Origin: Patescibacteria group bacterium
GTDB taxonomy: Bacteria; Patescibacteriota; Minisyncoccia; UBA6257; 2-01-FULL-56-20
Reading direction: 5' to 3'
DNA length: 64,000 bases
Assembly: GCA_024654525.1 (NCBI GenBank)
Contig: JANLHI010000030.1
Span: 80,437 to 144,436 of the forward strand
Shown: positions 1 through 64,000 of the stretch, piece by piece
Numbering within the stretch: position 1 is the stretch's first letter
How the letters are laid out: each line of letters opens with the position of its first letter
Program-made: the position numbers and the translations under genes
The notes under the pieces: generated by a model
The model's input: the letters and a program-made list of their open reading frames with translations, nothing else
Told to the model about the DNA's origin: nothing
Database searches by the model: none

Positions 1-298
1 TGTAAGTGTGGCGCTTTCCACTAAAGGAAGTAAATTTAAATATCTTCATTGTGGGACGGGATATATTGCATTTCGTGTACCGCTCAAAAAAGCGTTAAGA
101 GAATTGATTGTAAAAACGGGACCACTTGTGGCGCCGTCCGCGAATATTGAAGGAAAACCACCAGCGAAAACCGTGCGTGAGGCACAGGAGTATTTTGGAG
201 ATAACGTGGATTGGTATGTGGACGGAGCGAGGGTAGAGCGCAAGCCGTCTAGGCTCGTAAAAATCCTTGAAGGAAAACCAGTAATAATGAGGGGGTAG
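1..298 (+). CDS. L-threonylcarbamoyladenylate synthase (Sua5/YrdC/TsaC family), C-terminal fragment; 5' end lies outside the window
   Basis: ORF 8..298 translation GPLVAPSANIEGKPP...DWYVDGA...PSRLVKI matches the C-terminal half of the YrdC domain; the reading frame is open to position 1. Confidence 0.65.
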   Translation, partial: VSVALSTKGSKFKYLHCGTGYIAFRVPLKKALRELIVKTGPLVAPSANIEGKPPAKTVREAQEYFGDNVDWYVDGARVERKPSRLVKILEGKPVIMRG

Positions 299-363
299 TA
301 GCTTATTTTTGTAAAATAATTTTTTAGACGTGAGAATATCGTAATGGTTTATAATTATACACA

Positions 364-2013
364 ATGATTACCGAAGAATTAAAAGCTGGGTTTAGAGGAG
401 ATATTGCAACCGATGATGCAACGCTTGAGTCGCATAGTCGCGATTATTCCATTTTCAAAGTACGCCCGTTGATGGTAGTGTTTCCGCGCGATGTAGATGA
501 TGTGAAGAGACTAGTGCGTTTCGTGGAAGAAAAACGAAAGAAAAAAGAATATTTTACACTCACTGCGCGTGCGGCGGGGACCGATATGACGGGAGGGCCT
601 CTTTCAGAATCAATCGTGGTGAATTTTACGCGGTATATGAACCGCATTAAGGAAATTGGAAAGGATTATGTAGTAGTGGAACCAGGGGTCTATTTCCGCG
701 ATCTTGAACCGGAACTTGCAAAAAAAGGGCTTATGTATCCCGCGTATCCCGCATCAAAGGATTTTTGCGCTATAGGGGGAATAGTAATGAACAATTCCGG
801 AGGAGAAAAAACGCTTCTCTATGGAAAAACGGAACGATATGTAGATGGACTAAAGATGGTGCTTGCGGATGGGGAAGAACACGCTATCGTGCCGGTTTCG
901 CGGGGATCTCTTATTGCGCGATCAAAGAAACGAGATTTTGAATCGCAGACATGGAGAAAACTTAAGCAGATTGTGGAAAAGAATGCCGAGGAAATCTCTC
1001 GTGCACAGCCGGATGTTTCTAAAAATTCCTCCGGATATTCTTTGTGGAATGTGTGGAACGGAACGACTCTTGACCCGATAAGGCTCTTTGTGGGTTCCCA
1101 GGGGACATTGGGACTTATGACGGAGGTGAAATTACATCTTGTCCCGATGCCGAAATATAGTCGGCTTGTGGTGATTTTTCTCCGCACTCTTTCTCCGGTT
1201 GCGGATTTGGTGAATGAACTTCTTGAGTTTAAGCCGGAAAGTATTGAATCGTACGATGATAAAACATTTGGCATCGCATTACGTTTTCTTCCCAGTTTAT
1301 TTCGGTCGATGAAAGGAAGTTTTCTGAAACTTTTATGGGAATTTCTTCCGGAAGTGGGCATGATGATTCGCAGTGGAGGAATGCCGAAAATGGTGATGTT
1401 GGTGTCATTTACCGCCGAAAGCGAGGCGGATCTTCAAGACACGATAACCGCGGTGACGGGAAGAATTCGGAAAAAATTCAAGGTTTCGGTTCGTGCGGTA
1501 CGTGATGCGCAGGAGGAGGAAAAATACTGGACAATCAGACGGCAAAGTTTCGCATTGCTCCATGGTCATATTAAAAATCGTGACACTGCGCCATTTATCG
1601 ATGATATTGTCGTGCGTCCGAGATATCTTCCTGATTTTTTACCGAAGTTAAACGCTATTCTCGATAAATACAAACAGCATCTTATTTATACAATTGCGGG
1701 GCATCCCGGTGACGGGAATTTCCATATTATTCCGCTTATGGATCTTAAAAATCCTGAGGTGAGGTCTCTTATCCCGATAATTTCCGAAGAAGTATATGAA
1801 CTTGTGCTTCAGTATCATGGTTCCATTACTGCCGAGCATAACGACGGTATTATTCGCACACCGTATATTGCAAGAATGTATGGGGAGGACATGGCGAGAA
1901 TTTTTATGGAAGTCAAAACACTTTTCGACCCTCATGGAATTTTTAATCCCGGCAAGAAAGTGGGAGGAACGATTAAGTACGCGATGGATCATATCAAGAG
2001 TAATCGCGAATAA
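364..2013 (+). CDS. FAD-binding oxidoreductase (FAD-linked oxidase, GlcD / D-lactate dehydrogenase-like)
   Basis: 549 aa with an N-terminal FAD-binding PCMH-type region (VVFPRDVDDVKRLVRFV, ARAAGTDMTGGPL) and a C-terminal FAD-oxidase_C-like region. Confidence 0.75.
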   Translation: MITEELKAGFRGDIATDDATLESHSRDYSIFKVRPLMVVFPRDVDDVKRLVRFVEEKRKKKEYFTLTARAAGTDMTGGPLSESIVVNFTRYMNRIKEIGKDYVVVEPGVYFRDLEPELAKKGLMYPAYPASKDFCAIGGIVMNNSGGEKTLLYGKTERYVDGLKMVLADGEEHAIVPVSRGSLIARSKKRDFESQTWRKLKQIVEKNAEEISRAQPDVSKNSSGYSLWNVWNGTTLDPIRLFVGSQGTLGLMTEVKLHLVPMPKYSRLVVIFLRTLSPVADLVNELLEFKPESIESYDDKTFGIALRFLPSLFRSMKGSFLKLLWEFLPEVGMMIRSGGMPKMVMLVSFTAESEADLQDTITAVTGRIRKKFKVSVRAVRDAQEEEKYWTIRRQSFALLHGHIKNRDTAPFIDDIVVRPRYLPDFLPKLNAILDKYKQHLIYTIAGHPGDGNFHIIPLMDLKNPEVRSLIPIISEEVYELVLQYHGSITAEHNDGIIRTPYIARMYGEDMARIFMEVKTLFDPHGIFNPGKKVGGTIKYAMDHIKSNRE

Positions 2014-2062
2014 TGTGTATTCGGATTCAATAACGCAAATCTATTTATGGTGACTTGTTGTA

Positions 2063-2845
2063 TTGTGTATAACAATTCGCGATATTTGTGATTATTCTTT
2101 CATGTATCAGCTTCCCGAGTTTCTCAAATTTCCCAAACTTTTTCATGCGATTTCGGATGTTTCGGACGGAAATATGTCGTTTCAGTGGGGAAAGGAAGAA
2201 GAAGTGTCGAAGAATAGAATGGTATTTCTGAAAAAAATGGGTATTCGGATTGAAGATTGTATAGGTACGAGTCTGGATCATAAAATTGAAGTAACACGGG
2301 TTACTTCCGCGCATCGCGGAGCGGGAATGTGCCAACGAGAAGGCGCGGTAGTGGGAGATGCATTTTTTATCGACACTCCCAGTGCATTCCTTTTTCTTTT
2401 GACCGGAGATTGTTTGCCGGTTATTTTTTATGACCCTGTACATGCGGTGGCGGGACTTGCGCACGTGAGCCGTCATAATACGCCTCAATTCTTTATGAAA
2501 GAAATATTGAAAAAAATGAAAGAATGGCATGGATCGAATCCAAGGGATGTAATAATCGGAATCGGACCGGGGGTACGTAAGGAGTCATATGTATTTACGC
2601 GTGCGGTATGCGAAATACTTACTCCCGTATGGAAGGAATTTGCGGTCGCGCGACAGGAAGGGAGTTGTGCGTTGGATATCGTAGGGTGGAATGTCGCTCA
2701 ATTGATGTGCGCAGGAGTACAAGAGGGGAATATCAGCATTGCACCTTACGATACTATCAATGATGTCCGTTTCTTCTCGCATTATCGCAGTAATAATACC
2801 GGAGAATCAGAAGGGAGATTTACCACAGTTATAGGATTACAATAG
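2063..2845 (+). CDS. YfiH/PgeF-family protein (DUF152; polyphenol-oxidase-like purine nucleoside phosphorylase / peptidoglycan editing factor)
   Basis: 260 aa; GDCLPVIFYDPVHAVAGLAHVSRHNT and the C-terminal HYRS motifs are typical of the YfiH/LACC1 family. Confidence 0.7.
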   Translation: MCITIRDICDYSFMYQLPEFLKFPKLFHAISDVSDGNMSFQWGKEEEVSKNRMVFLKKMGIRIEDCIGTSLDHKIEVTRVTSAHRGAGMCQREGAVVGDAFFIDTPSAFLFLLTGDCLPVIFYDPVHAVAGLAHVSRHNTPQFFMKEILKKMKEWHGSNPRDVIIGIGPGVRKESYVFTRAVCEILTPVWKEFAVARQEGSCALDIVGWNVAQLMCAGVQEGNISIAPYDTINDVRFFSHYRSNNTGESEGRFTTVIGLQ

Positions 2846-2849
2846 TCAT

Positions 2850-3125
2850 ATGGAAGCCCCCGTTTCATTTTGCGCAACAATATCCGGAAAAGTGCAAGGC
2901 GTAGGTTTTCGTTATGCAGTATATCGAGAGGCTAAAAAACTTGGAGTTCGTGGATTTATAAAAAATAAAAAAGACGGAAGCGTATATCTTGAAGCGGAGG
3001 GGAGTAGCGAAGTAATCAAGGATTTTTTCCAGTGGTGCCGGAGTGTTCAAAAAAACGCACAAATTGAGAATATTGAGTTTGCTTCGTGCGCAATTCGAGG
3101 ATTTTCTGGGTTTGAGATACAATAG
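2850..3125 (+). CDS. acyP: acylphosphatase
   Basis: 91 aa; VQGVGFRY...GFIKNKKDGSVYLEAEG is the acylphosphatase signature. Confidence 0.85.
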   Translation: MEAPVSFCATISGKVQGVGFRYAVYREAKKLGVRGFIKNKKDGSVYLEAEGSSEVIKDFFQWCRSVQKNAQIENIEFASCAIRGFSGFEIQ

Positions 3126-3130
3126 AGCAT

Positions 3131-4141
3131 ATGATGTACGATGCAATTAAACGCTTTCACGAACAGTTTGAGTTTCAACCGAAAATAGAAAATGCCAAAG
3201 AGTTGGAGAAATTTCGGCGCATAAAAAAATCGAATTCCCCGCATCAATGGTCGGTGGGATTTGTTGTTGCGGGGATGGGAGGATCCCATCTTGCCGCCGA
3301 TTTACTTCGTGCCATACATCCCGAATATGATATATTGATTCACTCTGATTATGGTTTGCCGAAGGGTGATATTAAAAACAGGCTTATTATTATAAGTTCG
3401 TATTCCGGAAATACCGAAGAGGCAATCAGTGCGTTTGAGGAAGCGCGTAAAAGAAAATTGCCGTGTGCGGCAATTGCCACAGGAGGAAAACTTCTCGAAT
3501 ATGCAAAAAAATCAGGTGTTCCTTATGTCCAACTTCCGGATCTCGGACTTGAGCCTCGCGTAGCGTTGGGTTTGAGTCTCCTCGCGCTTTTTGCTCTTGT
3601 GGGTGCACGGACTGCGCTTCGCACCGCTTCGAAACTTTCGCATATCCTCCGTCCTTCCGTATATGAGTCGCGGGGCAAAAAGTTCTCCACGGTGTTTTTA
3701 GGAAAAGTTCCCATTATATATGCGTCTGCTCGGAATGTTCATATTGCCTATAACTGGAAAATAAAATTTAATGAAACGGGAAAGATTCCTGCATATATGA
3801 ATGTCATTCCGGAATTGAATCATAATGAAATAAACGGATTTGATGTTTCCGAATCTACGCAAGCGCTTTCTCGGCACTTCCACTTCCTTTTCATTACCGA
3901 TGAGTTTGATGACGCGCGAGTGCAAAAGCGGATGCGAATTTTGAAGCGGCTTTACCGCGCAAGAAAATTACAAGTAACCGAAACCGCACTCAAGGGTAAA
4001 AGTTTGCTTGAGAGGGCGATTATTTCACTCATCCTTGCTGATTGGACTGCGTATTATACCGCACTTGGACATGGAGGGAGTCCTGATGGTGTCCCGATAG
4101 TGGATGAGTTCAAAAAACTGATGGAGAGGTCCGATCGATAG
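3131..4141 (+). CDS. bifunctional phosphoglucose/phosphomannose isomerase (SIS domain)
   Basis: 336 aa; SIS-domain motifs (GMGGSHLAADLL, IIISSYSGNTEE) and the C-terminal region of the PGI/PMI family. Confidence 0.7.
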   Translation: MMYDAIKRFHEQFEFQPKIENAKELEKFRRIKKSNSPHQWSVGFVVAGMGGSHLAADLLRAIHPEYDILIHSDYGLPKGDIKNRLIIISSYSGNTEEAISAFEEARKRKLPCAAIATGGKLLEYAKKSGVPYVQLPDLGLEPRVALGLSLLALFALVGARTALRTASKLSHILRPSVYESRGKKFSTVFLGKVPIIYASARNVHIAYNWKIKFNETGKIPAYMNVIPELNHNEINGFDVSESTQALSRHFHFLFITDEFDDARVQKRMRILKRLYRARKLQVTETALKGKSLLERAIISLILADWTAYYTALGHGGSPDGVPIVDEFKKLMERSDR

Positions 4142-4243
4142 CTCGATATTGCATGATATTGTGAGGAGAGTTATAACAGAAGCACCTACGAAGGTGGGTG
4201 TTTCTTAACAATGCGTTGAAGAACGCACAACAAAAGGCGAGTT

Positions 4244-5542
4244 ATGACAGACATCGATTACGGAGTAATCATAAGCGAATTACAAATTCCTTCACGGAGA
4301 GTAACAACATGGGGTGAGTTGTTCGAAAGGAAGGGGGGCGATATCAACCCGGACCAGAGAAAGGAAATCGGTCTGGTTCTTTGGGAATTCTTTGAGGCTC
4401 ATACACTCACAGATATACGGTGGATATGGGCGGAAAAGCTGATGAAAGTCTATCCTCCGGAAATTATGGAAAGATCACTTCTTCTAAAAGTGATCCTCGC
4501 GCTCATGCTGAAATGCCAGGAAAAGGAAATGCCGAAAGCAGTGCGATTCATTGAGTGGTACGTACTTACCAAGGTGGGCTATGAAAGAGGGGCGGTAAGT
4601 GGCTATTGGCTCTCCGGTCAGGGAAGGAGGTTCGAGGATGTAGCGGTGGCGTACCGCTTCCTCTTTTTCCTTATTATTGACCTCCGGAAATTCTTCTGGT
4701 ATTTGCAAATAGAGACAATCTCAAGTCTATTACGAATAGCGCACGAGGCAGTTAAGGTACACCCGGGACTGTATTGGGCGAGTACGGGCCTTCACGCGTA
4801 TTCATTTCTTGTACTTGCGCAATTTATTGGGAAACATGCGCATGATTCTATCTATACCGATGTGGAATGGTTCGCAGTGGAGCGAGTGCTCCGACGCGCC
4901 GTGGCTGTGCATGACCCAAACTATTTAGTGGCGGCGGAGAAATTACTCGCACTGCATACTGAGGGGTCCGAGGAAAAGCGGATACGTCAGCGATACGAAG
5001 CAGACTCGTGTTCCCTCGCGGAAAGGATTGCGAGGATTCGGACAAGTGTGGAGATTTTGAGAGTCGCCGACGCAGAATGTAAAGGGTTGGAAAATAATCT
5101 CTCCACAATGGCACGCGAGTTGAAGAAAAGAAAGGAATTCGTTGGAGAAATCACAATAAGTCTTCGATTTGTGGCTCAAGGGGATGGGACGATGACACTC
5201 GTTGCGGGTCTCACAAGTACCGACATACGGGATTCCATTGATGTGTCCTGGAAAGTTTCGCGATTGGCGCTCGGAGGCGCTGTCTTCTCGGAATCATACA
5301 GTTATCAGCATTCCAGAGTTCCCATGCTCGTTCGTGATAGCGGGGAAAAAACTGGTATGGCTGTGGGTTCAATTGACCCCGATCGGCGCATTAGTGCGTT
5401 TCCGCCAGTGTCGTGGCGCGTATTCGGAGTAAGTTGCGATGTGCAGATCGAGTTCTCGTTGAACGGCATAAATTCGGGAAAAATTAGACGCATTCTTGAT
5501 GCCACGCCGGGCACGGAAGTTGTGCTTATCGGAAGTGCCTAA
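4244..5542 (+). CDS. hypothetical protein (432 aa; helical N-terminal two-thirds plus a beta-rich C-terminal third); GC-rich relative to its neighbours
   Basis: Long ORF with a purine-rich patch (aaaaggcgag) upstream; no recognisable family motif; followed by the terminator at 5562..5595. Confidence 0.5.
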   Translation: MTDIDYGVIISELQIPSRRVTTWGELFERKGGDINPDQRKEIGLVLWEFFEAHTLTDIRWIWAEKLMKVYPPEIMERSLLLKVILALMLKCQEKEMPKAVRFIEWYVLTKVGYERGAVSGYWLSGQGRRFEDVAVAYRFLFFLIIDLRKFFWYLQIETISSLLRIAHEAVKVHPGLYWASTGLHAYSFLVLAQFIGKHAHDSIYTDVEWFAVERVLRRAVAVHDPNYLVAAEKLLALHTEGSEEKRIRQRYEADSCSLAERIARIRTSVEILRVADAECKGLENNLSTMARELKKRKEFVGEITISLRFVAQGDGTMTLVAGLTSTDIRDSIDVSWKVSRLALGGAVFSESYSYQHSRVPMLVRDSGEKTGMAVGSIDPDRRISAFPPVSWRVFGVSCDVQIEFSLNGINSGKIRRILDATPGTEVVLIGSA

Positions 5543-5561
5543 AGGGCATGAAAAAAACACG

Positions 5562-5595
5562 AGGCGCGGACAAACATCCGCGCCTTTCGATTTTC
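5562..5595 (+). terminator. rho-independent terminator
   Basis: aggcgcgg / ccgcgcct 8-bp GC stem with a caaacat loop, followed by ttcgattttc. Confidence 0.65.
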
Positions 5596-5847
5596 TGGTG
5601 GGATTGGGGATATAACGTCTCAGACATACATGTAAAACTTTAAGGGAGGAGTGTGAATATTACAGATATCGCGAACGGGCGAGTATACCGGGCAAAGAAA
5701 TACTCGTACCAAGCAAGGAAACAGTGAGGGAAACAATAACGGAAAAGAAGATAGTGGCGGTGATGGAAGAGTCTCAAAGAAGGACTCCAAAAAAAGAGGA
5801 GACTGACCCTGCGATGCGGGGTCTTGCTATTCTGATATAGTGAAAGT

Positions 5848-6279
5848 GTGCTACAGACAAAAAAGCAAAAAACAGTTCAATGGACGAATCATGCCCACAG
5901 TAAGATGCGGTATTATGGGCTTTCCGAACAGCGCGTGCGCAGGGTACTCCACTCGCCAAAGCGTGTGGAAGAGGGGATTGCGCCGAAGACTGTGGCGATG
6001 ATGCAACCTTTTTCGATATTACGAATTAAAGATCGGGGGATATGGAAAGAGCAATGGAAGCAGGAGTTGTGGGTAATGATTCAGGATGGGGGAAATATTC
6101 GAAAAATTATCAGTGCGTGGAGATATCCGGGAATGACAAAACCGGGAACCGCGCTTCCAGATGAAGTGCTTCGAGAGATTCGTGCAGGAGTTGCCCTCTC
6201 GCGTGAATCTGTTGAGACCGAGGAAGAGGTGCGGGAAAAAATGACAGGAATGTTGAGAAAGTGGAGAAGGAAATTGTAG
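5848..6279 (+). CDS. DUF4258-like protein (RelE-fold toxin-like N-terminus with a roughly 60-aa C-terminal extension)
   Basis: N-terminus TVQWTNHAHSKMRYYGLSEQRVRRVL fits the DUF4258 pattern T.HA..RM..RGI....V..VL; GC-rich like the preceding gene. Confidence 0.4.
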   Translation: MLQTKKQKTVQWTNHAHSKMRYYGLSEQRVRRVLHSPKRVEEGIAPKTVAMMQPFSILRIKDRGIWKEQWKQELWVMIQDGGNIRKIISAWRYPGMTKPGTALPDEVLREIRAGVALSRESVETEEEVREKMTGMLRKWRRKL

Positions 6280-6350
6280 AAAATAGAAACAAGAACATAA
6301 ATTGTATTTGTTTTATAATTCGGTATTGTTAGCGTATAATTTCGCTACCT

Positions 6351-6797
6351 ATGCTTATCATAAGCCCCTCATTTAAAAACGGAGAACCGATTCCAAAAAA
6401 GTTTACGTGCGATGGATGGGATATAAATCCCGAGCTTCAGCTCCATAACGTGCCCGCCAGCGCGGCGACTCTTGCGCTTATTATGGATGACCCCGATGCA
6501 ATCGGAGGGAAGACCTTTGTTCACTGGATTGTGTGGAATATCAAGCCGGAAACCGAATACATCAAAGAGGAAAGCAAGCCATCGGGGAGTGTCGAAGGAC
6601 TGAATTCCGCAAATCAAATTGGATATATTGGACCGTGTCCTCCGGAAGGGACACCGCATCGTTATTTTTTCAAAATCTATGCGTTGGATGTGAGATTCGA
6701 TATTACACAAGGGTCGATGCGTGATGAATTCGAAAGGGTTATACAAGGGCATGTGCTTGAAGAAGCGGAAGTCATGGGAACGTATGTGCGAGAGTGA
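6351..6797 (+). CDS. YbhB/YbcL family phosphatidylethanolamine-binding (PEBP / Raf kinase inhibitor-like) protein
   Basis: 148 aa; IGYIGPCPPEGTPHRYFFKIYALD is the canonical bacterial PEBP motif. Confidence 0.85.
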   Translation: MLIISPSFKNGEPIPKKFTCDGWDINPELQLHNVPASAATLALIMDDPDAIGGKTFVHWIVWNIKPETEYIKEESKPSGSVEGLNSANQIGYIGPCPPEGTPHRYFFKIYALDVRFDITQGSMRDEFERVIQGHVLEEAEVMGTYVRE

Positions 6798-7249
6798 TTT
6801 ATATTATCGCGCTACGGATTATGTCGAACGAGAATTTTTGTAAAAATACCCTGTGGATAATAATGTATTTGACAGTCTTTATAGAGAGGAATATTATAAC
6901 CCAGTACCAATAATTATGACGTTCTCGAGTCACCACTTTTCTATGTTTACGATGCGTACGCTTTCAGCGTGGGTGTTTTGCTATGTCTTTCTTATGAGCA
7001 AGATTACTCAAAAACAAGGGGAGCTTGGTTGGGAAATAAAACCACAGAGAATTTAAGGAAATCACACAAGAATTCAACCAAAGCCTCCTCGATAACAGGA
7101 GGCTTTGTGCATTATGGACGTTCATCTCATTCGCGAATCCCTGCGGATACGCCTATGAGATGAGTGCCCAGACGTTTATACCGGAATCGTCGCAACACTC
7201 TAGAGAAAAAACAATAAAAGTCGCACGCAAGTAAATTAATTCAAATATC

Positions 7250-7939
7250 ATGAAAATAGGTGTATTGGGCAGTACAAGTCCGCTTGTAAGCATTCATTTA
7301 CAAAAGCTTATTGCGGAATCAACTCCTGCCAGAAAGGATCAGGATCATTTGGAAATCGTGTGTTACACGAATCCAAAAATTCCCGACTGCAGTGATGCGG
7401 AAGTAAAAACTCATGAGGCGACAGAGCATCATGAGGCATTGGTAACGTCGGCACAGCTTTTAGTGCGTGCGGGAGTCTCGATGATAGCGATTCCGTGTAA
7501 TCGCGCTCATGTGAGAATCGAGGACATTCAGAGTCGTGTTCCGGTTCCGGTGGCGAATATGGTGAATCTTGCGATACAGCAGATCGCAAAAAATCACCGC
7601 AAGGCATGTGTCGGGCTTATTGCCGCAGGGCCGGTTATTACTCAAAAAATATACGAGCAAGCGTTATTGGATTCCGGGGTTCGTGTGGTGATTCCCGATA
7701 CAAAGGGGCAGGAAGCGGTGGCAAAGGCGGTGCAGGCGGTAAAAGTGAACGCCGATGCGGACGGAACGCCGGTGATGAAAGTGGCGAAACAGCTTATAGA
7801 AAACGGTGCACAAGTACTTCTTGTGGGATGTGCAAAGCTTTCCATTTTTGCCGATGAGCTTGAGAAGTTGGGAAAGCCGGTTGTTGATCCTATGAGGGTG
7901 CTTGCGGAACATCTCGTCGATCAGGCGAGAGTGGTATAA
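7250..7939 (+). CDS. aspartate/glutamate racemase family protein
   Basis: 229 aa; MKIGVLGST, IAIPCNRAH (compare IPCNTAH) and LLVGCAKLS (compare LGCTELS) are the two catalytic-Cys motifs of Asp/Glu racemases. Confidence 0.8.
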   Translation: MKIGVLGSTSPLVSIHLQKLIAESTPARKDQDHLEIVCYTNPKIPDCSDAEVKTHEATEHHEALVTSAQLLVRAGVSMIAIPCNRAHVRIEDIQSRVPVPVANMVNLAIQQIAKNHRKACVGLIAAGPVITQKIYEQALLDSGVRVVIPDTKGQEAVAKAVQAVKVNADADGTPVMKVAKQLIENGAQVLLVGCAKLSIFADELEKLGKPVVDPMRVLAEHLVDQARVV

Positions 7940-8080
7940 AAGTGCGAAGTGGATAAAACAATGACTTAAATAACTCGTTAAAGTATTCAAAATTGTATAT
8001 TTTTTGTTTGTTTTTCTCAAGCTACAGAGAAATAGGTTTTGTTTTACTCTTAATCGACAAGTATAATTTGTTTTTAGCGT

Positions 8081-8113
8081 GGTGACTCTTTTAGAGTCAC
8101 CATGTTTTTTATT
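8081..8113 (+). terminator. rho-independent terminator downstream of the racemase gene
   Basis: ggtgactc-ttttag-agtcacc hairpin followed by atgttttttattt. Confidence 0.65.
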
Positions 8114-8569
8114 TCTGTGCATAACCTCCTTGACAACTTTTTAACAGAGGAAGATACTTTTTAGTAGAGTTCTTTCAAAATGGTTTTTCGGCTGTAGGCG
8201 CAAGGAAATTTTTCTTTGCGGCTGCAGCTGAACATGGTCACCAGCTAATGCACCTTTCTTTTCGGAGGAGGATAAACAATTGTGACCAAAAAGCAGAAAC
8301 CAAAAAAATATGCAAAAATTGCATGACATTCAGGGGCTCCAAAAATGGGGTCGAACGTTCACCCGCGGTGATGGTGGAACTCCGTTCCTTGGGGTCTATC
8401 GAGGTTTTCTCGGCATGGGACGTTCGCTGAAGACAATCCACGGCATTGGATAACCAGCGAAAAAAGGGCTTAATGCCCGAAACATTTAGTGCCGCATTTC
8501 TTCATTGATTTGCGGCACTTCCATTTTTAATAATTGCATTCCTCAAAATTTTGTGTAAGGTGATAAGAT

Positions 8570-9304
8570 ATGAATCGCGCATTGGTTCCCATGTCTCGCC
8601 TTGAGCTTGTGAAGCAGAGTATTGCTCCGCTCAATTTTGCTCGTGAGACATTTATTAAAAAACTTCTTCGTTATAATGTAGTGCCGGTTTTTGTTTCCTC
8701 GCTCTTTCCAAAAGAAATGGTGGAGAAATTATACAATGAGTGTCAGGGTATATTTTGTATGGGAGGAGCGGATTTTAATTCAAATGTATACGGAGAGGAA
8801 CCGCATCTAAAAACGGAAGCAACGGAACCTTTGCGCGACGAACTTGAATTGCATCTTATTCGGAAAGCGTTAGCCGACAAAAAACCTTTTTTAGGAATTT
8901 GCAGGGGATGCCAAGCGCTTGCAATCGCTTCGGGGGGAACATTATATCAACATATAGAAGGAATTGCCCTCGGAGAAAATCACGGAGCGAGTGAAGGGGG
9001 AACGTATGAGGATCTTGTAAAACAGGTGGGGCATGAGGTTGTTGTTGCGGAAGGAAGCAAGGCACGGGCATTGTTAGGGAAAGAAATAATTCGTACCAAT
9101 TCCGGACATCATCAGGCAGTAAAGTCTGTAGGGGAGGGTATTATTGTTTCAGGTAAGACCAAAGGAGGGATTACAGAGATTATCGAACACACGGCGCAGG
9201 ACTTTTTTTGCTTCGGTATTCAGGCACATCCCGAGGTGGAGGATAATGGGGATTGCGAGCCGTTTTTTAGGGCGTTTGCGGATGCGATGAGTCAAAGAGG
9301 GTAA
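8570..9304 (+). CDS. gamma-glutamyl-gamma-aminobutyrate hydrolase family protein (class I glutamine amidotransferase-like, peptidase C26)
   Basis: 244 aa; PFLGICRGCQALAIASGGTLYQHI carries the catalytic Cys, and the C-terminal HPE motif fits the family. Confidence 0.8.
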   Translation: MNRALVPMSRLELVKQSIAPLNFARETFIKKLLRYNVVPVFVSSLFPKEMVEKLYNECQGIFCMGGADFNSNVYGEEPHLKTEATEPLRDELELHLIRKALADKKPFLGICRGCQALAIASGGTLYQHIEGIALGENHGASEGGTYEDLVKQVGHEVVVAEGSKARALLGKEIIRTNSGHHQAVKSVGEGIIVSGKTKGGITEIIEHTAQDFFCFGIQAHPEVEDNGDCEPFFRAFADAMSQRG

Positions 9305-9500
9305 TGGCTTGACAGTGTTTTCGAAGAGTGTACACTAATTTTACTATAACTTCCATGAAAAATTTCTTGGTATATATGCCTCATATTTTTTCCCTTGCGC
9401 TTTTTGCGTGGATGCTTTGCGTTGTCTTTATCCGCAAGGGAACGGGAGGAATGGTGAAATATCATATACGTTAGAAAGTTGAGAGATAAGAATTTCACCA

Positions 9501-9531
9501 ACACCTCCCCATAAAAGGGAGGTGTTTTGTT
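9501..9531 (+). terminator. rho-independent terminator-like hairpin
   Basis: acacctccc / gggaggtgt 9-bp stem with a cataaaa loop, followed by tttgtt; sits about 200 nt beyond the amidotransferase stop, just after a hairpin-SD-7-codon mini-ORF. Confidence 0.45.
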
Positions 9532-10008
9532 CAGAAATTCACTTCATAAACAGGTCTAGACCGATTTATGAAGTGAGCGTCAGAACAATAAGGTTCCACA
9601 TGCGCTCATTGCTCTTTGGTTTTATGGAAAAAATAGCAGAAAAAAGAAGAGCTCTCTTCCAGAGGGAATGGCCTGTGGTGGAGTTGCCGCAACCGCAACG
9701 AAAAAAAAGGGGGGGTTCCAAACCTATTCCCGAATGGATGCGAAAACCCAAGTACAGGAGTCTTCTCTTGGAGAGAGTCTGAAGTCCGAAGGAACTTGCG
9801 TTCCTTTGGTTTATTATAACCCGAAGGGTGGTGACATGATGAGAAATCACTTTGTTATCACCCTTCCTAACCTTTTCACTATATTCACCATCTGAAGATT
9901 GCCGTATGCGAAACGATAATCTTCAGGTGCGCGCAACCACAAATGAGGGTTGGTACGCCTGTGATAGGGAAAGAAGTTTTTTGAAAACTTTAATAAGGTT
10001 GGAGGATT

Positions 10009-11346
10009 ATGATAGATTTGACACAATGGGTGAACCCCAAAACGAAAAGGACAATTCCGCTCTGCGGAAACGTGGTCCCGCGGAGCGAATTCCGCATGCC
10101 GTGCGAGCCGCTAAAAATCGGGATAGAGCTTGAGCTTCTTGTGCGCGACAAAAAGATGAATTCAGCGGGAATGCGGGCGCAGGAGGTATTCACGTCGGAC
10201 GCGGTGAGTCTCGACGGGAAAATCTCGGTAGAGGCTCTGGTGGATATAGTAGAGGTAAAGACCGACCCACACGCGGGAATTGCACAAGTCGTTCGTGACC
10301 TGCAAGGAACATGCGACGTACTCCAAAATTACTTTGCGAACGAGGGGTGCGCGTTGCTCCCTATTTCGCTCGCACCGCTTGAAGTAATTGGAACACCAAG
10401 TTTTAACCACTGTTTCATAAAGGAAATCGGGGTGAGAAAACATGGCGTGGGGGTATGCCGACTCGATGGTATCGCGAGTACGCAGTTCAATATCGACGTG
10501 GGGGAGGGCAATGCCTTGCTCTACGTCCATAAAGCGTTTCGCGGAATCGTGCCGCTTCTCGTATCACTCACCGCGAACTCGCCTTTCCACGGAGCGCTCA
10601 ACACGCACATGCTCGCGATGCGGGCAAACGTGCGAAGTATGCTCTTGGACTCCGGGGGGTGGATGGCGGAGAATATACACGAGACCGATTGGGCGGAATA
10701 CTTGGAACGGCGGGCGAGAATGTGCTCAATCGGGGCGGTAATGTCTGCGCCGTGGGCGCACAACGGACCGCTTCGGCTTCGGCCGGATAAGGGAATGTGC
10801 CTTGAAATTTCGCCGTGCGAAGTTATCCCGAGGTTTCGGGGTATCGGTACGATGGCGGATTTCTTAAGGAGGGTGGTGTTGGAACTCTTACAGTGCTACA
10901 TCTCGGGCGAGCCTCTCCCTGAATTCTTCGGCGCGAGCGAAGACCTCGCGGTGCAAAAGAATATGCAGGAATCGGTAATTAGGGGGCGGAATGGTACATT
11001 TCTCAATCGCAGTCTCGAAGGCGTATCGACGAGATATGCCCTTGAGCAACTCGTCGAGTGGGTGGACTCATTCAGTGCAAGGAAAGAAGCGAATGGAGAC
11101 CCCTCGTGGCAATGGAGCGAAACGGTTAACGCACTTTGGGACATCCTGGAGAACGGAACGCCCGCGGAACGAATGGTCGCGGAGTTTCAGAGGATCCACG
11201 ATTGTCCCAACCGCTTGGACGGGTGTCCGGCGTGCGGCGACTCCATTCGCGAAGTGTGTCGGGAAGTAGCGAAAGACTTCGCTGTGCAATTCAGTGGGGA
11301 GGCGCCTTGCGAGCAGGAGTGGAAAACTGAAATGATTGTGGCGTAG
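10009..11346 (+). CDS. carboxylate-amine ligase / glutamate-cysteine ligase family 2 (GCS2, YbdK-like) protein
   Basis: 445 aa; N-terminal LKIGIELELLVRD resembles the GCS2 LGVEEEFLLVD start; strong SD (ggagg) 5 nt before the ATG; noticeably GC-rich (about 55%). Confidence 0.45.
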   Translation: MIDLTQWVNPKTKRTIPLCGNVVPRSEFRMPCEPLKIGIELELLVRDKKMNSAGMRAQEVFTSDAVSLDGKISVEALVDIVEVKTDPHAGIAQVVRDLQGTCDVLQNYFANEGCALLPISLAPLEVIGTPSFNHCFIKEIGVRKHGVGVCRLDGIASTQFNIDVGEGNALLYVHKAFRGIVPLLVSLTANSPFHGALNTHMLAMRANVRSMLLDSGGWMAENIHETDWAEYLERRARMCSIGAVMSAPWAHNGPLRLRPDKGMCLEISPCEVIPRFRGIGTMADFLRRVVLELLQCYISGEPLPEFFGASEDLAVQKNMQESVIRGRNGTFLNRSLEGVSTRYALEQLVEWVDSFSARKEANGDPSWQWSETVNALWDILENGTPAERMVAEFQRIHDCPNRLDGCPACGDSIREVCREVAKDFAVQFSGEAPCEQEWKTEMIVA

Positions 11347-11431
11347 GTACACGGCTATGGAGTGTAGCTATGAAATAATATAAAAAGAGGCTGATTTTAC
11401 GATCGGCCTCTTTTGCATTTTACGTTTTATA

Positions 11432-12568
11432 TTGTATGCAGTAGTATATCCATACATGAACAAATCGGCGCTTCAAAAAATTTTATTTCAGCTTATTAAA
11501 TTCAAGTCCGAAACGAGAAATCAAGCGGAAGTGAAAAGAGCGGTTGATTATGTGGGGACGCTATTTCGCGGTACGCAGTACGGTGTAAAGAAATTCGCTC
11601 ATAAAGGTGTGCATTCGCTTATTATTTTTCCCACGCGAAGTGATTGGAGATATCCGAAAATATTACTCAACGGACACATTGATGTGGTTCCCGCACATGA
11701 TATGGCACAATTCAAGCCATATGAAAAGAATGGGAGAATATATGGACGAGGCGCAGTTGATATGAAGGGAGGGCTCACCGCGCTTATCGGAACACTTCTT
11801 GAGTTAGATGCTCAAAAAATTAAAAGTGATGTAGGGCTTATGATAACGGGAGATGAAGAGGTCGGCGGTGCGCACGGTGCGGGATTTTTGGTAGACGACA
11901 TGGGGTTGAGACCTCAATTTGCAATTGCGGGAGATGCACCTCGCCGAAGCGGTGTGGCGATTACCATCCATGGAAAAGGGGGTGTTTGGGTTGAGCTTAC
12001 TGCACGGGGAAAATCAGCACATGCGGCGCGACCATGGCTTGGGGAGAATGCGTTGGATAAATTGCATGACGCAATTGCAAAAATCAAACGTACTGTGGAA
12101 AAACGGGTTCCTTCTGATTCATGGGAAACCACCGTCACATTATCGGTTATTGAAACAGACAACCAAGCTCCGAATATAGTCCCGTCATATGCGAGGGGAG
12201 TGATTGATATTCGTTTTACGGAAACGTTTGCCGTGCACCCCGATGATGCGCATCGGAAATTAAAAGCGATGGTGCCGGAGGTTCAAGTAACGGCGCTTAC
12301 CAAAGTCATGCCTTTGATCAATGACTCAAAAAATAGTTTTATCAGAGATATTCAATCATCTTTTTCCCATACATTTGGAGAAAAAATTCCCTTGGTTCGC
12401 GAACATGGAGCAAGTGATGCACGTCATTTTATGACGTATAAAATTCCGAGTATCCTTGTGGGTACGATTGGGGATAATTGGCACACAAAAGACGAATGGG
12501 TGTCTATGGATAGCATTATGCTCCTTAAAGACGCACTTTTCGCATACCTTAAAAAACACGCAACATGA
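11432..12568 (+). CDS. M20 family metallopeptidase (ArgE/DapE/CPG2-like)
   Basis: 378 aa; LLNGHIDVVPA, GRGAVDMKGGLTA and GDEEVGG are the M20 metal-binding motifs; the start could instead be 11456. Confidence 0.8.
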   Translation: MYAVVYPYMNKSALQKILFQLIKFKSETRNQAEVKRAVDYVGTLFRGTQYGVKKFAHKGVHSLIIFPTRSDWRYPKILLNGHIDVVPAHDMAQFKPYEKNGRIYGRGAVDMKGGLTALIGTLLELDAQKIKSDVGLMITGDEEVGGAHGAGFLVDDMGLRPQFAIAGDAPRRSGVAITIHGKGGVWVELTARGKSAHAARPWLGENALDKLHDAIAKIKRTVEKRVPSDSWETTVTLSVIETDNQAPNIVPSYARGVIDIRFTETFAVHPDDAHRKLKAMVPEVQVTALTKVMPLINDSKNSFIRDIQSSFSHTFGEKIPLVREHGASDARHFMTYKIPSILVGTIGDNWHTKDEWVSMDSIMLLKDALFAYLKKHAT

Positions 12569-13560
12569 AACTTTCCATCGGCATAGTCGGTCTTCCGAAT
12601 GTGGGGAAATCCACGCTTTTTAGTCTGCTCACCAAGCAGAATATTTTGATTGCGAATTACCCCTTTGCGACGATTGATCCTAATGTAGGAGTGGTACCGG
12701 TCGTGGACGAACGATTAAAAGTACTTACGAAGATGAGTACTTCAAAGAAGACTATTCCTGCAGTGGTGGAGTTCTATGACATTGCGGGGTTGGTGAAGGG
12801 GGCAAATAAAGGAGAAGGGCTTGGAAATCAATTCCTTTCTCATATTCGTGAAACACAGGCAATTGTGGTGGTGCTGAGAGTATTTACCGATTCCACCGTG
12901 GTGCACGTGGAACAAAGTGTGGATCCTTTGCGGGATATGGAAATTATCAACACGGAGCTTGCGTTGAAGGATCTAGAAACTGTTGAAAAGCGATTTAAAA
13001 AGCTTGAAGGAGAAGCAAAGGCGGGTGATAAAGTTGCGGTTAAGAATTTCGAAGTATTAAAAGAAATAAAATCTGCGCTCGAATCGGGAGAATCGATTGT
13101 GCGTTTTTATGATGAGGAAATAGCAAAGGAACTTGCATTGTTGAGCTCAAAACGAAGATTCTATCTTTTAAACGGTGAACCGGAAGAAGTTCCGGAATCG
13201 CTTACGAAAAAAATACAAGAGAGAGGAGAGGATTATATAGTGGCAAATGTGGCGCTTGCAGATGAGTTTCTAGAGCTTACGCGAAAAGCGTATGAAGTTC
13301 TTGATCTTATCAGTTTCTTTACTACCGGGGAGGATGAGACGCGCGCGTGGACGATTGAGCGTGGTTCAAAAGTTCCGCAAGCGGCGGGAGTGATTCATAC
13401 CGACTTCGAGAAAAATTTTATTCGTGCGGAAGTGGTCGCGTATGATAAGCTTGTCGAGGCTCAAGGATGGAGCAAGGCGCGCGAGAAAGGATGCATGAGA
13501 CTTGAAGGTAAGGATTATGTTGTCCAAGATGGAGATGTGATGGTTATCAGACATGGGTGA
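12565..13560 (+). CDS. ychF: redox-regulated ribosome-binding ATPase YchF
   Basis: GIVGLPNVGKSTLF P-loop, ANYPFATIDPNVG and a C-terminal TGS-like domain (DGDVMVIRHG); ATGA overlap with the upstream gene. Confidence 0.9.
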   Translation: MKLSIGIVGLPNVGKSTLFSLLTKQNILIANYPFATIDPNVGVVPVVDERLKVLTKMSTSKKTIPAVVEFYDIAGLVKGANKGEGLGNQFLSHIRETQAIVVVLRVFTDSTVVHVEQSVDPLRDMEIINTELALKDLETVEKRFKKLEGEAKAGDKVAVKNFEVLKEIKSALESGESIVRFYDEEIAKELALLSSKRRFYLLNGEPEEVPESLTKKIQERGEDYIVANVALADEFLELTRKAYEVLDLISFFTTGEDETRAWTIERGSKVPQAAGVIHTDFEKNFIRAEVVAYDKLVEAQGWSKAREKGCMRLEGKDYVVQDGDVMVIRHG

Positions 13561-13656
13561 AATTGCGAATAACAAAATCCAAATTTCAAAAAATCAAAGT
13601 ATTTGAATTTTGATTATTTTTTTAGTATTTGAATTTTTGAATTCAGGATTTTCTTT

Positions 13657-14391
13657 ATGAAGAAATCAATTATTAAAGTTAATAACCTTGTAAAGCGTTT
13701 TGGGAATGTTACTGCGGTGGACGGTATTTCTTTTGATATGCATGAGGGGGATATTACTGGGCTTTTGGGTCCGAATGGTGCGGGGAAGACGACTACTATT
13801 CAGATGATTTTAGATGTTATCACTCCTACGTCCGGTGAAATTCGGATTTTTGATCTTGACATGAAGCACCACCGCGAGGAGATTCTCTCGAAGACAAATT
13901 TTTCATCACCCTATGTAACGCTCCCAAATAGTTTGAAGGTATGGGAGAACCTTAATGTGTTTGCGGGTCTTTATGGTGTGAGAAACTCCGGTGCAAAGAT
14001 AAAGGAATTAGTGGAACAATTCGACCTTGTCGATTCATTGTCGAAGCTTACTTCAAAACTTTCCACCGGTCAGCTTACGCGGTTAAACCTTGTAAAGGCC
14101 CTTTTAAACGATCCAAGGCTTTTACTTCTTGATGAGCCGACCGCCTCGCTCGATCCGGATATTGCCGATCGTGTGCAACACATGCTCCTTAAAATTCGCA
14201 AAGAGAAGGGGATTACGATATTGTACACTTCCCACAATATGAAGGAGGTTGAAGCGCTTTGCGACCGTGTGATATTCATTAATCATGGAAAAATAGTCGA
14301 TGATGGTACCCCTGCGGATTTAGTGAAGAAGTATGGGCATGAAGATTTAAATGACGTGTTTTTGCACATCGCGAGAAGCGATTCTAAATAA
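13657..14391 (+). CDS. ABC transporter ATP-binding protein
   Basis: Walker A GPNGAGKTTT, LSTGQ signature and LLLLDEP Walker B. Confidence 0.85.
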   Translation: MKKSIIKVNNLVKRFGNVTAVDGISFDMHEGDITGLLGPNGAGKTTTIQMILDVITPTSGEIRIFDLDMKHHREEILSKTNFSSPYVTLPNSLKVWENLNVFAGLYGVRNSGAKIKELVEQFDLVDSLSKLTSKLSTGQLTRLNLVKALLNDPRLLLLDEPTASLDPDIADRVQHMLLKIRKEKGITILYTSHNMKEVEALCDRVIFINHGKIVDDGTPADLVKKYGHEDLNDVFLHIARSDSK

Positions 14392-14484
14392 AAATGTAAA
14401 TGTCACAATGGAAAATGACAATGTAAAATATTCAATCCACTGTTCATTTCGGACTTTAAATTGTCATTTTAAATTTTTAATTTT

Positions 14485-15273
14485 ATGAAATTCTATCGCG
14501 TCAAAGCGCTTCTCATGAGAAACTTATATCTTTATAAGCGGAGTTTACCGCGCATCATGGATATTCTTTACTGGCCGGTGATGGAACTCCTTATCTGGGG
14601 ATTCTTGAGTGTATATCTCGAAAAGCTCAATTTTGGCGGAGTAAGCGTGGTAACGGTGCTTCTTGGAGGGATACTCTTTTGGGAGCTTTTGAGTCGTGCG
14701 CAGGGAGCGGTTTCCGTCGCATTTCTCGAGGATGTATGGGAAAGGAATTTTTTAAATATTTTTGTAACACCGCTCAAGACTATCGAGTTGCTTGCGGCAT
14801 GGTTTTTAATTGGCCTTGTCCGCATCGTGCTTGTGGGGATTGTTGCGGGTGGATTGGCATTTCTTTTCTATAAATTCAATATTTTCACTTTTGGTATTTA
14901 TCTTATTCCGTTTGTTCTGAACCTCCTCCTTTTTGGATGGATTGCAGGACTTTTTGCAATCGGAATCATTCTTCGCTACGGATCATCCGCTCAGATCATT
15001 GCATGGGGAATTCTCTTTCTTATTCAACCCTTCGTTGCGGTGTTTTACCCTGTTTCCGCTTTACCCCAATCAATCCAGTGGATTTGTTGGATTTTACCTC
15101 CTACCTATGTTTTTGAAGGCATGCGTACGGTGCTTGCAACGGGAGTTCTTCCTTTTCGGGATTTTTTACTGGCGGCGGGAACAAACGCAATATATCTCGT
15201 ACTGGTAGTTTGGTTTTTCTTCCGAATGTTTGCACGCGTAAAAGAGAAGGGGCTATTACTAAAACTTGATTAA
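14485..15273 (+). CDS. ABC-2 type transporter permease
   Basis: 262 aa, six predicted TM helices, immediately downstream of the ABC ATPase. Confidence 0.7.
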   Translation: MKFYRVKALLMRNLYLYKRSLPRIMDILYWPVMELLIWGFLSVYLEKLNFGGVSVVTVLLGGILFWELLSRAQGAVSVAFLEDVWERNFLNIFVTPLKTIELLAAWFLIGLVRIVLVGIVAGGLAFLFYKFNIFTFGIYLIPFVLNLLLFGWIAGLFAIGIILRYGSSAQIIAWGILFLIQPFVAVFYPVSALPQSIQWICWILPPTYVFEGMRTVLATGVLPFRDFLLAAGTNAIYLVLVVWFFFRMFARVKEKGLLLKLD

Positions 15274-15283
15274 GTAACTTTTT

Positions 15284-15317
15284 CCTGCATATACCCGCCA
15301 TGGCGGGTATATGCAGG
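15284..15317. repeat. 34-bp perfect palindrome cctGCATATACccGCCATGGCggGTATATGCagg (copy A), 25 bp upstream of the PaaX-like gene
   Basis: Perfect inverted repeat centred on CCATGG; second copy at 15912..15941 with symmetric compensatory changes. Confidence 0.8.
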
Positions 15318-15324
15318 AAAAAAA

Positions 15325-15333
15325 TGATATGAT
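15325..15333 (+). promoter_or_regulatory. candidate extended -10 element (TGaTATGAT) for the PaaX-like gene; implies a (near-)leaderless transcript
   Basis: TGnTATGAT-type match 8 nt before the ATG at 15342, directly downstream of palindrome A; no Shine-Dalgarno sequence before the ATG. Confidence 0.3.
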
Positions 15334-15341
15334 GAAAACAC

Positions 15342-15890
15342 ATGTCACGAGGACCTGGGAAAATTCAGAAGAGAGTATTATTACTACTTCAAGCAGGAAT
15401 AGCGCTTTCACTTTCGATATCTCCGCAACGGCAGTTAAGGGTTTTAAAAGGGATGCATAAGGAATGGAAAAAGATTGATAGTGAGGTACTATCTCGTTCT
15501 ATTCAAGCGCTCTACCAGAGTAAGCTGGTGAGTTTCCATGAACGAGGAGAGAAAGTTGATATGGTGCTTTCAAAAGAAGGGGAGAAGAAAGTTCTTACGT
15601 ATGCTATTGATAATATTTCGGTGAAGAAGCCCGTGCGTTGGGATGGGAAATGGAGGATTGTACTGTTTGATATACCGAAAGATGAAAAAAAAGCCAGAGA
15701 AGCGTTTCGTTCTCATTTATATCGTTTTGGATTTCGTATGTTGCAAAAAAGTGTATTTGTATTTCCTTATCCCTGCGATGACGAGATTGATTTTCTTGTT
15801 GAATGCTACGAATTACAACGATATGTAAGAAGGATTGTTGCAGATGATATAGATAACGGGTTACACCTCAAGAAAATATTTAATGTATAA
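15342..15890 (+). CDS. PaaX-family transcriptional regulator, short form (winged HTH plus a PaaX-like central domain)
   Basis: 182 aa; the N-terminal wHTH (ALYQSKLVSFHERGEKVDMVLSKEG) and WDGKWRIVLFDIPKDEKKAREAFRSHLYRFGFRMLQKSVFVFP match the PaaX W.G.W..V.F..P...R..R..LR..L...GF..L...VW..P block. Confidence 0.5.
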   Translation: MSRGPGKIQKRVLLLLQAGIALSLSISPQRQLRVLKGMHKEWKKIDSEVLSRSIQALYQSKLVSFHERGEKVDMVLSKEGEKKVLTYAIDNISVKKPVRWDGKWRIVLFDIPKDEKKAREAFRSHLYRFGFRMLQKSVFVFPYPCDDEIDFLVECYELQRYVRRIVADDIDNGLHLKKIFNV

Positions 15891-15911
15891 GTAGTTGTCA
15901 TGGATTGCGGT

Positions 15912-15941
15912 CGCATATACTTGCCATGGCAAGTATATGCG
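15912..15941. repeat. 30-bp perfect palindrome cGCATATACttGCCATGGCaaGTATATGCg (copy B)
   Basis: Same core as copy A (GCATATAC NN GCCATGGC NN GTATATGC) with cc/gg replaced by tt/aa, so palindromic symmetry is preserved. Confidence 0.8.
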
Positions 15942-15976
15942 GAAAAAAGAAGTGAGATAAAGAGAATTAAATACGG

Positions 15977-16639
15977 TTAAGATCGGCGTTCCAGCGCACT
16001 TCCAAGCGTTTCGTCGTCTGCAAATTCAATCTCACCGCCTGTAGGGAGTCCTCTCCCCAGATAACTTATTTTTTTTGTGAATGGTTTGAGTTCCCTGGCG
16101 ATAAGAGATGCGCTGAAATCGCCGACAGATGTAGGGTTGAATCCAAGTATGATTTCTTCTGTGTGCCCTGAGCCCGCCGAAGGAATGAGTTCTTTTTGTA
16201 TAAGCGATTTTAAGTGTGCGAGACGTAGGTTTTGCCACTCTTCAAGGATTCCTGTCTTTGGAATTTCTCCGATAATAAAATAATGACCATTGAATTTTCC
16301 GCTTTTTTCCAGGGATATAAGATCTGTTTCTTTTTCAACCACCATAATAATAGTTGGCGTACGGCGAGGGTCTTTGCAAATATGGCACCGTAATTTTTGA
16401 TTTTGATCTTTGTTGTCGGCATGTGGTGAGAGTTCTGATTTTGGAGCTTGTGTGGGGAAGAAACAGTGAGTGCAGGGTTGAATGGTACGCATGTCATGTA
16501 TCGCATCACCCAATTCTTTCATGCTGATATTGCCCATGCGAAGAAGGTGAAATGCAAGGCGTGTAGCTTGCCGAGGTCCGAGCGACGGAAGCTCGGAGAG
16601 TTTTGCGATAAACTGCTCAATAGGAGAGGGGAGACGCAT
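15977..16639 (-). CDS. recR: recombination protein RecR
   Basis: MRLPSPIEQFIAKLSELPSLGPRQATRLAFHLL (HhH), a C4 zinc finger (CTHC...CHIC) and a Toprim domain; the ORF track extends to 16795 but the start was moved to the internal Met just after the dnaB stop. Confidence 0.85.
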   Translation of the reverse strand: MRLPSPIEQFIAKLSELPSLGPRQATRLAFHLLRMGNISMKELGDAIHDMRTIQPCTHCFFPTQAPKSELSPHADNKDQNQKLRCHICKDPRRTPTIIMVVEKETDLISLEKSGKFNGHYFIIGEIPKTGILEEWQNLRLAHLKSLIQKELIPSAGSGHTEEIILGFNPTSVGDFSASLIARELKPFTKKISYLGRGLPTGGEIEFADDETLGSALERRS

Positions 16640-16643
16640 TTCT

Positions 16644-18014
16644 TTAAAACTCTGTATTTTCTCCCATTCGAGTTTCAATCGTACGGAATGAAGTGTGCTC
16701 CGCATCGAAATAAAGATCGACGGAACCAAGAGGACCATTTCGGTGTTTTGCAATCGAGATTTGTGCGATGTTTTGTTCTTCGGGAAGGACATCAAGTTTA
16801 TCGCGGTCTTTGCGATAGATGAACATCACAACATCTGCATCTTGTTCAATTGCTCCCGATTCGCGAAGGTCTGAAAGGCGCGGCATTTTATGGTCGCGCT
16901 GATCGACCGCGCGATTTAGCTGGGAAAGAGTGAGAACGGGGACTTTAAGTTCTCGCGCAAGAGCTTTGAGTCCACGGGAAATTTCTGTGACCTGCTGTAC
17001 TACGTTGTCGCTTTTTGTACGTGGGGTGAGGAGTTGGAGATAATCAACGGTGAGGAGTCCAAGTCCATGCTCTACTTGAAGACGGCGCGCCATAGAGCGC
17101 ATTTGTATGATATTTAATGATGGAGTGTCGTCGATGAATATATTTGCCTGTGACAGTCGGTCAAGTGCCTGTTGAATCATTTGAAATTCGGTGTCGTTAC
17201 TTATTTTTCCGGTAAGGATTTTCCAAAGCGATACCTGAGATTCTGCGGAAACCAAACGATCAATAACTTGTTCGCGTGACATTTCAAGCGAGAATATGCC
17301 TACGGGAATACCTTCCTTGGTTGCGGCATGTCGCGCAATATCAAGCATAAGCGATGTTTTTCCAAGTGATGGACGTGCGCCAAGCACGACAAGGTCGGAT
17401 TTTTGCAGTCCGGAAAGTATGTTATCGAGACCATCAAAGCCGGTAGGTACGCCACGATGACGTCCTTTTCCTTGATGGAGTTGTTCAATGCGTTCGTATG
17501 CCGCTTTCAGTTCGTCTTTGAGCGGAACGAAGTTTTTTGGCATAGATTTCTGCGATATCGCAAGAATTTTTTGTTCGATATCATCCATCATTTCTTCGAT
17601 GTCGCGCGATGCATCAAAGGCATCCTCGGTAATTTCACCGGATGCTTTAATCAGGTCTCGTAAAACCTTTTTTTCCTTTACCAGTTGCGCGTAGTGAGTG
17701 ATGTGCGATGCGGTCGCGATTTGATTGGTAAGTTCGGCAAGATAACTTGAACCGCCGATGTCTTTCAACGAGCCTTTCTCTTTAAGAAGGTTTCCAACGC
17801 TTATCACATCAATTGGCTGATGTTTTTGATATAAATCAAGGATTGCATCATAAATTCTTTCGTGTCCTGGGGAATAAAAATCTTGTGAGGAAAGTATATC
17901 TGCGACTTTAAAAATGGCATTCTTGTCGATGAGAATGCCGCCAAGGACTGCTTGTTCCGCCTCCATATTTTGAGGAGGAACCTTCAATTTGTTTTGTGGG
18001 GGATTAGGCGACAT
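16644..18014 (-). CDS. dnaB: replicative DNA helicase DnaB
   Basis: 456 aa; N-terminal DnaB domain (NMEAEQAVLGGILID), Walker A GARPSLGKTS and the RecA-like C-terminal domain. Confidence 0.9.
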   Translation of the reverse strand: MSPNPPQNKLKVPPQNMEAEQAVLGGILIDKNAIFKVADILSSQDFYSPGHERIYDAILDLYQKHQPIDVISVGNLLKEKGSLKDIGGSSYLAELTNQIATASHITHYAQLVKEKKVLRDLIKASGEITEDAFDASRDIEEMMDDIEQKILAISQKSMPKNFVPLKDELKAAYERIEQLHQGKGRHRGVPTGFDGLDNILSGLQKSDLVVLGARPSLGKTSLMLDIARHAATKEGIPVGIFSLEMSREQVIDRLVSAESQVSLWKILTGKISNDTEFQMIQQALDRLSQANIFIDDTPSLNIIQMRSMARRLQVEHGLGLLTVDYLQLLTPRTKSDNVVQQVTEISRGLKALARELKVPVLTLSQLNRAVDQRDHKMPRLSDLRESGAIEQDADVVMFIYRKDRDKLDVLPEEQNIAQISIAKHRNGPLGSVDLYFDAEHTSFRTIETRMGENTEF

Positions 18015-18085
18015 AAAGTAAACTTCTCATTTACAAACCCAATATCCAACTTCTCAAGCTTGGCTATCGTAGCGCTTAAACCTTA

Positions 18086-19522
18086 TTATTTTTGCTTTAT
18101 AGGCCAGAGAAATGGCCCGTATGGTGTATCTTCTACCCCGTATCCTAGCGCGTTCAGACGCTTGCGCAAGGTATCGGACTGGACAAACTGTTGATTACGG
18201 CGGAATGCGTGGTAATGCTTCTTTGCAACACTTATATGAAAGGGGATACGCATTCTTTTCCTGGCTGTTTCGATGAGGGAGAGCTGTAACACCTTATCGA
18301 ATTTTTTTGCGGTATCAAGGCGTTGTACAGGCGAGAGCTTGTCATCATAGAGGAGTGCATGGAGCGAGGCGAGAGCTTGTGGCGTATTAAGGTCGTCGCT
18401 TAGCGCAGTGAGAAATTTCTTTTCATAGTCATGACGTAGTATTTTCATTTTGCTTTGTCGTGCGTCGAATATGAGTCGCCCCACTTGTTTATAAAGATTT
18501 TGAAGTGATTGATTCGAAGACTCAAGGGCTTCCCAATGAAAGTTTAATTGAGAACGATAATGTGCACCGAGTATAAAATAGCGATATGCAAGTGGAGGCA
18601 ATGAGCGATCTTCTATTTTTCTAAGTGTTAAAAAATTTCCCAGGGATTTTCCCATTCTTTCGTTGTTGATTACGAGAAACTCTCCGTGAAGCCAGAAGTG
18701 AGCAAGTTCTTTGTTATATGCGCCTTCGGATTGCGCCATCTCGTTTGTGTGATGCACTGCAATATGATCAATACCTCCCGTGTGGATATCAAACGGTTGT
18801 TTTAAAAAATATTCCGATATGGCGGAGCATTCTATATGCCATCCGGGAAATCCTTTTTCCCATGGAGAATCCCATTGGAGGACGTGATTCTTGAATTTTC
18901 CGGTTATTTTGAACCACAGCGCAAAATCAGAAGGGTGTTTTTTTTCCGGATCTTTTACTACTTTTGCACGCACCGCAATTCGTTTTTCTTCAATTGGCTG
19001 GCGTGAGAGGCGGAGATATTTTTTTAAACCGTATCGTGTCACATCAAAATATACGGCATTTTTTGTTTCATACGCGAGTCCTTTTTCAAAAAGTTTCTGT
19101 ATGAGTTTTTGCTGTTCCGGAATAAATTTTGTCGCAGGAGCAATTATTTTCGGGATTTTAATATTGAGTTTTTTGATGTCGTTCAAGAATGCTTCCGTGT
19201 AGATGTGCGCCACTTCAAGTACGTCTTTCTTTTCTTTGTGTGCTTCCTGCTCCATTTTGTCTTCTCCCTCATCCGAGTCATTGGTCAGGTGTCCGACATC
19301 GGTGATATTCATCACTCTCTTTACGTTGAAACCCAAAAAAAGGAGAGTTCTCTCCAGGATATCTTCAAAAATATAAGTGCGGAGATTTCCAATATGGGCA
19401 AAGTTATATACCGTCGGGCCGCAAGTATAAAGACTAACCTTCGATTTATTGAGTGGCCGAAAATTCTCTTTCTGTCTTGAGAGAGTATTGTAGAGCTTGA
19501 GCTTCGTGGAAGGGGATCGCAT
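18086..19522 (-). CDS. cysS: cysteine--tRNA ligase
   Basis: 478 aa; class I HIGH-type motif (CGPTVYNFAHIGNLRTY) and KMGKSLGNF (KMSKS); DALR-like C-terminal region. Confidence 0.9.
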   Translation of the reverse strand: MRSPSTKLKLYNTLSRQKENFRPLNKSKVSLYTCGPTVYNFAHIGNLRTYIFEDILERTLLFLGFNVKRVMNITDVGHLTNDSDEGEDKMEQEAHKEKKDVLEVAHIYTEAFLNDIKKLNIKIPKIIAPATKFIPEQQKLIQKLFEKGLAYETKNAVYFDVTRYGLKKYLRLSRQPIEEKRIAVRAKVVKDPEKKHPSDFALWFKITGKFKNHVLQWDSPWEKGFPGWHIECSAISEYFLKQPFDIHTGGIDHIAVHHTNEMAQSEGAYNKELAHFWLHGEFLVINNERMGKSLGNFLTLRKIEDRSLPPLAYRYFILGAHYRSQLNFHWEALESSNQSLQNLYKQVGRLIFDARQSKMKILRHDYEKKFLTALSDDLNTPQALASLHALLYDDKLSPVQRLDTAKKFDKVLQLSLIETARKRMRIPFHISVAKKHYHAFRRNQQFVQSDTLRKRLNALGYGVEDTPYGPFLWPIKQK

Positions 19523-19540
19523 TTTTGTCGTGGAGACTCG

Positions 19541-20413
19541 TTAGAACCACTCTTTTCTTTTGAAGAAAAGCGCCAAAGAAACCATACCGATTGCAATAAG
19601 AGTTACGATAATCCAAAAGGATCCCGGGGTATTTATTATGGGAGTTCCGCGTGCGGGGATAGTGAGAAGCGCCGCAATCAGCATAAATGGGAATGTGAGA
19701 AATGAAAGAATGGTGAATGTCTTCATAACATTATTCACTTTTAAACCCATGAGTTGCGTGTTGGTGTCTTCAAAATCGTTTGTTGCTTCTCGGTAATTTT
19801 CCACTTGATTCACGATGCGTAGATGATCGCCGATCAGATCGTTTAAATATATCTCCGCGTCCTTATTCCAAAATTTAAGACCTCGAGAGAGAAGGGATTG
19901 TATTGTCGATTGTTGGAGGCGAACGATTATTCGGTATTCGGATACGTCTCGTTTAAGGTAGGAAATTTTTTCCAGAACTTCCTTCTCTTTATTTTTAAAA
20001 AGTTCTTTCCCAAGACTCTCTACTTTTTCGCGCACATGATGTAATTGTCGTTCCTGAAATTCGATGAGTGCCTGAAGTACGGTATATAATAATTTTAAAG
20101 AACTCTCTGCGGTATTCTCGGTTAATGAGTCGAGTGCATCTATCTTTTCCGAGTGAACCGCAATTACTGTGTCGCGTGTAATAATAAAATCTATTTCCGT
20201 TCGCGTGGTAGTGGCGCTTTTCGTATCATAAAGCGGAAAATAATATACAAGATACAGATAAGACTCATAATATTCCACACGCGCTCTTACGGTTGTGGTT
20301 TTGAGCTCCTGAAGTATCAAAGGATGAATTTGAAATTTTGCTTTCAAAAATTCAATATCTCGGTCTGTTGGGCGAAATATGCGAAGAAGTGATGCGGATT
20401 TTGTTTTTGCCAT
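19541..20413 (-). CDS. corA: magnesium/cobalt transporter CorA family protein
   Basis: 290 aa; the C-terminal NNVMKTFTILSFLTFPFMLIAAL plus two TM helices resemble the CorA pore region (GMN variant). Confidence 0.65.
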   Translation of the reverse strand: MAKTKSASLLRIFRPTDRDIEFLKAKFQIHPLILQELKTTTVRARVEYYESYLYLVYYFPLYDTKSATTTRTEIDFIITRDTVIAVHSEKIDALDSLTENTAESSLKLLYTVLQALIEFQERQLHHVREKVESLGKELFKNKEKEVLEKISYLKRDVSEYRIIVRLQQSTIQSLLSRGLKFWNKDAEIYLNDLIGDHLRIVNQVENYREATNDFEDTNTQLMGLKVNNVMKTFTILSFLTFPFMLIAALLTIPARGTPIINTPGSFWIIVTLIAIGMVSLALFFKRKEWF

Positions 20414-20491
20414 ATCTTAATAGTATAGACAAATACTTCTATAAATCCAAAGTATAGGATGTTTATCCTCTGGTGTTCGGTTCTGGCAATC

Positions 20492-20519
20492 TTGACACTA
20501 GACTGCTAAATGATATACT
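20492..20519 (+). promoter_or_regulatory. sigma-70-type promoter for the hrcA-grpE-dnaK-dnaJ cluster
   Basis: TTGACA (20492..20497), 16-nt spacer, TGaTATACT extended -10 (20511..20519); no CIRCE inverted repeat detected. Confidence 0.5.
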
Positions 20520-20551
20520 TTTTATATTACGTAATTGGTAATTTCAATTTT

Positions 20552-21232
20552 ATGACGCTTTCCGAGCGTGAAGCAAAAATATTGAGTGCTACGGTTGAAG
20601 CTTTTATAGAAAGCGGTGAGCCTGTAAGTTCTCAACAGTTATATGACCGTTATCGGTTTGGTATTAAGCCGGCAATGATTCGCCATGAACTTGAGGCGCT
20701 TGCCGAAGAGGGATATCTTGAGCAACCTTATCATTCCGCGGGGCGTGTTCCCTCGGATAAGGGATTTGATTTCTTTGCACGATGTGCACTCGTAGATTCA
20801 TGTTCCGAGACTCAACGCGCGCATGCGGATTTCAAGCGCCTTTTCGCAGAACGTGCATGGAACGAGTTTCTTTCCGAATTAACGGAAGATTTCGGGGTGA
20901 TGGGTGTGGTGGGAGATACGCGCGGAGAAGTGGTGAAAGAGGGACTTGATTATCTTGTCGATCATCTTGCATGGGAAACGCCCCAAGAGATTCGTCGCGT
21001 CATCCGAGATTTTTTTGAGGTGGACGAACGTCTTTTTTCCGCAATTGAGTCATGGAAAGGGGAACCGTTGCAGATATTTATAGGTCGCAAGAGTCCCGTT
21101 ACTAGAAGCGAAGGGCTTTCGGTGATAATGGGGCGTTATCAGTTATCGGATAATAATGTCACCTTGTGCGCCATAGGTCCCAAAAGGATGAACTACCGTC
21201 GAGTCATCCATGTGATGCGTAGCGTGGTATAA
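20552..21232 (+). CDS. hrcA: heat-inducible transcriptional repressor HrcA (short form)
   Basis: N-terminal wHTH (LSEREAKILSATVEAFIESGEPVSSQQL); the start was moved to 20552 because the ORF-track start at 20510 overlaps the -10 element. Confidence 0.75.
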   Translation: MTLSEREAKILSATVEAFIESGEPVSSQQLYDRYRFGIKPAMIRHELEALAEEGYLEQPYHSAGRVPSDKGFDFFARCALVDSCSETQRAHADFKRLFAERAWNEFLSELTEDFGVMGVVGDTRGEVVKEGLDYLVDHLAWETPQEIRRVIRDFFEVDERLFSAIESWKGEPLQIFIGRKSPVTRSEGLSVIMGRYQLSDNNVTLCAIGPKRMNYRRVIHVMRSVV

Positions 21233-21253
21233 ATAAATAACCATATTGCAATC

Positions 21254-21796
21254 ATGTCTGACGATATACAAAAAAACGAATCCGAAGAAGTCGGTGATGC
21301 GCCGAAAAATAATGAAAGTGCAACCACTGAAGGCGAAGAGAATGATCTTCAAAAATGCGAGCGCGAGCGTGATGAATATCTTTCGGGGTGGCAACGTGCA
21401 AAGGCGGATTTTATCAATTATAAAAAAGACGAGATGAGAAGATTCGAAGAAATCGCAAAATATGCGAATACTGCGTTGCTTATGGATCTTATTCCCGTTC
21501 TCGACAGTTTTGACCTCGGAATCCGCGCACTTGAGAAGGCGGGGCAAGTAGAAAAGGGAGTATATATGATTAAAGCGAGTTTAGAAGATACATTGCGAAG
21601 AAGGGGGTTAGAGAGAGTGGTGAGTGTGAAGAGGTCGCTGTTTGATCCCGGAAGCGCAGAAGTAGTTAGCGAGGTAGAATCTGAAGAACCACCAGGAACA
21701 ATTATTGAGGAAATCGAGCCCGCATATCGTTTGCATGATAAAATTATCCGACCGGCGCGAGTAAAAGTGAGTAAGGGGAAGGAAGGGAGTCAGTAA
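21254..21796 (+). CDS. grpE: nucleotide exchange factor GrpE
   Basis: 180 aa; the GrpE core (RAKADFINYKKD..., LLMDLIPVLDSFDLG) plus synteny with dnaK. Confidence 0.85.
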   Translation: MSDDIQKNESEEVGDAPKNNESATTEGEENDLQKCERERDEYLSGWQRAKADFINYKKDEMRRFEEIAKYANTALLMDLIPVLDSFDLGIRALEKAGQVEKGVYMIKASLEDTLRRRGLERVVSVKRSLFDPGSAEVVSEVESEEPPGTIIEEIEPAYRLHDKIIRPARVKVSKGKEGSQ

Positions 21797-21821
21797 TCAT
21801 TAATTAATAATTTATTATCAA

Positions 21822-23675
21822 ATGTCTAAAATTATAGGAATTGATCTTGGGACAACAAATTCAGCGGTAGCAGTGATGGAAGGAGGTGAACCGCGCGTTC
21901 TTGAAAGCGCAGAGGGAAACCGTACCACTCCTTCAATTGCGGCAATAAGTAAATCGGGAGAGCGTCTTGTGGGGCTTCTTGCGAAGCGCCAAGCGATTAC
22001 TAATCCGAAAAATACAATTTCTTCCGTGAAGCGTCTTGTGGGAAGAAAGTTCTCGGATGAGGAAGTGTCAAAAGATCATGATTGGCTTCCGTATGAAGTG
22101 CAAGCGTCTTCTTCGGGCGGAGTGGAAGTAAAGATGGGAGAAAAATGGTATAGCCCGGAAGAGGTGTCATCCTTTATTCTTGGGAAAATAAAAGCAGATG
22201 CCGAAGCAAAGCTCGGAGAAAAAATTGAGGAGGCGGTGATTACCGTGCCCGCATACTTCGACGACTCTCAGCGACAAGCGACAAAAAATGCGGGAGAAAT
22301 TGCAGGGCTTAAAGTAAGGCGTATTTTGAACGAGCCCACCGCGGCCGCGCTTGCCTACGGACTTAATAAACAAAAAAATGAAAAAATAGTGGTATATGAC
22401 TTTGGCGGCGGTACATTCGACATTTCCGTATTAGAAGTCGGAGATAACACGGTGGAAGTGAAAGCGACAGGAGGAGACACTCATCTTGGAGGGGATGATT
22501 TCGATAAACGTTTGATTGAATATCTTGTGGCTGAGTATAAAAAAATAGAAGGAGTTGATATTTCGAAAGATCCGCTTGCATTGCAACGTCTCAAAGAAGC
22601 TGCGGAGCGTGCGAAGCATGAATTATCTACCGCACTTGAGACCGAGGTGAATCTTCCTTATGTAAGTTCCGACGCATCCGGGCCAAAGCATTTTCTTATG
22701 AAAATAACGCGTGCGAAGCTCGAGGATCTTGTACGTGATTATATAGAACATTCCATTGAACTTACGCGAGAGACTGTTACCGCGGTGGCTCCGAAGGGGG
22801 CTGGGTTTTCGTTGAACGAAATAAACGAAGTGGTGCTTGTTGGTGGACAAACTCGTATGCCGGCGATTCAAGAAGCGGTACAAAAACTTTTTGGTAAGGA
22901 ACCTCATAAAGGAATCAATCCCGATGAAGTCGTGGCAATTGGTGCGGCGGTGCAAGCAGGAATTCTTCAAGGAGATGTAAAGGATATTTTATTGCTTGAT
23001 GTGACTCCATTGACGCTTGCCATTGAAACGCTTGGGAGTGTTGCAACTCCGATGATTCCAAAAAACACTACGGTACCCACTGCAAAGACTCAAGTGTTTT
23101 CCACTGCGGCTGACAGTCAAACTTCGGTGGAGGTTCATGTAGTGCAGGGAGAGCGTCCTATGGCAACAGACAATAAGACGCTTGCGCGGTTTATGCTCGA
23201 TGGAATTCCTCCTGCTCCTCGAGGTATGCCACAGGTAGAGGTGTCGTTTGATATTGATGCGAACGGAATTCTGAATGTAAGTGCAAAAGACAAGGCCAGT
23301 GGGAAATCTCAATCCGTAAAAATTCAGGCTTCAACGAATCTCTCGAAAGATGAAGTGGAGCGTCTCAAAAAAGAAGCGCTCGAGCATGCGTCCGAGGATG
23401 AAGCGAAAAAGGATTCCGTTGAAACTAAAAATCATGCGGAAAGCACGGTATATATGGCCGAGAAGGCTCTTCGTGACGGAGGAGACAAAGTTCCTGCTGA
23501 AATAAAGACCGGAGTACAAGAAAAAATTGATGCACTGAAAAGTGTGAAGGATGGTGAAGATATTCAAGCAATTAAGACTGCGCTCGATGCGTTGTCCGCG
23601 GAAGTTCAAAAAATAGGACAAGCGTTCTATAATGATAAGAAAGATGATTCGGGATCTGAGCAACCTAAAGCGTGA
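21822..23675 (+). CDS. dnaK: molecular chaperone DnaK (Hsp70)
   Basis: 617 aa; [24 protein letters not shown] and the other Hsp70 signatures. Confidence 0.95.
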
Positions 23676-24669
23676 GGAAACACAAAATTTTGCGACACAG
23701 CTTCCTGTGGAGCGTACTCGGGAACCAAGCGGTTTTTATGTTGCTTTGGCGCTCGATGTACTTACGGTCGCATGCGCGCTTTGGATAGGACTTTCATATC
23801 GAACATTTCTTGATGTGGGCACCGGCTGGGCGGGGATTCTCCTTTCAGGAGGAGGTTTTTCGGTATGTCTGGCGCTCGGACTTTACCTTACAAAAAGCAT
23901 CACTCGAAGAATACTTGTTATTCTTGGTTCGGTGGCGGGACTTTTTCTTTTTACTGCTTCCTCAATAAATTATGCGTATGCCGGTTCAGCGGCATTCATA
24001 GTTTTCTTTCTTATTTTATGGGGAGAGGCGGCAAGTCGTGCGCATATTGCCAATGGAATCGAAGTGCGCGTCATGCAAGGAGTGAGACCTCTTCTTGCAA
24101 AATCCACCACTGCACTTATCGTCGCGGGCCTTTTGCTCTATATTCCTTACTGGAGTCCCGCAGGGTCATTTTTCTCTCAAGGATCATTCAATGGAATTTT
24201 TCAGTCTACTGGAGAAGCGTTGCATCGGTTCTATGGAGAAATTGATTTTGTAGGGACATTTGATTCGTTTACCACAAGTATTGCGCGGCATAGCCTTTTA
24301 TCCGCTCCTGATTTTCGGAGGCTTCCGACTATCGAGCAGGAAGCGACCGTGCGTAATCTTGCGGTTACCGTGAAAGAAAATCTTTCAAATGCGCTCGTAA
24401 TTTCTCCGGAAGAAGCGGAAAGTCCTATGCATGTTATTTGGTACAAAGTGATTTTACAATCTCTTGCATGGCTTGAAGATAAATTCGGAGTTTGGTTTAT
24501 CGCGATATGGCTTCTTTCCCTCTTCGGAATATTGAGAGGTATCGGCGTGCTATTCTATTGGTGTGCCGGACTTATTACTATGCTTTTTTTCCAAACACTT
24601 CTTGTGACAAAAGTGATAACTACTAAAGGAGAAACGTGTACGCGCGAGGTAGTCGAATATGTTCAATAA
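23632..24669 (+). CDS. hypothetical polytopic membrane protein (overlaps the dnaK 3' end by 44 nt)
   Basis: 345 aa with at least seven predicted TM helices; the start codon is uncertain. Confidence 0.4.
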
Positions 24670-24678
24670 CCACATACT

Positions 24679-25761
24679 ATGAATTCGAAAGATTATTATC
24701 AAGTTCTTGGAGTTGCACGCGGCGCAAGTGAAGATGAAATAAAAAAAGCGTATCGGCGTCTTGCGCACCAACATCATCCCGATAAAACAGGTGGGAGCGA
24801 AGACAGATTTAAAGAAATAAACGAGGCATATCAGGTGTTGTCGGATAAGAAAAAACGTGAATCTTATGATCGTTTTGGAACCGCAGATCCCACGCAAGGG
24901 TTTGGAGGGGGAGTTTCGTGGGAGGGTTTTAGCGGTTTTGATGCGCAGGGATTTGGTGATATGGGAGACCTTGGCGATGTATTCGAAACTCTTTTTGAAA
25001 ATTTTGGAGGGCGTCCCAGAAGGCGGACATATTCGCATGGTTCTGACTTGGAGGTTAAGGAAGAAATTGAATTAAAAGATTCACTTCGCGGGACGGTAAG
25101 GCATCTTCGTTTTGCGACTTTCAGTACATGTGAAACATGTAAGGGGAAGGGTGCGGACAGTGACGCGGGTTTTTCTCAATGTGGCGCATGTGGCGGACGC
25201 GGAGAGGTTCGTGTGGATAAACGCACTTTTTTCGGAAGTTTCTCGCAAGTAAAAGCATGTACCCAGTGCCATGGATCGGGGCAAATTCCGAATAAAATAT
25301 GCCGTTCTTGCGAAGGGAATGGGAGAAAAACGGCAACTCGAGAAGTGGACGTAGAGATACTTCCTGGAATTGAAGATAATCAGCTTATCAAAGTGAAGGG
25401 GATGGGAGAGGCGGGAGAGCGAGGAAGTGCTTCGGGAGATTTATATATACGGATACGTATCAAGCCTCATGCAATATTTGAGCGTCGTGGTAATGATCTT
25501 GTGATGAAGTATGAGTTAAAGTTGTCGGATTTATTTTTGGGGAAAAAGATTAGTATCTCGACTCTTGGCGGAAACGACGTATCGATTGAAATTCCTGCAC
25601 ATTTTAATCTTAAGGACTTATTCCATATTCCCGGAGAAGGAATGCCTCGCTTTGGTTCTCGCGGGCGCGGTGATTTGTTGGTGGATTTTATTTTGAAAGC
25701 GCCGAAGAAATTAAGTACTAAGGCGCGTAAGACACTCGAAGATATCAGTGGGGAACTTTGA
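24679..25761 (+). CDS. dnaJ: molecular chaperone DnaJ
   Basis: J-domain (DYYQVLGV...HPDK) and four CxxCxGxG zinc-finger repeats. Confidence 0.9.
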
Positions 25762-25822
25762 CGAAGAGGTTTGAGTGTTGTAATTTATTTGTTAACGGGT
25801 GAATATCTGAATAGATTAATTT

Positions 25823-25895
25823 GCCTCGCTAGCTCAATTGGCAGAGCAGCTCCCTCTTAAGGAGACGGTTGTAGGTTCAAGTCCTACGCGAGGCA
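25823..25895 (+). tRNA. tRNA-Lys (anticodon CTT)
   Basis: Cloverleaf folded by hand: 7-bp acceptor stem, D stem gctc/gagc, anticodon loop cTCTTaa with U33 and A37, T loop TTCAAGT. Confidence 0.8.
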
Positions 25896-25950
25896 CCGGC
25901 GGTGTTGTGATAATACGTACCGCAGTTGTAGGATTTGTTTAGGAGATATG

Positions 25951-26024
25951 GCCCCCATAGCTTAGTGGCAAAGCAGCTGCCTTTTAAGCAGTTGATCTAG
26001 GTCCGATTCCTAGTGGGGGCACCA
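25951..26024 (+). tRNA. tRNA-Lys (anticodon TTT), with encoded CCA
   Basis: Acceptor gcccccA/tgggggc, anticodon stem gctgc/gcagt, loop cTTTTaa, T arm ctagg-tccgatt-cctag, 3' end ...gcACCA. Confidence 0.8.
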
Positions 26025-26198
26025 AAATCTGACTTTTTGCAACAATGCCAATTTTTTCCGTGGACGCGCAAAGCGTGCGGATTAGTCCGTTTATTGTTCG
26101 AAAAAGATTCGAGCTTGGTGCAATATGTAAGTAATCTTTGTGATATACTTGGCGAAGTACGGAGACAATAATATTATATTCAGAGGAAGGAGAATGAT

Positions 26199-26432
26199 AT
26201 GAGTATGAGAACTGAGTTCACCGCGGTGAAACATCGCGGTGGTGTTGGATGGAATACGGACGAAATAAGCCGAGTGAGAGGGACATTTAATGGAGTGTAT
26301 TGGAACGTGGATCATCCCGATACGATTGTCATTGCGGAGAATTGCAGTCGAGCATGGAGTAAGTGTGGAGTCCGGGCAGACGTATCTTTACGCGTAGTCA
26401 ATCGAGACGAACTTCCTTTCTCTGTTGCCTAG
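26199..26432 (+). CDS. hypothetical small protein (77 aa)
   Basis: Strong SD (ggaaggag) 7 nt upstream of the ATG; followed by a perfect 11-bp hairpin (catcactagcg...cgctagtgatg) at 26447..26475. Confidence 0.4.
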   Translation: MSMRTEFTAVKHRGGVGWNTDEISRVRGTFNGVYWNVDHPDTIVIAENCSRAWSKCGVRADVSLRVVNRDELPFSVA

Positions 26433-26514
26433 AAGTTTTTCTCACCGCCATCACTAGCGCCAATGCCGCTAGTGATGTTGCATTTTCCACTTATTCTGTT
26501 AAAATATTTTTCAA

Positions 26515-27753
26515 ATGCGCAGATCTGGACTGACTTTATTTCTTATCATCCTTGTCACGATTGTGGCGGGTATTTTTGTTTACCCGAAAGGATTTGGTGC
26601 AGAATGGAGACCGTGGCGCTTAGGTTTGGATCTAGTGGGAGGGAGTCACCTTATCTACGAGGTTGATTTAAGCAATGTTCAAGAAAAAGACCGCGACGCG
26701 GTGACAAATGGTTTGAGGGATGTGATTGAACGGCGAGTGAACCTTTTTGGGGTGGGGGAGCCGCAAATATTCGTAGCGCATCAAGGTGATCATACTCAGC
26801 TTATTGTAGAGCTTGCGGGTATTCAGGATATAAGTGTTGCAATTCAGCAGATTGGAGAAACGCCACTTCTTGATTTTCGGGAGGTTGAAGACAATGCAAC
26901 AAGCACTACATTTATTCCCACTAATCTTACGGGGCGATATGTGACCGGAGCCGAACTTTCTTTCGGTTCGACTGCACAAATTCCCGAAGTTGCAATAGCG
27001 TTTTCGGAAGAAGGAGGAAAAATATTTGAATTACTCACCGAAAATAACATAGGGAAACCAGTCGCTATTTTTCTCGATAATGCGCTTGTGGAAATGCCGA
27101 CCGTGCAGCAAAAAATTTCGGGAGGACATGCGGTTATTACGGGAAGTTTTACTATCCAAGAGGCTCAAAAGCTCGTAGAACGCTTCAATGCGGGAGCTCT
27201 TCCTGCGCCGATTACTCTTATTAATCAACAGACAATCAGTCCAAATCTTGGGGCGGATTCACTTAAAAAAGTTGTGGGTGCGGGTATTATTGGCACTTTG
27301 CTTGTGATGATTTTTATGATTCTCTATTATCGCTTCCTTGGTGTATTCGCTTCGCTTGCACTTCTTATCTATATTGTGCTTACGCTGGCAATTTTCAAAA
27401 TAGTTCCGATTACGCTTACGCTGGCGGGTTTTGCGGGATTTATACTTACTATCGGTATGGCGGTTGATGCGAATATTCTCATATTTGAAAGAATGAAAGA
27501 AGAGGTGAAGCGCGGTATTTCAAGGACTGCGGCACAAACTGAAGGATTTCGACGTGCATGGCCTTCGATCCGCGATTCCAATACTTCCACAATTATTACT
27601 GCGGTTATTCTTTATTTCTTCACCTCAAGCTTCGTGCAGGGTTTTGCACTTACGTTACTCATCGGTGTACTCGTGAGTATGTTTTCTGCAATTACCACAA
27701 CCCGTTATTTCTTGCACGTATTTCTCAAAGAAAAAAAGCGTCCCCTATCATAA
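26515..27753 (+). CDS. secD: protein translocase subunit SecD
   Basis: 412 aa; N-terminal TM helix, the periplasmic domain (LGLDLVGGSHLIYEVD) and a six-TM C-terminal region. Confidence 0.9.
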   Translation: MRRSGLTLFLIILVTIVAGIFVYPKGFGAEWRPWRLGLDLVGGSHLIYEVDLSNVQEKDRDAVTNGLRDVIERRVNLFGVGEPQIFVAHQGDHTQLIVELAGIQDISVAIQQIGETPLLDFREVEDNATSTTFIPTNLTGRYVTGAELSFGSTAQIPEVAIAFSEEGGKIFELLTENNIGKPVAIFLDNALVEMPTVQQKISGGHAVITGSFTIQEAQKLVERFNAGALPAPITLINQQTISPNLGADSLKKVVGAGIIGTLLVMIFMILYYRFLGVFASLALLIYIVLTLAIFKIVPITLTLAGFAGFILTIGMAVDANILIFERMKEEVKRGISRTAAQTEGFRRAWPSIRDSNTSTIITAVILYFFTSSFVQGFALTLLIGVLVSMFSAITTTRYFLHVFLKEKKRPLS

Positions 27754-27765
27754 TATTTTTGTCTC

Positions 27766-28662
27766 ATGCTTAATATTGTAGAAAATAGAAAAATATATTT
27801 TGCCATTTCCGCTCTCACCGTGGGGGTGGCAATTATGGCAATATCCGTATACGGGTTTAAGGAGGGTATTGATTTTCGAGGAGGAACATTATGGCAATTC
27901 AGTATTTCGGAACACACACCCGCGACTGCCGCGCTTGAAGCACGCATGAAGAATGTATTGTCTCTTGACGAGCTCAAGATGAATCGCAATGCCGAGGGAG
28001 GATTCCTTGCTCGTTTCAATTCCATTTCTGAGAGCCAACATCAAACTTTTCTTACGACGCTTAAAAACGACTATCCCACATTTGAAGAGCTGAGTTTTTC
28101 TTCTATAGGTCCCTCGGTGGGGGAGGAGTTGCGACAAAAAGCTTTTATCGCAATGATTCTTGTGTTGATTGGTATTTCGCTCTATATCGCGCATGCATTT
28201 CGGAAAGCATCATATCCGGTAAGTTCTTGGAAATATGGATGGGTAACGCTCCTCACTCTTTTTCATGATGTGGCGATCCCCGCGGGTTTACTCGCATATC
28301 TTGGAAAACATTATGGCGTTGAAATTGACGGGAATTTCGTAGTCGCATTGCTCGTGGTAGTGGGATTCTCGGTGCACGACACAATCGTGGTATTCGATCG
28401 AATACGTGAAAATGTGGTGCTTCGTGGGCACAAGGAAAATTTCAATATTGTGGTGAACGACAGCGTAAATCAAACTCTTGCTCGTTCCATAAACACTTCT
28501 TTCACTCTTATTTTAGTTCTTCTCGCGCTGTATTTTTCAGGACCCGAGACTTTGCATTACTTTATTCTTACATTACTCGTGGGAGTTACTACCGGAATAT
28601 ACTCGTCTATTTTTATTGCCAGTCCACTCCTTATTTTCTTTCGTGGGAAAGGGCAAACTTGA
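27766..28662 (+). CDS. secF: protein translocase subunit SecF
   Basis: 298 aa; SecF TM topology with GIDFRGG; adjacent to secD. Confidence 0.9.
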   Translation: MLNIVENRKIYFAISALTVGVAIMAISVYGFKEGIDFRGGTLWQFSISEHTPATAALEARMKNVLSLDELKMNRNAEGGFLARFNSISESQHQTFLTTLKNDYPTFEELSFSSIGPSVGEELRQKAFIAMILVLIGISLYIAHAFRKASYPVSSWKYGWVTLLTLFHDVAIPAGLLAYLGKHYGVEIDGNFVVALLVVVGFSVHDTIVVFDRIRENVVLRGHKENFNIVVNDSVNQTLARSINTSFTLILVLLALYFSGPETLHYFILTLLVGVTTGIYSSIFIASPLLIFFRGKGQT

Positions 28663-28712
28663 CGAAATAGGGTATTATATTTTATAATGATTTCTATAGG
28701 TTTGACGATGCA

Positions 28713-29729
28713 ATGAAGGAATTACAAGACATTTTTAAATCTCTCACAAGTCGACAGCAGGAGGTAATTACTCGGCGTTTTGGCTTGGGGAAAACCGAAC
28801 CTGAAACACTTGCGGAGATAGGGGCGCGTTTTGGCATTACTCGTGAACGGGTAAGGCAGATTGAGAGTACTGCAATAAAACCTCTCGGAGACGCCATTCG
28901 AATACACCCCGTATGCAACAAACTCATACAATCCATTAATTCTTTTCTTGTCGATAATGGCGGTGTGGTACCCGCGGACCGATTTTTGTCGTATTGCGCG
29001 GATCAAAATGCGGGAGTGGGAGAACCTGATGTGGCGCTTCTTGCCGAGGCCACGCAAAATTTTTCTTTTTCCGCCGAAGATAGTAATTTCAACTCCTTTT
29101 ATTATTTGAACAAGGAAAGTTTCAGGCTTGCAAAGTCGTTTATCGATGCATGGGTAAAAATAATTTCTGGGAAGAAGAGCGTGGTGCTTGCGGGGCATTA
29201 TTCCCGAGAATTGCAATCTTTCATCGAGGAAAAGAAAATGTTTGTAGCGCACGCCGAAAACTATTTGGCTATTTCGAAAAAGATTCACCATTCACCATAT
29301 GGCGATGTTGGATTGGCAGAGTGGCCTGAGATAAAGCCTCAGACAATCCGAGACCGAATTTATCTTGTGCTCAGTAAAGAAGGAAAACCTGCTCATTTTC
29401 GGACTATCGCCGACCGAATTACTGCTGCAAATTTTGATACTAAGGCGGCGCTTGCGGCAACGGTGCATAACGAATTAATAAAAGACCCGCGTTTTGTCCT
29501 TGTGGGAAGGGGAATGTATGCTCTTAAAGAGTATGGCTACGAATCCGGTACTGCACGGGATGTAATTAAGAAAATTCTTGCGCAGGAGGGAGCACTTTAT
29601 CCGAAGGATGTGATTTTAGCAGCTCAGAAAAAGTGGTTTTTTAAAGAGAATACCATTTTGGTAAATCTTCAAAATCGTTCTCATTTTGAGCGTCGCTCGG
29701 ATGGACGCTATCAAGTGCGCGAAGCATAG
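28713..29729 (+). CDS. sigma-70 region-4 HTH domain protein with a C-terminal HARE-HTH-like domain
   Basis: N-terminus LTSRQQEVITRRFGL...TLAEIGARFGITRERVRQIE is sigma70_r4-like; C-terminus HFRTIADRI...DPRFVLVGRGMYALKEYGY is HARE-HTH-like. Confidence 0.5.
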   Translation: MKELQDIFKSLTSRQQEVITRRFGLGKTEPETLAEIGARFGITRERVRQIESTAIKPLGDAIRIHPVCNKLIQSINSFLVDNGGVVPADRFLSYCADQNAGVGEPDVALLAEATQNFSFSAEDSNFNSFYYLNKESFRLAKSFIDAWVKIISGKKSVVLAGHYSRELQSFIEEKKMFVAHAENYLAISKKIHHSPYGDVGLAEWPEIKPQTIRDRIYLVLSKEGKPAHFRTIADRITAANFDTKAALAATVHNELIKDPRFVLVGRGMYALKEYGYESGTARDVIKKILAQEGALYPKDVILAAQKKWFFKENTILVNLQNRSHFERRSDGRYQVREA

Positions 29730-29819
29730 GCGTGATATTGCTTTTGTTTTGAATTCCCGCTCTTAGGCGGTGTGTTGCGTGTTCTTGATGTGAGTAGGTT
29801 ATAATATTAAGGTCTTTAT

Positions 29820-31163
29820 ATGTTCGGAGATATTTTTAATATTATTGTCCACTTCCTTGATTTGAGTAAGTGGTTTATCGCCTTTTTTATTCTATGGCCG
29901 CTTTTTGAGTCCACGTGGATTGGATGGCGCCAATTTACCTACGAGCATTCGAGGGAATTCAGAATGGTGATGTTTGAAATGCGTATCCCGCGTGAAATCA
30001 GGAAGGGTCCTCGTGCCATGGAGCAGGTGCTTATGTCCTTATATTCTCTTCGCAATACCGCGGGTGATTTTCAAGAAACGTGGTGGGATGGTGAAATCAC
30101 GAAATGGTTTACGCTCGAAATTGTGAGTTTTGGGGGAGAGATAAAATTTTTTATCAGAGCATATTATAAGCAACGCCCACTTGTTGAAGCTGCGTTTTTT
30201 GCCCACTATCCGGATGTGGAATTGGTTGAAGTTGATGATTATATTGATCAGCTTCCTTCTGATTTAGATGATCTCTACTCGCGCGGATATGATGCATGGG
30301 GGTCGGAAATGGTACTCGCAAAGGAACCCGCATATCCCATCAGAACTTATCCTGACTTTGAGGCGCCTGACGAAGAACGCCAGCATGATCCAATTTCGTC
30401 GTTTCTTGAGGTATTGAGTAAGGCAAAAAAAGAAGAAACGATCGGTATACAAATCCTTATTGCTCCCGCAAGCGATGATTGGAATGAAAAATGGAAGGGA
30501 CTCATCGACAAGATGAAAGATGAATCTTCCAAACATATGGGGGGAAAAACAATAACGAATTTTCCAGGAGGTCCTCTTCCGGTATTTATATCTGAACACG
30601 AAGCTGAAAATCAATTCAAAGCGCTTTCCTTAAAACGTACGCCGGGGGAAACCGATGTGCTTGAAGCGATAGAGAATAATCTTTCGAAACCCGCGTTTGA
30701 GACTATTATTCGTTTCATGTATTTTTCGCCTAAACCGCTTTTTTACGACTCATTTGCACGTCGTGGTATCACGGGTATGTTCAACCAATACGCGGCGCTT
30801 GACTTGAATATGTTCAAGCAGAATTATTCGGTAAGCACGCGTGTGAAATTTTGGCATTGGCCTCATTTTTTCTACGATATTCGCGCCGAGTACAGGAAGG
30901 CAAGTTTGTTACATTGCTATCGCCACCGAATGATGCCCCATCATACTTTTATGGGAAAAATCCTGTATTCCCAGTTTTTTCGTTGGGATTTTGCCACAAA
31001 AACAATCACGCTCAACGTGGAGGCGCTTGCGACGTTGTTTCATCCGCCGACATTCCTCGTACTTACCGCACCTCATATTAAGAGGGTCGAGAGTAGAAAA
31101 ACGGGACCTCCTGCGGGATTGGCTATTTACGGAAATGAAAAAGAAATTGAGCGCTTTCAATGA
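29820..31163 (+). CDS. hypothetical protein (447 aa, N-terminal TM anchor)
   Basis: Long ORF with no recognisable family motif; immediately upstream of the 171-aa membrane protein and the VirD4/TraG-like ATPase. Confidence 0.5.
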   Translation: MFGDIFNIIVHFLDLSKWFIAFFILWPLFESTWIGWRQFTYEHSREFRMVMFEMRIPREIRKGPRAMEQVLMSLYSLRNTAGDFQETWWDGEITKWFTLEIVSFGGEIKFFIRAYYKQRPLVEAAFFAHYPDVELVEVDDYIDQLPSDLDDLYSRGYDAWGSEMVLAKEPAYPIRTYPDFEAPDEERQHDPISSFLEVLSKAKKEETIGIQILIAPASDDWNEKWKGLIDKMKDESSKHMGGKTITNFPGGPLPVFISEHEAENQFKALSLKRTPGETDVLEAIENNLSKPAFETIIRFMYFSPKPLFYDSFARRGITGMFNQYAALDLNMFKQNYSVSTRVKFWHWPHFFYDIRAEYRKASLLHCYRHRMMPHHTFMGKILYSQFFRWDFATKTITLNVEALATLFHPPTFLVLTAPHIKRVESRKTGPPAGLAIYGNEKEIERFQ

Positions 31164-31217
31164 TTTTTTCTTCAGTACCGATATGACAATGCATATAGTT
31201 AACCTCTCACAACTTCA

Positions 31218-31733
31218 ATGAATAACGGCGGACTAGATTTTTTCGGAACACACGAGTTTTGGATGTGGTTCTATTCCATACTCAATTTTATTTTTCTTGC
31301 GATAGATATTGCACTGTTTGTGGGATTTATATACGCGCTTATCCATGCATGGAAATATCGCCCCAAATTCAGATTGTCAAAAAAGACAAATGCCGGCGCT
31401 ATGGCGTTACGTATGGTGGTATTTAAGGAACGATGGGAAGAAGTTCTTAAGCGGATGGCGATTCAAACTTCGGATTCAATGAGGCTTGCGATACTTGAAG
31501 CAGACGCGCTGGTTGACTCAATACTCAAAGAACTTGGGTTCGAGGGCGATCATATGGCGGATCGCCTTGCAAAAATCACCCCCGAGAGTCTTTTATGCAT
31601 TGATCGCTTGTGGCGTGCACACCGGTTGAGAAATGAGCTTGTGCATACTCCCGATTATACAATCGAAACGGAAAAAGCTCAGCAAACGATTGAAGACTAT
31701 GAATCATTTATGAAAGAGATTAAAATATTGTAG
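31218..31733 (+). CDS. hypothetical membrane-anchored protein (171 aa)
   Basis: One N-terminal TM helix followed by a soluble helical domain; same orientation and tight spacing as its neighbours. Confidence 0.45.
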   Translation: MNNGGLDFFGTHEFWMWFYSILNFIFLAIDIALFVGFIYALIHAWKYRPKFRLSKKTNAGAMALRMVVFKERWEEVLKRMAIQTSDSMRLAILEADALVDSILKELGFEGDHMADRLAKITPESLLCIDRLWRAHRLRNELVHTPDYTIETEKAQQTIEDYESFMKEIKIL

Positions 31734-31751
31734 AACAAAAATCTTATTATT

Positions 31752-33200
31752 ATGTCGCGTCCAGGGAAAGTACAAATAATCAAATATGCCCCGCCTCCTC
31801 CGGAACTTCCCATCTATGGACAGGCGGATCCAAAGGAATGTTCCTTCATCGGGAGAACGAACTACGTTGCGGCGCTTGAGGAAAAAAAGTTTATTTTCGG
31901 TATTAACCGAAAAGACCGTCGGCGCCACCTTTATATTGTGGGGAAGAGCGGCGTGGGAAAAACAAAACTGCTTGAGCTTATGATTCGTCAAGATATCGCC
32001 CATAATCATGGGCTTTGTCTTATTGATCCTCACGGAGATGTGGTTGACGCAACTATTGATTTCGTGCCGGAAAATCGCATAGAGGACGTGGTAATTATCG
32101 ATCCAACCGATTTCGAATATCCCGCATCGTTCAACCCACTTGCGAATGTCGATCCTAATTTCAAGCACCAATTGACTCAAGGGCTTATCGAGGTCATGGA
32201 GAAACAATTTGGCGCGAACTGGACTCCTCGGCTTGAACACGTATTCCGTTTTACCGTGCTGGCATTACTTGATTATCCCCACGCTACCATGCGAGGGATG
32301 ATTTCGATGTTAACCGATCGAAACTATAGGCAAAAAGTCGTGGAGTATATCGAGGATGATATGGTAAAACGCTTTTGGGCTATTGAATTTGCGGATTGGT
32401 CGGAAAAGTTCGATACCGACGCTATTATTCCGCTTGTCAACAAGTTGGGGCAATTTTTGTCGGACCCGATGCTTCGGAATATTTTCGGACAGAAGGAAAA
32501 CAAAATACGACTTGAAGATCTTATTAACCAAAAGAAAATTATTCTTATCAATCTTTCAAAGGGAAGACTTGGAGAAGAAAATTCAAGTTTTTTTGGCTCC
32601 ATGTTCATCACAAAGATCAAACAGGCGGGTATGGCACGTGCAGGCCTCCCGGAGAAAGATCGGCACGATTTTTATCTGTATGTGGATGAGTTTCAAAATG
32701 TGGTTACCGAGACATTTGAAAATATTCTTTCTGAGGCGAGGAAGTACGGATTGTGCCTCACGGTTGCACACCAATACATGGGACAGCTTTTGCCTCGAGT
32801 ACAAGCGGCGGTACTTGGTAATGTGGGAAGTATTGTGATCTTTCGTGTCGGAGGTGACGATGCGGTAACACTCAAGCCGGAAATGGCTCCGGTGTTTGAC
32901 GTGAAAGATATGATTAATCTTGGCGTGAGAGAATTCTACATCAAGCTTATGATTGACGGAGAATCCTATGATCCTTTTTCCGCGGAAACACTTGCGGTAC
33001 TTGATCCCCCTCATCGGTCATTCCGTAAAGAGATTATTCAACGTTCACGCGAAAAATACGCGATTCCCGCTGATTCTGCGAAAAAGCTTATTGCCGAAGA
33101 GGAATCGACAATTCTTCGAAGCGCTCAAGAGAAGGCTATTATCGAAGGAAAGTCACCCAAAAACACAGAAGTGGAGAAGGTGGCGGAACCGCTGATATAA
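31752..33200 (+). CDS. VirD4/TraG/TraD-family P-loop NTPase (type IV secretion coupling-protein-like, soluble)
   Basis: Walker A YIVGKSGVGKT, LIDPHGD, Walker B LYVDEFQN, VAHQ; no predicted TM segment. Confidence 0.55.
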   Translation: MSRPGKVQIIKYAPPPPELPIYGQADPKECSFIGRTNYVAALEEKKFIFGINRKDRRRHLYIVGKSGVGKTKLLELMIRQDIAHNHGLCLIDPHGDVVDATIDFVPENRIEDVVIIDPTDFEYPASFNPLANVDPNFKHQLTQGLIEVMEKQFGANWTPRLEHVFRFTVLALLDYPHATMRGMISMLTDRNYRQKVVEYIEDDMVKRFWAIEFADWSEKFDTDAIIPLVNKLGQFLSDPMLRNIFGQKENKIRLEDLINQKKIILINLSKGRLGEENSSFFGSMFITKIKQAGMARAGLPEKDRHDFYLYVDEFQNVVTETFENILSEARKYGLCLTVAHQYMGQLLPRVQAAVLGNVGSIVIFRVGGDDAVTLKPEMAPVFDVKDMINLGVREFYIKLMIDGESYDPFSAETLAVLDPPHRSFRKEIIQRSREKYAIPADSAKKLIAEEESTILRSAQEKAIIEGKSPKNTEVEKVAEPLI

Positions 33201-33219
33201 GCAGGCCACACTTTTCCGA

Positions 33220-33729
33220 CTAGTGGTGTCCGCCTCCTCCAAACTTAGGGAACTCTTTTGTGGGCGGGGAAACTATGTTGTGTACGAAAATACCGAATGC
33301 AAGTCCCAATACGAGAGAAAGCAGGAATTCGTTGAATGTGCGGATGAAGAGGTAGTGAAATAACGAATAGAAAATAAAAAAACTTGCACCAAGTATGCCC
33401 CATCCTTTAAGACGAATTGGGATTATTTTTTTACCTCCGGAAAAAATGAGGTATGCAAGAATGGCGCTCGAAAAAGCAAGCCATAAATCAAATCCTTTAT
33501 AAATTGGACCTTCTGGAAAGCTTGTCTTTAAAAATACTCCGATTTGATACACCACAATGATGATAAAAAGAATAAATCCCGCCATAAATCCTGCTTGACC
33601 TGAATCATTTGCTCTGCTATCTGACGATTTCTGAGCGTGCGAATAAGTACTCCAAAGCGCGGACCCGAGAAGAGAGGGGACGAGTATCCACACAATCGCA
33701 TCAAAAATAGGTTTGAGGGCGTATTCCAT
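33220..33729 (-). CDS. hypothetical membrane protein (169 aa)
   Basis: Four to five predicted TM helices; convergent with the upstream ATPase gene. Confidence 0.45.
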   Translation of the reverse strand: MEYALKPIFDAIVWILVPSLLGSALWSTYSHAQKSSDSRANDSGQAGFMAGFILFIIIVVYQIGVFLKTSFPEGPIYKGFDLWLAFSSAILAYLIFSGGKKIIPIRLKGWGILGASFFIFYSLFHYLFIRTFNEFLLSLVLGLAFGIFVHNIVSPPTKEFPKFGGGGHH

Positions 33730-33814
33730 TGAAAATAATTAAACCATAAAACAATAATATATACAAGTGCCTAGTTTTAAAAATATTTAATTGCATATAT
33801 ACTATTGTAATATT

Positions 33815-34480
33815 ATGGACGAAATCATTAACGCGTACGATTTAAAAAATCCCGAGGTTGCGCTTCCCATGTCGCGTGCAAAGTTTTACGAAGATCAAAT
33901 CGCGGCATATAAATCAGGGGTAGCTCCCACCGCTGCGGTGGAAATAATAGACATTTTTCTTTTTACCGGGGATAAAGAACTTTTTATCCAAAAACGTTCG
34001 TTTCATAAAGCACACAATCCTGGACTTTTTGATAAAGCCGTAGGCGGGCATGTGCGGCATGGCGATACACCTGATTTCAGCGCCATGGTGGAAACAGTGC
34101 AAGAGCTTCAGACCCCTTCGATTGTATTAAGGAATCAAACCGATTTTATAAAAACGTTGAGTTTACTCAAAGAATATCTTGATACTGTCGCAGTACTTAT
34201 GCATGTGGGCACCGAAATTGCTCCGATACAAAAAATTTTTTCGGGAGAATCTATTCCGATTGCAAACAAGATTCAGTTATATTTCGGAATTTATAACGGA
34301 AGAACTCGATCTGCCGACCATGAAGCGAAGGGGGTTTTGCATTATACGTTTGATGAGTTGCAACAGGAAATGGAAAAATTTCCTGCCGCTTTTACCGATG
34401 ATATACATTTTCTTTTTGGAAAATACAAGAAAGAAATGATTGCATTTCTTGAATCAAGCGAGAAAATTCTCGGAGTATGA
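33815..34480 (+). CDS. NUDIX-like domain protein (divergent Nudix box)
   Basis: GGHVRHGDTPDFSAMVETVQELQ aligns with the Nudix box GX5EX7REUXEEXGU, but several catalytic Glu/Arg residues are replaced; the ORF-track start at 33791 is also possible. Confidence 0.35.
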   Translation: MDEIINAYDLKNPEVALPMSRAKFYEDQIAAYKSGVAPTAAVEIIDIFLFTGDKELFIQKRSFHKAHNPGLFDKAVGGHVRHGDTPDFSAMVETVQELQTPSIVLRNQTDFIKTLSLLKEYLDTVAVLMHVGTEIAPIQKIFSGESIPIANKIQLYFGIYNGRTRSADHEAKGVLHYTFDELQQEMEKFPAAFTDDIHFLFGKYKKEMIAFLESSEKILGV

Positions 34481-36180
34481 GTGATTTTAAAACAAAAAAT
34501 TGCTCCCAGTGCGCATTTTCATTTGCAATCACCGCGGAAGATAGCATTTGGTACAACAAATTTGACGTATGCGATCCGAAGCTGTGTCCGCGATGCCGCG
34601 CCCAGCGGCGGCTCGCATTTCGCAACGAGCGCTCGTTTTATAAGCGTCCATGCGACAAATGCAAAAGGGATGTGGTTTCAATGTATAGTCCGAATAAGCC
34701 CTATGCGGTATGGTGTCATGATTGTTGGTTCGCGGATGATTGGGACCCGAAGGATTTTGGGAAAGACTATAATCCTTCGCAACCCTTTTTTGAGCAAGTC
34801 GAGAATATTTGGAGGCAAGTGCCAAAAGTCGCGCTGATTCACGTGCGAAGCGTGAATTGCGAGTACTTGAACGTATGCGCGGACAATAAAAACTGCTATA
34901 TGATAGTGGAATCTTCGAATAACGAGGATTCGATTCATTGTTATTGGATTCAAAAAACGCGGGGGTGTGTGGATACTTCATTCTCCCATGAATGCGAGCG
35001 GTGCTATGAGTCCGATGATATCTATAACTGCTATCAGGTGCGTTACAGCAAAGGATGTCACGATTGCCGCGATGCATATTTTCTTTTTGATTGTCGGAAT
35101 TGTTCGGATTGCATCGGATGCGTAAATCTTCGCAATAAACGATATTGCATTTTCAACAAACAGGTGACCAAAGAAGAATATCGGAAGTTTTTAGATGAGG
35201 CTCGGCTTGATACTCATACCGGAGTGGAGAAAATACAAACACAATTTGAAAAATTCAAAGCGACACAGCCGCACAAATATGCCGAAGCGGTGAATACCGT
35301 GAATTGTACGGGGAATTATTTGAAGGATGCGAAAAACTGTATTGATTGCTTTCATACCTACGAAGCCGAAGATTGTAAATATGCACTACATGCATGGCGG
35401 GATGCGAAGGATTGCGTGGATACGGATACTACCGGCAGGGGAGTGCAAATGGTCTACAACTCGCATAACACGGGAATTAATGCTTCAAATTGCATCTGTT
35501 GCGCGCAGTGCTGGGGAAGCATGCTTCTTGAATATTGCTCGCACTGTCACGATTCGCAAAATTGTTTCGGCTCCACCGGATTACGAAAGGCGAAGTATTG
35601 CATCCTGAATAAACAATATTCCGAAGAAGAATATAAAAAACTCAAGGCACAAATTGTCGAGCGTATGAAGCGGGATGAAATATACGGAGAGTTCTTTCCT
35701 CCGTCATCAAGTGCATTCGGGTACAACGAAGCGTGCGTACAGGAGCAATTCCCGCTCACCAAAGAAAACGCGCTGGCACAAGGGTTCAAATGGGAATATC
35801 ATCCGCGCGGCACCTATGGAAAGGAAACGGTGGATTGGGGAGAGATTTCGGATTCAATCCGTGACTTCACAACCGAAGATATCAATAAAGACATCTTTGC
35901 CTGCACCGCATGCAAAAAGAATTATCGCATTATTCCCGACGAACTCGCGTTGTACCGCAAACTCGAAATTCCTCTCCCGCGCGTGTGCCCCGACTGCCGC
36001 CATGCGCGGAGATTCGTCGCGCGCGGGCCTAATCGCCTGCGAACCGAATCATGCAAGTGTACCGTGGCTCACCATGCGCATGGTGATGCTGGTTGTTCAA
36101 TTACATTCAAAACTGCGTATCCGAAAGAATGGAATTTTCTTTTATACTGCGAAGCCTGCTATAACGCAGAAGTGGCGTGA
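34477..36180 (+). CDS. Cys-rich multi-zinc-ribbon protein (paralog 1; 567 aa, about 9% Cys)
   Basis: N- and C-terminal CxxC...CxxC ribbon modules (LCPRCRAQRRLAFRNERSFYK; NYRIIPDELALYRKLEIPLPRVCPDCRHARRF) and a central run of NCxDCxGC-type repeats; paralogous to 38197..39867. Confidence 0.6.
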   Translation: MSDFKTKNCSQCAFSFAITAEDSIWYNKFDVCDPKLCPRCRAQRRLAFRNERSFYKRPCDKCKRDVVSMYSPNKPYAVWCHDCWFADDWDPKDFGKDYNPSQPFFEQVENIWRQVPKVALIHVRSVNCEYLNVCADNKNCYMIVESSNNEDSIHCYWIQKTRGCVDTSFSHECERCYESDDIYNCYQVRYSKGCHDCRDAYFLFDCRNCSDCIGCVNLRNKRYCIFNKQVTKEEYRKFLDEARLDTHTGVEKIQTQFEKFKATQPHKYAEAVNTVNCTGNYLKDAKNCIDCFHTYEAEDCKYALHAWRDAKDCVDTDTTGRGVQMVYNSHNTGINASNCICCAQCWGSMLLEYCSHCHDSQNCFGSTGLRKAKYCILNKQYSEEEYKKLKAQIVERMKRDEIYGEFFPPSSSAFGYNEACVQEQFPLTKENALAQGFKWEYHPRGTYGKETVDWGEISDSIRDFTTEDINKDIFACTACKKNYRIIPDELALYRKLEIPLPRVCPDCRHARRFVARGPNRLRTESCKCTVAHHAHGDAGCSITFKTAYPKEWNFLLYCEACYNAEVA

Positions 36181-36303
36181 GAAAGGTAGAGTTTCCCGAA
36201 GGCCTTGATAAAAGAGGGCGAATGGATGTTTCTAATTTTTGTGGGTTGAAAGAATTGAAGTTTTGAGTTACCTTTTAATAAAGGTCGTTCTTTAACGGTT
36301 CCT

Positions 36304-36612
36304 ATGGTTCTTATCTATACCACCTGCAAAAATACGGAAGAAGCGGTGAAGATAGGTAAAATAATTCTCGACAAAAAACTTGCCTCGTGCGTAAATATCT
36401 GGCCGTTGCAAAGCATGTATTACTGGCAGGGAAGGCTGGAAAATCATCTCGAAACGGGCATGCTTGTTAAAACGCTCGAGCATCATCTTTCGGAAATCGA
36501 GAGTCTCATCGAAGCCAATCACTCGTACGCGACGCCATACATCGGTGCGATTGAGGTGAGAAGGTTTAATCGGGCATATCGAGAGTGGATGTCTTCGGTG
36601 ATAAAACCTTAA
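36304..36612 (+). CDS. cutA: divalent-cation tolerance protein CutA
   Basis: 102 aa; LIYTTCKNTEEAVKIGKIILDKKLASCVNIWPLQSMYYWQG matches CutA1. Confidence 0.75.
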   Translation: MVLIYTTCKNTEEAVKIGKIILDKKLASCVNIWPLQSMYYWQGRLENHLETGMLVKTLEHHLSEIESLIEANHSYATPYIGAIEVRRFNRAYREWMSSVIKP

Positions 36613-36660
36613 TATTTTTTTCGCCTGTTTCGTGTTGTATGAAATAGCGTCCGAGATTTT

Positions 36661-38181
36661 GTGGCGCAGAGTGTTCCTTGTACACCCATATCAATTATGC
36701 ATACCACTACTACCACCACATTGCTACATAACGACTCGCTTCTTTTTGTAATTAGAGAAGGAGAAAGTATTCAGCGACACCCATTTTGGAAATTTCTCAA
36801 CGATGAAGATCGGCAGTATTTTGGATTTTCAATGAAAAAAAATCTCTTGCAGGGAGATTTTTCTCGAACTCTTGTTTTTCCGAGCGGAAGGATAGCGTTG
36901 ATTCTTGGTGTATGCGAAAAGAAAAAATATAATGCGCGCAGGACTATTCTTACCGCCCGACGTGCCATCGTAAGCGCTCGAGCGGAAAGGATATCTCACC
37001 TTACCGTTGCTCTTGAGGATTTTGCATCTCTTCGATCTATACCGGAAGAAGTTGCGTCGCGTATCGCCACTCAATTTGAAGTTGCTAATTTTGAATTTGT
37101 CGCTCACCGAACAGCCCCAAAGAGCGGGTGGGGATTTGTTGAAAGTATTTCCATCTTTATATCTTCAAAAAACTCTTCGCTTATTCGTGCGGTAGCCGAA
37201 GGAAAAATAATAGGAGAGGAAATAAATAAAACTCGATTACTTTCAAATACTCCGGGGGGGGATATGACTCCGTCGCATCTTGCCGGCGCGGCAGTTCAGG
37301 TGGGTAAGAGTTGCGGAATCAAAGTGACTGTATTAAAAGAAAAGGAAATCGAAGAGCTTGGCATGGGAGGTGTCCTCGGAGTTGCGAAGGGCTCATCGGA
37401 ACCCCCGCGTTTTATCGTGATGGAATTTTCCGGAGGAAAGAAAAATGAGTCTCCCACTGTGTTAGTAGGGAAAGGAGTTACCTTCGATACGGGAGGTCTT
37501 AATTTAAAGCCAAGCAATGGGATTTATGAGATGCACATGGATATGTCCGGAGGAGCCGCAACCATTCATACCATTGCCGCGGCTGCACGGTTAAAACTAA
37601 AAAAGAATATCGTCGGACTTATTCCCGCGGTTGAAAATATGCCCTCTGGGTCAAGTTACCGTCCAGGAGATCTTTTAAAGTCGATGTCAGGGAAAACGAT
37701 TGAGGTCATGAATACCGATGCCGAAGGAAGGGTGATTCTTGCCGATGCGTTGGAATATGCAAAGCGATATAATCCGAAGATTGTGATTGATATTGCAACA
37801 CTGACGGGTGCCGCAATGGTGGCGCTTGGACAACGCGCTTCTGCGGTATTTTCGAACGAAGAAAATATACATGAGTCGCTTTGTGAGGCAGGCGAACGAG
37901 CGGGGGACTATGCATGGCCGTTACCTCTCTGGGAAGAGTACGAAGCTGATGTAAAAGGAACGTTTGGAGATTTCGCAAATTCCGGAAAGAGCCGTTATGG
38001 AGGAGCGATTGAGGGGGCGGTGTTTCTACGTCAATTTATACGCAATAGCGATGGATCGGATGCATATCCGTGGGCGCATCTCGATATCGCGCCTCGTATG
38101 ACATCCGTTGAGGGCGAATTCCTCACAAAAGGCGCTGCGGGTGCACCCGTTGCATTACTCTTGGCATTTTTACGGAAATAG
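36661..38181 (+). CDS. pepA: leucyl aminopeptidase (M17 family)
   Basis: NTDAEGRVILADAL, VGKGVTFDTGG and other M17 catalytic-domain motifs; the start codon is uncertain. Confidence 0.85.
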   Translation: MAQSVPCTPISIMHTTTTTTLLHNDSLLFVIREGESIQRHPFWKFLNDEDRQYFGFSMKKNLLQGDFSRTLVFPSGRIALILGVCEKKKYNARRTILTARRAIVSARAERISHLTVALEDFASLRSIPEEVASRIATQFEVANFEFVAHRTAPKSGWGFVESISIFISSKNSSLIRAVAEGKIIGEEINKTRLLSNTPGGDMTPSHLAGAAVQVGKSCGIKVTVLKEKEIEELGMGGVLGVAKGSSEPPRFIVMEFSGGKKNESPTVLVGKGVTFDTGGLNLKPSNGIYEMHMDMSGGAATIHTIAAAARLKLKKNIVGLIPAVENMPSGSSYRPGDLLKSMSGKTIEVMNTDAEGRVILADALEYAKRYNPKIVIDIATLTGAAMVALGQRASAVFSNEENIHESLCEAGERAGDYAWPLPLWEEYEADVKGTFGDFANSGKSRYGGAIEGAVFLRQFIRNSDGSDAYPWAHLDIAPRMTSVEGEFLTKGAAGAPVALLLAFLRK

Positions 38182-38196
38182 TTTGAGTATATTTTT

Positions 38197-39867
38197 ATGA
38201 TGGGCGCGCAAAAACACTGTCGTATATGCAATACCGGATTTGAAATCGATTCTTCTGATCTTTCCTTTTATGAAAAAATGGGAGTACCTTCTCCGATGCT
38301 TTGTCCGATATGTCGTTTCCGCCGACGTGCCGTATTTCGCAATGAGCGGACCCTGTATAAGCAGGCATGCCGACTTTGTGGGGAATCCGCAATTACGATG
38401 TTTAATCCGAAAGAATCTCATATTGTGTATTGCAATGATTGTTGGTGGTCCGATAAATGGGATGCCCGAGAATATGCGCAAGGGTACGATGAAAGAAAAC
38501 CATTTTTAGAACAATTAAATGAACTTGCAAAAAAAGTCCCGAAAGTGGCGACCTATTCGACTGCCGCACTTGGCCCCAATATCAACAGCGAATATTCGAA
38601 CTTTGCCGGAGGTAATAAGGATTGCTATCTTTGTTTTAACTCGGGACCGCGGAATGAGAATTGCGGATATTCACGGGGAATGATCCAGTGCCGTGACACC
38701 TTTGATGTTTACTTTGCTCAAGAATCGGAACGTCTTTACGAAGGCGTGAATGTTCAAAAGAGTACGGGAATTGCGTGGGGTCAAAATACCCTGGAATGCC
38801 TTGATTCGTGGTTTCTCTTGAACTGTGCAAGTCTTCAGAATTGCTTCGGATGTGTTAATTTAAGGCATAAATCCTTCTATTTTTTAAATGAGCCACTCTC
38901 TAAAGAAGAGTGGACTCGAAAAGTTGGAGAAATTGCGGGAAGCTATCGTAAACTGCAAGAATTCAAAAAAATATTCGAGACGCATGCGAAAGCATTCCCT
39001 CGTCGCGAAAATAGTAATTTAAAATCAGTAGACTGCACGGGGGATTATATTTTTGCATCGAAAAATTGTCGGAACTCTTTTGAAGTGGCGAATGGAGAAG
39101 ATCTTCGGTATGTATTTTCGATAAAATTCGCAAAAGATTGTTATGACATTATGGGACATGGAAGAAATTCGGAACTTCTTCTTGAAGGAGTGGGGGTGGG
39201 AGTTTGTCAGCGAATAATTACCGGATGGTTTGTCGAAAATTCACATGACGTAGAGTATTGCCTTGCGGTAAGAGGCAGTGAAGATTGTTTTGGATGTGTG
39301 GGACTGAAAAATGGAAAGTATTCTATTTTAAATAAGCAATATATCGAAGAAGAATATAAGGAATTGCGGAACAAAATTATTGAAGAATTGAAGAAAGAAG
39401 GGGAGTATGGGCACTTTTTCCCGCCTTCTATGGCTTTTTTTGCCTATAACGAAACTGTTGGTCAAGACAATCTTCCTCTTTCAAAGGAAGATGCAATAAT
39501 GCATGGATTTCGTTGGGAAGAGGACATCCCCACGATGAAAGGACGGGAGACTATGAAGTCAGAACAGATTCCCGATCATATTAACGATGTACCGGATTCA
39601 ATACTGCATGAAATCCTTGCATGTATTTCATGTGGAAGAAATTACCGTCTTATAAAGCCGGAGTTGGAAGTATACCGGCATGCATTGATTCCGATTCCAC
39701 GCGAATGTTTCAATTGTAGGCATCTTGACAGACTTCGCCGAAGAGGATTGTTTGCGCTTTTCAACAGAGAGTGCGCGAAGTGCACAAAAAATATTACAAC
39801 AAATTATTCTCCCGACCGTCCGGAGACGGTGTATTGCGAGGGTTGTTATCAAAGTGAAGTAGTTTAA
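38197..39867 (+). CDS. Cys-rich multi-zinc-ribbon protein (paralog 2; 556 aa)
   Basis: Same architecture and many identical blocks as 34477..36180 (LCPICRFRRRAVFRNERTLYK, NCFGCVNLRHK, ILNKQYIEEEYKEL, YGHFFPPS, NYRLIKPELEVYRHALIPIPRECFNCRH). Confidence 0.6.
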   Translation: MMGAQKHCRICNTGFEIDSSDLSFYEKMGVPSPMLCPICRFRRRAVFRNERTLYKQACRLCGESAITMFNPKESHIVYCNDCWWSDKWDAREYAQGYDERKPFLEQLNELAKKVPKVATYSTAALGPNINSEYSNFAGGNKDCYLCFNSGPRNENCGYSRGMIQCRDTFDVYFAQESERLYEGVNVQKSTGIAWGQNTLECLDSWFLLNCASLQNCFGCVNLRHKSFYFLNEPLSKEEWTRKVGEIAGSYRKLQEFKKIFETHAKAFPRRENSNLKSVDCTGDYIFASKNCRNSFEVANGEDLRYVFSIKFAKDCYDIMGHGRNSELLLEGVGVGVCQRIITGWFVENSHDVEYCLAVRGSEDCFGCVGLKNGKYSILNKQYIEEEYKELRNKIIEELKKEGEYGHFFPPSMAFFAYNETVGQDNLPLSKEDAIMHGFRWEEDIPTMKGRETMKSEQIPDHINDVPDSILHEILACISCGRNYRLIKPELEVYRHALIPIPRECFNCRHLDRLRRRGLFALFNRECAKCTKNITTNYSPDRPETVYCEGCYQSEVV

Positions 39868-40027
39868 AGAAACAAGCCGAAGTTCCGAGTATGTCGAGGG
39901 ATGAAAATTGCTACCAAAACGAAGTTATCTAATCGTTATTGCGTGCTACAATAATTAAAGAAGAAAAAGTATCTAATGATAAAAGCATTGTCGCAGGCAC
40001 CGCATTATTACGAAATATGATTTAATC

Positions 40028-41161
40028 ATGAAAAAAATTCGTGTGGTACTCACTGGTGGGGGAAGCGGGGGACATACTATCCCTCTTCTTGCAGTGGCGG
40101 AGGAATTACAGAAAATAGCAACGGAAAAAAAACTTGAGCTTCATGTAAATTATCTCGGACCCTACGATGCGTTTACCGAGCTTGTTCGCGCAAGCGGAAT
40201 CAAGACAAGTAGAATTGCCGCCGCAAAACTCAGAAGCTACTCCATTTTTCAAAATATTCTCGACATACCGAAATTCTTTGTGGGTATCATCCAAGCATTC
40301 TGGAGTTTGTTTTGGATTATGCCGAACGTTATTTTTTCAAAGGGGGGACCGGGTGCATTTCCGGTAGTTCTCGCAGGATGGTTTTACCGTATCCCGATAC
40401 TCATCCATGATTCGGATGCTATTCCGGGTGTTACCAATATTCTTTCTTCGCGTTTTGCAAATCGTGTCGCGCTAGGGTTTGATCGTGCAAAGAACTATTT
40501 TGACGAAAAGAAGACTGCGGTTACGGGGAATCCAATACGTCCATGGATGATTGTCGATGTTCCGGATCAACGTAATGCAAAGCAGTCTCTCGGCTTCAAA
40601 CCGGAACTTCCACTCACGCTTATATTAGGGGGGTCTCAGGGATCCCGACGTATCAATGAATTTATTGTGACTCATCTCGCGCTCATAACCGAGGAAACTC
40701 AAATTTTACACCAAACGGGGGCGGGGAATGTCGCGGAAATTGAAACTCTTTCAAAAGCGGCGTTAGGAGAAGCATCATATCAGTCGACATACCGACTTGT
40801 GCCATATCTTGATAAAGATTTGAAATCCGCGCTTGCTGCCGCGGATTGCATTGTGATGCGTGCCGGTGCAAGTTCCATCAATGAGGCCGCGGCATTTGGA
40901 AAACCGGCGATTCTTATACCGCTTCCGGAGTCGGCACATGATCATCAGCGAGCAAATGCACTCGCATTTGAAAGAGCCGGGGGCGCTGTGATTCTTGAAG
41001 AAGAAAATCTTTTTATAGGCATATTCCTATCGGCGCTCAAAAAAATTTTACAAGATCACGATCACTACGAAAAAATGGCGCAATCCGCACGTTCATTTTT
41101 CAAGCAAGGAGCGGCTGAAACTCTCGCAAGGGAAGTCTTTTTACTTGCAGGAATTCTCTAA
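40028..41161 (+). CDS. murG: UDP-N-acetylglucosamine--N-acetylmuramyl-(pentapeptide) pyrophosphoryl-undecaprenol N-acetylglucosamine transferase MurG
   Basis: 377 aa; N-terminal TGGGSGGHTIPLLAVAEEL and the C-terminal GT28 domain. Confidence 0.85.
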   Translation: MKKIRVVLTGGGSGGHTIPLLAVAEELQKIATEKKLELHVNYLGPYDAFTELVRASGIKTSRIAAAKLRSYSIFQNILDIPKFFVGIIQAFWSLFWIMPNVIFSKGGPGAFPVVLAGWFYRIPILIHDSDAIPGVTNILSSRFANRVALGFDRAKNYFDEKKTAVTGNPIRPWMIVDVPDQRNAKQSLGFKPELPLTLILGGSQGSRRINEFIVTHLALITEETQILHQTGAGNVAEIETLSKAALGEASYQSTYRLVPYLDKDLKSALAAADCIVMRAGASSINEAAAFGKPAILIPLPESAHDHQRANALAFERAGGAVILEEENLFIGIFLSALKKILQDHDHYEKMAQSARSFFKQGAAETLAREVFLLAGIL

Positions 41162-41208
41162 TCAAGGAAGCGTGGAAGCCTTTTAGAACCTGTGCTAGAA
41201 TTGAGTCT

Positions 41209-42693
41209 ATGAGTAGCGCAATACTGGAAAAAGGCGTGCGCGTTCGTTTTGCCCCAAGTCCTACCGGGCATTGGCACGTAGGAGGTGTCCGAACTGCTTT
41301 GTTTAACTGGCTTTTTGCCCGTTCTCAAGGGGGTTCATTTATTCTTCGTGTAGAAGATACCGATAGAGAGCGCTCAAGTAAGGAGTATGAAATTGAGATG
41401 ATTGAGATGATGCGATGGCTCGGTTTTGATTGGGATGAAGGACCTGATGGTGAATGGGTAGAAGGAAAATGGCAAGAGAGCTCACGAGGAGAATATGGTC
41501 CTTATCATCAAAATCAACGTACCGAAGCTTATAAAAAAAAATTAGAGGGTCTTATTGAGAATGGGAAGGCTTATTATTGTTATTGCGCGAAGGAGGATCT
41601 TGATGCAGAACGTCAGATGCTTCTTTCCCAAGGACTTCCTCCTAAATACGGGGGGCATTGTCGCGCGCTTCATTCGGCACCCCAGGGGAAAACTGCACAA
41701 GTCATACGCTTTAAAACTCCGGAAATTGAGATTGAGTTTAATGATCTTATTCGGGGTAGAGTTAAATTTAATGCGGAATTATTCGGTGATTTTGTAATCG
41801 CAAAAAGAGTGGGCGATCCTTTGTATAATTTTGCGGTAGTAGTGGACGATGATGCGATGCATATCAGTCATGTCATTCGAGGAGAGGAACATCTTTCGAA
41901 TACACCAAAGCAAATCCTCATACAACGTGCATTGAATCTCAAGGAACCGATATATGCGCATCTTCCTCTTATTCTCGCAAAGGATAGAAGCAAGCTTTCA
42001 AAAAGATATGCGGAAACGTCGCTTCTCGAATATCGAGAGAAGGGATTTCTTCCTGATGCGCTTCTCAACTTTCTCGCGCTTCTTGGGTGGCATCCCGCCG
42101 GAGATCGGGAAATATTTTCAATTAAAGATTTGGTAAAAGAATTTGATTTTTCACGTATTCAAAAATCGGGAGCGATTTTTGATGAGGAAAAATTACTATG
42201 GCTGAATCGAGAACATATCAGAGGTCTTCCCGAGGAGGAACTTATAGAAAAAATTTCTCCTTTTTTGGTGAGAAAAAATTTAAATCCAGACAGAGAAAGG
42301 TTACGTGCCTTTGTTGCGCTTGAAAAGAACCGCATTAAAACACTCGCCGAATTCGTCGATAATGCTTGGTTTTTCTTTGTACTTCCTGAATATTCTCCAA
42401 GTCTTCTTGTATGGAAAAATTCATCGGTGCAAGAGACAAAAGAAACGCTTCAAAAAATTTTAGAGAGTTTTGAGGGGCTGCATAACGACTTGTTTAATAG
42501 AGAGGATATTCTAAACATGTTACAGCCGATTATAGATGAAAATGGGAAAGGAAATGTCTTATGGCCTTTGCGCGTCGCTCTTTCCGGACAAGAAACATCG
42601 CCGGACCCGTTGGATATCGCGGAGGCGCTTGGTGCATTTGAAACAAGGCATCGCGTCGCCGAAGCGATTAAGAAAATAATTACGCTTACATGA
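41209..42693 (+). CDS. gltX: glutamate--tRNA ligase
   Basis: RFAPSPTGHWHVGGVRTALFNW (HIGH-type motif) and KLSKRYA (KMSKS). Confidence 0.9.
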   Translation: MSSAILEKGVRVRFAPSPTGHWHVGGVRTALFNWLFARSQGGSFILRVEDTDRERSSKEYEIEMIEMMRWLGFDWDEGPDGEWVEGKWQESSRGEYGPYHQNQRTEAYKKKLEGLIENGKAYYCYCAKEDLDAERQMLLSQGLPPKYGGHCRALHSAPQGKTAQVIRFKTPEIEIEFNDLIRGRVKFNAELFGDFVIAKRVGDPLYNFAVVVDDDAMHISHVIRGEEHLSNTPKQILIQRALNLKEPIYAHLPLILAKDRSKLSKRYAETSLLEYREKGFLPDALLNFLALLGWHPAGDREIFSIKDLVKEFDFSRIQKSGAIFDEEKLLWLNREHIRGLPEEELIEKISPFLVRKNLNPDRERLRAFVALEKNRIKTLAEFVDNAWFFFVLPEYSPSLLVWKNSSVQETKETLQKILESFEGLHNDLFNREDILNMLQPIIDENGKGNVLWPLRVALSGQETSPDPLDIAEALGAFETRHRVAEAIKKIITLT

Positions 42694-43988
42694 TTCGTAA
42701 AAACACGGTAAAAATTTTTGCGTATATCGGGGTCGTGATACTGCTCTTCGGTATTATCACCATCACGAGAGGGGAGGAAGAAATTCAAGATAAGACAGCC
42801 GCTTCTTCGATGGCACGAGAAGAGTTGGAAGAGAAGATTCAGGAACGTGCCAAAGAGCTTGAAGACTTGCGCCCACGGCTTGAAGAAGCGCAACAACAAC
42901 TGAGCACCACGCAGAATGAGAAGTCTTCCCTTCAACGCGATCTGAACAACATTCAAGGAAATATCAACCAACTGAATTTGAGTTTACGCGCTGACGAGCT
43001 TACTGCTGACAAACTATCGCTTGAAATCAAGTCTTTAGAGCTTGATACGATTGATATTAAATCTTCAATTGAAACAAAGAGAGTGGCGATAGGTCAAATT
43101 TTAAACGAGATCATGCACGCTGACCAAAAAGGACTCGGGCTCCTTGCAACATTCCTCAGAAATAAGAGTCTTGCAGAGGGAGTGTTAGAAGCACAAACGC
43201 TTGCAAATTTTCAAGCGCAACTTGCGATTGATATTACAAATCTTCGTGCACTTAGCGATGATTATGTGAAAATGAAAGAGGATGCGAGTAAAAAGCATTC
43301 GCAGGTGGTATATCATCAGGACAACTTGCAAAACAAAAAAATAATAATTCAGGATCAGAAATCTGAGAGAGAAATTCTTTTGAAAGTAACAAAAAATAAA
43401 GAGAGTGTATATCGAAATCAGCTTTCTGAACTTGAAAGCTTACAAGAGAAAATTGCCGATGAAATCGAGGCGCTTGATGCGGTGTTGCGTACGAAAATCG
43501 ATCCCGCAACTCTTCCACCGATTGTTGCCGGCGTTCTCGAATTTCCCGTAAATGTCGGGAGAAATTTTATTACGCAGGGATATGGCTCTACGGATTTTGC
43601 AAAAGCAACATATCGTGGAAATTGGCATAATGGCATTGACATCGGATCGCCAATTGGCACTCCAATACTCGCCGCAGAAGATGGGGAGGTTGTAGGTATC
43701 GGCGATCAGGATAAATATTGCCCGCGTGCCGCCTATGGAAAATTTCTTGTTATAAAGCATAATAACAACCTCGTCACACTGTATGGGCATATGTCGCGGC
43801 ACGCCGTAAAGAAAGGTGATACGGTAACGCGAGGGCAAGTTATTGGGTATATGGGAAGAACGGGATGGGCAACGGGATCCCATCTTCACTTTGTTGTATT
43901 TGCCGGGCCCACCTACTATATGGGACTTACAAAGTCGTGCGGACCGATGCCTTATGGTGGAGATTTGAATCCACTCGGATATCTCTAA
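42690..43988 (+). CDS. M23 family peptidoglycan DD-metalloendopeptidase with an N-terminal coiled coil (EnvC-like)
   Basis: N-terminal TM helix, about 250 aa of coiled coil, and a C-terminal LytM domain (HNGIDIG...LYGHMS...GSHLHF); ATGA overlap with gltX. Confidence 0.8.
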   Translation: MIRKNTVKIFAYIGVVILLFGIITITRGEEEIQDKTAASSMAREELEEKIQERAKELEDLRPRLEEAQQQLSTTQNEKSSLQRDLNNIQGNINQLNLSLRADELTADKLSLEIKSLELDTIDIKSSIETKRVAIGQILNEIMHADQKGLGLLATFLRNKSLAEGVLEAQTLANFQAQLAIDITNLRALSDDYVKMKEDASKKHSQVVYHQDNLQNKKIIIQDQKSEREILLKVTKNKESVYRNQLSELESLQEKIADEIEALDAVLRTKIDPATLPPIVAGVLEFPVNVGRNFITQGYGSTDFAKATYRGNWHNGIDIGSPIGTPILAAEDGEVVGIGDQDKYCPRAAYGKFLVIKHNNNLVTLYGHMSRHAVKKGDTVTRGQVIGYMGRTGWATGSHLHFVVFAGPTYYMGLTKSCGPMPYGGDLNPLGYL

Positions 43989-43991
43989 ATC

Positions 43992-44390
43992 ATGCGCATA
44001 ATCGACGCAAAAAAACACATCGTGATAGGAGCGGCGCTTTTGGCAAATAGTATATTTTTTACGGGTATTTTTTATACATCGGCAGCACCACCACAAACAA
44101 TTCCGCTGATTGATGGCGGCTCTCTTCAAAAATTGCCGGATCCTATCCGGAATTTTATTCAATCCGGCATTAATTTAAATAACTCCGTCTCGCAGTGGAC
44201 TCCTCCTCTTGCGCTTTCCGGCAGGGGAGAGCGAATTAGCAATGCGGCCCAAGGTATTTTGAGATCTGCGATTTCAGTGGTAATTACCGCTATCAGTTGG
44301 ATTATTGTGGTGGCAACACAGGCAATAATGATTGTGGCGGGAATCACCATACACATCATTCATTGGATTATCGAAGCGGTACGATTGTGA
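43992..44390 (+). CDS. hypothetical small membrane protein
   Basis: 132 aa; an N-terminal and a C-terminal TM helix. Confidence 0.4.
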   Translation: MRIIDAKKHIVIGAALLANSIFFTGIFYTSAAPPQTIPLIDGGSLQKLPDPIRNFIQSGINLNNSVSQWTPPLALSGRGERISNAAQGILRSAISVVITAISWIIVVATQAIMIVAGITIHIIHWIIEAVRL

Positions 44391-44403
44391 TAATTATTGA
44401 TTT

Positions 44404-45081
44404 ATGGAAAAAGAAATTATTTTCGAGAATACGCGTTATGAACGAATTCCTATTCGGACGCACAAAATAAAATTCGGAGAATCGATTATATCGGTACTCG
44501 AAACGTATCTTCCGGCAATTGTTAAGCCGGGAGATTGGCTTGCAATCTCCGAAAAGCTAATCTCGGTTTCTCAGAATAACATCCGACATATTTCCACCGT
44601 ACACGCGGGGATGCTTGCGCGTTTCATTGTGAAGGGAGTTAAAAAATATCCGAACGATGTCGGTTTTTCCCGCCCTGAAAAAATGCAGCTTGTTGTGGAA
44701 TATGCAGGCGTCGTGAGAACTTTTTTTGCGATGAGTATAGGCGCTCTGGGAAAGCTTTTAGGTATAAGGGGAGTCTTTTGGGTGCTTGTCGGATCTCGCG
44801 CGGGAGAAATAGACGGATTTAATCCCGATGCAATGGATCCGTATAAGGACCACGCCGTATTACCTCCGAAAAATCCTGAAAAAGTATGCGCCGACATAGA
44901 ATCTCGGTTCAATATTCCCACAACAATTATCGACGGCAATAATATTAATGTAAAAATAATTTCAATGAGCCCTAAAATGCCGGTCGATAAAAAAAATGCA
45001 CGGCTGTTGTTATTGGATAATCCCATGGGTCAAGACGATGAGATGACACCATTCGTATTGGTAAGGAAGTTACAGGAATAA
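44404..45081 (+). CDS. CofE-like (F420-0:gamma-glutamyl ligase family) domain protein
   Basis: VKPGDWLAISEKLISVSQNNI resembles the CofE/F420-ligase fold motif. Confidence 0.45.
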   Translation: MEKEIIFENTRYERIPIRTHKIKFGESIISVLETYLPAIVKPGDWLAISEKLISVSQNNIRHISTVHAGMLARFIVKGVKKYPNDVGFSRPEKMQLVVEYAGVVRTFFAMSIGALGKLLGIRGVFWVLVGSRAGEIDGFNPDAMDPYKDHAVLPPKNPEKVCADIESRFNIPTTIIDGNNINVKIISMSPKMPVDKKNARLLLLDNPMGQDDEMTPFVLVRKLQE

Positions 45082-45177
45082 GTGCCTACCTACCTGCGCG
45101 AATATATGTACTGTCGTGAAATCTACCTTGTGCGACAGATAGAATTATAAAATAACCCCGGTAAACACTACCTCCCC

Positions 45178-45735
45178 ATGCTTCCCCTAGGACATATTGC
45201 GACAGGATACCTTGTCGGACGCATCGTATCTTTTTATGCGAACGCTCCTTCGGAATATGCGGATTTATTTGTCTTTGGCGGAATTATTGCCGGTACAATA
45301 CCCGATATCGATTTTATTCCTTTTTTTATCAAACATCGAGCTCTGAAGCTTGTCCGAGGTTCTTCTCATCGGAATTATATTACTCATACGCCTGTGTTAT
45401 GGTTCATCCTTGGGCTATGTATCTATTTCTTGAATTATGACAGTCCTGTGCGTTATTTCGGTATTATTCTTTGGTTAGGAACATGGAGTCATTTTCTCGG
45501 TGATTCTCTCGAGTATGGGATTCGCTGGCTGTGGCCTTTTACTAATACATACTATTCCGTTTACCCCAACCCTTCTGCGCCGAAATTAAGCGAAATTGCG
45601 GCTTCCATTCATAGTCCCGAGGGCAGTATCCCCTTTTATTTTGAGTATTTACGCGTGGTATATTTCAAGAGTCGCGTATGTTGGCTTGAATGTTCCGTAA
45701 TAATAATCGCTCTATTTTTCTTTTTTTATATATGA
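45178..45735 (+). CDS. membrane-bound metal-dependent hydrolase (DUF457/YdjM-like)
   Basis: 185 aa; GHIATGYL...PDID...NYITHTPV and the WSHFLGDSLEYGIRW pattern typical of DUF457. Confidence 0.45.
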   Translation: MLPLGHIATGYLVGRIVSFYANAPSEYADLFVFGGIIAGTIPDIDFIPFFIKHRALKLVRGSSHRNYITHTPVLWFILGLCIYFLNYDSPVRYFGIILWLGTWSHFLGDSLEYGIRWLWPFTNTYYSVYPNPSAPKLSEIAASIHSPEGSIPFYFEYLRVVYFKSRVCWLECSVIIIALFFFFYI

Positions 45736-47144
45736 AAGAGCGTGTCCATCTTATTGGCATAGGAGGAATCGGTATGAGCGCGTTGGCACGTTGGTTTTGC
45801 GCTCATAGCTGGCAAGTTTCCGGATCGGATATTACCGCAACCGATATTACCAACACACTCCGTGATGAAGGTATAAAAGTTTTAATAGGGTGCTCTTCAA
45901 AAAACATATCCGCGGCAGTCTCACTCGTAATCACGAGTCAGGCGATATCTTCTTCTAATCCCGAGGTAATAGCCGCATCAAAGTTCAAAATCCCCGTCCT
46001 TAGCTATCCTGAGATGCTCGGAGCTATCACTCGTGCGAGTACTACAATCGCAATAGCGGGATCGCATGGTAAGAGTACCACTACCGCGCTCACATCCCTT
46101 ATCTTTATGTATGCAAAAAGAAATCCTACGGTTATCGTAGGGACATTACTAAAGGAGTTTGGAAATTTAAACTTTCATGCAGGATCCGAGCAACTACTCA
46201 TCATGGAAGCCGATGAGTACGGAAAAGCATTTTTTCATTATTCTCCGACTATTGTGGCGGTTACTAACATAGACCGGGAACACCTTGATATTTACCCCAC
46301 AATGCAAAGTGCTCAACGCGCATTCCTTACCTTTCTTTCCCACACCAAACCCGGCGGTACATTGGTACTCAATCGCGACAATCCTCCGCTCTACACCCTT
46401 TCCCACGCTATTCAAAAATTGTCAAAAAAAAATAATCTCACGTTATATTGGTATTCGCTTCATGATGCGATAGCAAAAGAGGTGAGAAAACATATGACTG
46501 TTGTTGGAGAGCATAATATCTCAAACGCTCTTGCGGCTTTCGTGATTGCTACGCGCGTCGCCGGAATTTCCAAAAAAGATGCGCTCCGCGCACTTTCGCT
46601 ATACCAAGGGACGTGGCGCAGAATGGAATACCGAGGAGATTTGAACATGGGACATGGAATAGGGAACAGAAAGGTATTAAAAAATCGTGTCCCAAATTCC
46701 CAATTCCCGATTCGGGTATTTGATGACTATGCCCACCATCCCACTGAAATCAAAGCGACTCTTGATGCATTTCGCGCGCAATACCCAAACTCCCCTCTTG
46801 TCTGTGTATTTCAACCGCATCAAACATTGCGTCTTCGTAAACTTTTCAAAGAATTTATCGCGGCAGTTTCAGGTGCGGACGCACTCGTGCTTCTTCCTGC
46901 ATATCAAGTTTCCGGCAGAGACAAAAACGATCTGCGTTTTACCTCAAAGACTCTTGCGGTCGCAATCCAAGAACAACATCCCGACATGCCGGTGACGTAT
47001 GTTTCTCATCGAAAAAGAATTAAACAGGCAATACTCTCGATTATGCATCTATTACCGCCCGCTACTTCGCATAAAGATTCACCCACCGTTGTCATGATGG
47101 GTGCCGGAGATATAGTGAATTGCACCAAAACATTACTCATATAA
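45732..47144 (+). CDS. murC: UDP-N-acetylmuramate--L-alanine ligase MurC
   Basis: VHLIGIGGIGMSALA, IAGSHGKSTTT and the Mur ligase domains; the start was set at the internal ATG (ATGA overlap with the upstream gene). Confidence 0.85.
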   Translation: MKERVHLIGIGGIGMSALARWFCAHSWQVSGSDITATDITNTLRDEGIKVLIGCSSKNISAAVSLVITSQAISSSNPEVIAASKFKIPVLSYPEMLGAITRASTTIAIAGSHGKSTTTALTSLIFMYAKRNPTVIVGTLLKEFGNLNFHAGSEQLLIMEADEYGKAFFHYSPTIVAVTNIDREHLDIYPTMQSAQRAFLTFLSHTKPGGTLVLNRDNPPLYTLSHAIQKLSKKNNLTLYWYSLHDAIAKEVRKHMTVVGEHNISNALAAFVIATRVAGISKKDALRALSLYQGTWRRMEYRGDLNMGHGIGNRKVLKNRVPNSQFPIRVFDDYAHHPTEIKATLDAFRAQYPNSPLVCVFQPHQTLRLRKLFKEFIAAVSGADALVLLPAYQVSGRDKNDLRFTSKTLAVAIQEQHPDMPVTYVSHRKRIKQAILSIMHLLPPATSHKDSPTVVMMGAGDIVNCTKTLLI

Positions 47145-47168
47145 TCGCGTATACTACGCAAATATACA

Positions 47169-47957
47169 ATGTCGGATTACTATAGAAACGAGGGAGAATT
47201 TAAAGAAGCATGTGGTTATACAATTGATGGAAAATGGTTTCCACGCGTCACAAAGATTGTATCAATTAAAGCGAAGCCGGCATTGCTTCGCTTCTACGCG
47301 GAAGCGGAAAGTTTTGATGCCGCGCAAAGTATTACGCAAAAATCGGCGGAAGAAGGTACGCTGATTCATGAAGCGGTGGAGAATATTTTTCTTGGGAAAA
47401 GCCAAGAAATTCCGGAGTCTATTCGTCCCGCGGTAAATTCCTTTCTTGAGTTCTTAGATACGAAAAGCATCCGTGTTGCGCCTGATTTGGTAGAAAGACG
47501 CGTGGTGCATTATGGACACCGCTACGCCGGCACCGTGGATGCGCTTGCGCTTATTGATGGGAAGTTTGGAGTATTGGATATTAAAACTTCACAAGACATC
47601 TATCGTGATTATAATCTTCAGACTTCCGCCTATATGGATGCCCTTAAAGATACTTTTCCCAATCTCTCTACTCGATGGATATTGAGAATTGACCAAATTC
47701 AGACTTGCATAGTGTGCGATGCGATCCGACGCCTTAAGGGTGGGCGTGAAAAAATACGAATGCCAAAAGGCGCCAACGGCTTTACCATTCGCAAAGCGGG
47801 AATTCCGGAACACGCGCACGAGTGGTCCCCTCTTAAGGGAGTAATTGAACTCAAAGAATTTCCTTATTGGAAGAATGATTTTGAAGCATTTCTTGGTGCG
47901 AAACGCCTCTGGGAATGGGAAAATGAGTTGTGGCTGAAAAGGATACAGTATTCTTAA
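47169..47957 (+). CDS. PD-(D/E)xK nuclease superfamily protein (RecB/Cas4-like fold)
   Basis: YAGTVDALALIDGKFGVLDIKTS supplies the D...(D/E)xK catalytic motif; a CxxC cluster lies downstream. Confidence 0.5.
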   Translation: MSDYYRNEGEFKEACGYTIDGKWFPRVTKIVSIKAKPALLRFYAEAESFDAAQSITQKSAEEGTLIHEAVENIFLGKSQEIPESIRPAVNSFLEFLDTKSIRVAPDLVERRVVHYGHRYAGTVDALALIDGKFGVLDIKTSQDIYRDYNLQTSAYMDALKDTFPNLSTRWILRIDQIQTCIVCDAIRRLKGGREKIRMPKGANGFTIRKAGIPEHAHEWSPLKGVIELKEFPYWKNDFEAFLGAKRLWEWENELWLKRIQYS

Positions 47958-47964
47958 GAAAGGT

Positions 47965-49017
47965 TTGACCGCACTATCACATCCCGAATACAATAAGACA
48001 ATGAGCACCGAACGAATTACTATCCGGCGTAGTCCGGCGGTTCTTATACGCAATCTTGCGCTTATCGAGCTTGTCGCATTTATCCTCTATGTCGTTGCGG
48101 TAACACTTGGAAATTCTAAATATGAGCTCTATTTACAAATTCCTCTTCTTCCTGATATTTTCCCTTATCAAGCGCTTAAAATATTTGCGCTCTCCGGAAT
48201 CCAATTTGTCATTACCATTTATGCATTTCTAAGCTGGTACTACGAACATTATGTGGTCATACCAACGATGATTTCTCATGAGCGTGGCATATTTTTCAAA
48301 CAAAGTACCAACGTACCTTTCCGCGAGACGATGTCGGTGACTTTGGTCGAAGGACCCATACGAAAACTTCTCCACTGCGGGTCGCTCATTATACACAACT
48401 CGTCTTTGCCGATACTTACGCTTACCGATATCTCATATCCCAAAAAATATCTCGATATCATTCTTACTCGCCTTAACGGTTCTCATGCGTACACTATAGA
48501 ACCATCATCTCAACGAGTGGGAATCGCGGAAGATATATTACAATACGAAGAACATTCCAAGCTTGAATTTAAGTCTTCGTTGCGCTTTGATCACCATACA
48601 AAAAAAGTGAATCGCGAGCTTGAAAAAGTGACAATGAAAACCGTTGCGGCATTTTTAAACTCGGATGGCGGGCGATTGGTAATCGGAGTTGGAGATGATA
48701 AAAGTCCCCTTGGATTACACCATGACTACCAAACACTCGGACGGCAATCTGCGGATGGGTTTGAAAACCACTTCACTCAATTATTCAATAAGATGCTTGG
48801 TCCGGATATTCGCCACCTTGCACAACTCACGTTTCATAAAGTACAGGATAAGGATATTTGCATGGTAGACATCTCTCCAAGTCCGCGACCGGTATATCTT
48901 GCGACAGAGAACGATGAATTCTTTTATGTCCGCACCGGAAACATCAGCACCCCCCTTAAATTAAGTGAGGTGGAATCATACGCACGGGAACGTTGGCCTC
49001 ACGCTATGACGGGATGA
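47965..49017 (+). CDS. membrane-anchored bacterial-PH (YdbS/T-like) plus AlbA_2 (Schlafen-like putative nucleic-acid-binding) domain protein
   Basis: Two N-terminal TM helices, then a bPH-like segment, then LEFKSSLRFD...KTVAAFLNSDGGRLVIGVGDD matching the AlbA_2 core; an alternative start lies at 48001. Confidence 0.5.
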   Translation: MTALSHPEYNKTMSTERITIRRSPAVLIRNLALIELVAFILYVVAVTLGNSKYELYLQIPLLPDIFPYQALKIFALSGIQFVITIYAFLSWYYEHYVVIPTMISHERGIFFKQSTNVPFRETMSVTLVEGPIRKLLHCGSLIIHNSSLPILTLTDISYPKKYLDIILTRLNGSHAYTIEPSSQRVGIAEDILQYEEHSKLEFKSSLRFDHHTKKVNRELEKVTMKTVAAFLNSDGGRLVIGVGDDKSPLGLHHDYQTLGRQSADGFENHFTQLFNKMLGPDIRHLAQLTFHKVQDKDICMVDISPSPRPVYLATENDEFFYVRTGNISTPLKLSEVESYARERWPHAMTG

Positions 49018-49226
49018 ATTACCTTTGTTACTAAACTCAAACTTACTTATATTGGCTGGGGGAAGCCACATTGTTCGATTATAATCGGCGCATGTGTATA
49101 CTCACGATTTGCAAGGTATCCCAATCCAAAACTTATCGTTGCTACAAGAAACATAATCACTCCAAATCCAATTTCTTTGCGGTGTTCCTCACTCCAGTTT
49201 TTGAATCGATAGAACCACGTCATGAG

Positions 49227-49946
49227 TTAAAAACTAAGATACGTTTTCCACTTTTCATAAAGTTCCCGTGTTGCACGCAAATCCCCCACGTTATACTTCG
49301 CAATCTCTATAAATTTTTTTTCCTTGAAAAGCGGACCTACATCATCACCAGTTATTCCCGATACTTTCGGACTTTCGATACCGAATGCCCTTGTCCATAG
49401 ATGAAGACTTCCTTTTCTGCGCGTAGCTCCGTAAAAGGTAAGCTGTTCTAATATATCTATGTGAACCGCGTCCGGACTGTGCTGATAGAGATACCTTCCT
49501 CTCATTAAATCTTTAGTGGGGCGAATGCCATGAATCGCCGATCGGATAAGAAGAAACGGGATATCGAATGAGCGCCCGTTAAATGTCACAAATATCTGAC
49601 ACTTCCGTGCAACTTCCCAAAACTTCTCGAGCATCTCTTTTTCATCCATTGCCTTAAGCAATATTCCATCCTCTTTCGTCTCCTCGCACTTTACTCCCGG
49701 CGCCTGAAAATATACCACCCCTTCATTTTTATGATAATCAAGTATGCCAATCGCGACAATAGACCCGGTAAGTGGAGAAAAACCAAGTCCTGATTTTAAA
49801 TCTTCAAGCGCCGCTTGATATTCTTCTTCAGAATTTGCTTCCCTCTTAATCCAACGCGTAAGCGATTCTTGGGTTGCTTTGTCTAAAGAATCATAGTCCT
49901 CCCCTATTGTTTCTATGTCGAGAATAATGGTTTGCGAGTTTGACAT
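49227..49946 (-). CDS. 3'-5' exonuclease, RNase H-like superfamily (DnaQ/PolB-exo-like)
   Basis: IILDIETIG (Exo I motif), FNGRSFDIPFL and the YQHSPDAVHID motifs. Confidence 0.5.
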   Translation of the reverse strand: MSNSQTIILDIETIGEDYDSLDKATQESLTRWIKREANSEEEYQAALEDLKSGLGFSPLTGSIVAIGILDYHKNEGVVYFQAPGVKCEETKEDGILLKAMDEKEMLEKFWEVARKCQIFVTFNGRSFDIPFLLIRSAIHGIRPTKDLMRGRYLYQHSPDAVHIDILEQLTFYGATRRKGSLHLWTRAFGIESPKVSGITGDDVGPLFKEKKFIEIAKYNVGDLRATRELYEKWKTYLSF

Positions 49947-50057
49947 ATTAGAGATAATACCCTAAAATCTTTGGATTAGAAAACAGTGATTGGTTGAACC
50001 TTTGTATTTTACAGGTCCATTCTAATCTCTATTTTTTAATCTCTATTTTCTAATTCT

Positions 50058-50333
50058 ATGGCACATACAAAAGCCCTCGGCTCAACAAAACTAGGACGCG
50101 ATTCTCGTGCGAAACGCCTTGGCGTCAAAATTCATGACGGTGCGAAAGTTGCCACCGGTCAAATTATAATTCGCCAGCGCGGATCTAAATACACCGAAGG
50201 AGCAAACGTTCGCCGTGGTGCGGATGACACACTTTATGCCGGAAAAGACGGCGTGGTGAAATTCTCCGTAAAAATGAAAGTTTGCTTTGACGGCAACCGC
50301 CGAAAAGCAACCGTGGTGTCCGTTGCGGTATAG
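50058..50333 (+). CDS. rpmA: 50S ribosomal protein L27
   Basis: [24 protein letters not shown]...[15 protein letters not shown]. Confidence 0.9.
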
Positions 50334-50379
50334 CCACAAATATCCACGTTCGTAGTAAGCGCCCCCCCTATGGGCGTTT

Positions 50380-50838
50380 TCACTTTTTAACTTCAGGAGT
50401 CACAATCACTTTTGCTTCCATAAAATCTCCACCTCGCGGGAAGCGAATTTTGACCGCGTGTTCTCCGAAACTCTTAAGTGGATGATCAAGTATCACTTCC
50501 GCTCGTTCTTTTCCTAAAATTTTTGTATTGCGCAACTCGCTCAATATTTGATCCTTGGTAACCGACCCGAATATGGAACCCGCATCATCGGTTTTGAGTG
50601 TAAAAGTGATTGCGCGTTCCATAAGAGTGTTTCGTATTGCATCCAAATGCTTTGCGAGTTCTCTGTCTTCTTTTTCTTTTGCGATATGCACCGCCTCCAC
50701 CTCATTAAGCGCGGCAGGCGTTGCCGGTTTTGCGATTCCCCGCGGGAAAAGAAAATTCCGCGCGTATCCGTCGCTTATCTCCTTCACTTCGTTTTTCCTT
50801 CCCTTTCCGGGAACATCTTTTTGGAAGACTACCTTCAT
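50380..50838 (-). CDS. rplI: 50S ribosomal protein L9
   Basis: [36 protein letters not shown]. Confidence 0.85.
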
Positions 50839-50845
50839 GTGTTTA

Positions 50846-52096
50846 TTATCTGAATATTTTCCCGTCGTAGGTATTCTTTATCTCCTCTTTGATAACCTCC
50901 ACCGCTTTATTGAGTTGAGGATCGCGTTTCTTTTCAAAATCTTCCTCGGTGCGTTTCACTTCGATATCGGGAACCAAACCCTTGCCTTCCAATATAGTGC
51001 CGCTCGGAAGCACCCAATGCGCAATGGTAATTTTAAGCGACGAACCATCACGAAGATCCTTCACTTGTTGCACGGTTCCTTTTCCGAAACTTTGTTCTCC
51101 AATAAGTTTGATATTTTTCACATCATGCAATGCACCGGCAAGAATTTCCGATGCCGAAGCAGAACCTCCGTTAATAAGGACTACTACCGGGAAATCGGCA
51201 AGCGCCGCGTTCCCGTTGGCGCGAAGTTCGTCAATAATTCCATTTCTCCCCTCCTCGCTCACCACCACCGTACCACGCGGGAAAAACCATCCCGCAAGAT
51301 CCACCGCGACTTCAAGATATCCTCCTGGATTGTCACGAAGATCAAATATAAGTCCGCGCGCTCCTTGTGCCGCCGCACCCACCACCGCTTGATAGAATAG
51401 TGAATTGGAATTCGTGTTAAAACTGTGAAGTTTGATATATGCGATATCATCCTTTTTCATCTCAAAATCAAGCGTAGGAATAATTATTTTTTTGCGGACT
51501 ATTATTATTTCTTTCGGCTTTTCCCACGATTCGCGGAACATGAGTAAATTCACTTCGGTGCCTTCGGGACCGCGGATAATACGAACCGCATCTTCGACCG
51601 ACATCCCTTCAGTCGAAGTTGTATTTACTTGAAGAATCCTGTCACCCGCTAAAATTCCGGCACGGCTTGCCGGCGTATCTTTAAGCGGTGCAATTACCAC
51701 AAGCTGATTCTTCCGTATACCTAATTCCGCGCCAATACCTCCAAAATGCCCCTGTACGTCCTCTTGGAACTGCTTACTCTCACTTGGCTTAAAGAACGCG
51801 GAATAGGGGTCTCCAAGTGACCCTACAAGCCCTTTAATCGCGCCATATACCTTGTCTTGGGCATCTACCCCATCCTTTTTCAAATATAAGTCGTCAATTG
51901 ATTGCCATGCCTGCCAAAATGTTCCAAAATCAGCCGCGGATTCTTCGTCTCCATGAACGTCATTTACGTCCTTTACAATAATCGTTTTTGGTGTTTCCAC
52001 TCCCACTCTAAAACCCGCGAATGCTCCGCCTCCGAAAAATATTGATGCCAAAAGAATTACACCTATTATGTTGCGAATTGATCGTTTATTGAACAT
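50846..52096 (-). CDS. S41 family C-terminal processing peptidase
   Basis: Signal/TM N-terminus, a PDZ domain, and the S41 catalytic region ([25 protein letters not shown]). Confidence 0.85.
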
Positions 52097-52204
52097 AGTA
52101 TTGAAAGTTTAACAGGAGGACATCATGACTGCAAACCTCATGAAAAAATATGCATATATTCGAATACTCTTTGATATTTTTCGTTTCTCGCATACAATTT
52201 CCTC

Positions 52205-52516
52205 ATGGCGATCGAGACTGCGGAATTCCTTAAAAAGCTTTCTTCAAGGAAGAAGGAGTCTCATGTATATCGAAAATATCAACTCACAGGGCTTGAAATC
52301 GCGGATATTTTGGGGGACCGTGCGCATAAAGCGCTCTATATCAAACTTGCAAAAGAACGAGATGCCGAATTACTCCGTGCGCTCGCAAAAGATATTGCCG
52401 ATAAACCGAACGTGGCAAACAAAGGTGCGTATTTTATGGCATGCCTCGGGAAAATGAAAAATGGGAATGAATTGAAGATAAAAATGCCGGCTACGAGCAT
52501 CAACGAGAAAAAATAA
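52205..52516 (+). CDS. hypothetical protein (103 aa)
   Basis: Protein-like helical composition but no SD; overlapped out of frame by an alternative ORF (52125..52457) that has a strong SD and an implausible Arg/Ser-rich product. Confidence 0.3.
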   Translation: MAIETAEFLKKLSSRKKESHVYRKYQLTGLEIADILGDRAHKALYIKLAKERDAELLRALAKDIADKPNVANKGAYFMACLGKMKNGNELKIKMPATSINEKK

Positions 52517-52550
52517 ATTTTGCATTTTAGTTTTTTAATTTTAAGTTTTC

Positions 52551-53069
52551 ATGTACCTCATCACCAACAAACAAGAATATAAATTTCTTCGGCGTGCACC
52601 GAAAATTTTTGATTTCTCAGCTCACTCTCCCACTAAAATTCAAGAGCTTATCCGAACCATGAAAAAATCCATGCGCGACGTGCATGGTATCGGACTTTCC
52701 GCAAATCAAATCGGTGTTGATATGCAAGTATTTATAGCCGAAGTTCCCGGCACCGGTGGGTCTCTCAAATTTTATGCGGTATTCAACCCAACAATAGAAA
52801 AAATAGGAGATAAAATCGAATTAAGTGAAGAAGGTTGTCTGAGTATTCCGGGAACATACGGAAATGTTCCCCGCGCCACACAGATTACCATTCGCGGGTT
52901 CGACAAGCGTGGGAAGCCGATAAAGATTAAGGCATGGGGACTTCTTGCTCGAGTTTTTCAACATGAAATTGATCACTTAAACGGAAAACTTTTTATTGAT
53001 CACGCAAAGGAAACGTATGAAATGGCGACGTCGGAACGATTAAGAAACAAAGAGCATAAAGATGTATAA
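52551..53069 (+). CDS. def: peptide deformylase
   Basis: GLSANQIGV, EGCLSIPG and HEIDHLNG motifs. Confidence 0.9.
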   Translation: MYLITNKQEYKFLRRAPKIFDFSAHSPTKIQELIRTMKKSMRDVHGIGLSANQIGVDMQVFIAEVPGTGGSLKFYAVFNPTIEKIGDKIELSEEGCLSIPGTYGNVPRATQITIRGFDKRGKPIKIKAWGLLARVFQHEIDHLNGKLFIDHAKETYEMATSERLRNKEHKDV

Positions 53070-53125
53070 CGCATATTCGCATAATTAGTATCATTCGCAC
53101 GCATTAGTATATTAGCATCGCGCTT

Positions 53126-54001
53126 ATGAATTTCGCTTTCTTCGGCTCTCCTCAATTCGCCGCAATAGTACTCGATAAGCTTATCGCGGGCGGCTTTGTA
53201 CCATCGGTCGTCATTTGCAATCCCGACCGCCCGGTGGGACGAAAAAAAATAGTGACCGCACCGGCGGTGAAACAGCTCGTAGCAAAGAGTAAAAAGGAAA
53301 TTGAAATTCTCCAACCGGAACGTCTGGATGCCACTTCAACCTTAAAGCTCAAAGCTCAAAGCTATGATATTTTCATTGTCGCCGCCTATTCCAAAATAAT
53401 TCCAAAAGATATCATCGCGCTTCCCCGTTTCGGCGTGATAGGTGTTCACCCATCGCTTCTCCCTCGCCACCGCGGCGCAACACCCATCCAGACCGCAATA
53501 CTCGAAGGCGACGGGGAAACGGGCACTACGCTATTTCTTATGGATGAGAAAATAGATCATGGGGCGATTATCGCGCAAGAAAGGTTGAACCTTTCGCATT
53601 CCCAAGGTTCAACCTTGATGGATCTCGATTACCAGGCACTGGAAGCCAAACTTTCGGAACTTTCGGGCGATTTACTTGTAAAAACACTTCCCGATTTTGT
53701 TGCGGGAAAAATAAAACCGGCACCGCAAGACGATTCAAAGGCAACGCTCACCAAAAAATTCACCACGCAGGATGCATTCGTGGATGAAAAAGATGTTATT
53801 GCTGCAGAATCTGGCAAGGTTCAACCTTGCCAGATGGCCGTAATTGAACGCAAAATCCGCGCCTTCAGCCATGAACCGGGTGCGTGGACTCTGCGAAACG
53901 GAAAACGGGTAAAACTCCTGGAAGCGGAAATCCGCGAGGGGAGGTTGGTGCTCAAAAAAATTCAGATTGAAGGAGGGAAGTCGAGAATTATCCAAGGTTA
54001 A
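53126..54001 (+). CDS. fmt: methionyl-tRNA formyltransferase
   Basis: N-terminal formyltransferase domain (FFGSPQFA..., IGVHPSLLPRHRGATPIQ); the C-terminal domain contains several copies of the AAGGTTNAACCTT palindrome. Confidence 0.9.
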   Translation: MNFAFFGSPQFAAIVLDKLIAGGFVPSVVICNPDRPVGRKKIVTAPAVKQLVAKSKKEIEILQPERLDATSTLKLKAQSYDIFIVAAYSKIIPKDIIALPRFGVIGVHPSLLPRHRGATPIQTAILEGDGETGTTLFLMDEKIDHGAIIAQERLNLSHSQGSTLMDLDYQALEAKLSELSGDLLVKTLPDFVAGKIKPAPQDDSKATLTKKFTTQDAFVDEKDVIAAESGKVQPCQMAVIERKIRAFSHEPGAWTLRNGKRVKLLEAEIREGRLVLKKIQIEGGKSRIIQG

Positions 54002-54029
54002 ACCTTAAGAACCCCAAAGGTTTAATCTT
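53579..54029. repeat. cluster of five copies of the 13-bp palindrome AAGGTT-N-AACCTT (53581, 53604, 53816, 53994; a degenerate copy at 54017)
   Basis: Exact copies aaggttgaacctt, aaggttcaacctt (two), aaggttaaacctt and aaggtttaatctt; the copy at 53811..53833 is a perfect 23-nt palindrome; the first four lie inside the fmt reading frame in different codon phases, and the fourth contains the stop codon. Confidence 0.8.
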
Positions 54030-54039
54030 GGAATCAACA

Positions 54040-54598
54040 GGAAACAGGTTAGAGGTTTTAGATATATTTTAAAAATGGAAAAGCCGGAACACTTGGAAGG
54101 TGCCCCGGCTCTCGTTGGTGCCAGTCCCTCGAGAGGACCGGCGTTAGTGATCGAATGGGGTAATCACCCCGTATTCCTCATTTTGGCGCCGATGAGAAAT
54201 CCCTGTGTTCGTCTCACAGGAGGGAACGGAAACATTCGAGACGCGCAAACCTTGCCGTCCCGATAATCGTGCTAGCTGCTACCCTCAAGCAGTATTAGCA
54301 CTAGGATATCTATTTTTAACGAAGGGTCTCGAGTCCTTCGGTATTGCCCCATATTCTTACTACAAGCGACATCCATACTTGTAGAATATGAAAAGGTTGG
54401 GCCTTTACTTGGTAGAGAACGGTAAAGTGAAAGAACCCTCTAATTCTATCACTCCGACCCCATATGCTATGAGGTCTCTCCTTCCAAGAAAATCAATGAA
54501 CAAATGCTCATCACGTATGCCACAAGGAGTGACACTGCAATGGCAAGATGTATCATAGCACACTCCACAAATACTGTCAACTCTCTATTGGATAGGGG
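54040..54598. ncRNA. candidate structured non-coding RNA region (class undetermined)
   Basis: About 560 bp with no credible ORF, visibly higher GC than flanking DNA, and dense stable hairpins and pseudoknot-compatible pairings (for example ccggctctcg...cgagaggaccgg, gtgat..ggggtaatcacccc, gtgctagctgc...gcagtattagcac, catattc..ctacaag..cttgtagaatatg); a 9-bp long-range complement (cttggaagg at 54091 and ccttccaag at 54484) is compatible with a closing helix; strand not determined. Confidence 0.3.
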
Positions 54599-55243
54599 TT
54601 ATTTTGAATTTTCGAGCGATTTTGCCACCTCTTTCCAGTTGATTACACTCCACCAGTTTTCTATATATTCCGCACGGCGATTTTGATATTTCAAATAATA
54701 GGCATGTTCCCATACATCAATCCCAAGAATCGGACGTGCGCCTGTTGATATCGGGTTATCCTGGTTTGGCGTACTCATAATGAAGAGTTTCCCGTTTCCC
54801 GCAAGCCACACCCATCCACTCCCAAAAAGTCCCGAGGCTATTTTTGTGAATTCCGTTTTAAATGCATTAAAACTTCCAAATGATTTTTCAATTCGTACTG
54901 CACACTCCCCTTGCGGCACATTTGCCGCGCTCCCTGCGTTCGGCTTCATATTTTTCCAAAAAAACGAGTGGTTGAAATGCCCTCCTCCATGATTGCGCAC
55001 CGCGGTGCGAATATCCGCAGGAACCGCATCAAGGTTTGAAAGCAACGATTCAAGCGCCTCAATTTCGGGTTTTCCCGCCATAGTTTCGGCAAAGGAAGGG
55101 TGCTTTTCAATCGCTTCATTCAACTTTGAGACGTACGCCTGGTGGTGCTTTGCGTGATGCACTTCCATGGTACTTGCATCAATATGTGGCTCAAGCGCGT
55201 CGTAGCTATAAGGAAGTTCTGGCAACGAAAAAATTTTATCCAT
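54599..55243 (-). CDS. sodA: Fe/Mn superoxide dismutase
   Basis: [32 protein letters not shown] and the C-terminal DVWEHAYY motif. Confidence 0.9.
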
Positions 55244-55305
55244 AGAAATAAGTGGGAGTGTTTTTGTTATTTATTTATCAATTGCCGTTATAAGTTGTCT
55301 TTGTA

Positions 55306-55413
55306 TTATTGCCCAATAAATATAAGCGCCGCGCTGGGACCGATAAGCCCGACAACGATAATTATTGCAAGCAACCATACAAGGACTTTTTTAATTTTCT
55401 TTGTCTTTGTCAT
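55306..55413 (-). CDS. candidate small membrane peptide (35 aa, MTKTKKIKKVLVWLLAIIIVVGLIGPSAALIFIGQ)
   Basis: Basic N-terminus plus a single TM helix; GGAGG lies directly (1 nt) upstream of the ATG, which is suboptimal spacing; below the ORF-track size cutoff. Confidence 0.2.
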   Translation of the reverse strand: MTKTKKIKKVLVWLLAIIIVVGLIGPSAALIFIGQ

Positions 55414-55518
55414 GCCTCCATTATACACATTGAGGATATTTCAACCATGTGAATAGGGGTTGAGAAACCTGCTCTAACGTGTTAAATTCCCTAGGTGTTT
55501 CGCGCGCACAACAGATTT

Positions 55519-55589
55519 TGGGGGGTCGTCTAGCGGTAGGACATCGCCCTTTGGAGGCGAGTACCGGGGTTCGAATCCCTGCCCCCCAG
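55519..55589 (+). tRNA. tRNA-Gln (anticodon TTG)
   Basis: U1-A72 acceptor pair and G73 (bacterial tRNA-Gln identity features), D stem gtct/ggac, perfect anticodon stem tcgcc/ggcga with loop cTTTGga, T arm cgggg-ttcgaat-ccctg. Confidence 0.8.
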
Positions 55590-55604
55590 CATGAACATTG
55601 GATG

Positions 55605-55622
55605 GTGGCTGTCCCCTTTTCT
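55605..55622. repeat. 18-bp direct repeat gtggctgtccccttttct, copy 1 (15 nt downstream of tRNA-Gln)
   Basis: Exact second copy at 55926..55943; 20 of 21 positions match when extended. Confidence 0.7.
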
Positions 55623-55656
55623 CAAATAAAAAAGGAACGAAGCTTGCTTCGTTCCT
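55623..55656 (-). terminator. rho-independent terminator (minus strand) for the small ORF at 55682..55822
   Basis: ggaacgaag-cttg-cttcgttcc hairpin followed on the minus strand by ttttttattt. Confidence 0.6.
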
Positions 55657-55681
55657 CGTGAAAACTTTTTGATCTGATTCG

Positions 55682-55822
55682 TTACCTGAGACGTAAATCA
55701 AGCCACGTCATAAATGCAGCGATTATCACGCATATCGCGAGAGCGAGTGCTGCATTTTTTGGATTTTTCCAAAGAGCAAGGAACTCCCCGATGCGACGAA
55801 CAACGTACTGAAACATTTTCAT
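55682..55822 (-). CDS. candidate small hydrophobic protein (46 aa, MKMFQYVVRRIGEFLALWKNPKNAALALAICVIIAAFMTWLDLRLR)
   Basis: AGGAAGG SD 4 nt upstream of the ATG and a strong terminator immediately downstream; one predicted TM helix; not in the ORF track (under 60 aa). Confidence 0.35.
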   Translation of the reverse strand: MKMFQYVVRRIGEFLALWKNPKNAALALAICVIIAAFMTWLDLRLR

Positions 55823-55925
55823 AATGCCTTCCTTTTGATTGGTTTAAGTTAACGTTACTCTGAATTACGAAATACCACAAATAGATATTATCATGCAACA
55901 CAGAATACAAAAAAATTGTGGCTGT

Positions 55926-55943
55926 CCCCTTTTCTACTAGGTA
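55926..55943. repeat. 18-bp direct repeat gtggctgtccccttttct, copy 2
   Basis: Identical to 55605..55622; the two copies bracket a 321-bp segment containing the 46-aa ORF and its terminator. Confidence 0.7.
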
Positions 55944-56120
55944 TGCTTTGACCAAACCGTATTAGGTTATAGCGTTTAAATTGCCGATAATAATAAACTT
56001 CTTTTTATATTCAAATAATTGAGCTAGATATTCTTTAAGTAAAGAAAATGGTGGATTCGTAACAATAACATCTGCTTCTTTCCGGACGCATAACGGAATA
56101 ATAAGGGAAAAGGAAGCTGT

Positions 56121-58106
56121 TTAACTGTTACTCAAAAACCGCCATGCCTCCTTTACACGTCTTCCGGTTCCGGTGATGTCTATTTTAAATCTCTGAAAAA
56201 GTCCGTTGGTAAGGAATCCTAGCGGAGTAACTTTTGTGGGTGGTTGTTTGCCCTTCGCAATACCAAGGTAGAGTGCGCTGTTGATGAGCGCAGTGTGGCT
56301 AAATGCTTGCGGATAATTACCGAGTTGCATACCCGTTTCCGCGTCTATTTCCTCCGCGAAAAGTCCGAGGGGACTCGCATGCGCGAGTATATTTCTATAA
56401 AGTTTTTCCGCTTCCGCGACTCTTCCGGCAAGGGCAAGCGCGTCAATAAGCCAGAACGCGCACATCACAAACGATCCTTCTTTCCCTCTTACACCGTCCG
56501 GTCCATTATATCGCTGTACCAGTCCTTTTTTGGTGAGATACTTCATAGTCGCTTCAATAGTACCCACAACCCTATAATCATTCCCGGGAAGGAATCCTAC
56601 AATCGGAATAAGAAGGTTAGCGGCATCAAGATATTGCGACCCAAAGGATTGCACAAACGTATTCATTTTTTTATTAAATCCTTCCTTCAATACCATCTGC
56701 CATATTGCATCTCTGTTTTCTTCCCATTTTTGGAGCGGTGCGGGAAAATTTTTCTTGACCGCAATTTTTATAGCGCGGTCGAGTGCCACCCAACACATTA
56801 CTTTAGAGAATACAAAATGGCGATCATGTCCGCGAACTTCCCATATTCCCGCATCTTTAGTGCGCCATATCTCACATACAAAATCCGCCGTTTTCTTCAA
56901 AAAATTCCAATCGTTTTTTGAAATTGTTTCACCGAAACGAGTGGTCTCATACGCCATACTCAAAAGCTCTCCGTAGATGTCGAATTGTTTTTGCCCCGTT
57001 GCGGAGTTGTCGATGCGCACCGGACGCGATTTCCGATACCCCTCAAGATGACGCAGTGTTTGCTCGGGAGGTACGTCCTCGCCATGAAGACTCTGCATAA
57101 TGCGAATATCCGAGACCTCCACCCCTTTGTATATCTTCTTAAACCAATTTAAAAGATTCTTTGCATCCTGCTCATGTCCAAGATTGAAAAGCGCCTGCGC
57201 AGTAAATACGGAATCTCTCATCCAATTGAACCGATAATCCCAGTTTCTCTCTCCTCCGATGGATTCGGGGAGCGAGGTGGTGGCGGCCGCCGCAATTGCG
57301 CCGGTTTCTCCATGAGTGAGGAGTTTTAATACAAGCCCCGAGCGTACCGCTAAATCATGCCAATCGCCTCGAAAAATACACTTTGACCTCTCGCATTTAT
57401 GAGCCCAATTTTTCCAGAAAGAAAGCGTGTTTCGGAGTTCTGATTCTCGATTTTTTGGATTGAAATTTTCATGTGCGTTATATTGCATCGTCGCCCAAGC
57501 CGACTCGCCTTTACTTAATGTAAAACTGGCAGACGCGGTGTGATCCTTCACATAAAAAACTGCCGGCATATCGAGGAAAAGTTTTTCCTCCCCCGCAATT
57601 GCCACAATGCCGGTATCCGTTCCTTCTATTTGCGGTTTTACTCGCGCATAATCGAATCGCGGTTTGAAGGTAAGCCCACACGCCACAAATCCCTTGGTAC
57701 ATTCGACTTTACGAAACAGAATTTGATGTTTGTGCCACTTGGTACGTTTTTTGAATGGAGGCATAAAATCGGTAAGCACCGCTTCCCCCGTCCTGCATGT
57801 AAAACGAGTTTCAAGCACATTGGTGTCGCCCTTATAATTCTGTATTCCTTTGAATGGGAGTTTCGGGGCAATCGAGAAAGAACCTCCCTTCCCCGCATCG
57901 AGAATCTTTGCGAACACGCTCCGCGATTCCATATGCGGAAGACAACACCAGTCAATGGAGCCATTTGCACCCACAAGCGCTACGGTCTCGAGATTCCCGA
58001 TAATACCGTAGTGTCCGAGATGATGGTAATCCAATTCTTTGTCCGTATTTCCCCGGAATACTTTTATAAATTTCCCCGCGAGCGAAGTTATTTCTTCAAA
58101 AACCAT
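56121..58106 (-). CDS. glycoside hydrolase family 15 protein (glucoamylase/trehalase-like)
   Basis: 661 aa; the N-terminal beta-sandwich (YGIIGNLETVALVGANGSIDWCCLPHMESRSVFAKILD) and the (alpha/alpha)6 catalytic domain typical of GH15. Confidence 0.85.
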   Translation of the reverse strand: MVFEEITSLAGKFIKVFRGNTDKELDYHHLGHYGIIGNLETVALVGANGSIDWCCLPHMESRSVFAKILDAGKGGSFSIAPKLPFKGIQNYKGDTNVLETRFTCRTGEAVLTDFMPPFKKRTKWHKHQILFRKVECTKGFVACGLTFKPRFDYARVKPQIEGTDTGIVAIAGEEKLFLDMPAVFYVKDHTASASFTLSKGESAWATMQYNAHENFNPKNRESELRNTLSFWKNWAHKCERSKCIFRGDWHDLAVRSGLVLKLLTHGETGAIAAAATTSLPESIGGERNWDYRFNWMRDSVFTAQALFNLGHEQDAKNLLNWFKKIYKGVEVSDIRIMQSLHGEDVPPEQTLRHLEGYRKSRPVRIDNSATGQKQFDIYGELLSMAYETTRFGETISKNDWNFLKKTADFVCEIWRTKDAGIWEVRGHDRHFVFSKVMCWVALDRAIKIAVKKNFPAPLQKWEENRDAIWQMVLKEGFNKKMNTFVQSFGSQYLDAANLLIPIVGFLPGNDYRVVGTIEATMKYLTKKGLVQRYNGPDGVRGKEGSFVMCAFWLIDALALAGRVAEAEKLYRNILAHASPLGLFAEEIDAETGMQLGNYPQAFSHTALINSALYLGIAKGKQPPTKVTPLGFLTNGLFQRFKIDITGTGRRVKEAWRFLSNS

Positions 58107-58203
58107 TATGCATATAGTAACGAAAATACTTCAGTGATGGAAATGGGAAACAATATTGTGTATTTGTGATTTAGACGCATACCCTATACACTAAACTCTC
58201 GAT

Positions 58204-59658
58204 ATGGCAAAAAACGAAGTGATTATTAGATTTGATGAAGTTTCGTTCGAATATGGCGCCAAAAAACCGATTCTTACGGAGGCAAAATTTTCGATTCGTG
58301 AAAATAACAAGGTGACGCTGATGGGACAGAATGGTGCGGGAAAAAGTACCATATTCCAGCTTATTATAGGGTCACTGCGTCCGGAATCCGGAAACGTGAT
58401 CGTAAAAGATAAACTGACACTTGCCACCGCGCGGCAAGTCATTCCCCGCGAACACGCGAACCTTACCGTGCGTGAATTTTTTGAAGCTGCATTTCAGGAA
58501 AAGGTATATGACATCGAGCCGAGAATTAAGAAAATTCTTGAGGTAGTGCATCTCAAGGCGCCACTCACCAGAAAAGTGACGGAGTTTTCCGGCGGACAAC
58601 AAGCGCGCCTCCTCCTTGCGCACGCGCTTATTCAAAATCCTGATATTCTTCTTTTGGACGAACCCACAAACAATCTCGACAAGGAAGGGATTGCACATCT
58701 TACCGATTTCCTTATCTCATATCAAAAAACATGTATTGTTATTTCTCACGATGCGGATTTCCTGAATTCCTTTACCGATGGTGTTCTCTATCTCGACAGT
58801 TTTACAAAAAAAATTGAGCAGTATACCGGAAATTATTTCGATGTAGTAAAAGAAATTCACAATCGCTTGGAACGCGAGCGTATGAAAAATGTTCGTCTTG
58901 AAAAGGATATTATGCACCGCAAAGAACAGGCTAATTTCTTTGCGCAAAAAGGGGGGCACATGCGTGATGTCGCCCGCAAGATGAAAGAGAAAATTGAGGA
59001 TTTGTCCGAGGAAATAGTTGAGGAACGACAAGAAGACAAGACCATTAGAAAATTCCACATCCCCTGTCAGCAAGACCTCTCCGGACGTCTGTTGGAGCTT
59101 AATTCGGTAACCATCATCCGTAATCATAAACCAAGTGTGAAAAAGGTTTCGATTGCATTAAAGAAGAAGGAGCGGCTTCTTCTCACCGGACCCAACGGTA
59201 TTGGAAAAACCACACTTCTCGAGAAGCTTGCAACCGGACACGCCAAAGGAGAACATATCGCAAAAGATGTGCGCATCGGTTACTACCGACAAGATTTTTC
59301 AACACTCGACTTTAACGCCACGGTGTATGACACCCTGCGTGATGTAATGGGAGTCGGTACGGAACAGGATCTTCGCTCTACTGCGGCGGGATTTCTTATA
59401 GACGCGGAGGTACTCAAAACAAAGATAGGTTCTCTTTCGGAGGGACAGAAGGGACTTGCCGCGTTTGCGCGTCTTGTACTTCTTAAACCGGGAATCCTTA
59501 TTTTGGACGAACCTACAAATCACATCAACTTTCGGCATATTCCGGTCATTGCTCAAGCGCTTGATTCCTACGAAGGCGCAATGATACTCGTAAGCCACGT
59601 ACCGGATTTTATCGCACAAATAAAAATCACCACTACGCTCGATCTTGATTCGCGGTAA
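58204..59658 (+). CDS. ABC-F family ATP-binding cassette protein (tandem ABC domains, no TM)
   Basis: Two copies of Walker A (GQNGAGKST; GPNGIGKTT), the signature LSGGQ/LSEGQ, and LLLDEPTN. Confidence 0.85.
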   Translation: MAKNEVIIRFDEVSFEYGAKKPILTEAKFSIRENNKVTLMGQNGAGKSTIFQLIIGSLRPESGNVIVKDKLTLATARQVIPREHANLTVREFFEAAFQEKVYDIEPRIKKILEVVHLKAPLTRKVTEFSGGQQARLLLAHALIQNPDILLLDEPTNNLDKEGIAHLTDFLISYQKTCIVISHDADFLNSFTDGVLYLDSFTKKIEQYTGNYFDVVKEIHNRLERERMKNVRLEKDIMHRKEQANFFAQKGGHMRDVARKMKEKIEDLSEEIVEERQEDKTIRKFHIPCQQDLSGRLLELNSVTIIRNHKPSVKKVSIALKKKERLLLTGPNGIGKTTLLEKLATGHAKGEHIAKDVRIGYYRQDFSTLDFNATVYDTLRDVMGVGTEQDLRSTAAGFLIDAEVLKTKIGSLSEGQKGLAAFARLVLLKPGILILDEPTNHINFRHIPVIAQALDSYEGAMILVSHVPDFIAQIKITTTLDLDSR

Positions 59659-59775
59659 TACCACCTCCATCTGCGATGAAACGCAGTCGAACAAAATATA
59701 TTATCCATTTCGCACCACGCACCGCAAAAAGACATGAGCAGTCCGCATTTGCGCAACATTTCTAAATTCCCTGTT

Positions 59776-60492
59776 ATGTATTACAAAAACGCACGGGTAG
59801 GAATAGACATTGGGGGGACAAAAATCCGCTGGATATATTTACAACACGGACGGTATCGTGCGGAAAAAGAAATTCAAACTCCCCGCACGCGAGCACATTT
59901 CATACGTCTTCTGCAAACTCTTTTCTTTTCCTTCCACACACGAGGAGTACGTCATATCGGTATCGGGATCGCGGGAGTTGTTTCTGACACCACCCTTCTT
60001 GAAAGCCCGAATCTCCCCCATCTTCGCAATCTTAATTTTTCCTGTATTGCGCCTCCAAATGTATCTTTGCGTATTGATAATGATGCTCGTTGTTTTGCGC
60101 GGGCAGAAGCGACGTACGGACACTTATTCCATACCGATTCAGGACTTACCGTTATCTTCGGCACCGGAATAGGACGTGCAGTTTCCCGAAAAGGAAAAAT
60201 TATTCCGATTACACAATTAATGTTTCCCGAATCGTGGGAGTCGGAATATCAAGAGAGAAGAAAACATAACCCTTCATCACTTGCTCCCTTTCTCGGGGAA
60301 AAAATAGTCGCCCTAATATCCAAATACAAGCCCCATACGCTTATCCTTGGCGGTGGAACTTTGAGAGAACGACATCTTTTTCATACTCTTCAACGGGAAC
60401 TCCGGAAGCGTGGTGTCCATATTCCAATATATTACTCGCGGTTCCGCAAAAACTCAGGCGCACTTGGTGCGGCTCTTTTGTTTTCCACATAA
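59776..60492 (+). CDS. ROK family sugar kinase
   Basis: VGIDIGGTKIRW at the N-terminus and a C-terminal ROK region; the start was moved to the internal Met, which fits the ROK N-terminus. Confidence 0.65.
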   Translation: MYYKNARVGIDIGGTKIRWIYLQHGRYRAEKEIQTPRTRAHFIRLLQTLFFSFHTRGVRHIGIGIAGVVSDTTLLESPNLPHLRNLNFSCIAPPNVSLRIDNDARCFARAEATYGHLFHTDSGLTVIFGTGIGRAVSRKGKIIPITQLMFPESWESEYQERRKHNPSSLAPFLGEKIVALISKYKPHTLILGGGTLRERHLFHTLQRELRKRGVHIPIYYSRFRKNSGALGAALLFST

Positions 60493-60509
60493 TTGCGATT
60501 ATTTATTTT

Positions 60510-62153
60510 TTACTGGGAGTTCAATGATGCACGAGTGCTCGGACCCACGTTCCCCAATGGAGTAATTCCATGTGCGGTTTGATATTCCTTCACCGCAGCT
60601 TTGGTGAGTGAGCCGTAAAATCCAGTAACAGGGCCAGTGTAGTACCCCTCTTTCGTAAGCCGATTTTGCAATGCAGTCACATCCGATCCTTCCGAATTGA
60701 TGTCGAGTGGATTAAGGAATTGATATGTTCCGGAGCTCGCCTGAGCGGTAACTAACGAAGAAACGCTTCCGCTTGCCGTGTTGGACGTAATTTTTGATAC
60801 AAGTTGTACCAACGTGTTTTGCATGGTCTGGATTTCCGATACAAGCTGAAGAAGCTTACTTTGCATAGCTTGAATCGCCGACAAAACTTCGCTGTTTGAC
60901 ACGGTTTGCGCTGTTGTTATCACTACGGGAGCAACCACCGGCGCCACCGTTGGAGTCGGTGTTATTGTCGGATCTGCAACTACGGTCGTGGGAGTAGGCA
61001 CTATACTTGACGGCACCGGTCCGTTTATTACCGTGAAAAAAATAGTATTGCAAGGACCTGTGGAACACACCGTGACGAATGCAGATCCCGCACCCTTACC
61101 GGTAAGCGTTAGAATATTCCCGCTGATGCTTGCTTGGATAATATTCGGGCTCGGATTATTGGAAACCGAATAATTTCCCGTACCGCCCGAAAGAGTCGTC
61201 GTAACATTTTCCCCTACCGAAATAGTGGGATTCGCTATACTGAACGTCAACTTGGTGGGATTTCCCGTAGCGGAGGATGCGGTTGCCGTAGTAGTAGTTC
61301 CTATTGTTGCATTCACCGAACCACATCCGTTCGATACAGAACAGACCGTAATTGTGGATGTTCCATTTGTTAATCCGGTAATGGAAAGTACTGATCCATT
61401 AACTGCTTGAGAAGCGGCACTTGGATTAGTGGTGGCGGATATGTAATATCCCGATCCTCCTGAAATATCAACGCTTATCGCCTGCCCGATTGCAATAATT
61501 GGATTGGACTGGCTAAAAGTGATTGCGCTGTTTTCCGAAGTGCCACTTCCAATCGTTATGCTTAGATTCGCACAATTTGAAGCACTTCCGACATAACACA
61601 CGGTTGCAGTCGCCGTCCCAAGCTGATTTCCGGTAACCGTAATTGTTGTTCCGCTTATCGTAATAGTCGCAACTATGGGCGCGGAATTCAGTGAAAGATA
61701 AATTGCATTGGAACTCCCCTGTGAAGTTACGATCGCGGTTTGACCAAGACCCACCGTGAGACTTGATTGACTCAATGACGGTGCGCCGGAGGTGTTTGTG
61801 CCGCTTGATGATGATGGCCATACCTGCGAAGACGACTGTTGTCCATTCACCGTCACATACGCCGATGTCCCCGCACTGGCCGCATATGCAAAGCTGTTAA
61901 GTGTAGTGGAAAATGTTCCACCCGCGTTTGTAGATCCAAGCGTAGTAGAGAGCGATCCTGAAGAACTGCCGATGTTGTAATACAACATCACCCCGGAACT
62001 CGGATCACCCGTGACATTAATCTGCACGGAATCATCTCCGAGATTCGTAAGGGAAAGCGTCGGTGTTGCCGCATACACGCTCGATACGACCGCAAACATT
62101 ACTACCGCACACACACTCACAATATAAGGCACACGTAGAAAATGGTGTTTCAT
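60510..62153 (-). CDS. secreted surface protein with Big_2-like Ig repeats, a short coiled coil and a C-terminal peptidoglycan-binding (PG_binding_1-like) domain
   Basis: Signal peptide (MKHHFLRVPYIVSVCAVVMFAVVSSVYA); Ser/Thr/Gly-rich; three roughly 70-aa repeats each with a Cys pair (TATVCYVGSASNCANLSI, TITVCSVSNGCGSVNATIG, FVTVCSTGPCNTIFF); C-terminal LQNRLTKEGYYTGPVTGFYGSLTKAAVKEYQTAHGI. Confidence 0.6.
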   Translation of the reverse strand: MKHHFLRVPYIVSVCAVVMFAVVSSVYAATPTLSLTNLGDDSVQINVTGDPSSGVMLYYNIGSSSGSLSTTLGSTNAGGTFSTTLNSFAYAASAGTSAYVTVNGQQSSSQVWPSSSSGTNTSGAPSLSQSSLTVGLGQTAIVTSQGSSNAIYLSLNSAPIVATITISGTTITVTGNQLGTATATVCYVGSASNCANLSITIGSGTSENSAITFSQSNPIIAIGQAISVDISGGSGYYISATTNPSAASQAVNGSVLSITGLTNGTSTITVCSVSNGCGSVNATIGTTTTATASSATGNPTKLTFSIANPTISVGENVTTTLSGGTGNYSVSNNPSPNIIQASISGNILTLTGKGAGSAFVTVCSTGPCNTIFFTVINGPVPSSIVPTPTTVVADPTITPTPTVAPVVAPVVITTAQTVSNSEVLSAIQAMQSKLLQLVSEIQTMQNTLVQLVSKITSNTASGSVSSLVTAQASSGTYQFLNPLDINSEGSDVTALQNRLTKEGYYTGPVTGFYGSLTKAAVKEYQTAHGITPLGNVGPSTRASLNSQ

Positions 62154-62249
62154 ATCTTCATTATATACATTATTTCTATTTTTCAAGAGCATACGTATAT
62201 TCTTCTTGCACTATCCCCTTTTCTCCTTATGTAAGGTAAGCTGAATACC

Positions 62250-63251
62250 ATGCTTATCGATGATATACATATTGGGGTGAGTGCCGGAAAAGGAGGCAAG
62301 GGAGCCGTGGCGTTTAACAAAAATATGATGAGTTTGGGACCCGCAGGTGGTTCCGGAGGTCATGGCGGCAGCGTCTATGCAGAAGGTATTGTCGATATCG
62401 GAGCGTTGCGCCAGTTCAGGCACAAAAAAGAATTTGCCGCGGAAAACGGCAAAGACGGACGAAACCAGTTTAAAGATGGGCATGATGGAGAAGACCTGGT
62501 ACTCAAAGTTCCCGTGGGTACCGTGATACACCACGTCATCGACGGCACCGCACGCGAGGTAACAAAAATCGGAGAGCGCATACTTTTGGCGCAGGGAGGT
62601 AAAGGAGGTAAAGGAAATCTCCAATTTAAATCTTCAAAAAATACTTCTCCGAGGCAATCACAGCCGGGATTACCCGGCGATCGCTTTATGTTCCGATTTG
62701 AGCTAAAGCTTATTGCGGACGTTGGATTTGTCGGCATGCCAAACGCCGGAAAATCAAGTCTCCTTAACAGTCTTACCAATGCAAAAAGCAAAGTTGCGAA
62801 TTATCCCTTTACCACACTCGAACCAAATCTTGGCGCTTATTATGAGCTTATTCTCGCCGACATTCCGGGGCTTATCGAGGGAGCAGCTTCCGGAAAGGGA
62901 TTGGGAATAAAATTCTTGCGCCATATCGAACGCACCCACATTCTTTTTCATTTCATTTCCGCAGAATCATCCGATCCTGTCCGCGACTATACACTTATTC
63001 GCAAAGAACTTGAGAAGTACAATAAAAAACTTCTTGAAAAACCGGAGTATATATTTCTTTCCAAATGCGACCTTATAGACGAGGCGGATGCAAAGAAAAA
63101 ACTATCAACTCTTTCCGCAATGCACAAATCCAAATCCACCAAAAAAATGAGTATTCCAAAAACCACAATGATTTCGATATATGATGAAGAAAGTATCGCG
63201 CGTGTAGAAAAAATATTGAGTATAGCTCAAAAAGAGAAGATTGCCTCATAA
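62250..63251 (+). CDS. obg: GTPase Obg/CgtA
   Basis: Obg fold N-terminus (GGKGG repeats) and G domain GFVGMPNAGKSSLL...DIPGLIEGA. Confidence 0.9.
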   Translation: MLIDDIHIGVSAGKGGKGAVAFNKNMMSLGPAGGSGGHGGSVYAEGIVDIGALRQFRHKKEFAAENGKDGRNQFKDGHDGEDLVLKVPVGTVIHHVIDGTAREVTKIGERILLAQGGKGGKGNLQFKSSKNTSPRQSQPGLPGDRFMFRFELKLIADVGFVGMPNAGKSSLLNSLTNAKSKVANYPFTTLEPNLGAYYELILADIPGLIEGAASGKGLGIKFLRHIERTHILFHFISAESSDPVRDYTLIRKELEKYNKKLLEKPEYIFLSKCDLIDEADAKKKLSTLSAMHKSKSTKKMSIPKTTMISIYDEESIARVEKILSIAQKEKIAS

Positions 63252-63292
63252 ACTGAGTGCTTATTCGTGCGAATATTGCTATACTATATTCG

Positions 63293-63613
63293 ATGAAAAA
63301 ATCAGTATTACAATATGCGCTTTTTGATGCGGGGCTTACTCTCGCATACATTTCCCTTGTCTCTTTTTTTATTGCGAATGGTGAAGCTATTTTCGGCCCG
63401 GGCGGGGGCCAATTCGCCACAATGGCATTCCTTCTCCTCTTTGTCGTATCCGCCGCACTCACGGGACTTTTCGTCTTCGGACGTCCCATTCTTTGGCATG
63501 TACAGGGAGCAACGCATGAAGGGATCACTCTTGCAATTTATACGGTGGTATACCTCGCCATAGCAACACTGCTTGCACTTGGATTTCTTTTTTGGATTCT
63601 GCACTCTGCTTGA
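63293..63613 (+). CDS. hypothetical small membrane protein
   Basis: Three predicted TM helices; the start was set at the internal Met (the ORF track starts at 63257). Confidence 0.4.
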
Positions 63614-63690
63614 CTTTGGTGAGAAAATTGGTGATAATTGCACCTGCGGTGCCCACGGGGCCGCTTTTCTTTTATTCAACCATCACCCAT

Positions 63691-64000
63691 ATGAAACTTC
63701 GCAATATTGCAATCATCGCGCACGTAGACCATGGAAAGTCTACGCTCACCGATCAGCTTCTCCGACAATCGGGAACGAATCTCGGCAAAGCAGGAATCCA
63801 GGAAATGGTCATGGATTGGAACGACCTTGAGCGCGAACGCGGTATTACCATTTTTTCCAAGAATGCTTCTTTGCAATACAAAGATATAAAGATAAATATG
63901 ATCGACACTCCCGGCCACGCGGACTTTGGCGGTGAGGTGGAACGCATCCTTAATATGGCGGATGGCGCTCTTTTGCTTGTAGACGCACAAGAAGGTCCAA
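63691..64000 (+). CDS. typA: translational GTPase TypA/BipA, N-terminal fragment (continues beyond the window)
   Basis: [24 protein letters not shown]...[14 protein letters not shown] matches the BipA G-domain start; the reading frame is open at the window end. Confidence 0.85.

Follow-up and report, generated by a model that had tools for sequence, protein, structure and literature searches.

Palindromic repeats in fmt of a Patescibacteria genome are probably REP/REPIN-like elements linked to a putative RAYT-like Y1 transposase

Results

A cluster of short palindromes in and beyond fmt

The window, by which we mean the whole 64-kb stretch of DNA analyzed here, carries an intact fmt gene and a cluster of short palindromes that spans positions 53581-54405 (Table 1). 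The cluster consists of four exact copies of AAGGTTNAACCTT, one copy with one mismatch and one copy with two mismatches. The original prediction had listed five copies, with exact ones at 53581, 53604, 53816 and 53994 and a degenerate one at 54017, and all of these coordinates were confirmed. To these we added AAGGTTGGGCCTT at 54393, which we tentatively regard as a probable decayed solo copy, this two-mismatch match having been judged by its proximity to the cluster. Only 0.01 exact copies of AAGGTTNAACCTT are expected in the window and none of 100 dinucleotide shuffles reached four, in line with the earlier view that the copies are far above chance. A search of the whole 64 kb found no further exact AAGGTTNAACCTT outside the cluster, so that the claim of no copies elsewhere holds for the exact sequence, and no RAGG-N5-CCTY palindromes were present in the window beyond the fmt cluster. 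Within the window, copies of the family are confined to about 0.8 kb around fmt without dispersal. A general inverted-repeat scan of the window returned a single unrelated family, at 15.3 and 15.9 kb.

Table 1. Coordinates of fmt and of the palindromic elements in the window.
Feature	Position	Strand	Description
fmt (methionyl-tRNA formyltransferase)	53126..54001	+	intact, 291 codons, ORF and translation
Doublet A (REPIN-like)	53581..53616	.	inverted 13-nt arms and spacer
Doublet A, arm 1	53581-53593		AAGGTTGAACCTT
Doublet A, spacer	53594-53603		TCGCATTCCC
Doublet A, arm 2	53604-53616		AAGGTTCAACCTT, reverse complement of arm 1
Solo element	53809..53835	.	perfect 27-nt palindrome ATCTGGCAAGGTTCAACCTTGCCAGAT
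Doublet B	53991..54032	.	16-bp stem with one G.T
Doublet B, arm 1	53994-54006		AAGGTTAAACCTT
Doublet B, spacer	54007-54016		AAGAACCCCA
Doublet B, arm 2	54017-54029		AAGGTTTAATCTT
Probable decayed solo copy	54393..54405	.	AAGGTTGGGCCTT, two A-to-G transitions

The copies in the window are not independent sites, since two pairs of them form inverted doublets of 36 nt in which a 13-nt arm is followed by a 10-nt spacer and the reverse-complement arm. Both doublets have an identical start-to-start spacing of 23 bp, and their centre bases are G/C (53581/53604) and A/T (53994/54017), respectively. As single-stranded DNA (ssDNA), doublet A is predicted to fold into a 13-bp hairpin of -12.3 kcal/mol on either strand (z about -5), and doublet B into a hairpin of -12.7 kcal/mol on the plus strand and -10.9 kcal/mol on the minus strand. 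The spacer of doublet B is similar to those of the doublets at site 1 of locus L001 and site 3 of locus L127. The solo element has its core, AAGGTTCAACCTT, at 53816-53828. It had been described as a perfect palindrome of 23 nt; perfect it is, but its length is 27 nt, with predicted ssDNA hairpins of -13.2 and -12.9 kcal/mol (z of -7 and -6.3) on the two strands. No direct repeats or target duplications flank the copies in the window, where the flanks prolong the palindrome instead, and neither GTAG/CTAC nor CGTC was found beside any of these copies.

The elements in fmt lie in loops of the protein and at the 3' end of the gene

Homologs of fmt carry PF00551 and PF02911. The Fmt encoded in the window retains every invariant column of the Fmt alignment, and its AlphaFold model has a pLDDT of 86.8. 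The palindromes had been assigned to the 3' end of the gene and across its stop codon; they do cross the stop, but they begin at codon 152 and are spread over the second half of fmt. The peptides read from the four exact copies (ERLNL, QGSTL, KVQPC and QG-stop) and their frames were confirmed. Doublet A is translated as ERLNL-SHSQ-GSTL, which includes an 8-aa insertion common only to P0002 and P0004 in the homolog alignment, and residues 159-163 form a loop modelled with pLDDT below 50. The solo element, encoding KVQPC, corresponds in the AlphaFold model to the loop between helices 221-229 and 234-246. Doublet B provides the last two codons of fmt and, in the fourth exact copy, its TAA stop at 53999-54001; elements that overlap a stop codon also recur in other loci. 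Judged from the alignment and the model, the insertion positions are indel-rich, low-confidence loops or the C-terminus.

Doublets at fmt of related genomes conserve complementarity between arms

Doublet A is present at identical fmt codons in loci L001-L004 and L005-L006, whose Fmt proteins are 64% and 62% identical to that of the window. When these relatives were compared with the window at this site, the arm bases were identical at 24 of 24 positions. In the same comparison, identity at third codon positions of fmt was only 44-46%, and the spacers differed at 4-6 of 10 positions. The centre bases at this site covary, being G/C in the window, A/T in L001 and G/C in L005. Exact conservation of the arms at one fmt site with saturated synonymous sites hints at selection or homogenisation.

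Among the relatives, four different sites in fmt are occupied by members of the family. Variant doublets with compensatory changes between the arms were seen in other fmt relatives, namely GAGGTTTAACCTC / GAGGTTAAACCTC, AAGGCTTAGCCTT / AAGGCTAAGCCTT, AAGGTTCGACCTT / AAGGTCGAACCTT and GAGGCTCAACCTC / GAGGTTGAGCCTC, and L125-L127 are among the loci with compensatory variants. At the fmt site of the solo element, L125, L126 and L127 have variant doublets, one arm of which aligns with it. Arms that have lost their own palindromy but are still exact reverse complements of one another are found in L126, L127 and L180.

The repeat family is dispersed in Patescibacteria genomes

A scan of 596 Gb of species-representative genomes, in which about 0.1 doublet loci would be expected, gave at least 118. 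Patescibacteria (CPR) lineages are named as the source for 93 of them, often with several in one metagenome-assembled genome (MAG). L062, a tandem array from Polyangiaceae, and a few non-CPR matches are apparently unrelated and do not enter the counts. The centre bases of the two arms are complementary in 117 of 132 doublets, the spacer measures 4-30 nt, and the palindrome is often prolonged into flanks and spacers. There were 22 further solo copies (about 0.05 expected), among which an extended palindrome of their own is common. Exact doublets number in single digits per CPR genome, for example at least 3-5 doublet loci per MAG, these values being lower bounds. No doublets were found in 2.9 million viral contigs.

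About half of the doublets (64 of 126) lie within ORFs of at least 100 aa, and all three reading frames are used. Pfam matches of the 54 host ORFs fall into 115 different families, and the repeats are also found in intergenic DNA, in one instance upstream of leuS. In pheT, a single linker bears doublet DNA in three frames across six lineages. Since all three frames are used, the CPR element has no conserved peptide, and it is read as DNA and not as peptide. Mere codon coincidence was to be suspected if orthologs encoded the same peptides without palindromes; the opposite was found, with the DNA kept and the spacer peptide varying, as well as three frames in pheT.

In other genomes, a Y1/HUH transposase gene is often flanked by the repeats

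A gene for a Y1/HUH transposase of about 230 aa is present in 14 of 117 repeat loci, and the other 103 lack one within 8 kb. The median distance from motif to Y1 gene is 52 nt. In 11 of the 14 loci the gene has a doublet no more than about 100 nt away, and in about nine, L013 and L071 among them, repeats are found on both sides. Arms followed by GTA were seen in L013 alone, and not at every arm there. MAG JACOZG01 contains the gene at least twice. No tnpB partner was seen in the neighbour clusters of the loci examined. In the window itself, tblastn with 14 family members found no Y1/RAYT homolog (best E 0.18).

The association was also apparent in a motif-blind sample, in which Y1 genes were seeded by protein alone. 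A sequence of at least 11 nt was common to the 5' and 3' flanks of 64 of 75 genes, and these shared sequences were nearly always palindromes of the AAGG-N5-CCTT type. AAGGTTNAACCTT itself, with at most one mismatch, flanks 8 of 80 Y1 genes in this sample.

The transposase matches PF01797 (Y1_Tnp, 'Transposase IS200 like') with an E-value of 7e-8, and its HUH and Tyr motifs (NHFH, Y..N) are invariant in the family. Its best NCBIfam match is NF047646, REP-associated tyrosine transposase (E 3e-12), at 46.6 bits as compared to a cut-off of 80 bits. The AlphaFold model (pLDDT 88.9) has 4ER8, the complex of E. coli TnpA-REP with a REP hairpin, as its best fold match (E 1.6e-6), followed by IS608 TnpA at 3.4e-4. 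Sequence searches of the PDB gave weak matches (E 0.06-0.5) for TnpA-REP and IS608 types alike. By sequence family and modelled fold, RAYT (TnpA-REP) appears to be the closest relative of this protein. The RAYT-like family comprises at least 7603 proteins at E<=1e-10, and every named source is a CPR lineage.

Discussion

We propose that the palindromes in fmt are REP/REPIN-like repeats of Patescibacteria that have settled in permissive loops and at the 3' end of the gene, and we consider this reading likely. The unit is a 13-nt near-palindrome with an AAGG...CCTT foot, usually arranged as two inverted arms with a spacer of 4-30 nt that can give one long ssDNA hairpin and sometimes occurring as a solo. 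The analogy of E. coli TnpA-REP and IS200/IS605 suggests a mechanism in which the transposase would bind the hairpin in ssDNA such as the lagging-strand template, then cleave and rejoin near it, whereby the doublet would be copied or moved. In REPINs, two REPs in inverted orientation form a hairpin, their arms show compensatory changes, and decayed singlets occur as well (PMC3116915), and TnpA-REP binds REP hairpins in ssDNA and cleaves at C|T (PMC3333891). That the Y1 protein mobilises the CPR repeats is what this analogy suggests, and the source genome presumably has, or once had, a cognate transposase. Several observations count against the REP/REPIN-like reading: the window holds no Y1/RAYT homolog, its copies are confined to the surroundings of fmt, copy numbers per genome are low, a GTAG/CGTC tag is missing beside the copies in the window, and the transposase scores below the RAYT cut-off.

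In the window, family members would have entered fmt at least three times, at a surface loop, at an inter-helix loop and at the C-terminus; one copy now supplies the stop codon. Fmt would have stayed intact because these positions tolerate extra residues. The cluster probably arose through local re-insertion near a resident copy; TnpA-REP also cuts at sites spread across >400 nt on either side of or within a BIME already in place, which offers a possible reason for such clustering (PMC3333891). The idea of a miniature palindromic element inserted into poorly constrained parts of Fmt, one of three raised in the original prediction, is the one favored by the data: the copies occupy low-confidence loops rich in indels as well as the C-terminus, and the family occupies four fmt sites in relatives and is dispersed in CPR genomes beside a Y1 transposase gene. 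A classical MITE, with terminal inverted repeats and target-site duplications, does not fit the copies in the window, which lack flanking direct repeats.

The exact conservation of arms across lineages exceeds what is predicted for a purely selfish decaying element, and the REP/REPIN-like model leaves it unexplained. It is conceivable, though we think it rather unlikely, that the doublets are selected at the nucleotide level in or near essential translation genes (fmt, the pheT linker, upstream of leuS) as cis-elements that act, in the form of DNA hairpins, together with the RAYT-like protein; examples would be a domesticated system at replication forks or a means of varying the loops of essential proteins. 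If true, this would mean a REP-RAYT partnership acting within the coding sequence of ultra-small genomes.

An alternative to a domesticated REP-RAYT system, to which we would assign only a small chance, is that the repeats are the ends and MITE-like (PATE-like) derivatives of an autonomous IS of the IS200/IS605 type. The Y1/HUH chemistry on ssDNA hairpins would be the same, with the hairpin-tnpA-hairpin unit moving and the solo doublets being its non-autonomous offspring. This is consistent with the Pfam assignment, the score below the RAYT equivalog cut-off, the multiple gene copies in JACOZG01, the IS-like bracketing of the gene by the same repeat on both sides, and the absence of target duplications, which is expected for IS200/IS605. 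The best family (NF047646) and fold (4ER8) matches are however RAYT and not IS200/IS608 TnpA, and the protein, at about 230 aa, is longer than the solved TnpA chains of about 125-165 aa. Most repeat loci are without a nearby Y1 gene and the viral contigs are without matches, both of which speak against an autonomous IS. The survival of orthologous copies over deep divergence is a better fit to vertically inherited REPIN-like populations.

The hairpins could instead be cis-regulatory structures of the fmt mRNA that affect its stability, pausing or 3'-end formation and are selected on the transcript. The conserved arms at one fmt site in orthologs of 62-64% identity with saturated synonymous sites would suit such a role, as would the only mismatch of doublet B, a sense-strand G.T(U), and the position of this doublet at the 3' end of fmt, for which no intrinsic terminator was found on the plus strand. 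Among 51 intragenic doublets, however, the sense strand was not favored: G.T and A.C mismatches numbered 27 and 36, and the sense strand was the more stable in 26 and the antisense strand in 24. The absence of a sense-strand bias led us to set the mRNA-structure idea aside. The family moreover spans over 100 unrelated gene families plus intergenic DNA, the repeats flank a transposase gene, and they have no Rfam match. The gathering scan of the whole window with Rfam 15 returned three tRNAs only, a permissive scan of 53000-55700 returned only tRNA-Gln at E up to 5, and ARAGORN found no tmRNA. RNA hairpins at the fmt 3' end, a further suggestion of the original prediction, are unsupported and in our view quite improbable as the explanation; an RNA-level role may be a secondary effect of some copies.

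It is even less probable that the palindromes are operators for a dimeric regulator of duplex DNA or sites of a conventional site-specific recombinase. In favor of this reading, each arm in the window is itself a 13-bp palindrome, and the paired sites are about two helical turns (23 bp) apart. Across the family, in contrast, the spacing is not fixed, the palindrome runs on into variable flanks and spacers, the centre bases covary between arms, and the sites occur within coding DNA in all frames of many unrelated genes. The relatives that keep complementarity between arm 1 and arm 2 without palindromic arms are not predicted by an operator model. The earlier idea that the cluster is bound by a recombinase or another dimeric DNA-binding protein stands only loosely, in that the likely partner is an HUH/Y1 transposase that would read an ssDNA hairpin, and not a dimeric regulator of the duplex.

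Chance or codon coincidence, for which there is nothing more than the ordinary look of the peptides, is already refuted by the counts in the window, of doublet loci and of additional solos.

Several other candidates were considered. The GC skew of the window flips near 45 kb, and this prompted the idea of parS, matS, dif or terminator-protein sites; it was rejected since in other genomes the motif is dispersed, is found within coding DNA in every frame and borders a transposase gene. An uptake signal was rejected on density, since genomes hold only a few copies and the rest of the 64 kb holds none. TIGR-Tas systems, which are common in CPR, consist of a tandem array of 36-nt units beside a Nop-domain Tas gene (PMC12045711); the CPR host and the 36-nt length of the doublet prompted the comparison. 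They were rejected, as the doublets are isolated without a tandem array and a recurrent Nop-like/Tas neighbour is absent from the neighbour clusters.

REP/REPIN-RAYT systems have been described mainly from Proteobacteria and as strictly extragenic. Among the papers covered by our text searches, none joined CPR/Patescibacteria with RAYT, REPIN, tyrosine transposase or IS200. If the REP/REPIN-like reading is true, a very large RAYT-like family and its cognate AAGG...CCTT hairpins would extend REP-type elements to ultra-small, gene-dense genomes, in which scarce intergenic space would place the repeats inside essential genes in any frame. This would parallel the Rickettsia palindromic elements (RPE), but with an identifiable enzyme partner. 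It would also account for some stop codons of CPR proteins and for one class of short insertions that are specific to a lineage, and the AAGG...CCTT hairpin repeats would provide a simple sequence signature for annotating such insertions.

Comparison with known systems

The CPR repeats resemble REP/BIME/REPIN elements of E. coli and Pseudomonas in their inverted doublets, whose linker varies and which are predicted to fold into a single ssDNA hairpin, in their compensatory changes from arm to arm and in the presence of solos beside doublets (PMC3116915). They also share with REP-RAYT systems an HUH/Y1 gene bracketed by repeats, which is seen in CPR relatives and not in the window, and a repeat sequence that varies with the transposase lineage. 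Like REP, the conserved foot contains CCT, and E. coli TnpA-REP cleaves CC|T (PMC3333891). The dimensions differ, with CPR arms of 13 nt and doublets of 36 nt as compared to doublet spacings of about 71-110 bp in P. fluorescens (PMC3116915). The CPR arms are near-perfect odd palindromes without a GTAG/CGTC tag, and their conserved part is the AAGG/CCTT foot. Unlike extragenic REPs, about half of the CPR copies, including four in fmt of the window, are intragenic and translated, and their apparent copy number per genome is low where classical REPs number in the hundreds. The CPR host and a transposase of about 230 aa that scores below the RAYT equivalog cut-off further set them apart from known REP-RAYT systems.

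With IS200/IS605 elements such as IS608 and ISDra2, the CPR system shares the Y1/HUH fold and motifs and, in CPR relatives, sub-terminal hairpins on either side of the gene, as well as the lack of classical terminal inverted repeats and of target duplications (PMC3333891). It differs in having the same palindrome on both flanks and a longer protein whose fold and family appear closer to TnpA-REP; dispersed solo doublets predominate, and tnpB was not seen in the loci examined.

RPEs are likewise palindromic insertions tolerated in frame in housekeeping genes of a reduced genome, and many unrelated genes carry them (PMC10969869, citing Ogata et al. 2000 and 2002). They are described there as about 150 bp long and encoding a conserved peptide in one frame, whereas the CPR unit measures 13-36 nt and is found in three frames. 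That review names no transposase partner for RPEs, while the CPR repeats are linked to a Y1 transposase gene.

Results

We examined the anatomy of the palindromic repeats in and around fmt, listed with the other features in the table. The four exact copies of AAGGTTNAACCTT lie where the original prediction placed them, and the imperfect fifth copy, with one mismatch to AAGGTTNAACCTT, was confirmed. An additional two-mismatch copy had been overlooked. No further exact copy is present across the 64 kb of the window, and the clustering is indeed beyond chance: 0.01 exact copies are expected, and none of 100 dinucleotide-preserving shuffles of the window reached four. As had been reported, the exact copies encode ERLNL, QGSTL, KVQPC and QG-stop, using three codon phases. 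The palindrome around 53816 is perfect, as claimed, but it is longer than the 23 nt assigned to it. Four of the copies form two pairs, both spaced at 23 bp, and in each the two 13-mers are reverse complements of one another; we refer to such a pair with its spacer as a doublet. The 'degenerate' base of the second pair, at 54026, forms a G.T pair with a G in arm 1. When folded as single-stranded DNA (ssDNA), each pair forms one long hairpin (−12.3 and −12.7 kcal/mol, z about −5 to −6), and the solo copy forms a 12-bp hairpin (−13.2 kcal/mol, z −7). In an AlphaFold model of the window Fmt (pLDDT 86.8), site 1 is a low-confidence loop (pLDDT below 50), site 2 is a loop linking two helices, and the last pair is at the C-terminus.

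Coordinates of the repeats and associated features (window positions unless a locus from another genome is named)
Feature	Location	Strand	Details
fmt (methionyl-tRNA formyltransferase) ORF	53126-54001	+	def before it
First pair (site 1)	53581-53616		Exact copies at 53581 and 53604; centres G then C
Solo copy (site 2)	53809-53835		Exact copy at 53816; 27-nt palindrome
Last pair	53991-54032		Exact copy at 53994, imperfect copy at 54017; centres A then T; stem 16 bp
Two-mismatch copy	54393		AAGGTTGGGCCTT
Conserved gene order	50846-55243		ctpB-like protease (-), small ORF, def, fmt, variable gap, sodA (-)
Apparent structured-RNA gene	54070-54580	-	~475 nt
Its candidate promoter	54580 to 54552	-	Near-consensus TTGACA-17-TATGAT with TG
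Its candidate terminator	54113 to 54079	-	Strong, intrinsic, followed by a T-run
GC skew flip	~45000-45500		Positive to negative
Second palindrome family	15278-15323, 15911-15942		GCATATAC-nn-GCCATGGC-nn-GTATATGC
ORF bracketed by that family	15342-15890		Match to PaaX_M / Cas2-like domains
Variant doublet, L125-L127 group	Window solo-copy site		GAGGTTTAACCTC-9-GAGGTTAAACCTC
Variant doublet, L125-L127 group	Window solo-copy site		AAGGCTTAGCCTT-9-AAGGCTAAGCCTT
Variant doublet, L125-L127 group	Window solo-copy site		GAGGCTCAACCTC-6-GAGGTTGAGCCTC
Variant doublet, L127	Further fmt site		AAGGTTCGACCTT-10-AAGGTCGAACCTT
pheT doublets	L014, L039, L054, L067, L096, L097		~nt 241-262 from start; L067, 569 nt from start of called ORF
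13-mer within Y1 gene	L028, 2170; L032, 5467; L086, 7877; L128; L192		Exact
Tandem array, Polyangiaceae MAG	L062, 2696-2918		GC-rich, period ~42 nt, AAGGTTNAACCTT in every unit

The conservation of these elements was assessed in relatives of fmt. The same Fmt protein is recorded at NCBI for a 'Patescibacteria group bacterium' MAG, and the proteins closest after it, from Liptonbacteria among others, have only 62-64% identity. In a 26-sequence alignment, the first-pair stretch includes an 8-residue insertion that the window Fmt has in common only with the homologs P0002 and P0004, whose DNA contains the same doublet at the same codons, with the same spacing, exact arms and different spacers. The three genes agree at all 24 specified arm bases. 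Third-codon-position identity among the three is 44-46%, and the same codon is used for about half of their identical amino acids. The centres at this site are A/T in loci L001-L004 and G/C in L005-L006. The fmt genes of L125, L126 and L127 are without the insertion and carry variant doublets at other positions, and the base changes in these doublets are compensatory. The arms GAGGCTCAACCTC/GAGGTTGAGCCTC and AAGGTTCGACCTT/AAGGTCGAACCTT have lost their self-palindromy but remain exact reverse complements of each other. From this covariation we conclude that the conserved property is pairing between the arms. Spacers are akin across different sites (window last pair, AAGAACCCCA; L001 site 1, AAGAATTCCA; L127 site 3, AAAAATTCCC), which suggests copying of whole 36-nt units.

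The gene order around fmt is kept in L001, L005 and L125-L127; the fmt-sodA gap ranges from 45 to 710 bp among these and the window. In the window this gap is 600 bp and contains what looks like a structured-RNA gene (folding z = −4.9); L001, L005 and L125 conserve its candidate promoter and terminator segments. The candidate gave zero Rfam matches on either strand and zero tmRNA calls. The GC skew flips some 8.5 kb away from the fmt elements in what has the pattern of a replication terminus, and the genes remain on the plus strand until ~49 kb. A second, unrelated palindrome family lies beside A/T runs at 15.3 and 15.9 kb, where its members may serve as terminators in both directions or represent another repeat that flanks genes.

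The dispersal of the family was determined by scanning one genome per GTDB species for the pattern AAGGTTNAACCTT-N(4-30)-AAGGTTNAACCTT. At least 118 doublet loci were found, versus ~0.1 chance matches expected in 596 Gb. At least 93 are labelled as Patescibacteria (CPR), from many classes, and the CPR groups with doublets include Paceibacteria, Kaiser-, Lipton-, Taylor-, Vogel-, Wolfe-, Nomura- and Moraniibacteria, Saccharibacteria and Microgenomates. No doublet was found in 2.9 million viral contigs. Among the matches listed, several MAGs hold three to five loci each, 117 of 132 doublets have complementary centre bases, and spacers range from 4 to 30 nt, most commonly 10-11 nt. In these matches the palindrome is carried on into the flanks and often into the spacer, and certain spacer types recur. 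The listed loci also contain 22 extra solo copies (~0.05 expected), many with their own extended palindrome like the third copy in the window.

CPR-type doublets also occur in MAGs labelled Gammaproteobacteria, Bdellovibrionales or Bathyarchaeia (L008, L011, L012, L015, L020, L028, L039 and others as 'TPA_asm uncultured Gammaproteobacteria'; L067 as 'Bathyarchaeia'), and L012 and L028 have the CPR-type Y1 gene described below. Wrong labels or mis-binned contigs may account for this. The array in L062, with mostly non-complementary centres, is apparently another type of repeat in which the 13-mer also occurs.

Intragenic location is frequent: among the matches listed, 64 of 126 doublets are within ORFs of at least 100 aa, and the 54 host ORFs scanned gave 115 Pfam families, PheT being the most common (8). 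All three frames occur, the rarest being the one able to create stop codons. In pheT, six lineages have the doublet at one shared inter-domain linker; their PheT proteins are only 29-48% identical to that of L007, the alignment reference. These doublets differ in centre type, spacer and frame, and encode R[FL]NL, G[SL]T[FL] or KV[KEQ]P; the linker is free of a doublet in the PheT of L069 and L083. Another recurrent doublet position is 37-51 nt ahead of the leuS start codon (L030, L042, L074, L102, L121), overlapping the end of the preceding ORF in L030 and L102; spacers and flanks are closely related in L030, L102 and L121. Doublets are likewise repeated 4 nt past the lepA stop (L029, L068).

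To describe linkage to other genes, every ORF within 3 kb of a doublet was clustered. Among the matches listed, the commonest neighbour is a ~230-aa protein, found at 14 loci with a median of 52 nt to the doublet. It scores above the cut-off for Pfam PF01797 (Y1_Tnp, IS200-like); its top NCBIfam match is NF047646 (REP-associated tyrosine transposase, RAYT; E 3e-12), with a score that falls short of the model cut-off. Three motifs are invariant: YH..NRG, the HUH motif NHFH and the tyrosine motif Y..N. A doublet is within ~100 nt of this Y1 gene in 11 of the 14 loci, and a family element is on both sides in about nine; in L071, an element supplies the C-terminus and stop of the protein. At E<=1e-10 the Y1 family comprises at least 7603 proteins, with CPR lineages as the only named sources. 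The best fold match of its AlphaFold model (pLDDT 88.9) is 4ER8, E. coli TnpA-REP with a REP hairpin (E 1.6e-6, TM 0.66 on target), which outranks the IS608, ISHp608 and ISDra2 transposases. No Y1/RAYT homolog was found in the 64-kb window.

A motif-blind sample of 80 metagenomic loci was seeded by the Y1 protein alone. The 5' and 3' flanks have at least 11 nt in common for 64 of the 75 Y1 genes with enough flank, and this sequence is nearly always a palindrome AAGG-N5-CCTT (e.g. AAGGACTGTCCTT, AAGGCCAGGCCTT, AAGGTCTGACCTT, GAGGTCCGACCTC, AAGGTTCAACCTT). AAGGTTNAACCTT, with one mismatch at most, is beside the Y1 gene in 8 of the 80 loci. By these sequence comparisons, the window motif is one allele within a superfamily of repeats whose sequence changes with the transposase lineage. 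Some RAYT-like genes have the exact 13-mer inside their coding sequence, at ~nt 175-181 or ~nt 490.

Discussion

The CPR repeats and the Y1 gene are most likely REP/BIME/REPIN-RAYT-like elements. In REPINs, two inverted REPs flank a variable spacer and form ssDNA hairpins; compensatory changes and decayed singlets occur, and a RAYT gene is adjacent (PMC3116915). TnpA-REP binds the REP hairpin only as ssDNA and cleaves between C and T; it also cuts many CT sites in a region of >400 nt surrounding a resident BIME (PMC3333891). We propose that the CPR Y1 protein would recognise the AAGG...CCTT-footed hairpin in ssDNA and copy or move doublets, with the conserved CCTT as a candidate cleavage site. 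The 0.45-0.8-kb fmt cluster could derive from repeated local events with a resident copy as seed. Only insertions in permissive loops or gene ends would survive, and this would account for the recurrent pheT linker as well.

An autonomous IS200/IS605-type element with MITE-like offspring would have the same chemistry and a different lifestyle; we regard this as improbable. The site-1 arms are identical in three fmt lineages with saturated synonymous sites, and the spacer has diverged. This identity runs counter to a selfish relic alone, which should decay; selection on the arms, homogenisation by the transposase and repeated re-occupation of the site are possibilities. On the same basis, the doublets might be kept by nucleotide-level selection in or next to essential translation genes rather than merely tolerated, although we think it doubtful. 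The originally suggested role of the hairpins as mRNA structure is not supported, since there is no sense-strand excess: G.T does not exceed A.C (27 versus 36), and folding is 26:24 between sense and antisense. Sites for a duplex-binding dimeric regulator, also suggested, do not fit non-palindromic yet mutually complementary arms, variable spacing, palindromic flanks and locations in coding DNA. The copy and locus counts exclude chance. We also weighed and discarded TIGR arrays, Rfam families and parS/matS/dif-type sites.

No paper linking REP/RAYT to CPR came up in text searches of the literature that paired either name of the group (CPR, Patescibacteria) with RAYT, REPIN, tyrosine transposase or IS200. 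The CPR repeats have the doublet and hairpin organisation of REP/REPIN-RAYT systems, and the transposase is flanked by repeats in relatives, though not within the window. They differ in that the window repeats lack the GTAG tag and the CPR repeats are not confined to extragenic locations; the placement of the CPR transposase in the RAYT clade is only suggestive. Rickettsia palindromic elements are translated within housekeeping genes (PMC10969869). The CPR repeats are alike in this respect, but they are far smaller, frame-independent and enzyme-linked.

Follow-up and report, generated by a model that had tools for sequence, protein, structure and literature searches.

A candidate non-coding RNA gene, predicted to fold as a chain of hairpins, between sodA and fmt of a Patescibacteria genome

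The question raised by this locus is whether the gap between fmt and sodA, in a 64,000-nt stretch of Patescibacteria DNA (hereafter the window), holds a structured RNA and, if so, of what kind. An earlier note on the same DNA had proposed an unannotated structured RNA there, pointing to a long, ORF-free, GC-rich and highly structured gap, and had suggested an RNase P variant, a ribozyme or a large ornate non-coding RNA as its class. The two flanking genes named in that note are borne out, each with Pfam support (Table 1), and the gap (54002-54598) does hold just short ORFs, of at most 63 amino acids, without Pfam match or conservation. It was also described as the longest gap in the window, but it is the fifth-longest, being exceeded by 55244-56120, 25762-26514, 9305-10008 and 7940-8569. 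Nor is it GC-rich: its GC content of 0.463 compares with 0.441 in the window, 0.446 in coding DNA, and 0.485 and 0.453 in fmt and sodA, respectively. A value of 0.56 is reached in one 200-nt stretch of the gap only, and the genome, with a GC content of 44%, is not strongly AT-rich. The argument from elevated GC to a structured RNA fails, since the gap is barely above the window (0.46 versus 0.44). Every helix named in the note is present in the sequence, and both the 9-bp long-range complement (54092-54100 with 54480-54488) and the CCCCATAT repeat (at 54347 and 54458) are real. Palindromes are found even within fmt.

The note had worked mostly on the plus strand, whereas promoter and terminator place the gene on the minus strand. 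The putative promoter begins 19 nt past the sodA stop codon and scores 11/12 plus TG; six sites with a score of 11/12 exist in the 64 kb (both strands, i.e. 128 kb of strand searched) and the sodA-side promoter is unique among them in having a 17-nt spacer together with TG. At the equivalent position, TTGACAG-N14-TGCTA(T/G)(G/C)AT occurs in three related genomes (L001, L081 and L126). The start of the transcript was placed ~7 nt beyond the -10 hexamer and its end at an intrinsic terminator, of which 15 nt (GCACCTTCCAAGTGT) are identical in L001. Terminator hairpins are also found at the equivalent position in L081, L082, L126 and L133, which makes six loci in all with the window and L001. In every homologue the terminal hairpin is flanked by an A-rich and a U-rich side, and the terminator looks bidirectional, its A-rich 5' side corresponding to a U-tract for fmt on the opposite strand. 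Judged from sequence, therefore, the locus has what is expected of a stand-alone non-coding RNA gene, namely its own promoter and terminator on one strand, kept in relatives. On balance, we lean towards the gap holding such a separate gene on the minus strand, with a role that we propose to be exerted in trans.

Table 1. Position of the genes, transcription signals and predicted hairpins of the fmt-sodA region (loops in square brackets)
Feature	Position	Strand	Remarks
fmt (methionyl-tRNA formyltransferase)	53126..54001	+	Pfam support; convergent neighbour downstream of the RNA
Intrinsic terminator	54066..54113	-	14-bp hairpin (54113->54079), loop CUUCCAA, then UUUUCCAUUUUUAA; abuts fmt
Predicted transcript, ~480 nt (481 nt)	54066..54546	-	ends placed from promoter and terminator
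H12	54120..54142	-	GCCGGUCCU[CUCGA]GGGACUGGC, then A-rich linker ACCAAC
H10	54157..54170	-	GGGGU[GAUU]ACCCC, then AUUCGAUCAC
H9	54173..54200	-	AUUUCUCAU[CGGCGCCAAA]AUGAGGAAU
H8	54202..54220	-	CCUGUG[AGACGAA]CACAGG, then GGGAUUUCU
Hairpin	54269..54301	-	GUGCUAAUACUGCU[UGAGGGU]AGCAGCUAGCAC; 11-bp hairpin of the earlier note
Long hairpin	54351..54391	-	UCAUAUUCUACAAGU[AUGGAUGUC]GCUUGUAGUAAGAAUAUG; 13-bp hairpin of the earlier note, on the other strand
Sigma-70-type promoter	54552..54580	-	-35 TTGACA (54580->54575), 17-nt spacer ending TG, -10 TATGAT (54557->54552)
sodA (Fe/Mn superoxide dismutase)	54599..55243	-	Pfam support; upstream neighbour, on the strand of the RNA

Whether the region could instead act in cis only was considered in the light of the sodA transcript. 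No terminator was found between the sodA stop codon and the RNA promoter in the window, so that transcription of sodA is expected to continue through the RNA in this genome. They would then end in a structured mRNA 3' end and a bidirectional terminator facing def-fmt, which could serve for protection against 3' exonucleases or for insulation, with no RNA acting in trans. Such a role is consistent with the A-rich and U-rich sides of the terminal hairpin in every homologue and with the fact that relatives devoid of the RNA keep just a terminator in their sodA-fmt gap; a function depending on helices and not on sequence would also fit the fast divergence reported below. However, sodA of L081 and L001 has its own terminator ahead of the RNA promoter, which argues that the RNA is an independent transcription unit. 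Moreover, a near-consensus internal promoter is kept in four lineages, and a promoter aimed at fmt would raise convergent interference, not lower it. A role in cis alone thus appears unlikely.

The direction of the promoter, towards the 3' end of fmt, could also be read as that of a conditional antisense leader, in which readthrough of the terminator into fmt and def would lower their expression, possibly in a manner tied to oxidative stress via sodA. Interruptions of the U-tracts past the terminator in L001, L081, L082 and L126 suggest leaky termination, and in the window the pairing of CCGGUCCUCUCG with CGAGAGCCGG (the bulged helix of the earlier note) would compete with the terminator stem. 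Inspection of the L001 sequence revealed no pairing of this type, though; no conserved core resembling a ligand-binding one was found, and no Rfam riboswitch was matched by the window or its homologues. We consider regulation of this sort very unlikely.

The region had been called highly structured and it does fold better than its dinucleotide shuffles, with z-scores of -2.85 for the plus strand and -4.99 for the minus strand; the 481-nt RNA alone reaches -6.2 to -6.9. As controls, 80 windows taken elsewhere gave a mean z-score of -0.75 (sd 1.4) and 12 other gaps were folded, 10 of which lie between -3.5 and +1.6. Values for the homologues are -6.55 (L001), -9.29 (L081), -3.96 (L126) and -4.6 (L082). 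In all five RNAs the sense strand is more stable than the antisense strand, by 14 to 25 kcal/mol (20.7 in the window), and in four of the five it has more G-U pairs (22 versus 14 in the window). This strand bias points to selection acting on RNA and not on DNA palindromes.

The bias bears directly on the possibility that the gap is a functionless spacer in which palindromes such as AAGGTTNAACCTT have accumulated, the helices being kept by template switching or palindrome correction. Two of the 12 tested gaps (7940-8569 and 9305-10008) are as structured as the fmt-sodA gap and also look like chains of hairpins, hence such chains may be a general trait of the spacers of this genome. The palindromes inside fmt, the variable number of hairpins, the presence or absence of the unit among close relatives and the failure of covariance models to link the interior of the window RNA with the others are in line with this. 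On the other hand, DNA palindromes would be symmetric, whereas here the gain in folding is strand-specific and the extra G-U pairs lie on the promoter-driven strand. In addition, promoter and terminator are conserved, the other 10 gaps are unstructured, and a search for copies of the hairpins elsewhere in the 64 kb returned matches at chance level only (best 18 nt, E = 0.11). An idle spacer therefore seems unlikely to us. The two other structured gaps are themselves bounded by promoter and terminator, and redox- or thiol-related genes neighbour the three gaps (sodA, gamma-glutamyl peptidase-like and glutamate-cysteine ligase-like). Together with the RNA, they may belong to a class of abundant and rapidly evolving 'hairpin-chain' RNAs, so far unrecognised in Patescibacteria, whose function would reside in double-stranded segments (e.g. 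by acting as decoy or scaffold for an RNA-binding protein or nuclease of host or symbiont), but this is a conjecture that we regard as doubtful.

Returning to the separate RNA gene that we favour, the ~480-nt RNA is predicted to fold into about 15 local stem-loops lined up in a linear chain, with a minimum free energy of -175 kcal/mol. No pairing joins its 5' end to its 3' end; the two lie in separate terminal hairpins, as they do in the folds of L001, L081 and L126. The loop of the long hairpin at 54351..54391 resembles that of L001 H8 (AUGGAUGUG), and a covariance model based on L001 (R1) aligns there, with an E-value of just 0.085. Window H8 was tentatively equated with CCUGC..GCAGG of L001, UCUGCG..CGCAGG of L081, CCAGC..GCUGG of L126 and CCGCG..CGUAGG of L082, an assignment made by hand, without confirmation from covariance models. 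The H8 region comprises a junction motif, AGGG(R)UYU, common to the window, L001, L081 and L082. In four RNAs the H9 helix is closed by (G/A)U(C/U)...(G/A)AU, the inner pairs being different. The H10 counterpart of L081 is GGGGU[GAUAG]ACCCC followed by the linker AAUUCGCCCCAUC, and in four RNAs the H8 loop is predicted to pair with the linker that follows H10, which would tentatively make a pseudoknot possible. Counterparts of H12 are, in L001, GCC..GGC plus AC(C)AAC with a different inner helix, likewise in L081, and CCCGAC..GUCGGG in L126. No motif is common to the listed loops, so that none of them points to a particular binding partner. The number of hairpins ranges from 7 to 15 across RNAs; a predicted chain of such variable number and length (246 to 537 nt) speaks against the ribozyme or large ornate RNA, with its tertiary fold, that the earlier note had envisaged.

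Relatives were sought with two anchors. Using fmt in metagenome contigs led to L081, L082, L126 and L133 (L140 is identical to L081); sodA in genome contigs gave 80 loci, being too widely conserved, of which the useful one was L001. The comparison set consists of four RNAs of full length, a 3' part and a 3' tail. The sodA-fmt gap of four further Liptonbacteria-like genomes (L001, L081, L126 and L082) contains a hairpin chain and a terminator, over 246 to 537 nt; the sixth locus, L133, is represented by the terminator end only. Two further candidates, L083 and L084, were rejected as members: their 500-nt gap has a terminator but no promoter, and a z-score of -1.6. The fmt-anchored search of metagenome contigs found the RNA to be absent from L127-L132, L134, L136, L137-L139 and L141-L144, including two close relatives with gaps of 132 nt (L127) and 44 nt (L129).

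The match between L001 and L081 extends over the full length of both (nhmmer E = 1e-16), and 13 colinear hairpins are common to them. H1-H3 are identical in sequence, whereas many of the others have unrelated arms: for H4-H13, 62 of the 104 hand-aligned pairs are changed on both sides, a count from an alignment fitted to each RNA's own fold, in which broken pairs are invisible. Of the 13 hairpins, structure-aware pairwise alignment of the two RNAs retrieved 7 or 8, and MAFFT-based consensus folds were poor. The interior of the window RNA gave no significant alignment to the other RNAs: the terminator of L001 was the sole match of nhmmer and blastn searches with the window RNA, the single-sequence covariance model R1 (from L001) scored E = 0.085 to 0.24, which is not significant, and a single-sequence model from the window (R2) had no match in the relatives. 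Because this interior is unalignable, the orthology of the window RNA rests on position, promoter, terminator and architecture. Sequence and hairpin number of the unit change rapidly, while promoter, chain architecture, terminator and the stability bias towards the sense strand are kept.

Known classes were searched for next to these comparisons. Scans with all 4227 Rfam families, at the gathering score in the window and with lax thresholds (E <= 10 on both strands of 53900-54750, E <= 5 on L001, L081, L126 and L082), returned nothing but tRNAs and noise. None of the families that the earlier note had listed for checking (RNase P with RF00010 and RF00011, tmRNA with RF00023 and permuted forms, SRP, 6S, group I/II introns, OLE, GOLLD, ROOL and HEARO) was matched. 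As a positive control, the Rfam search finds real RNase P RNA in two more distant relatives, L093 and L095, with 131 to 136 bits; there a class A RNase P RNA immediately follows fmt, on the same strand. The RNase P-like GGAAAAGCCGG of the earlier note is on the plus strand, which is probably untranscribed, and is absent from every homologue. When the P4 strands CR-I (GGAAAGUCCGG) and CR-V (ACAGAANNCGGCUUA) were looked for, GGAAAAGCCGG, with two mismatches, was the only CR-I-like string in the window, a CR-V-like string was present on neither strand, and both motifs were absent from every homologue.

tmRNA is characterized by a GGGG 5' end, a T-arm with a 7-nt loop, a 3' end in ...UCCACCA and a tag reading frame. 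ARAGORN finds neither tmRNA nor split tRNA in the window, T-loop and tmRNA 5'- and 3'-end motifs are absent from every homologue, and what had been taken for a tmRNA-like 5' end is H10, a simple hairpin of 5 bp with a loop of 4 nt, for which ARAGORN and Rfam are negative. In 6S RNA, of about 150 to 240 nt, the ends pair and close one long hairpin, irregular and with a large bubble at its centre; it was rejected here given no Rfam match (RF00013), a predicted chain of local hairpins, ends that lie in separate terminal hairpins and a length of 246 to 537 nt. Helix 8 of SRP RNA has conserved symmetric and asymmetric loops and a GNRA tetraloop; SRP RNA was likewise rejected, with no Rfam match and no helix-8-like string within four mismatches. 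Group I introns in tRNA or tmRNA genes have been reported in Patescibacteria, some of which escape RF00028 (PMC13011429). For this candidate, also rejected, there was no RF00028 match at E <= 10, no split tRNA according to ARAGORN and no T-loop in the homologues; since some introns escape that model, it is the absence of exon halves that carries the weight.

A very divergent version of one of the universal RNAs (RNase P RNA, tmRNA, 6S RNA or SRP RNA) might still be suspected, as the strength of the promoter is typical of stable RNA genes, Rfam detects none of the four within the whole 64-kb window, and RNase P RNA adjoins fmt downstream in L093 and L095. Yet the latter is on the fmt strand and the gene here on the opposite one; besides the negative Rfam (E <= 10 for the window, E <= 5 for the homologues) and ARAGORN results, CR-I, CR-V, T-loop, tmRNA-end and SRP helix-8 motifs are not common to the homologues, the 5' and 3' ends are not paired with each other, and a length of 246 to 537 nt together with absence in close relatives is unlike a universal RNA. 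This origin is extremely improbable, and the RNA is neither RNase P RNA nor tmRNA.

A decayed protein-coding gene, or one or several small proteins, has next to no probability in our estimation. Short ORFs of 52 to 63 amino acids exist, as does, at the RNA's 5' end, a hydrophobic GTG frame of 22 codons, but the ORFs have no Pfam match, and no conserved ORF or Shine-Dalgarno site was found for any frame in the region or its homologues. Six-frame peptide comparison of five homologues yielded noise only (below 22 bits), and indels in the conserved 5' part, with lengths that are not multiples of three, disrupt every frame. Mobile elements were looked for too. BLAST against phages and plasmids gave no match. 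A MITE was rejected: of the 21-nt inverted repeat on either side of the window's region, one arm is within sodA, and no such repeat is found in the homologues. A scan of viral contigs with the conserved H1 hairpin was likewise unproductive, giving four chance matches whose context does not match.

The core idea of an unannotated structured RNA thus stands, because promoter and terminator are kept in four to five lineages, every homologue folds strongly and with a strand bias, coding signal is absent, and 13 colinear hairpins are kept by L001 and L081 despite differing arms; what did not survive is the set of proposed classes. No description of such an RNA was found in the literature, and it is most likely a previously undescribed one, to go by the sequences restricted to a few related groundwater Patescibacteria. 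We propose that the sigma-70-type promoter just past sodA drives synthesis of a ~480-nt RNA devoid of conserved reading frame, which would stop at the intrinsic terminator also facing the convergent fmt. The RNA would be abundant and stable, and may act in trans via its helices and not via conserved sequence or a catalytic core, its most likely roles being those of a protein-binding scaffold or decoy, e.g. towards a nuclease or RNA-binding protein specific for double strands. It may double, in the genome of the window, as the 3' untranslated end of sodA transcripts. It is presumably dispensable, since close relatives lack it. A 0.5-kb non-coding unit is unlikely to be idle, given that Patescibacteria genomes are very small, with little non-coding DNA, and that its promoter is among the strongest-looking in the 64 kb.

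If the transcript is real, a large non-coding RNA family would be added to a phylum in which RNA biology has hardly been explored. Such a family would also show that the architecture of these RNAs can persist when almost all similarity in sequence between genera is lost, which would explain why family-based annotation misses them. The locus is a testable candidate for groundwater metatranscriptomes, and it also holds a caution for annotators, namely that loose motif resemblance is no ground for calling RNase P RNA or tmRNA.

Among known systems, OLE, GOLLD, ROOL, HEARO and the raiA motif are like this RNA in their length of several hundred nucleotides, lack of ORF, strong predicted structure, own promoter and terminator, narrow range and a function not evident from context. 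They have conserved cores, multi-stem junctions or pseudoknots and strong covariation over many genomes, whereas the RNA described here has a predicted hairpin chain, little conserved sequence, about five members and no Rfam match. Class A RNase P RNA (RF00010) is similar in length, in its site downstream of fmt in L093 and L095 and in one CR-I-like GGAAAAGCCGG on the plus strand; it differs in strand, in the lack here of any model match or P1 pairing of the ends, and in that the present RNA is absent or cut to 246 nt in relatives. MicL and DapZ of enterobacteria are sRNAs embedded in a 3'UTR, transcribed from a promoter of their own and ending at the terminator of the mRNA; sRNAs of this type, of about 80 to 300 nt, pair in an Hfq-dependent manner via a conserved single-stranded seed. 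The promoter placed right where the upstream gene ends and, in the window, the terminator shared with sodA transcripts are reminiscent of these, but the present RNA is 250 to 540 nt long, is predicted to be almost fully base-paired, has no conserved seed, and in L001 and L081 is preceded by a terminator belonging to sodA. REP/BIME and BOX elements are intergenic clusters of hairpins with many near-identical copies per genome; consecutive stable intergenic hairpins, variable module number and presence or absence between relatives are shared with them, whereas the hairpins here are unique within 64 kb, bounded by a dedicated promoter and terminator, and favour one strand. Finally, CsrB, RsmY and RsmZ are protein-sequestering RNAs made of repeated stem-loops, most of whose loops carry a conserved GGA motif. 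No common motif was seen in the loops inspected here, unlike in those RNAs, with which the present one has in common a stem-loop number that varies between relatives and an intrinsic terminator at its end.

The fmt and sodA genes converge on a gap at 54002-54598, in which only short ORFs (≤63 aa) are found, none of them with a Pfam match. The earlier note had described this region as the longest gap in the window and as GC-rich; it is the fifth-longest, and its GC content is 0.463, where the window as a whole has 0.441, coding DNA 0.446, fmt 0.485 and sodA 0.453; a value of 0.56 is reached only by 54100-54299. Every helix and repeat listed in that note was found in the sequence. In the best-supported interpretation, the region is an independent ncRNA gene, predicted on the minus strand.

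Features of the sodA-fmt gap in the window and at the equivalent loci (L numbers) of relatives; z compares folding energy with that of dinucleotide-shuffled sequences
Feature	Sequence	Position	Strand	Description	z
fmt	window	53126..54001	plus	Pfam Formyl_trans_N + Formyl_trans_C	
sodA	window	54599..55243	minus	Pfam Sod_Fe_N + Sod_Fe_C	
Promoter-like site	window	54580->54552	minus	TTGACA, 17-nt spacer, TGcTATGAT	
Terminator hairpin	window	54113->54079	minus	14 bp, then UUUUCCAUUUUUAA	
Inferred transcript	window	~54546 to ~54066	minus	~480 nt	
Unit	L001	3162-3662		~500 nt	-6.55
Unit	L081 (L140 identical)	4484->3948		~537 nt	-9.29
Unit	L126	3690->3445		246 nt	-3.96
Unit, partial	L082			3' 348 nt only, contig end cuts the rest	-4.6
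Unit, partial	L133			terminator end only	
Candidate pseudoknot pairing	L081			AUGGGG / CCCCAU	
Candidate pseudoknot pairing	L001			AUGUG / CACAU	
Candidate pseudoknot pairing	L082			GGGCA / UGCCC	
Candidate pseudoknot pairing	window			CGAA / UUCG	

The gene signals are carried by the minus strand, which is also the better folded (z = -4.99, versus -2.85 for the plus strand). The promoter-like site begins 19 nt past the sodA stop codon; across both strands of the 64 kb, six sites in all match the promoter consensus at 11/12 positions or more, and this is the sole one with both a 17-nt spacer and an extended -10 TG. One of the main rivals to an independent gene is the leader of a conditional antisense transcript entering fmt and def. 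The inferred transcript is predicted to fold into a row of ~15 local stem-loops. When compared with 80 control windows of 480 nt (mean z -0.75, sd 1.4), the ~480-nt RNA had z-scores of -6.2 (minus strand) and -3.7 (plus strand). Ten of the 13 intergenic gaps tested had z between -3.5 and +1.6, the other three being the sodA-fmt gap, 7940-8569 and 9305-10008.

The last two of these, neither with an Rfam match, are also hairpin-rich. The ORF-poor gap 7940-8569 (plus strand, core ~8165-8535, z -6.4 to -7.45), upstream of a Peptidase_C26/GATase gene (8570..9304), contains TTGACA-17-GATACT (8130-8158), a promoter-like site, together with a terminator hairpin, GUGCCGCAUUUCUUCAUUGAUUUGCGGCAC; the 12-mer that comes next, UUCCAUUUUUAA, also stands after the terminator of the sodA-fmt RNA. 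The gap 9305-10008 is flanked by the Peptidase_C26 gene and, at 10009..11346, by a gene for GCS2 (glutamate-cysteine ligase family 2); its z is -7.0 for the plus and -9.1 for the minus strand, and TTGACA-16-TACACT (9309-9336) and a terminator (9786-9809) are found in it. Two more promoter-like sites close to the consensus, TTGACA-17-TATTAT at 6869 (+) and TTGACA-17-TAAAAT at 49940 (+), fall within or border on gaps 6798-7249 and 49947-50379, respectively, the latter folding moderately (plus strand z -3.5).

For fmt and sodA, the closest proteins show 58 to 68% identity, most of them carrying the label Candidatus Liptonbacteria. In relatives, the promoter-RNA-terminator unit occupies the sodA-fmt gap, on the same strand as sodA, and all 4 complete copies have the promoter TTGACAG-N14-TGCTA(T/G)(G/C)AT with its 17-nt spacer; the window and L001 have the same terminator loop region, GCACCTTCCAAGTGT. 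One main rival holds that the region is purely cis-acting, as a structured 3' end and insulator. In L081 and L001, sodA's own terminator precedes the RNA promoter, and the RNA is therefore a separate transcription unit there; in the window's organism, the RNA might double as the 3' end of the sodA mRNA. L126 has, past its sodA stop and ahead of the RNA promoter (3780-3860), an AT-rich stretch of TAATTGG and TAATTAG repeats that forms a 22-nt imperfect inverted repeat and may be the sodA terminator of that genome. Other close relatives lack the RNA at the site: L127 and L128 (132-nt gap with a terminator only), L129 to L131 (44-nt gap) and L144, where an unrelated GC-rich inverted repeat is found instead; long, almost perfect and 62% GC, it measures 291 nt (3161-3451, Ca. 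Liptonbacteria JACQKV010000012.1; GCTAGCAGGAAAGCTTTGCGC ... GCGCAGAGCTTTCCTGCTAGC). L083 and L084, also close relatives, were rejected as carriers (no promoter, z -1.6).

L001 and L081 show full-length homology (nhmmer E 1e-16); their 5' ~100 nt are nearly identical and the remainder has diverged. Folded separately, they form 13 hairpins (H1-H13) in the same order and at nearly the same positions. H1 to H3 are the same in sequence, both sides differ in 62 of the 104 hand-aligned pairs of H4 to H13, and the arms of H10, H11 and H12 are essentially unrelated; this alignment, made from each sequence's own fold, leans towards structure and makes broken pairs invisible. Sequence-only alignments were poor. 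Strand asymmetry is a less biased indicator, and it bears on another main rival, that of a palindrome-rich spacer without function: in all five RNAs, the strand read from the promoter is the more stable of the two, by 14 to 25 kcal/mol, and in four it is richer in G-U pairs, as expected for selection on RNA but not for DNA palindromes.

In L082, L081 and the window, the best or near-best matches of a single-sequence covariance model of L001 H8-H12 fell within the RNA and on the correct strand, at E-values of only 0.085 to 0.17; a model of the window's interior had no match. The interior of the window's RNA has no objective tie to the other RNAs. Since the first model's E-values are weak and the second finds nothing, the equivalences assigned by hand in the window (H8, H9, H10 and H12, with a junction motif AGGG(R)UYU) are tentative. 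A pseudoknot between the H8 loop and the linker after H10 is possible, with different sequences in four RNAs; individual shuffle P-values were 0.03 to 0.18 (Fisher combination ~0.01), and the pairing is post hoc because it was spotted after inspecting folds.

A decayed gene is unlikely: no conserved ORF with a Shine-Dalgarno site was found among the homologues, their six-frame peptide comparison gave only noise, and indels within the conserved 5' part have lengths not divisible by three. The hairpins have no copies elsewhere in the 64-kb window, and no phage or plasmid match was found. A 21-nt inverted repeat (54029-54049 / 54627-54647, 86% complementary) encloses the whole region; it is probably due to chance, since one arm falls within the coding sequence of sodA and nothing comparable occurs in the homologues. 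Within fmt, AAGGTTNAACCTT-type palindromes occur in frame (53575-53615, 53815-53835, 53990-54032), reading as KVQP or RFNL-like insertions in translation, and one of them overlaps the stop codon; L001 fmt (3860-3900) has GGAGGTTTAACCTCC and CGAGGTTAAACCTCG at the insertion site equivalent by alignment. Just upstream of sodA, several relatives share a conserved 33 to 40-aa hydrophobic ORF (...VLVW.LA.I.IVGLIGPSAA..F.G.; window 55306..55428 (-), L127 ~3430->3330, L129 ~4345->4245), without a Pfam match and probably encoding a small membrane protein that is transcribed together with sodA.

The predicted ncRNA gene is fast-evolving and probably dispensable; conservation extends, on the best-supported reading, to the strong transcription signals, the chaining of stable helices and the terminator that it shares with fmt. 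The RNA would be abundant, and its helices would serve in trans as decoy or scaffold, the partner being an RNA-binding protein or a nuclease. Two features speak against a ribozyme or riboswitch-like ligand sensor: the module count varies (7 to 15 hairpins), and no core is conserved.

Known families were searched with 4227 Rfam models. At the gathering score, the whole window gave three tRNAs only, and nothing relevant, including the families named in the earlier note, appeared in 53900-54750 (E≤10) or the homologous loci (E≤5). ARAGORN detected no tmRNA, searches for tmRNA-end and T-loop motifs gave nothing, and a direct search for the SRP helix 8 motif had no match. A divergent housekeeping RNA is unlikely; the RNase P-like resemblance comes down, in a CR-I/CR-V search, to the GGAAAAGCCGG already noted, on the plus strand and in the window alone. 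In two more distant Patescibacteria whose fmt is 48 to 49% identical, L093 (3895-4323, +) and L095 (3895-4318, +), the same Rfam search scored class A RNase P RNA at 131 to 136 bits; there it shares the strand of fmt, sits immediately downstream of it and has a tRNA gene right behind. The method is therefore effective in this lineage, and the RNA of the sodA-fmt gap is of another kind. A literature search found no description of such an RNA. There is modest support for regarding it, with about five representatives and its gene predicted, as a new family-level candidate within a known category, the orphan structured bacterial ncRNAs.
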